This document shows positions 1 to 13,309 of a stretch of DNA of 13,309 nucleotides, piece after piece (the first letter of the stretch is position 1; the number at the start of each line of letters is the position of its first letter). The translations under genes were made by a program, and so were the position numbers. The notes beneath the pieces were generated by a model that saw only the letters and a program-made list of their open reading frames with translations, had not been told where the DNA came from and did no database searches. This stretch comes from Deltaproteobacteria bacterium (GTDB lineage: Bacteria > UBA10199 > GCA-002796325 > JACPFF01), in NCBI GenBank assembly GCA_016183125.1, contig JACPFG010000072.1, forward strand, positions 1-13,309. The letters are read 5' to 3'.

Positions 1-53
1 AGTAACTCCCCCTAGCCCCCTCTTAAATTAAGAGGGGGGAAGGGGGGAGTTAT
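1..53. repeat. GC-rich imperfect inverted repeat / stem-loop centred on nt 27. Inner arms CCCCCTCTTAA and TTAAGAGGGGG pair perfectly; the outer C5 and G6 runs pair, and AGTAACT pairs with AGTTAT. Possible intrinsic terminator of an upstream gene, or a REP-like element.
   Basis: Read directly: tcttaa-a-ttaaga core palindrome extended by C-runs against G-runs; followed by a moderately T-rich stretch (gttatgtcgttgtgtat). Confidence 0.35.
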
Positions 54-308
54 GTCGTTGTGTATGACGTGCTTTCGGAAAGCGGCGAGGCGGGGGCGGG
101 GGATGAGGGATATGCGGAGTCCGCCAACGCTTTGTGGCGGACGCGGCTAAGGCCGACGAGCCTCGTAAAGGCGAGTCGAGCCGGCCCGAATCCACCGACC
201 CCGGCCGAGGCCGCATCCGATGTGCGAGATGCGTGCGTCGCACAAGGGCTATTATGTTATTCCGAAATTACGCAGACCTCGGCATCCGACCGACATTACG
301 AGTTACTA

Positions 309-337
309 TTGCCGAACCGCTCGTTTTCTACTATAGC
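309..337 (+). promoter_or_regulatory. Candidate sigma70-type promoter for the prohibitin gene (TTGCCG-17nt-TATAGC)
   Basis: Hexamers with 17-nt spacing in an AT-richer stretch about 50 nt upstream of ATG 383. Weak match, by eye only. Confidence 0.2.
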
Positions 338-382
338 GACTCCGTGATGAACGTAATTCCGCTTCCACGAAAGGGGAGTGTA

Positions 383-1174
383 ATGCCAAACATGAAAATG
401 GTCGGATATCTGACCGGTGGCATCCTGCTGCTGCTGATCGCGCTATCTGCCAATCCGTTCGTGATGATCGGCGCCGGCGAACGGGGGGTAGTTATGCAGC
501 TGGGGGCCGTGCAGGAGAAGGTCCTGGAAGAGGGGCTCCATTTCCGGGTCCCGTTCGTACAACGGGTAGTCGTGATCGATGTTAGGACGCAAAAGATGCA
601 GGTAAACGCCCCCTCGTACAGCCGCGACCTGCAGAACGTCGACACCGTTATCGCCCTTAATTTTCACGTCGATCCGACACGGGTAAACAAGCTCTGGCAG
701 GAGATCGGACGGGACTTCGAGGGTCGGATCATCCATCCGGCGATACAAGAATCGGTTAAGGCGGCCACGGCCCAGTTCACCGCGGCCGAGCTGGTGGAAA
801 AGCGCCCGATGGTTAAGGACGAGATCAAGAGCATCCTACAGGAGCGGCTTGGCGGGCGCTATCTCCTGGTGGACGATTTCTCCATCGTCGATTTCAAGTT
901 TTCCGAATCCTACGAGAAGGCGATCGAGGAGAAGCAGGTCGCGCAGCAGCAGGCCCTAAAGGCGGAAAACGATCTGCGCCGGATTCAGGTGGAGGCCGAG
1001 CAACGGGTCGCCACCGCAAAGGCCGAGGCCGAGGCCATAAGGATTACAGCCGAGGCCCTGCGGCAGAATCCGGACCTGATTCAGTTGGAGGCGGTGAAGA
1101 AATGGGACGGCAAGATGCCGCAGTTTGCCGGGGGCGGATCGATGCCGTTTATCAACCTTCCCACGGGAAGATAG
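383..1174 (+). CDS. SPFH / band-7 / prohibitin-family membrane protein
   Basis: ORF 134-1174. The likely start is ATG 383 ([10 protein letters not shown]...), preceded by AAAGGGGAG. It has an N-terminal TM helix ([18 protein letters not shown]), then a PHB-domain-like core and a C-terminal coiled coil ([37 protein letters not shown]). Stop TAG 1172-1174. Confidence 0.85.
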
Positions 1175-1511
1175 GGGACGGTTTACGCATGGCCTTGACC
1201 CCCGCCCGGTGACGTTTGTCGGCAAGCATCCGCTCCTTCGAACGGCGCGAACGCAGTCGTTTTTGCCGGCGGATCTTTTCTCGGCGCTGCTCCTCGGCGC
1301 TGGCAGCCCCCAATAGTTTGGCCTCCAGCTTTTCGCACAGCAAACGTCGCGCAAGAAAACGATTGATCGCCTGGCTCCGCTCCCTCTGGCATTTGACCTC
1401 TATCCCGGTAGGCCGGTGGCGCAACACCACGCAGGTGGAGGTCTTGTTGACCTTCTGCCCGCCGGCCCCCGACGATCGCGGATCCCAAGTCGCGCCATTC
1501 GGGCCGCCAGT
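1152..1511 (-). CDS. GGQ-domain peptidyl-tRNA hydrolase of the class-I release-factor family (ArfB/YaeJ-like alternative ribosome-rescue factor) with a basic C-terminal tail. The frame is anomalous. It has no ATG/GTG/TTG between an in-frame TGA (1512-1514) and the GGQ motif. The same frame continues upstream as a 24-codon ATG-initiated ORF (ATG at 1584-1586), giving 144 codons overall. Possible pseudogene or recoded gene.
   Basis: My translation of the - strand reads ...[58 protein letters not shown]...[19 protein letters not shown]... This matches the RF GGQ domain ([13 protein letters not shown]...PTGIxVxCQxERSQ) and the ArfB tail (KERRLASK...VKAMRGK, from memory). The ORF track fragments it into 1152-1430 (GTG start downstream of GGQ) and a wrong-frame 1183-1515. 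Confidence 0.6.
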
Positions 1512-1607
1512 TCATTCCCCTTTGCCGGAGATACGGGCCAATTCATAGAGCGTCCTTTCGTAGACCGCATAGGCAAGTTCGATCATCGCCGACTATATAG
1601 AAAGGGC

Positions 1608-1636
1608 TTGGCGAGTCGCAACGTCTTTGGTATAAA
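1608..1636 (+). promoter_or_regulatory. Near-consensus sigma70 promoter TTGGCG-17nt-TATAAA driving the histone-fold gene. It is divergent from the ArfB-like gene.
   Basis: -35 at 1608-1613 and -10 at 1631-1636, with exactly 17-nt spacing. The SD AAAGGAG (1652-1658) is 6 nt before ATG 1665. Confidence 0.45.
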
Positions 1637-1664
1637 ACCGCCCCACTTAAGAAAGGAGCTCCAG

Positions 1665-1868
1665 ATGAGCGATGTATTGGTAGTGGCCTCGAAGGTGAAG
1701 CAGTATATCAAGGGGAAGTCCGATATGAACGTCTCGGCCAGCACGCTCGCGGCCCTGACCGATCTGGTCAAAAAGGCCTGCGACGGCGCGATCGAGAAGG
1801 CAAAGCAGGAGGGCCGGAAGACCGTGATGGATCGGGACTTTGGCGATAACGCCTGCACCCAGGTCTAG
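1665..1868 (+). CDS. 67-aa bacterial histone-fold protein (singlet histone, HBb/Bd0055-like; candidate nucleoid-associated protein)
   Basis: MSDVLVVASKVKQYIKGKSDMNVSASTLAALTDLVKKACDGAIEKAKQEGRKTVMDRDFGDNACTQV. The C-terminal AKQEGRKTVMDRD aligns with archaeal HMfB AKHAGRKTIKAEDI (the RKT loop-L2 motif). The N-terminal VLVVxSKVKxxIK pattern matches bacterial histones as I recall them. Strong SD and promoter. ATG is internal to track ORF 1416-1868. Confidence 0.75.
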   Translation: MSDVLVVASKVKQYIKGKSDMNVSASTLAALTDLVKKACDGAIEKAKQEGRKTVMDRDFGDNACTQV

Positions 1869-1901
1869 ACAGGGCGAAATCTCCTCGCAACTTTTTCTCT
1901 T
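1869..1901 (+). terminator. Weak candidate intrinsic terminator after the histone-fold gene (GCGAaatctccTCGC followed by AACTTTTTCTCTTT)
   Basis: Short 4-bp stem plus a T-rich tract. Weak. Confidence 0.2.
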
Positions 1902-1952
1902 TACCGCCGATAAATAGTGATAGAGAGGAGTGCAAGAGGGGTTCTGCGCCGC

Positions 1953-3308
1953 ATGACTGCTAACTATTTGAAATTACAGTTATTCGTTTTGGCGGGGGAG
2001 CCGGTGCGGCCTTTCCCCCCGGATCCGCATGGTCTCCCAGAGGCTAATCCGCAGGCACCTAAGGCGCCTCTGCCGCCGCAACCAGGCCGATTGCCGTTTA
2101 GCCCCCAGCCGCCGGGCCAGGTAATAAGGGGGCCTTGGGCACCGAGTCCATCTACCCCACCAGTGGTAATACCACCAGTTGCAGGACCATTGATCGTTGG
2201 AGCGATTCTGGCACTCATTATCGGTGGACCGGGGGATATACCAGCCGCTCCGTTACCAAGGAGAGATAGCTACGGATGGGACCGCGCCCGTAGGCGTAGT
2301 CACGCTGGCGATCCGGTCACGCCACCAAAACCGGAACGGTTGCTGGAAGAACGGATGCGTTGTCTGGAAGACGAACGCCGCCGGTTTCTTAACAACGGCG
2401 ACACGGACGGCGCTGGCAGGGTGGCCGCCGAACTGGCCGCGGCAGAGGGGCAACTGGCCGATTTTCACGCGTCCGGCCCCTTGGCGAATGGCCAGCACCA
2501 ATTACCCGCCGCTGGCGGTGGGCTATTTACAGAGACATGGACACGCGCCGGGGAGATATTCGCTACCGCCGGAAATATTCATCCGGATGGCGCAGCCAGT
2601 TCGGCGCAAGTGTCGAATATTGAAGATGAACATACGGAACCTGGGTCGTCGCATTTGGCATGGCAGTTAAACGACATTGCAAGCGCTACCGAACTCCTTA
2701 GATATCTTCGCGGTCTCTCACCAAGGACGCAATTTCGCCTGCCTGATGGAAACCAGATCGGTAAGCGGGCGCTCCAATTAGCGGTCCTTGACTGGATCAA
2801 TCGCCTAGGCAGGGAGATTGTTATACCAAAGAAGGGGCACAAACCGCCGCCGGAGCCGGTGTTGCCGGCGGATATACAAAAAAAACTGGCTGATCTCAAA
2901 CCGGTCCTAAAGGCATACACCGAGGAGAAAGCGGCAGCAGCGAATAAGGCCCTATTTATGCGGCTGTCACCGCCAGAGCTGCCCCCGACCCGTGCCGCCC
3001 TGGAAATAATCGGCTGGAAAGGACTTGAGCTGGCAGGGTGGCCCGAGACATGGTCGTGGACATTTGGGAGCGGGAGAAATGGCAAGGCGCCCGATCTGGT
3101 TGTCGGCGCGACCCAGGCCTCCGGAATGCACGGGACGATCACGTGGGACGGGAATAATTTTGTGATTTCAGTGGAAGGTCGGAATGGTCTCTATGTTAAC
3201 GGAATACATTACCAGAAGGGCGCAAATGTCACATTAAAACCGAGGCAGGAATTTTTCATCGGCCACCAAAAAGGGGGCCTCCGTGTCCGGCTGGTCTTGC
3301 TCCCCTAA
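1953..3308 (+). CDS. Proline-rich, single-pass membrane protein with a C-terminal FHA (forkhead-associated, phosphothreonine-binding) domain
   Basis: ORF 1917-3308; the track start is GTG, and a more likely start is ATG 1953 (MTANYL...). It has a Pro-rich N-terminus (PQAPKAPLPPQPGRLPFSPQPP...), a TM helix PLIVGAILALIIGGPG (about nt 2184-2231), and a C-terminal FHA signature FGSGRNGKAPDLVVG...SGMHGTITWDGNNFVISVEGRNGLYVNGIHYQKG...FIGHQ...LRV. Confidence 0.8.
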   Translation: MTANYLKLQLFVLAGEPVRPFPPDPHGLPEANPQAPKAPLPPQPGRLPFSPQPPGQVIRGPWAPSPSTPPVVIPPVAGPLIVGAILALIIGGPGDIPAAPLPRRDSYGWDRARRRSHAGDPVTPPKPERLLEERMRCLEDERRRFLNNGDTDGAGRVAAELAAAEGQLADFHASGPLANGQHQLPAAGGGLFTETWTRAGEIFATAGNIHPDGAASSAQVSNIEDEHTEPGSSHLAWQLNDIASATELLRYLRGLSPRTQFRLPDGNQIGKRALQLAVLDWINRLGREIVIPKKGHKPPPEPVLPADIQKKLADLKPVLKAYTEEKAAAANKALFMRLSPPELPPTRAALEIIGWKGLELAGWPETWSWTFGSGRNGKAPDLVVGATQASGMHGTITWDGNNFVISVEGRNGLYVNGIHYQKGANVTLKPRQEFFIGHQKGGLRVRLVLLP

Positions 3309-3327
3309 AACTCCAGCGACAGCGTGA
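3307..3327. repeat. Left copy of the 21-bp direct repeat AAAACTCCAGCGACAGCGTGA. On the - strand it reads ...RFTLSLEF-stop, a relic of the OMP gene 3' end.
   Basis: Exact 21/21 match to 4049-4069. Flanking bases are also similar (cggttc vs cgtctc). It overlaps the FHA gene stop TAA 3306-3308. Confidence 0.7.
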
Positions 3328-3348
3328 ACCGGCCGAGGGGTCGAAGGA

Positions 3349-3377
3349 TTGACAGAGACGTCATAATTATGATACTC
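3349..3377 (+). promoter_or_regulatory. vapBC promoter/operator. -35 TTGACA (3349-3354); a perfect 12-bp palindrome TCATAATTATGA (3361-3372) overlaps the -10 region (GATACT 3371-3376) and is a likely VapB RHH operator.
   Basis: Consensus -35 read directly. A perfect palindrome immediately upstream of an RHH-antitoxin gene is the classic autoregulatory layout. Confidence 0.4.
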
Positions 3378-3399
3378 ATACCTTCGGAGGGGGGTGGAT

Positions 3400-3642
3400 A
3401 TGGCGACCTCTGTGCGCACGACCATCGTGCTTCCCGGCGAAAAACTGAAGGAGCTCAAACGGCTCGCGTTTGAGCAGGGTTCCACGATCGGCCGGCTGGT
3501 GAACGAGGCCTTGGACCGGGTGTTTTTCAAGCGGCGGAAACAACGGCGGTTTCATGACCTTCGGGGTCTCTGGAAGGGGCGGCGGTTTAGTGAAAGCGCC
3601 ATTGAGGCGGCGAAACTCCGGATGAAGACCTTTCCGTCATGA
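3400..3642 (+). CDS. vapB: Ribbon-helix-helix (CopG/VapB-type) antitoxin
   Basis: MATSVRTTIVLPGEKLKELKRLAFEQGSTIGRLVNEALDRVF... SD GGAGGGGGG (3387-3395). Stop TGA overlaps the vapC ATG (ATGA at 3639-3642). The track ORF starts at GTG 3394. Confidence 0.8.
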   Translation: MATSVRTTIVLPGEKLKELKRLAFEQGSTIGRLVNEALDRVFFKRRKQRRFHDLRGLWKGRRFSESAIEAAKLRMKTFPS

Positions 3643-4031
3643 CGTACGTGCCCGATACCCATGCCTTGGTGTGGTTTCTCGCCAATGATCCGCGTTTGGG
3701 TCGCCGCGCCGGGATGGTGTTTCAGGAGGCCGCAGCGCAGTTCGCTGTGCCCACTCTCGTGCTCTGCGAGATGCACTATTTGGCGGAGCGGGAACGCATT
3801 GCCAGGGACATGGCCAAGATCCTCGACTATATGCGGGGCGACGATCGCTTCGCCCTGATCCCCTTGGATGAGAACGTTATTAGGCATCTCCCCGGGGGCC
3901 TGGACATTCATGATGGCATTATCGTTGCCACGGCGCTTGCCGTCGGCATGGCACGAAAGACCAAATCCATTCTTGTCACCCGCGATGCCGACATCCGCCG
4001 CGCGGGCCTGGTCGAAACTATTTGGGAGTAA
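3639..4031 (+). CDS. vapC: PIN-domain ribonuclease toxin VapC
   Basis: 130 aa. Conserved acidic residues: D6 (VPDTHAL), E (LCEMHYLAE), D (IHDGIIVATA) and D (VTRDADI). 4-nt overlap with vapB. Confidence 0.85.
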   Translation: MTYVPDTHALVWFLANDPRLGRRAGMVFQEAAAQFAVPTLVLCEMHYLAERERIARDMAKILDYMRGDDRFALIPLDENVIRHLPGGLDIHDGIIVATALAVGMARKTKSILVTRDADIRRAGLVETIWE

Positions 4032-4046
4032 GAGCGCGTAACGAAA

Positions 4047-5699
4047 TCAAAACTCCAGCGACAGCGTGAGACGTCCCCCGTACGCGGGATTGGCCTTGTC
4101 GTACGGCATCGTGGCGACGATCGAGCCCGGATCGATCAGCCCGACATCGATATTATAAGCGCTCCCCGGCCAGAGATAGCCTGCCTCGAGGCTGGTGAAG
4201 AGGTGATCGAAGAAGCGGGCCTCTGCGACCAGGTCGAATTCAACACCGTACCATTTCCCCCGGCTCTCGATCGAGGGCATATTGGCGTTCCCCAGGATCT
4301 CGGCGAAATTAAGGCTCACAGGCGGCTTGTGCGCCCAGGCGGTGATCACCCGCCCACCTACCTTAAACTCATTGGCCGACCTAATCGCCCGGCGGATATC
4401 GAGCCGGTGCAGATATGTCGCCCCGCCGTAGAAGGCGTTATTGATGAAATTGCCGGTGATCGGCACGCCGCCGGTAAGGGTAGCACCGGTCGTCCCGTTT
4501 CGCAGTGTCGGCGATGTTCCAAGCGGGTGGTGGAATAGGAGCAGGCCGAGATTATAGTCCGGCCGGAAGCCGAACTGTGTGATCCGCTGCGAGAGCGGTG
4601 TTGCATCCCCCTCGGCAAAACCTCCCTGCAGCTTCCACTCTCCGCCCCAGTCGTAGGTCCCCTCCGCCTCGACGGCAGCTAGATTAACAGCCAGGTCCTG
4701 CTTGGCCGGCAGCTGGATTATCCCGGGGGCGGCAAGGCCCGTGAATGGGATGGCATTTAGGGCCACACCTGTGGAGATCTTGCCGCCCAGCCGCACATAT
4801 TCGAAGGCCACCTTGTGGTGCGGATCGATCTTCACCCGGCCATACGCATCTAGAAAATACATAAGCGTGTCGCCGTCTATGCCTGCGGCCTGGGTGACAC
4901 CGTTGATGTCCGTCGCCGTCGTCGTGGTGCCAGTGCTCCCGTCCCGCCTGCGCAGGCCCCCATAGGCCCCCACCGCAAAGCGGGGCTCCTCATAGAAGGC
5001 GACCAGGGCATACTGGTTCGTATCCTGCCCGTTATCCCGAATGGCTGTGCCCAGCCCCCCGATCCGCGGGTCCCGCTGGGCCTCGAACGCGATGTCCCAT
5101 AGCGCGCCGACCGTCAGGGCCCCATCGGTGCCGATCGCCTGCTGGGTTAAGAACATCACCCGGTCGGCCGTGTCGCCAAAATCACCCTGTCGGTGGTTGC
5201 CGTCGTTCTGGAAGATCCCCAGCCCCCAGTGAGAGGGCTGGCGCCCTGCGCGCAATTTGCCAATCGGCGTGAAGATGTCGATCCACGCGCGGCGCACGTT
5301 GAGACTGCGGTTTTCGCCCGCCTCGCTCCCGACCACACTCAAACTCCCCGCGCCGGCGGGGAGCGTGATCGTGCCCACCACCGGTGAGAGGACCTCCAGT
5401 TGTTTGGTCGCCTGGCTGCCGAAGGTCAGATTGTCGAGGATATCGAACTGGGTGTGGAGAGAGAGAAAATCGTTTACCTTGAGTGTCGGTTCCACCCGCA
5501 GGCGCATCTGGTTGTACTGGATAAGGCCGAACCGGTCGTTCGTATTTGCCAGGGTGCTCGGCCTCTGTGTATCAAGATCTTGAAGCGCCGACCCTCTGAG
5601 CCGATAGTAACCGTGCGCGGCAAAATCAACCGCGTGGCCAAGGCGGGGAGAGAGGACGCAGCAAAGTAATGCCGGCAACAACCGCGCGATCGCTTTCAT
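4047..5699 (-). CDS. Outer-membrane beta-barrel protein, 550 aa, with signal peptide and C-terminal Phe
   Basis: N-terminal MKAIARLLPALLCCVLSPRLGHA signal peptide. Alternating hydrophobic beta-strand pattern, rich in G/Y/N/D. C-terminal ...GGRLTLSLEF, the aromatic terminus typical of the OMP beta-signal. No family assignment is possible by eye. Confidence 0.75.
   Translation of the reverse strand: MKAIARLLPALLCCVLSPRLGHAVDFAAHGYYRLRGSALQDLDTQRPSTLANTNDRFGLIQYNQMRLRVEPTLKVNDFLSLHTQFDILDNLTFGSQATKQLEVLSPVVGTITLPAGAGSLSVVGSEAGENRSLNVRRAWIDIFTPIGKLRAGRQPSHWGLGIFQNDGNHRQGDFGDTADRVMFLTQQAIGTDGALTVGALWDIAFEAQRDPRIGGLGTAIRDNGQDTNQYALVAFYEEPRFAVGAYGGLRRRDGSTGTTTTATDINGVTQAAGIDGDTLMYFLDAYGRVKIDPHHKVAFEYVRLGGKISTGVALNAIPFTGLAAPGIIQLPAKQDLAVNLAAVEAEGTYDWGGEWKLQGGFAEGDATPLSQRITQFGFRPDYNLGLLLFHHPLGTSPTLRNGTTGATLTGGVPITGNFINNAFYGGATYLHRLDIRRAIRSANEFKVGGRVITAWAHKPPVSLNFAEILGNANMPSIESRGKWYGVEFDLVAEARFFDHLFTSLEAGYLWPGSAYNIDVGLIDPGSIVATMPYDKANPAYGGRLTLSLEF
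4049..4069. repeat. Right copy of the 21-bp direct repeat AAAACTCCAGCGACAGCGTGA. It forms the functional 3' end (…RLTLSLEF-stop) of the OMP gene.
   Basis: Exact match to 3307-3327. Confidence 0.7.
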
Positions 5700-5730
5700 T
5701 TGGTGCCCGCGGTTGTAGCCCAGGCGGTTT

Positions 5731-5772
5731 AAAAAAGCAAACGGGGCGAGGAGAAGATCCCCTCGCCCCGTT
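5731..5772 (-). terminator. Rho-independent terminator of the groESL operon. Stem CGGGGCGAGG/CCTCGCCCCG with a 9-nt loop; a U-tract on the - strand from the A6 run at 5731-5736.
   Basis: Perfect 10-bp GC-rich inverted repeat 5742-5751/5761-5770, read directly. Located 28 nt downstream of the groEL stop. Confidence 0.6.
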
Positions 5773-5797
5773 AAGCATTGCCTAAAATAGCCGCTGC

Positions 5798-7375
<1,578 letters not shown>

Positions 7376-7678
7376 CTATGCGTTGACTACACCCAAGACA
7401 TCATCCTCGCGAACAATCAGGTATTCCTGCCCTTCCATTTTGATCTCACTGCCAGAGTACTTGCTGAAGAGGATCCGGTCTCCGACCTTGACATCAAGCG
7501 TGCGGGTCTGCCCGTTTTCAAGGACCTTTCCGTTCCCCACCGCGATCACTTCACCCTCTTGTGGCTTCTCCTTGGCGGTATCGGGGATGATGATTCCGAC
7601 CTTGCTCTTCTCCTCCTCCGAGATCCGTTTCACTAGGATACGGTCTTGGAGCGGTCGAATCTTTGGCTTTGCTGCCAT
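7376..7678 (-). CDS. groES: Co-chaperonin GroES (Cpn10), 100 aa
   Basis: [50 protein letters not shown]... SD AAAGGAGGGTG before ATG 7678. The track ORF 7376-7792 is over-extended. Confidence 0.93.
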
Positions 7679-7689
7679 GGCACCCTCCT

Positions 7690-7922
7690 TTAAAATTGGT
7701 TTGACCAGATCGCCTCCCCTCCAGCACCCCACGCTTGAGCGTTGCGATCTTGGCCCTGGCCTTCTGGTCGATGCCCGCCTCGCCTCTGACATACTGGATC
7801 ATAGCCCGCTTGATCTCCTGGGTCATTACATCAGGGTCGTCGGTCTCGATAAGGCCACCTGCCATCAGGGCGCGCCCAATTGCGTGGGCAAGAGAGCTTA
7901 TTCTTTCATCGGATAGAAGCAT
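7690..7922 (-). CDS. Small hypothetical protein (gene B), translationally coupled to the upstream gene by TAATG. As sequenced the frame has no stop until 7551 and so runs 128 nt into groES. Restoring one base in a G-run around 7716-7720 would end it at TAA 7690-7692, just before the groES SD.
   Basis: [66 protein letters not shown]... looks protein-like up to the G-runs, then degenerates ([21 protein letters not shown]). The -1 frame there reads ...[10 protein letters not shown]-stop. Confidence 0.4.
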
Positions 7923-8200
7923 TACAGGACAAATCCCCTCTTCTTGGCCAGCTCCTTCTTTATCAACTGGAATGCGCGGGCCTCGTCGATCACCGCAGAA
8001 TGCTTGCGCAACTGGGCCTGCAGTAGGCGATTGGCCTCCTCCTCCAGTGCTCGCTCGGTGGCTTGGTCGTCCTCCAGGAGTGTCGCGATCCGCCCGGCTA
8101 CGGAAGCAGGATCGGCCCGTAGCCTTACCCCTTTTTGTGTCTCCAGGGACCGAGTAATCGCCCGAGAGATCCCCGCCACATGTTGGCGACGCAATTTCAT
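7922..8200 (-). CDS. Small hypothetical protein (gene A, 92 aa). It is the first gene of a two-gene unit upstream of groES.
   Basis: MKLRRQHVAGISRAITRSLETQKGVRLRADPASVAGRIATLLEDDQATERALEEEANRLLQAQLRKHSAVIDEARAFQLIKKELAKKRGFVL. SD GAGGGG sits 6 nt before ATG (rc of 8198-8200). The stop overlaps the gene B start (TAATG). The longer track ORF 7922-8350 would overlap the divergent promoter. Confidence 0.55.
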   Translation of the reverse strand: MKLRRQHVAGISRAITRSLETQKGVRLRADPASVAGRIATLLEDDQATERALEEEANRLLQAQLRKHSAVIDEARAFQLIKKELAKKRGFVL

Positions 8201-8230
8201 CCAATTCCCCTCTACCCCCTGTACAAACCG

Positions 8231-8259
8231 TTGACAAGTCCCATTGCAAGGGCTTAAGC
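8231..8259 (+). promoter_or_regulatory. Candidate promoter TTGACA-17nt-TTAAGC ending about 7 nt before the DAHP synthase ATG. This implies a leaderless or near-leaderless mRNA.
   Basis: Perfect -35 hexamer at 8231-8236. Weak -10. No SD upstream of ATG 8267. Confidence 0.3.
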
Positions 8260-8266
8260 AGCCCGC

Positions 8267-9088
8267 ATGGGGGTCCGACCCTATCCACTGGCCAGCCGCG
8301 TGGGCCATGCGCAACCGTCGACTATTGCAATTCGGAACGGCTCCGTCCAAGTCGGAAACGGGGCGTTTTGCCTCATAGCGGGTCCATGTGCCGTCGAATC
8401 GCGCGAGCAGATAGTCGAATGTGCCCGCGCGGTGAAGGCGGCCGGGGCAAATGCGCTGCGAGGCGGCGTCTACAAGCCGCGCACGAGCCCGTACGATTTT
8501 CAGGGCCTGGGTGAGGAGGGACTCCGCCTGCTGGCAACCGCACGCGAGGTAACAGGGTTGCCCATAGTCACCGAGGTCCTCGATCCGCGCGATGTCGCGC
8601 TGGTAGGCGAATACGCTGATTGCATCCAGGTGGGGTCGCGCAATACCCAGAATTATCCCTTACTTAAGGAATTAGGGCTCATCCGGCGGCCTGTGCTTCT
8701 CAAGCGCGGCATGGCGATGACTATTCACGAATGGCTCCTCTCCGCCGAATATATCTTATCTGCGGGCAATACAGACGTGATCCTCTGCGAGCGGGGGATC
8801 CGCACGTTCGAGAGCGCCACGAGGCACACGCTAGATCTAAATGCTATTCCGGTGCTAAAGGCTGAGACCCATCTCCCAGTACTGGTCGATCCCTCCCACG
8901 GGACCGGCTGCGCCGCCTACGTCCCGGCGATGGCGAAGGCTGCTATGGCCGCGGGCGCCGACGGACTGCTTATCGAGGTCCATCCCGATCCGGCGACAGC
9001 GGTCAGCGATGGCGAACAGTCGCTCACCTGCGGCCAGTTCGCGGCACTCTCCACCCAGTTGCGCACTTTGCGTACCGCCCTCCGCTGA
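8267..9088 (+). CDS. 3-deoxy-7-phosphoheptulonate (DAHP) synthase, class I-beta (short Thermotoga/Pyrococcus type without a regulatory domain)
   Basis: [12 protein letters not shown]...[26 protein letters not shown]...VDPSHGTG...HPDP. The KPRTSPY and DPSH motifs separate it from KDO8P synthase. 273 aa. Confidence 0.88.
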
Positions 9089-9155
9089 CCTCCGCTGGCC
9101 GGTTGACTCATCGGTGGGCCCATGATAGGCGGCGGCAGCCTTGGAAGGAGGGCCT

Positions 9156-10175
9156 ATGTCTCCCGTGCGGGTCGCAGTGAATGGATTCGGTAGGATCGGT
9201 CGGCAAATCGTCAAGTTGGCGATGAACGATCCTGCGATCGAGTTTGTAGGCATCAATGAGATATGCGACGTGCCGACGATGGCACACCTGCTTAAATACG
9301 ACTCCATCTTCGGGCGCGCGGCCATTTCGGTGGAGGCGCGCGATCGGGCGCTGGTCGTTAACGGCAAGCCGATTCCGGTAACTAGCGAGAAGGATCCGGC
9401 CAAGCTCCCATGGAAGGCCAGGGAGGCCCATCTGGTACTGGAGTGTACGGGGAAGTTTACCGATCGGGAGGCCGCGGCGGCCCATCTTACCGCCGGTGCG
9501 CGCACCGTGATCGTCTCAGCGCCAGCCAAGGGGGCCGATGTGACTGTCTGCATGGGAGTCAACCAGCAGACGATCGATCCGGCCAAACACCGGGTCATCT
9601 CCAATGCATCCTGCACGACAAATTGCCTAGCCCCGATAGCGAAGGTCCTGCACGAGCGTTTTCGGATCGAGTCAGGATTCATGACCACCATCCATTCATA
9701 TACGAGCGATCAGCGCCTTATGGACAGCCCGCACAAGGATTGGCGGCGGGCACGGGCCGCTGCCCTCTCTCAGATTCCGACATCAACCGGTGCGGCCAGG
9801 GCGGTTGGGTTGGTCCTGCCGGAGCTTACGGGCAAGCTGGACGGGATCGCTATTCGAGTCCCGACGGCAAATGTCTCATGCCTCGATCTGGTGGCAACCC
9901 TTGCTACTGCGACTACTGCTGCGGAAATAAACGCGGCCTTCAAGGCGGCTGCCGGCGGCCCCCTTAAGGGGATCTTGGCTGTAAGCGAGGAGCCGCTCGT
10001 CTCCGCCGATTTTTGCGGCGATCCACACTCGAGCATAGTCGATGCCATGTCGACCTTAGTGCTGCCAGCTGCCGGCGGTCGGTTCGTCAAGGTGTTGGCC
10101 TGGTACGATAACGAGACCGGATTTGCCCAGCGGATGGTAGATCTGGCGAAATACGTCGGCGAGCGATGGTCATGA
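9156..10175 (+). CDS. gap: Glyceraldehyde-3-phosphate dehydrogenase, type I
   Basis: VAVNGFGRIGR (NAD-binding), catalytic SNASCTTNCLAP, and WYDNETGF near the C-terminus. SD GGAAGGAGGG before ATG 9156. The track ORF starts at TTG 9141. Confidence 0.95.
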   Translation: MSPVRVAVNGFGRIGRQIVKLAMNDPAIEFVGINEICDVPTMAHLLKYDSIFGRAAISVEARDRALVVNGKPIPVTSEKDPAKLPWKAREAHLVLECTGKFTDREAAAAHLTAGARTVIVSAPAKGADVTVCMGVNQQTIDPAKHRVISNASCTTNCLAPIAKVLHERFRIESGFMTTIHSYTSDQRLMDSPHKDWRRARAAALSQIPTSTGAARAVGLVLPELTGKLDGIAIRVPTANVSCLDLVATLATATTAAEINAAFKAAAGGPLKGILAVSEEPLVSADFCGDPHSSIVDAMSTLVLPAAGGRFVKVLAWYDNETGFAQRMVDLAKYVGERWS

Positions 10176-11359
10176 TGAAATCGGTCCGCGAGATTGCGTG
10201 TCACGAACAGCGCGTCTTCTTGCGCGTCGATTGGAATTGTCCGCTGGCCGACGACAGGGTGGCCGACGATGCGCGCATCCGTGCGACGTTGCCTACCGTC
10301 AGGTATCTGTTGGAGCAGAAGGCGCGTATTATAATTGCGTCACATCTAGGCCGGCCTTCCGGCGCCGGTTTCGAGCCAAGCTATTCTCTGGCCCCTGTGG
10401 GGGAGCGGCTGGCCGAACTCCTGGCGGACGACACGGAGGTCCTTTTGCCGGAGGATTGCATCGGAGATGCGGCGCGGAAGCTGGCGCATGAACTTGCGCC
10501 GGGCCAGATCCTCTTGTTGGAAAATCTTCGATTTCATCCGGAGGAGGAGAAGAATGATCCCAAATTCGCCGAGTTGCTGGCCGGTCTGGCGGAGGTCTAC
10601 GTGAACGATGCCTTCGGGGCCGCGCATCGGGCGCACGCCTCCATCGTCGGCGTGCCTCGGCTGATGCCGGTGAAGGCGGCCGGATTACTGATGCAGCGGG
10701 AGACAGAGCAGTTAGGTCAGTTGCTTTCTAAACCTGCCCGCCCATTCGTGGCCATGTTGGGGGGGGCCAAGGTGGCAGATAAGATCGGCGTGATCGAGCA
10801 TCTGCTGTCTACCGCAGATGTGCTCGCTATCGGTGGCGCGATGGCGTATACGTTTCTCAAGGCAAAGGAAATTTCAGTCGGCAGGTCGCCGGTGGACGAG
10901 GCGAAGGTGTTCACCGCGCGCAAGGTGCTGGAGCGGGCCGAGACTAAGGGGGTGCGGGTGCTCCTCCCGGCGGACCATATCGCTGCGGCGTCGCCGGAGG
11001 CCGCCGGAAAGGTGATCCGGGAGGCTAATATCCCGGCCGACTTGCAAGGATGCGACATCGGACCCCAAACGACCGTCCAGTTTGCCAGGGTCTGCAAGGA
11101 GGCTCGCACTATCTTTTGGAACGGTCCTATGGGCCGGTTTGAGATCCCGGAGTTTGCGAAAGGAACGGTGGCGGTGGCGCAGGCAGTAGCGGCCAGTGAG
11201 GCGGTGACGGTGGTAGGGGGCGGCGATTCGATTGCGGCGCTGCATCAGGCAGGTGTGGCTGAACGGATCACCCATGTCTCTACTGGTGGAGGGGCAAGCC
11301 TGGATTTCCTGGAGGGGAAGACCCTGCCGGGGATAGAGGCGCTGGAGGTTTCTTCATGA
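10166..11359 (+). CDS. pgk: Phosphoglycerate kinase
   Basis: Canonical PGK sequence throughout. The start is one of ATG 10166, 10172 or 10175; 10175 overlaps the gap stop as TGATG. The TGA stop overlaps the tpiA ATG (ATGA). Confidence 0.95.
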   Translation: MVMMKSVREIACHEQRVFLRVDWNCPLADDRVADDARIRATLPTVRYLLEQKARIIIASHLGRPSGAGFEPSYSLAPVGERLAELLADDTEVLLPEDCIGDAARKLAHELAPGQILLLENLRFHPEEEKNDPKFAELLAGLAEVYVNDAFGAAHRAHASIVGVPRLMPVKAAGLLMQRETEQLGQLLSKPARPFVAMLGGAKVADKIGVIEHLLSTADVLAIGGAMAYTFLKAKEISVGRSPVDEAKVFTARKVLERAETKGVRVLLPADHIAAASPEAAGKVIREANIPADLQGCDIGPQTTVQFARVCKEARTIFWNGPMGRFEIPEFAKGTVAVAQAVAASEAVTVVGGGDSIAALHQAGVAERITHVSTGGGASLDFLEGKTLPGIEALEVSS

Positions 11360-12011
11360 CATCACGGGGCCTGGTGGTGGGCAACTGGAAGATGCACGGG
11401 ACGATAGGGGAGAGCCTGAAGCTCGTAACAGGGATGGAGCATCATCTTAAGGCCCCTGTGGAGCTCGACGTTGCCGTGGCACCTCCTTTCACGGCGCTCT
11501 ATTCGGTAGGGATAACCCTGCAGGAGACCCAGTTTCATCTGGCGGCCCAACAGATGATATCGTGAATAAGAAACTTGAGGCTGCGTTGCGCAATGAGCTC
11601 GCGCCGATTTTTTGCGTAGGTGAGACGGCGGATGAGCGCGAACGGCGTGAAATGGAGACTGTGCTCGAGCGACAGATCAAACGAGGCCTGGCCGGGTTGC
11701 ATCATAAAGATGTGGAACATCTAGTGGTAGCCTACGAGCCGATATGGGCGATTGGGACGGGCAAGACAGCGACAGCAGACCAGATAGCCGAGGCCCATCA
11801 TTTCCTTCGCAATCTATTGGAAAAACTATACGATGCGCCTACGGCCGTGCAGGTGCGAATCCTCTACGGGGGAAGCGTCGCTGTGGAGAGTGCGGGTTTG
11901 ATAGCTGAGTTAAATGGGGTTGACGGTTTCCTGGTCGGTGGAGCGTCGCTAACAGCCGGTGACTTCGCCGAGATCGTCCGTACGGCTGAACTGAAGATCC
12001 GAAAGAGGTGA
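11356..12011 (+). pseudogene. tpiA: Triosephosphate isomerase gene disrupted by an internal deletion of about 118 nt plus a frameshift. The N-terminal 69-codon fragment is 11356-11565. The C-terminal 149-codon fragment is 11562-12011, in another frame.
   Basis: The N fragment ...VGNWKMHGT...VAVAPPFTAL...LAAQQMIS-stop matches TIM up to the AQN region. The C fragment starts (V)NKKLEAALRNELAPIFCVGE... and continues with YEPIWAIGTGKTAT...ILYGGSV...GGASL. The catalytic H95 segment is missing between them. Confidence 0.8.
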
Positions 12012-12015
12012 CACG

Positions 12016-12306
12016 ATGCAAACGGGTATACTGGTGATCCATTATCTGGTCTGCGCGCTGCTTGTCCTGGTGATTCTCCTCCAGTCGGGCAAAGGGGCGG
12101 AGATAGGCGCTGTCTTTTCCGGCTCCTCGCAGACAATATTCGGCGGGCGCGGTCCTGCTACATTCTTCCAGAAATTGACGGTCGGATTGGCCCTGGTTTT
12201 TCTATGCACCTCGATCGGGCTTGCTTATTACGCAAAGGTCGCTACGCAACGGACCGTGATCGAGGAGGCACCGGCACCGGAACAACCGGCGGAGAGCGGG
12301 AGGTAA
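12016..12306 (+). CDS. secG: Preprotein translocase subunit SecG
   Basis: MQTGILVIHYLVCALLVLVILLQSGKGAEIGAVFSGSSQTIFGGRGPATFFQKLTVGLALVF... is the typical SecG double-TM pattern with LLQxGKG. SD AAGAGGTGA. Conserved gap-pgk-tpiA-secG synteny. Confidence 0.85.
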   Translation: MQTGILVIHYLVCALLVLVILLQSGKGAEIGAVFSGSSQTIFGGRGPATFFQKLTVGLALVFLCTSIGLAYYAKVATQRTVIEEAPAPEQPAESGR

Positions 12307-12325
12307 CTACACACAACCTCTTTCT

Positions 12326-12484
12326 CTAACGCAATACATTTTCGACAAACTCCTTTGCTTCTTCGACGATCAAGTCGGCCTTCTCCGGTGTTATCGGCGA
12401 GGGATTGGAACCCTTGCAGATCGTCGGGATGGTGGGCGTTGCCGCCTCGGTCCTTCTCCTCCAGCGACTCACCGCCGTCGCCAT
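12326..12484 (-). CDS. Speculative 52-aa ORF downstream of, and co-oriented with, the Fic gene (MATAVSRWRRRTEAATPTIPTICKGSNPSPITPEKADLIVEEAKEFVENVLR)
   Basis: Hand-translated. Below the 60-aa track cutoff. Basic N-terminus and amphipathic acidic C-terminus. No SD. Confidence 0.12.
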   Translation of the reverse strand: MATAVSRWRRRTEAATPTIPTICKGSNPSPITPEKADLIVEEAKEFVENVLR

Positions 12485-12523
12485 CCCGCAGCCGGGATGA
12501 TCATTGGCAAGCGAAGGGATCGG

Positions 12524-13309
12524 TTATTTTCCTAGAGTCTCTGCAAGGGCGTAGCTGGTAGAGCGCCCGCGCGCCGGATCTTTGGCCAGGATATGCCGCG
12601 CGACCAGGTCGTCAATATCGCGTAGCGCCGTATCTTGCGAGCACTTGGCTAGCTTCGCCCATTTCGACGATGTAAGCTTGCCGTCAAATCCATCGAGAAG
12701 ACGGTTGATGACAAGGCGTTGTCGGTCGTTTAAGGATTGGCTCCTCTGTTCTTCCCAAAAGCGCGCTTTTTTCATCACACCCGCGAGGATGGTCTCTGCG
12801 CCTTCGAAGGCCCGATCAAGACAGTTCAAGAACCAATCAAGCCAGAGCGTGATGTCGAGATAGCCCCTCTGGGTGGCTTCGAGAATGTCATAATAGGCCT
12901 TTCGCTCTTCCCGGATCTGCGCCGACATGCTGTAGAAGCGTTGCGCATTCTTCTCTGAGCGCGCGAGCGTAAGATCAGCAATGGCGCGTGCTATACGACC
13001 ATTGCCGTCGTCGAAAGGATGGATGGTGACAAACCAAAGGTGCGCCACACCTGCCTTGAGAACCAAATCGTCGGGCGCATCTTTTTTATTGAACCAGTGC
13101 AGAAACGCCTTCATCTCCGTGCGCAGGCGGTCAGTAGCGGGCGCCTCATAATGGACCCGCTCGCGGCCCGCCGCACCGGAAACAACCTGCATCGGGCCGG
13201 TCTTGTCTTTACGCCATGCACCGACGGTGATCTTGGTCATGCCGCTACGCCCGGTTGGAAACAGCGAGGCGTGCCATGCGAACAAGCGATTGGTGGTCAT
13301 CGGGTCGGC
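12524..13309 (-). CDS. Fic/Doc-family protein (AMPylase-type), 3' portion only; the 5' end lies beyond the window edge. Core motif HPFDDGNGRIAR and a C-terminal winged-helix-like domain.
   Basis: HPFxDGNGRxxR read directly in ...VTIHPFDDGNGRIARAIADLTLA... The ORF is still open at 13309 (track M at 13300 is internal). Stop at 12524-12526. Confidence 0.85.
   Translation of the reverse strand, partial: ADPMTTNRLFAWHASLFPTGRSGMTKITVGAWRKDKTGPMQVVSGAAGRERVHYEAPATDRLRTEMKAFLHWFNKKDAPDDLVLKAGVAHLWFVTIHPFDDGNGRIARAIADLTLARSEKNAQRFYSMSAQIREERKAYYDILEATQRGYLDITLWLDWFLNCLDRAFEGAETILAGVMKKARFWEEQRSQSLNDRQRLVINRLLDGFDGKLTSSKWAKLAKCSQDTALRDIDDLVARHILAKDPARGRSTSYALAETLGK

Follow-up and report, generated by a model that had tools for sequence, protein, structure and literature searches.

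Human C12orf65 (mtRF-R) acts on split large subunits together with an S4-like partner, MTRES1. In the classification of Burroughs and Aravind (2019, PMC6514570), the proteins called 'ArfB class 1' (YaeJ, ICT1) carry an alpha-i insertion, while 'classical ArfB' is without this insertion and is grouped with C12orf65; a C-terminal helix with positive charge is common to the two. Rescue factors of this type are accessory and patchy in distribution, and a response to ribosome-targeting toxins has been proposed for the C12orf65-like hydrolases (PMC6514570). A further relative is prfB (RF2), a release-factor-family gene with its N- and C-terminal parts in two frames and an in-frame UGA nearby, which is read by a programmed +1 frameshift. 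Among the recognised defects of metagenome-assembled genomes (MAGs) are local assembly errors by which protein-coding genes are corrupted (Chen et al. 2020, PMC7111523). The window analysed here is the entire 13,309-nt contig of a draft NCBI MAG, 'Deltaproteobacteria bacterium'. We find in it a C12orf65-like gene of about 140 codons with a 28-nt frameshifting gap, which most probably arose as an error of local assembly or scaffolding in the draft contig. The features of the locus are as follows.

1553..1557, minus strand: Shine-Dalgarno-like AAGGA, 6 nt upstream of the ATG at 1546, read in the sequence, with a putative function in initiation
1476..1546, minus strand: N-terminal fragment in frame B with the true start, ATG 1546-1544, from family profile positions 2-26 and the homologue alignment
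1512..1514, minus strand: the 'in-frame UGA', in register with the GGQ and out of register with the real N-terminus
1475..1476, no strand: deletion junction, 28 nt missing relative to the closest intact homologue, frame shifted by one (-1, B to A)
1152..1478, minus strand: C-terminal fragment in frame A, with RSSGAGGQ, two strands, a long basic helix and the stop TGA 1154-1152
1463-1455, minus strand: GGQ codons, by direct reading of the sequence
1400..1546, minus strand: peptide as written from the genuine start, 48 residues without GGQ, ending at TAG 1402-1400
1152..1430, minus strand: the only start-bearing ORF in the GGQ frame, 92 aa from GTG 1430, beginning past the GGQ

A database search returned thousands of homologues of 135-141 aa, named 'peptide chain release factor-like' and sharing a common consensus. 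The window's protein has the GGQ motif and matches the Pfam RF-1 domain (PF00472) at 77.9 bits against a cut-off of 35, but it scores only 39.1 bits with the NCBIfam ArfB equivalog (NF006718), for which the cut-off is 100, and the prfB, prfA and PrfH domain matches all outscore this ArfB model. The first-pass annotation had called the product an ArfB-like GGQ rescue factor, which is right in the broad sense of a GGQ RF-1 domain with a basic tail. Past the GGQ the alignment to the 135-141-aa homologues is free of gaps, so there is no alpha-i insertion, and the basic C-terminal helix is present. For the intact homologue P0001 the best solved structure is human C12orf65 (7A5H chain C, E 6e-22, residues 21-116 against 54-149), as opposed to the ArfB structures in the PDB, that of E. 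coli included, which reach only E about 1e-5. By sequence comparison the gene is placed in the bacterial C12orf65/mtRF-R-like 'classical ArfB' group, and the intact family protein would hydrolyse peptidyl-tRNA on stalled ribosomes or subunits without need of a stop codon. The likeness to human C12orf65/mtRF-R (MTRFR, 7A5H chain C; mouse 2RSM) lies in the GGQ RF-PH domain without alpha-i followed by a positively charged C-terminal helix, and the C12orf65 segment LEEQFVKGHGPGGQ is the counterpart of the stretch that is deleted or shifted in the window. On the other hand, the window's gene differs from these in its bacterial origin, its distinctive helix at the N-terminus (FPVSPxKxxELxxRMxxLGI) and its lack of a mitochondrial presequence, and it is a disrupted copy. 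With ArfB (YaeJ) of E. coli and ICT1 it shares the GGQ domain and the basic C-terminal tail, but its family is without the alpha-i helical insertion that class 1 has between the last two strands. The 20-residue basic tail of the window's protein is visibly similar to the tail of E. coli ArfB. The C-terminal extension PSPIFPWEG is not common to the aligned homologues. This bacterial group is widespread, and the window's copy teaches nothing further about the family.

The two halves of the gene are found in two different frames. A family profile was built from 27 intact homologues and run against the six-frame pieces of the window (n=404). In frame A, which holds the GGQ, profile positions 34-134 were matched (E 6e-56), with the match starting exactly at RSSG, and in frame B positions 2-26 were matched (E 6e-6 among the 404 pieces); positions 27-33 were absent from all the six-frame pieces of the window. 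The N-terminal fragment at 1476..1546 also aligns with the N-termini of intact homologues at the protein level and with the DNA of L001, a homologous locus from Logan run SRR22388048. In the protein alignment with the homologues, a gap of 8-9 residues separates this N-terminus from RSSGAGGQ. The single uninterrupted ORF of the family, with the strand before the GGQ loop (positions 27-33), is therefore not present in the window, and the gene as written is, judged from its frames, a disrupted copy that would not be a functional family member.

The GGQ frame had previously been taken as the only continuous one. On the minus strand it runs from ATG 1586-1584 through MIELAYAVYERTLYELARISGKGE to TGA 1514-1512 and on to TGA 1154-1152, and direct reading gives 144 codons from ATG 1586 to the codon at 1157-1155. 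The letters bear out that the TGA is in frame with the GGQ, that no ATG, GTG or TTG lies between them in this frame, and that the first start, GTG 1430, comes past the GGQ. What fails is the assignment of the N-terminus: neither the 24 codons before the TGA nor the 11 codons after it give a family match with the profile of intact homologues, and the conserved N-terminus is in frame B. In this true N-terminal frame the TGA at 1512-1514 straddles AAT-GAA, the codons of N11 and E12. The count of 144 codons is correct, but its match to ArfB length by way of the UGA is a coincidence, as the stretch from ATG 1546 to 1155 with 28 nt added comes to 140 codons, i.e. the family length.

The DNA reference for the gap was L001, which at ~77% identity is the closest intact homologue found at the DNA level. 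Pairwise alignment of the window with L001 shows a single clean gap of 28 columns with well-aligned flanks. The window reads GGGATCCGCGA|TCGTCGGGGGCC at the junction, and L001 reads GGGATTACCGA[GGCCGATCTGGAGGAGCACTTTGTCCGC]TCCTCGGGGGCC, where the brackets enclose the segment missing from the window. About 9 codons are lost at 1476|1475 (E/A-D-L-E-E-x-F-V), among them one Glu and one Phe with full or almost full conservation across the family. An AlphaFold model of P0001 (mean pLDDT 88.6) has a helix at 7-19, a strand at 27-33, the GGQ loop, strands at 47-53 and 59-62, and a long helix at 68-130. In this model the deleted residues are predicted to be beta1 (E27-33), the strand right before the GGQ loop. 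The Pfam RF-1 match, which covers only profile positions 18-116, agrees with a lost strand in that it starts at 18 of 116.

Taken together, the locus is a gene of about 140 codons whose intact product would have a helix at the N-terminus, a GGQ peptidyl-tRNA-hydrolase domain of three strands and, at the C-terminus, a long basic helix. The 28 nt missing at 1476|1475 take away beta1 and shift the GGQ part by one base against the start codon, and the gene as written would then give a 48-residue peptide without GGQ. The 'in-frame UGA' is only what appears when the GGQ frame is extended upstream across N-terminal coding sequence that is out of frame with it, with no recoding involved. The earlier view that the UGA must be decoded gives way to a 28-nt frame-shifting deletion; a pseudogene or a sequencing error had rightly been among the options first listed.

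The release-factor-like gene is not the only one affected on this contig. The other damaged genes are listed below.

5798-7354, minus strand: groEL, 518 aa, with a 72-nt in-frame gap at junction 6800|6799, from alignment with six relatives
11356-12011, plus strand: tpiA, split in two frames, junction at about 11552-11558
about 7700-7922, minus strand: second DUF507 gene, ATG 7922-7920, its 3' end apparently lost, junction at about 7700-7716

GroEL lacks 24 residues that all six aligned relatives have, a loss that takes a near-universal segment of 13 residues. The N-terminal part of tpiA starts at ATG 11356, coupled to the pgk stop via ATGA, and ends at TGA 11563-11565; its C-terminal part is an ORF at 11562-12011 in another frame, and ~37 residues are gone, including the catalytic GHSERR segment. 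In the second DUF507 gene the Pfam match ends at position 163 of 182, past GVLEG, so that the last ~19 positions are missing; beyond GVLEG a foreign frame runs into groES (7376-7678), with only about 37 nt between GVLEG and the groES start. A deletion between this gene and groES, with loss of the DUF507 3' end and of the groES promoter/operator region, is probable. A frameshift between two DUF507 halves was also considered and rejected, as these are two tandem genes coupled by TAATG. PGK, GAPDH, DAHP synthase and SPFH look full length by Pfam coverage. The coding flanks of each gap have no additional stops and are 75-80% identical to relatives.

We infer an artefactual origin for the 28-nt gap. 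Such an origin is favoured over a pseudogene because three to four internal losses within 13 kb, in the canonical groESL and gap-pgk-tpi operons, ill suit a living and abundant organism. Local assembly errors of MAGs (PMC7111523) are defined by missing read support; the likeness drawn here is that of a draft contig with several short internal losses in otherwise well-conserved genes, three of them in addition to the 28-nt gap. Should the gaps be artefacts, at least three genes of this publicly deposited contig would be corrupted (release-factor-like, groEL and tpiA). Errors of this kind spread into protein databases; the shortened 518-aa GroEL has been deposited at NCBI as MBI2346376.1, and the window's PIN protein as MBI2346374.1. 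Some points speak against an artefact. The window is free of Ns and thus gives no visible sign of a scaffold join; the 72-nt loss in groEL keeps the frame, and genomic paralogues may exist elsewhere. Also, every k-mer of a De Bruijn contig is normally backed by reads, and therefore a real allele with the 28-nt loss is equally conceivable.

A genuine pseudogene is the main rival reading, and we regard it as possible though rather unlikely. Here a 28-nt deletion in the organism's own DNA would have inactivated a dispensable back-up rescue factor, and the other gaps would be real too and would reflect decay of the lineage, a minor variant population or redundancy among paralogues. The gap is clean with well-aligned flanks, and a 4-nt GCGA microhomology may underlie it, since an ancestor reading ...CGC GAx ... 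GTG CGA TCG... would have held two GCGA copies exactly 28 nt apart. The accessory and patchy nature of such factors noted above (PMC6514570) fits a dispensable gene, and no intact near-identical copy was found among 5.8 billion proteins, the best match being 75-79%. Yet groEL and tpiA have each lost a segment, near-universal in the one and catalytic in the other, and the region upstream of groES seems gone too, all within 13 kb, which is hard to accept for a viable organism that assembles, and beside the gaps there is no additional decay.

An exact 26-mer across 1476|1475 was absent from the JGI metagenome contigs, and the GroEL segment around its gap, used as query, returned no near-identical fragment. 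Exact-protein look-ups found no copy of the 92-aa, 110-aa and 48-aa ORFs, the histone-like neighbour, SPFH, GroES, PGK or the deposited GroEL. VapC was the sole exact look-up that succeeded, on Logan contig L002 (SRR12113422_1453243), which over its 2,378 nt (1-2378) is 100% identical to window 3418-5795. Run SRR12113422 therefore contains the window's organism. L002 covers no junction, and no independent assembly spanning any of the junctions was found. An origin of the junctions at GATC sites, by restriction or ligation, was considered as well and rejected, as the spacing misfits the release-factor-like gene.

We put only a very small chance on the deletion being real and the locus still being used. 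In such a case a rare -1 slip in the GC-rich run CGA-UCG-UCG-GGG-G would give a GGQ protein without beta1, or the ORF from GTG 1430 would give its own product. If the latter were used, its 92-residue protein without GGQ, having two strands and the basic ribosome-binding helix, could be a catalytically dead competitor or a regulator of ribosome rescue.

For the recoding readings we assembled a set of 61 orthologous loci, made up of 58 loci of GTDB species representatives from many phyla and of L001, L061 and L062. In the 58 GTDB loci and L001 one frame covers profile positions from 6 or below through 100 or above, and the two further loci are nearly as complete. Each of the 61 is read in a single frame of 135-141 codons without a break. 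The whole window gave 0 Rfam matches, SECIS included, and the folding energy of the 91-nt stretch 1520-1430, which holds the UGA and the sequence 3' of it, is no better than that of shuffled versions (z -0.98). Direct reading of 1511-1464 showed no slippery heptamer of the form X XXY YYZ in register.

A programmed -1 frameshift from frame B to frame A, which would make a GGQ protein of 131-132 residues without beta1 under autoregulation of the prfB type, is on these results highly improbable. Homologous halves do lie in two overlapping frames, and frame B is open to 1402-1400, which in principle allows a slip before the GGQ. But the slippery heptamer is missing, the downstream structure is not significant, and 9 conserved residues would still be missing from the product, among them the nearly invariant E and F and those of a core strand. 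Because all 61 related loci are uninterrupted, the frame shift is not a programmed one, and this candidate was rejected. The comparison with prfB leads to the same result: there a conserved shift site restores the full-length protein, whereas the window would need a shift of -1, has neither a slippery site nor an SD-stimulator, stands against 0 of 61 orthologues that are split, and has 9 residues physically missing. The RF2-sensing device put forward in the first-pass annotation likewise finds no support in an RNA element or in the orthologues.

Decoding of the UGA at 1512-1514 (as selenocysteine, by readthrough or in RF2 sensing) into a 144-residue ArfB-like protein from ATG 1586 has an otherwise continuous frame and an ArfB-like length on its side, but it is effectively refuted and keeps next to no probability, as the codons on either side of the UGA (24 before, 11 after) have no family homology while frame B has it, ATG 1586 is intergenic and lies before the true start with its SD, neither SECIS nor any other Rfam family was matched and no hairpin is significant (z -0.98), none of the 61 loci has a conserved UGA or Cys at the position, UGA is an ordinary stop in 7 of the 15 confident genes of the window (vapB, porin, DAHP synthase, gap, pgk, tpiA and the release-factor-like gene), as had been said of it before, and the resulting GGQ domain would still be without beta1 and joined to a non-homologous peptide. 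Selenoproteins have a SECIS 3' of the UGA and a Sec- or Cys-aligned position, and here the homologous N-terminus is read in another frame than the UGA. The suggested partial internal duplication of RISGKGE and RSSGAGGQ was also discarded, since 1515-1535 and 1455-1478 share no DNA repeat; RISGKGE arises when the codons of PVSPAKGNE are read out of frame. A nearly continuous frame with one UGA beside a famous motif invites ideas of recoding, and comparison of all frames with homologues reduces it to a plain indel.

Some observations on the neighbourhood may be added. In L001 (270-1320) the release-factor-like gene overlaps the stop of a PIN (VapC) gene by 4 nt, and this VapC gene is preceded by a small gene. 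The arrangement suggests co-transcription with a toxin-antitoxin pair, and this VapC adjacency may bear on the toxin-response proposal for the C12orf65-like hydrolases. The window has a vapBC pair of its own (3394-4031), which is 2 kb from the release-factor-like gene and on the other strand. A 67-aa ORF at 1665-1868 (plus strand) runs divergently from the release-factor-like gene and has a good GGAG ribosome-binding site (MSDVLVVASKVKQYIKGKSDMNVS...); neither a Pfam match nor an exact recorded copy was found for it. On the other side, the SPFH/Band-7 gene (134/383-1174, plus strand) is convergent with the release-factor-like gene (stop 1154-1152, minus strand), and their 3' ends overlap by 23 nt (1152-1174).

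Follow-up and report, generated by a model that had tools for sequence, protein, structure and literature searches.

The window analysed here, i.e., the whole 13.3-kb stretch of DNA, carries an FHA-domain gene and an outer-membrane-protein (OMP) gene in convergent orientation and, between them, a vapBC toxin-antitoxin (TA) cassette flanked by two copies of a 21-nt sequence. All four genes (FHA, OMP, vapB, and vapC) are intact. The features, from left to right, are:

1917-3308, + strand: FHA-domain gene (Pfam FHA, 1.6e-6, residues 386-446)
3305-3334, - strand: orphan OMP 3' end, G-R-F-T-L-S-L-E-F-TAG, with the exact 21-mer (left copy) at 3307-3327
3328-3348: left linker, 21 nt from the left repeat to the vapB promoter
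3349-3376, + strand: predicted vapBC promoter, sigma-70-like, TTGACA-16-GATACT
3361-3372: predicted VapB operator, a perfect 12-bp palindrome, TCATAATTATGA, overlapping the -10 hexamer
3387-3391: GGAGG upstream of vapB
3400-3642, + strand: vapB, 80-aa ribbon-helix-helix (RHH) antitoxin (Pfam Antitox_RHH, 2.4e-7)
3639-4031, + strand: vapC, 130-aa PIN-domain toxin (Pfam PIN, 2.2e-10)
4032-4048: right linker, 17 nt from the vapC stop to the right repeat
4049-4069: right copy of the 21-mer, spanning 20 coding bases at the end of the live OMP gene plus the first base of its stop
4047-5699, - strand: live OMP gene, 550-aa beta-barrel outer-membrane protein (Pfam Alginate_exp)

The OMP has at least 229 homologues, and a comparison of 120 homologue C-termini yielded a family C-terminal signal, R-[LF]-T-x-x-x-E-F, that the window OMP also carries. 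The protein matches TIGR04551 with 121.9 bits in its N-terminal part only, under the 300-bit NCBIfam cut-off, and is a TIGR04551-like, related protein; some of its homologues are labelled TIGR04551 by JGI. No homologue of the FHA gene was found besides itself, its GC3 is atypical (0.57 vs 0.65-0.80), and NCBI calls a shorter product of 372 aa. The order of genes downstream of the OMP gene is conserved in no relative.

The 721 bp between the repeats (3328-4048) hold the predicted promoter with the palindromic operator, the RHH and PIN genes of the TA pair, and nothing else, so that the repeats bound the vapBC unit within 21 nt on the left and 17 nt on the right. The one promoter-like site matches at 10/12 positions, while shuffled sequences average 0.4 sites, and the palindrome is conserved in the nearest related cassette (L009, 55% identical), where CATAATTATGA stands at the same place; the left linker displays no similarity to the OMP gene or to the L009 cassette. 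The stop of vapB and the start of vapC share 4 nt (Pfam gives the RHH region as 3394/3400-3642). VapC carries the acidic residues D6, E44, D92, and D116, the first three invariant across 20 homologues and D116 present in ≥90% of them. The insert is a complete vapBC module and an ordinary TA system, with self-regulation and toxicity both predicted. In GC and GC3 it matches the host genes, and there is therefore no compositional sign of recent import.

The 21-mer, AAAACTCCAGCGACAGCGTGA, occurs exactly twice in the 13.3-kb window, with starts 742 bp apart, and no third copy is found there even when up to 3 mismatches are allowed. None of 200 shuffles recreated the repeat, and no direct repeat in 585 kb of related loci exceeds it in length once those within repeat-domain genes are set aside, which places it far above chance expectation. 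Extended without gaps, the pair is identical at 25/28 positions; identity ends sharply beyond the 21 bp, the next 7 nt agreeing at 4/7, and aligning the broader flanks of the two copies locally gives no significant match (p = 0.70). Coding constraint does not account for the repeat either, because across 39 OMP orthologues the corresponding 21 nt agree at no more than 17/21 positions, and at 16/21 in the closest relatives. Across the fetched loci, the 21-mer was found only in L001, which derives from the same strain as the window, and it was not found in the viral collection. L001 is an independent Logan assembly in which the right junction is identical base for base; this contig stops within vapB, so that independent junction support covers the right side alone.

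Read on the minus strand, the two copies form one live and one orphan OMP end. The live gene ends in …GGRLTLSLEF followed by TGA (4047-4049), with the final two bases of the right linker supplying the GA of this stop. The left copy ends in …LGRFTLSLEF followed by TAG (3305-3307), which overlaps the TAA of the FHA gene (3306-3308) on the other strand. Next to the 21-mer, Gly-Arg is kept in both copies via different codons (GGC CGG vs GGA CGT); the chance of finding Gly-Arg at that place in the orphan end is about 0.01, a post hoc figure resting on 7 nt. The arrangement resembles a pair of diverged OMP ends that were fused where their sequences were identical. The TAG stop of the orphan end is also that of the closest relatives, L004 and L005, and its Phe at position -9 is shared with L005. 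Overall, the anatomy given in the preliminary description was confirmed in full, including the position and number of the repeat copies, the live and orphan OMP ends, the self-contained promoter/operator with vapB-vapC (by Pfam and promoter search), and the lack of a recombinase in the unit, which extends to the 13.3-kb window; there is also good support for its proposal that the OMP 3' end was duplicated by an insertion, with TAG closing the left copy as it does the OMP genes of L004 and L005.

Its predictions about other genomes fared less well. It had anticipated a single-copy empty site in relatives, and had pointed to copies of the 21-mer or its flanking bases beside other cargo as a check. 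No empty site was found in the collections examined, the FHA gene having no homologues by which to find one; no 21-mer beside other cargo, second insertion of the vapBC cassette, or excised form was found either. It had also named a reading that would undo its own, in which the 21-mer is a common dispersed repeat; the 21-mer is not such a repeat, a second OMP-end copy downstream of the gene being seen at 0/42 related OMP loci. The nearest vapBC relative, L009, lies at another genomic place and has no flanking repeats. In L005, whose OMP gene is 79% related, an unrelated Phd-PIN pair abuts the same OMP stop codon, again with no repeat. A different TA pair at the same stop suggests that this spot accepts such cassettes, and L004 and L005 both display substitution-type variation there.

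Among the Pfam matches of every sizeable ORF in the 13.3-kb window there is no recombinase, transposase, or integrase, and the window contains no tRNA. No terminal inverted repeats pair the two ends of the insert; for this reason, and with a 21-bp duplication longer than typical, the insert does not fit a transposon or IS insertion. The dif consensus has no match at ≤3 mismatches anywhere in the window and the 21-mer lacks dyad symmetry of the tyrosine-recombinase-core kind; the unit thus does not fit a Xer dif module, which calls for a 28-bp dif-like site. Nor does it fit an integron gene cassette: neither strand of the junction regions folds better than shuffled sequence (z-scores 0.4 to 1.65), i.e., no attC-like hairpin, and the window has no GTTRRRY core and no intI.

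Taken together, these observations indicate that the cassette with its flanking repeats is a real insertion scar, as far as it can be read from a single case. Our tentative preference, held at somewhat below even confidence, is that a circular or donor DNA recombined with the OMP 3' end across the 21-bp identity, under selection for the C-terminal Phe. The starting state would be two convergent genes with overlapping stop codons, into whose junction the vapBC module entered by reciprocal recombination, the crossover falling in the terminal 21 bp of the OMP gene. What came in would most simply be a small circle or donor fragment in which vapBC lay beside a short segment resembling an OMP 3' end, and which recombined with the chromosomal OMP end in Campbell fashion, either site-specifically with an enzyme acting in trans or through a short-homology event. 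With the crossover inside the 21 bp, the shared sequence would now stand on both sides: the right copy would finish the live OMP, the insert giving the last two bases of its new TGA, and the left copy would be the displaced original end with its ancestral TAG, still supplying the TAA of the FHA gene on the opposite strand. What we infer here is the direction in which the event ran, its circular or donor intermediate, and the involvement of an enzyme. The C-terminal aromatic residue of beta-barrel OMPs is required for BAM-dependent assembly, and therefore only events that remake …LEF-stop would persist.

In support of this recombination we count a repeat beyond chance and coding constraint, its sharp end at 21 bp with Gly-Arg kept, the relative-like TAG and Phe of the left copy, the minimal and tightly bounded cargo, the lack of inverted repeats, transposase, and integrase, the L005 TA pair at the same stop, the independently assembled right junction, and the precedent of gene-restoring 3'-end integration by ICE/IME/CIME elements (PMC5704250). 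Against it we count the lack of an empty site, second insertion, or excised form, the repeat-free L009 and L005 loci, a 21-mer with neither dyad symmetry nor hairpin, a Gly-Arg signal resting on 7 nt, the flank alignment (p = 0.70), and the host-like GC and GC3. An identity of 21 bp also lies at the lower edge of RecA-type recombination substrates. Site-specific integration of a decayed island or of a cassette mobilized in trans, as first proposed, is compatible with the locus as one of several mechanisms that fit.

The same exact identity and sharp end at 21 bp, together with the lack of any mobility gene, would also follow from a target duplication at staggered breaks, in which a double-strand break took up the cassette, or a transposition-like reaction inserted it at cuts 21 bp apart, and fill-in doubled the 21 bp. 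Kobayashi's group reported this pattern for restriction-modification (RM) units. Addiction modules without mobility genes are documented in target duplications of 45-47 bp and more over gene 3' ends (PMC2853133; PMC3874152). However, there are no terminal inverted repeats, 21 bp falls between transposon duplications (mostly <15 bp) and RM cases (>30 bp; PMC2853133), the nearest cassette relative has no duplication, and the Gly-Arg codons by the left copy would be a coincidence at about 0.01. We consider this origin unlikely.

It is also doubtful that the resident OMP 3' part was replaced by OMP-vapBC DNA of a relative through homology-facilitated illegitimate recombination, with one end anchored by OMP/groEL homology and the other joined 21-30 nt before the resident stop, which would leave the resident end as a relic. 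Such alleles, at 4/7 beside the repeat, should not be 21/21 inside it, since orthologues of 86% protein identity already differ at 3/21 nt; moreover, GC3 displays no break along the OMP gene, and the origin of a TA pair at the donor's OMP end would merely be moved back. What this replacement would explain is the pairing of a relic TAG and Arg-Phe, as in the nearest relatives, with a live TGA and Arg-Leu, and it would fit the TA pair directly beside the OMP stop of L005 and the substitution-type variation in L004 and L005. Over its last ~50 residues the OMP is also somewhat less similar to P0002/P0003 (0.64/0.70) than over the whole gene on average (0.77/0.79), which points weakly in the same direction.

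More improbable still is a rearrangement relic, in which vapBC was already the OMP neighbour and a 21-30-nt OMP end was either brought in by a later-arriving FHA side or left behind when a deletion took out most of another OMP copy. An orphan FHA gene with atypical GC3 and the unconserved order downstream of the OMP gene would suit such a history, yet it requires another OMP copy whose end is identical at 21/21, whereas no paralogue from this MAG is among the matches listed, and a breakpoint that spared both genes. Finally, an assembly artefact, i.e., a circular or strain-variant sequence sharing the 21-mer and built into the contig as a loop, is scarcely credible: the contig belongs to a MAG, the repeat is as long as a frequently used k-mer (21 being the lowest k that common metagenome assemblers use by default), and L001, ending inside vapB, covers the right junction alone, but that junction is reproduced by this independent assembly, all reading frames and stops are intact at both junctions, and a loop would still need the 21-mer beside both cassette ends in real molecules.

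In a more far-reaching reading, the OMP-family 3' end could be an attachment site for minimal, recombinase-less TA cassettes, which would pass between related bacteria as circles mobilized in trans and each bear a short OMP-end mimic that restores the essential C-terminal signal upon integration, with the RHH-PIN pair of the window and the Phd-PIN pair of L005 as two independent captures. We regard this as a long shot.

Compared with known systems, the genes themselves are those of the VapBC family, with an RHH gene overlapping a PIN gene by 4 nt, conserved acidic residues, and a palindrome in the predicted promoter; the window genes as such do not differ from that family, and the nearest homologue is 55% identical. 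In chromosomal integrons, individual TA operons that have promoters of their own behave as cassettes, and the window unit is likewise a lone TA operon with its own predicted promoter, but its boundaries have no attC-like hairpin or GTTRRRY core and the window has no intI. The dif modules of Acinetobacter plasmids carry TA or resistance genes between XerC/XerD sites, some of them a TA pair only, and host recombinases acting in trans are believed to mobilize them (PMC6449649, PMC6160057). The window unit is similarly very small and recombinase-less; it differs in having no 28-bp dif-like site, in repeats that directly copy a coding 3' end, and in its chromosomal rather than plasmid location.

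ICE and IME elements integrate into the 3' ends of protein genes with a gene-restoring repeat, and CIMEs have lost the integrase while keeping attL and attR (PMC5704250). The window shares with them an insert placed at the 3' end of a protein gene and att-like flanks without an integrase: its 21-bp repeats are direct and the right copy completes the OMP gene. Unlike these elements, the unit is 721 bp with a TA operon only, its 21-mer has no recombinase-core symmetry, the 13.3-kb window holds no cognate integrase, and neither a second element nor an empty attB or shared att site was found in the collections, the 42 OMP loci, or L005. Kobayashi's group has described "insertion with long target duplication" for RM units (Nobusato 2000; Furuta, Abe & Kobayashi 2010), including a Haemophilus influenzae RM unit whose repeat overlaps a gene 3' end (PMC2853133). 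Here too, an addiction-type unit with no mobility genes is flanked by a direct duplication of a unique target. RM duplications, however, range from 45-47 bp to >400 bp and are proven by empty-site genomes, whereas the window repeat is 21 bp exact (25/28 extended), under the 30-bp limit set for such cases, with a type II TA as cargo and no empty site.

As one locus on one metagenome-assembled contig, the window documents an insertion scar without revealing its mechanism: an ordinary TA with an instructive, unreplicated scar. To our knowledge, chromosomal TA operons are termed mobile while most have no mobility gene or recognizable ends. A TA operon with sharp ends and a function-restoring target duplication would be a rare physical trace of movement, in parallel with the movement shown for restriction-modification units.

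The 13,309-bp window, a contig from a metagenome assembly labeled 'Deltaproteobacteria bacterium', contains exactly two occurrences of the 21-mer AAAACTCCAGCGACAGCGTGA (3307-3327 and 4049-4069), with no third copy when up to 3 mismatches were allowed and no match in dinucleotide-preserving shuffles (0/200). The pair extends without gaps to 25 identical positions of 28, and sits within the following features:

1917-3308, + strand: FHA-domain gene, FHA domain C-terminal
3400-3642, + strand: ORF for a ribbon-helix-helix (RHH) antitoxin (vapB)
3639-4031, + strand: ORF for a PIN-domain protein (vapC)
4047-5699, - strand: 550-aa ORF for a beta-barrel outer-membrane protein (OMP) of Alginate_exp/TIGR04551-like signature; groEL-groES come next

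Read on the minus strand, the right copy specifies T-L-S-L-E-F and supplies the first base of the TGA closing 4047-5699, i.e., the live OMP end; the GA of this stop comes from insert-side DNA beyond the repeat. In the left copy, these six residues are followed on the minus strand by a TAG (3305-3307), which shares bases with the TAA (3306-3308) ending the plus-strand ORF 1917-3308; this copy represents an orphan OMP end. Overall, this confirms the core observation of the preliminary description, namely an exact repeat pair with one live and one orphan OMP terminus. The 7 nt immediately inside the 21-mer are 4/7 identical (GGCCGGT on the left vs GGACGTC on the right), but each still codes for Gly-Arg, the conserved OMP-family residues that come next (chance at a given place in window sequence ~0.01, in a post hoc test). 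A crossover joining two diverged OMP ends would be expected to produce just such a perfect block giving way at once to synonymous-type differences, although this evidence is thin. We also considered a longer OMP relic, as the 31 nt inside the left copy seemed by eye to align with both the OMP gene and the related locus L005, but dropped it because local alignment of the 70-nt flanks beyond the 7-nt extension was no better than shuffles (p = 0.70).

The repeat is a recognizable OMP terminus, since the best 120 OMP homologues share a conserved C-terminal ...G-R-[LFV]-T-x-x-x-E-F that the left copy reproduces. The equivalent 21 nt in 39 orthologous OMP genes match the window 21-mer at ≤17/21 (16/21 for the two closest relatives), which excludes coding constraint as the source of the 21/21 identity and points instead to duplication or recombination inside this genome. 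None of 42 related loci carried a second copy of its own OMP end downstream of the OMP gene (best 30-nt match ≤19, longest exact word ≤12, compared with 25/30 and a 21-nt word in the window). No other direct repeat with copies spaced 250-4000 bp apart in 585 kb of fetched loci was as long as the window repeat, except within repeat-domain genes. The preliminary description had considered that a common dispersed repeat would make the match coincidental; the viral collection, however, did not contain the 21-mer, and among the fetched loci it occurred only in the window and L001, the same strain.

The 721 bp between the repeats form a minimal, apparently functional vapBC operon, with an antitoxin, a PIN toxin, a promoter, and a palindrome all present; the cargo is thus self-contained, as first described. 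VapC retains acidic residues D6, E44, D92, and D116, invariant or nearly so among homologues. The sole promoter-like site in 3150-4250 (TTGACA-16-GATACT, 3349-3376) has its -10 hexamer overlapped by the perfect palindrome TCATAATTATGA (3361-3372), and CATAATTATGA occurs at the equivalent position upstream of the closest vapBC relative, on locus L009. In this 55%-identical operon, CATAATTATGA, the predicted operator, lies between the -35 and -10 regions (L009 3340-3390), and it is a putative regulatory site conserved in this RHH-PIN subfamily. The cassette lies 21 nt from the left repeat and 17 nt from the right one, and its two genes are typical of the vapBC family. It shows no compositional sign of foreignness, as GC (0.58-0.62) and GC3 (0.73) are at the level of neighboring housekeeping genes. 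The vapBC and OMP genes are convergent (3639-4069 and 4047-5699), with 17 nt between stops and no terminator-like site, and read-through would yield antisense RNA to each other's 3′ ends.

Elsewhere in the window, the triosephosphate isomerase (TIM) gene (11356-12011) is interrupted: two ORFs in separate frames match positions 2-62 (11356-11565) and positions 106-244 (11562-12011) of the TIM profile. Roughly 40 codons, among them those of the region normally holding the catalytic His, are absent, consistent with either a pseudogene or an assembly error, while the surrounding gap-pgk-tpiA-secG cluster is otherwise intact. The contig ends with a Fic/DOC-family gene (12524-13300, - strand).

Comparison with relatives provides a candidate ancestral state. 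The closest OMP genes (79% identity) end in GGRVTLALEF-TAG (L004) and GGRFTLALEF-TAG (L005); the left copy has TAG and Arg-Phe, and the live copy TGA and Arg-Leu. A pre-event state in which the OMP and FHA genes were convergent with overlapping stops (...GAGTTTTAG/CTAAAAC...) would fit this pattern. Any insertion at such overlapping stops would truncate one of the genes unless the OMP end were re-created. Beta-barrel proteins require a C-terminal aromatic residue for recognition by the assembly machinery, and selection to keep this residue would be a simple explanation for the duplication of the OMP end.

An empty site was sought from both flanks. A search of 5.8 billion proteins returned no homologue of the FHA protein beyond the protein itself, so that the site is unreachable from that side; FHA gene GC3 is 0.57 vs 0.65-0.80 for its neighbors, and the gene may have arrived at this junction recently or be evolving fast. 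Exact-sequence look-ups with OMP, FHA, and VapB returned no match. OMP relatives were found in the genome collection (two loci, 51% identity), the metagenome collection (76 loci, ≤68% identity), and the protein collection, where the closest proteins (79%; L004 and L005) are non-syntenic on the FHA side. In none of these relatives is the gene order downstream of the OMP gene conserved, and no empty site was recovered via the FHA gene or OMP relatives. Further copies of the cassette were likewise not found: the closest VapC (55% identical) belongs to an operon between unrelated genes without flanking repeats, cassette DNA had no match in the plasmid collection (protein matches of 32-33% only), and no close relatives were detected in plasmid and phage-type collections. 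Nor was the 21-mer seen beside different cargo in the fetched loci or the viral collection, a recurrence that the preliminary description had suggested looking for.

Among about 40 distinct loci, a toxin–antitoxin (TA) system directly follows the OMP gene only in the window and in L005. The latter is a suggestive comparison: a Phd/YefM-PIN pair (2202-2940) with its own TTGACA promoter exactly fills the gap between the OMP stop, which its own stop overlaps, and the stop of a 696-aa gene; its PIN protein has no detectable similarity to the window VapC. The corresponding space in L004 (7528-9085) holds a 507-aa M28-like peptidase gene, so that the two loci display a substitution-type polymorphism. 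L005 has no duplicated OMP end, and a repeat pair there (12-nt and 14/18-nt), considered as a relic on the far side of the TA, was rejected as chance because it falls within the part of the 696-aa gene that encodes the conserved C-terminus. These counts do not establish the OMP 3′ end as a general TA hotspot, which is at most a possibility. In another relative (L051), a PIN pair lies about 1 kb from the OMP gene, and other small ORF pairs near OMP genes in relatives had no Pfam matches. Separately, a nucleotidyltransferase/HEPN-type (MNT-HEPN-like) pair, another TA-type module near this OMP gene family, occurs upstream of the OMP locus on a 65%-related contig (L090 1-619), and in the distantly related locus L003 a tRNA-like sequence (about 8095-8170, - strand) was recognized by reading the sequence, about 400 bp beyond the OMP gene on its downstream side.

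Taken together, an insertion that duplicated the OMP end is well supported, with site-specific integration, the original interpretation, one plausible mechanism among several. As initially noted, the unit encodes no recombinase, and neither a recombinase nor a transposase or tRNA was found in the 13.3-kb window. The insert ends have no terminal inverted repeats, no junction hairpin was better than shuffles, and the window includes no dif-like site, Rfam match, or terminator. We tentatively favor a Campbell-type recombination, in which a circle or donor DNA carrying vapBC and a short OMP-end-like segment would have recombined with the chromosomal OMP end, with the crossover within the 21-bp identity and the enzyme supplied in trans or acting on short homology. 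A staggered break with target duplication, as documented for restriction-modification units, could also have produced two copies, although we consider it rather unlikely. Similarly doubtful is homology-facilitated illegitimate recombination, by which the 3′ part of a relative's OMP gene would have been imported with the TA and the native end left as a relic. Against this allelic replacement speaks the 21/21 identity directly beside a stretch at 4/7, as orthologues at 86% protein identity already differ at 3/21 nt; the last ~50 OMP residues are slightly more diverged, but not enough to rescue the model. That the two ends were left by a rearrangement or deletion seems improbable, and an assembly loop at the shared 21-mer highly improbable: an independent Logan assembly of SRR12113422 (L001) matches the window with 0 differences over a stretch that runs from within vapB across the right repeat and on into the OMP gene, a support that concerns the right junction only.

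Several known systems share parts of this anatomy. Streptococcal ICEs and IMEs integrate into the 3′ ends of protein genes, with a repeat restoring the gene, and decay to att-flanked, integrase-less CIMEs (PMC5704250); the window locus is alike in anatomy, but has no integrase in the window and no empty attB found. Restriction-modification systems include addiction-type units without mobility genes, flanked by unique-target duplications, some overlapping a gene 3′ end (PMC2853133; PMC3874152). The window locus again resembles this long target duplication, but its repeat is <30 bp and no empty-site genome was found. Unlike dif modules, small TA-only modules moved in trans (PMC6449649; PMC6160057), it has no Xer site, and unlike integron cassettes, no attC. 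By these testable features, the locus is a member of none of the systems to which it is likened, and our literature search returned nothing specific on TA cassettes lying between repeats that reconstitute the end of a gene. Overall, we view this locus as a further example of an already known kind of scar, here with a TA operon as cargo.

Follow-up and report, generated by a model that had tools for sequence, protein, structure and literature searches.

A gap-pgk-tpiA-secG operon in which three genes are intact and the remaining one, tpiA, is broken into two reading frames raises the question of whether the gene was lost by the organism or its sequence was damaged on the way to the public record. 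We address this question on an NCBI MAG contig analyzed over its entire length of 13,309 nt (hereafter the window), which has a GC content of 59.6% and contains zero Ns. The first-pass annotation of this DNA had described the split and offered three readings of it (a recent pseudogene, heterogeneity in the population and an assembly error) without choosing among them. The evidence put forward here favors the last of these, with the pseudogene keeping lower odds: the split in tpiA probably arose from a mistake in local assembly or at a scaffold join when this low-coverage MAG contig was built. The contig carries at least two further clean internal gaps beside the one in tpiA, located in groEL and in a gene encoding an RF-1 domain.

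Structure of the split tpiA gene

Features of the window and their NCBI protein records are collected in Table 1. The list of open reading frames (ORF) resolves tpiA (11356-12011, plus strand) into two ORFs in different frames, and the Pfam TIM profile and the TIMs in PDB both match the gene in the same two blocks, bearing out the split as originally described. Beyond Q65, the N-terminal frame continues out of register through Q-M-I-S to a TGA at 11563-11565, so that the ...LAAQQMIS end and the change of frame reported by the first-pass annotation can be read directly from the ORF list. Among ORFs with a start codon, the longest in the C-terminal part (11562-12011) opens with a GTG, reads MNKKLEAAL... 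and covers the C-terminal two thirds of TIM. Homology in this frame reaches upstream of the GTG to position 11550, where T-D-D-I-V-N-K-K-L aligns with the ETDE(L/V)(V/I)NKKL of the relatives, and the junction is therefore placed at 11549/11550 with zero spacer; the remnant of 8 nt once assigned to the space between the flanking codons does not survive this comparison. The last codon of the N-terminal frame and the first codon of the C-terminal frame have one base in common, and the junction leaves room for no more than 1-3 nt of microhomology.

Table 1. Features of the window, with coordinates, strand, NCBI protein records and supporting evidence
Feature	Coordinates	Strand	NCBI protein	Evidence or remark
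RF-1-domain gene (peptide chain release factor-like, GGQ), split	1152..1546	-		Three-frame translation, Pfam RF-1, nine-homologue alignment
Prohibitin-family protein			MBI2346370	
67-aa hypothetical protein			MBI2346371	
Large ORF with FHA domain	1917..3308	+		463 aa as listed
PIN domain protein	3639..4031	+	MBI2346374	
Porin-like protein			MBI2346375	
groEL, 518 aa, in-frame 72-nt (24-codon) gap at 6800/6799	5798..7354	-	MBI2346376.1 (identical to window GroEL)	PDB GroEL, protein and DNA alignments
GroES			MBI2346377	
Second DUF507 gene (DUF507-2), probably truncated	7679..7922	-		Pfam DUF507 columns 94-163 of 182 only
DUF507, first copy			MBI2346378	
DAHP synthase			MBI2346379	
gap, type I GAPDH, 339 aa, intact	9156..10175	+	MBI2346380.1	Full-length Pfam Gp_dh_N and Gp_dh_C; L084 100% identical
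pgk, 395 aa, intact	10172..11359	+	MBI2346381.1	Pfam PGK columns 2-379 of 379
tpiA, N-terminal homologous part, M1-Q65	11356..11550	+		ORF list, Pfam TIM columns 2-62, alignment with intact relatives
tpiA junction, 121 nt missing	11549..11550	+		DNA alignment with closest intact genes, reading of the C-terminal frame
tpiA, C-terminal homologous part, TDDIVNKKL...KIRKR and stop	11550..12011	+		Pfam TIM columns 106-244, PDB TIM residues 109-248, L083
secG, 96 aa, intact	12016..12306	+	MBI2346382.1	Pfam SecG
Fic-domain gene	12524..13309	-		HPFDDGNGR motif
Logan contig L083 (single SRA run)	11682..12647			100% identical, collinear; found via secG
Logan contig L084 (single SRA run)	9068..10466			100% identical, collinear; found via gap
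Logan contig L085 (single SRA run)	3418..5795			100% identical, collinear; found via the PIN gene

Alignment of the DNA with the two closest intact genes opens a single gap of 121 columns, which revises the size of the deletion from the previous figure of about 118 nt to 121 nt (40 codons plus one nucleotide). When both fragments are aligned to the TIM HMM, a check that the first-pass annotation had proposed, the missing columns are 63-105. By comparison with P0001, one of the closest intact relatives, the 40 missing residues make up the block that includes GHSERR, and the motif alignment agrees with the earlier account in that GNWKMH (Lys12) and AYEPIWAIGTG (Glu165) are kept and the GHSERR block is lost. 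Following the customary TIM numbering, we take this block to hold the catalytic His95, in the region around strand 4, and the flexible catalytic loop 6, after Glu165, to be retained. The assertion that the catalytic loop had been removed thus stands for the region of strand 4 and His95 and fails for loop 6. The deleted block is present in every one of the approximately 117 homologues aligned, so the gap is not a chance pattern. What remains provides neither a continuous (beta/alpha)8 barrel of about 250 aa spanning the whole PF00121 profile nor, with the GHSERR block deleted, the complete set of Lys12, His95 (by the numbering assumed above) and Glu165. The frameshifting 121-nt deletion is a disabling lesion, as expected of a pseudogene.

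The locus is otherwise akin to that of a regular bacterial TIM (PF00121; NF000722). The gap-pgk-tpiA-secG order is common to the window and its closest relatives (L001 and L002), and the tpiA start (11356) and the pgk stop codon (TGA, 11357-11359) share bases in an ATGA, as had been noted before. With the closest intact TIMs, P0001 (NCBI MAG GCA_016207725.1) and P0002 (Logan SRR22388048), which are 257-258 aa long, the retained parts have 69-70% identity. It differs from such genes in the frameshift, in the missing profile columns and in its score, since the stitched fragments reach 139.1 bits against a cut-off of 293 for NF000722 and 111.7 against 130.6 for TIGR00419, falling below both. A Thermotoga-type PGK-TIM fusion (NF010569), to which the locus bears a likeness in having pgk and tpiA adjacent and translationally coupled, had already been discounted and is ruled out by the separate ORFs, with a stop codon in pgk, and by a score of 200 bits against a cut-off of 883.

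Database identity to the window reaches at most 79% for GroEL and 72% for TIM; when loci were retrieved by PGK from 185,579 species representatives, the best match had 57% identity, which places the source genome outside that set. Exact protein look-ups with the two tpiA fragments (69 aa and 149 aa) returned zero matches, the search for homologues of the 65-aa N-terminal fragment yielded zero candidates, and the exact 26-mer to the left of the tpiA junction had 0 matches in JGI metagenome contigs. Within the window there is no second TIM.

The fragments of tpiA are well preserved. All the columns that are invariant in an alignment of eight sequences are present in them, and the branch leading to the window TIM (0.138) compares with 0.166 and 0.153 for the intact relatives and with 0.145 for the PGK of the window itself. 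The remnants show no relaxed selection or extra decay, a result that a very recent event would produce as well. Given this lack of decay, any real deletion event would have to be very recent.

Further lesions on the contig

The description of the operon as otherwise intact is accurate for gap, pgk and secG, but misleading for the contig as a whole. In groEL, protein and DNA alignments locate a gap that removes 24 core residues and leaves a junction reading GMET/RMDT; the match to GroEL in PDB skips chain residues from about 187 to 207, approximately 22 residues. Other GroEL homologues are 537-639 aa in length (119 among the matches listed). Because the gap is in frame, the damaged protein was issued by NCBI as a normal one, and it sits in nr as an ordinary GroEL of 518 aa (MBI2346376.1). 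Slippage between direct repeats was considered as a source of the groEL gap and rejected: an imperfect 9-mer (ATGGAGACG / ATGGATACG) flanks the junction, yet both copies are retained.

The RF-1-domain gene is interrupted at 1478 by a clean, frameshifting gap of 28 nt. Its N-terminal piece (1546-1478) and its C-terminal piece (1478-1152) lie in different frames, with one base common to both. Absent from the gene, just upstream of GGQ, are nine conserved residues, E-x-D-L-x-E-x-F-(I/V), which all nine full-length RF-1 homologues carry between the two pieces, and the Pfam RF-1 match in the window starts at profile column 18.

A fourth lesion is probably present in the second DUF507 gene, which adjoins a first DUF507 copy (MBI2346378). 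Its profile match ends near 7716 and encounters no stop codon, leaving 37 nt to the groES ATG at 7678. The 3′ end of the gene was probably lost near 7716, and the upstream region of groES may have been lost along with it.

End-to-end profile matches were obtained for gap, pgk, secG, groES and the DAHP synthase, prohibitin-family and PIN genes. Neither 1-nt frameshifts nor substitution stops were seen in the window genes scanned against Pfam, and all the lesions seen are clean deletions, of 28, 72 and 121 nt plus the probable fourth, within 13 kb. Several lesions of the same type on one contig, in unrelated conserved genes, are the pattern expected of an artefact. The consequences for the reading frame (3n+1 in tpiA, 3n in groEL and 3n+1 in the RF-1-domain gene) correspond to chance expectation and are counted toward an artefact as well.

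The numbering of the NCBI proteins mirrors these lesions. There is no NCBI protein for tpiA, with SecG (MBI2346382) coming directly after PGK (MBI2346381), none for the RF-1-domain gene between MBI2346370 and MBI2346371, and none for the second DUF507 gene between GroES (MBI2346377) and the first DUF507 copy (MBI2346378). These missing proteins are consistent with the three genes having been called as pseudogenes or not called at all.

Independent assemblies and source project

Three Logan contigs, assembled from runs SRR12113419 and SRR12113422, overlap the window (Table 1). Since they are 100% identical to it and collinear with it, the strain is real and the stretches that they cover are correct. 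They are 966-2378 nt in length and none spans a lesion; that three such contigs miss three or four lesion sites could readily be due to chance (approximately 0.26). The contig found via the PIN gene ends at 5795, which is 3 nt short of the groEL stop codon (5798). Searches with the genes adjoining the RF-1 lesion gave no matches in Logan. That assemblies of single runs extend over only 1-2.4 kb points to low coverage, and to a record that would then have been joined from pieces.

The window appears to derive from BioProject PRJNA640378, judging by its accession style, its taxon label, the SRA run numbers and its closest relatives, whose records (JACQPA, JACQMB and JACQUX) belong to that project. 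The accessible portion of the supplement text of the project paper contains neither SRR12113419 nor SRR12113422. In the available part of the project data, the Deltaproteobacteria bins with 59-60% GC have a coverage of 9-29x. According to the methods of the project, MEGAHIT contigs were scaffolded with the scaffolding function of IDBA-UD (PMC7906910).

Origin of the deletions

The features outlined above are most readily accommodated by an assembly error. Under this reading, separately assembled pieces would have been joined into one 13.3 kb record and the true sequence at the joins (stretches of 28, 72 and 121 nt and a probable fourth one) would have been dropped, each join appearing as a clean gap; the join in groEL would have kept the frame by chance, and those in tpiA and the RF-1-domain gene would have broken it. 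We infer both the technical cause and the origin of the contig in a MEGAHIT/IDBA-UD pipeline. Several considerations lead us to favor an assembly error: several clean deletions of the same type are found on one contig; the genes hit include tpiA and the groEL of a groES-groEL operon, with the missing blocks being present in every homologue compared; the tpiA fragments are undecayed; and the independent assemblies of the same strain are fragmentary. Scaffold joins normally leave Ns. With zero Ns in the window, a scaffold join has to assume an extra step, such as closure of the gap or an estimate of gap size at or below zero, and this counts against it.

Two specific routes to such an error were evaluated and set aside. 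The collapse of direct repeats of k-mer length is rejected, as homology abuts both sides of each junction and a repeat of at most 1-3 nt is possible. The breaking of contigs at sequence shared between genomes is unsupported, given that the deleted tpiA block shows no enrichment of exact k-mers in common: it makes up 14% of the length of the gene and holds 15% of the shared 15-mers. In terms of conservation, the deleted blocks rank in the top 8% for TIM protein, the top 11% for GroEL protein and the top 9% for TIM nucleotides, a moderate enrichment.

Errors of a comparable nature have been documented by Chen, Anantharaman, Shaiber, Eren and Banfield, who described "local assembly errors" that are backed by no read, suspected them to be prominent in IDBA-UD assemblies and pointed out that wrong gene sequences reach the public databases through them (Chen et al. 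2020, PMC7111523). The likeness to the window lies in scaffolds that are correct apart from brief segments where the consensus is wrong or missing, and in the truncated or frameshifted genes that enter public records as a result; such errors cluster in low-coverage scaffolded assemblies, of which the window would be an example. The correspondence is not complete, in that the cases reported involve unsupported consensus and Ns despite overlap, whereas cases in which 28-121 nt drop out cleanly and no Ns are left are not set out explicitly in that paper (PMC7111523).

An alternative in which the assembler is faithful to its input is that the deletions exist in the sample as minority alleles or chimeric library molecules outside the functional genome of the organism, and that at low coverage the assembler chose the paths that contain them. 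Illegitimate recombination or template switching would equally well leave clean junctions that lack long repeats, the undecayed state of the fragments suits a very recent event, and the strain is present at low depth in single runs. This explanation nonetheless needs three or four independent minority variants to have been picked within 13 kb, and the three Logan contigs, 100% identical to the window in their overlaps, reveal no heterogeneity. We regard it as unlikely.

The remaining explanation takes the record at face value, as a genuine, fixed and very recent pseudogenization in which tpiA and the RF-1-like gene were lost and groEL was damaged, and in which the organism would depend on another TIM, on a bypass or on a partner organism. 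The lesion is there in the deposited sequence, it takes the GHSERR block and shifts the frame, the lack of an NCBI protein at tpiA is consistent with a pseudogene call, and more than one gene on the contig is disrupted. Lineages in early genome decay typically have several genes disrupted. In genome-reducing bacteria, unitary pseudogenes that arose through internal deletion likewise combine a disabling frameshift deletion in a housekeeping gene with several disrupted genes nearby; the window, in contrast, has no accelerated divergence and, in the genes checked, no small indels or stops, and it has intact neighbors. Against fixation stand the absence of a relaxed-selection signal in the tpiA fragments, the restriction of the lesions to medium-sized deletions in the genes checked, with no 1-nt indels or stops among them, the presence of the operon copy of groEL among the targets, the perfectly intact state of gap, pgk, secG, groES and the DAHP synthase gene, and the lack of a second TIM within the window. 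On balance, we deem fixed pseudogenization quite improbable.

In its strongest form, this explanation would have all three or four deletions real and fixed, placing a little-sampled groundwater deltaproteobacterial lineage at the very start of genome decay, a scenario to which we assign very little credence. If it were true, TIM, an apical segment of the operon GroEL and a factor of the ribosome-rescue type would just have been lost, entailing dependence on a paralogue or a partner. Were the deletions real, a lineage of the free-living type would be seen in a very early phase of genome decay.

With an assembly error as the preferred explanation for the split tpiA, the biological weight of the locus is small and its main value is one of caution about the record, since at least three conserved genes are silently truncated on a single 13 kb MAG contig. 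The error would be inherited by metabolic reconstructions that score the genome as devoid of TIM, and by alignments or structure models that make use of the GroEL in MBI2346376.1.

Other features of the window

The frame of the Fic-domain gene, recognized by its HPFDDGNGR motif, is open to the last base of the window, so that the gene is cut by the end of the contig and involves no lesion. The large FHA-domain ORF, which combines a proline-rich N-terminal half with the FHA domain at its C-terminus, gave zero exact matches in the protein collection with either of the two start codons tried. The start of the PIN-domain toxin gene is overlapped by a small ORF lying upstream, and the two probably constitute a toxin-antitoxin pair of the VapBC type; the region that comprises them (3418-4031) is 100% identical in the independent contig L085. 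At the very start of the contig (positions 1-50 of the window), a G/C-rich inverted repeat, CCCCCTCTTAA ATT AAGAGGGGGG, lies within AGTAACTCCCCC...GGGGGGAGTTA and looks like a hairpin or terminator.
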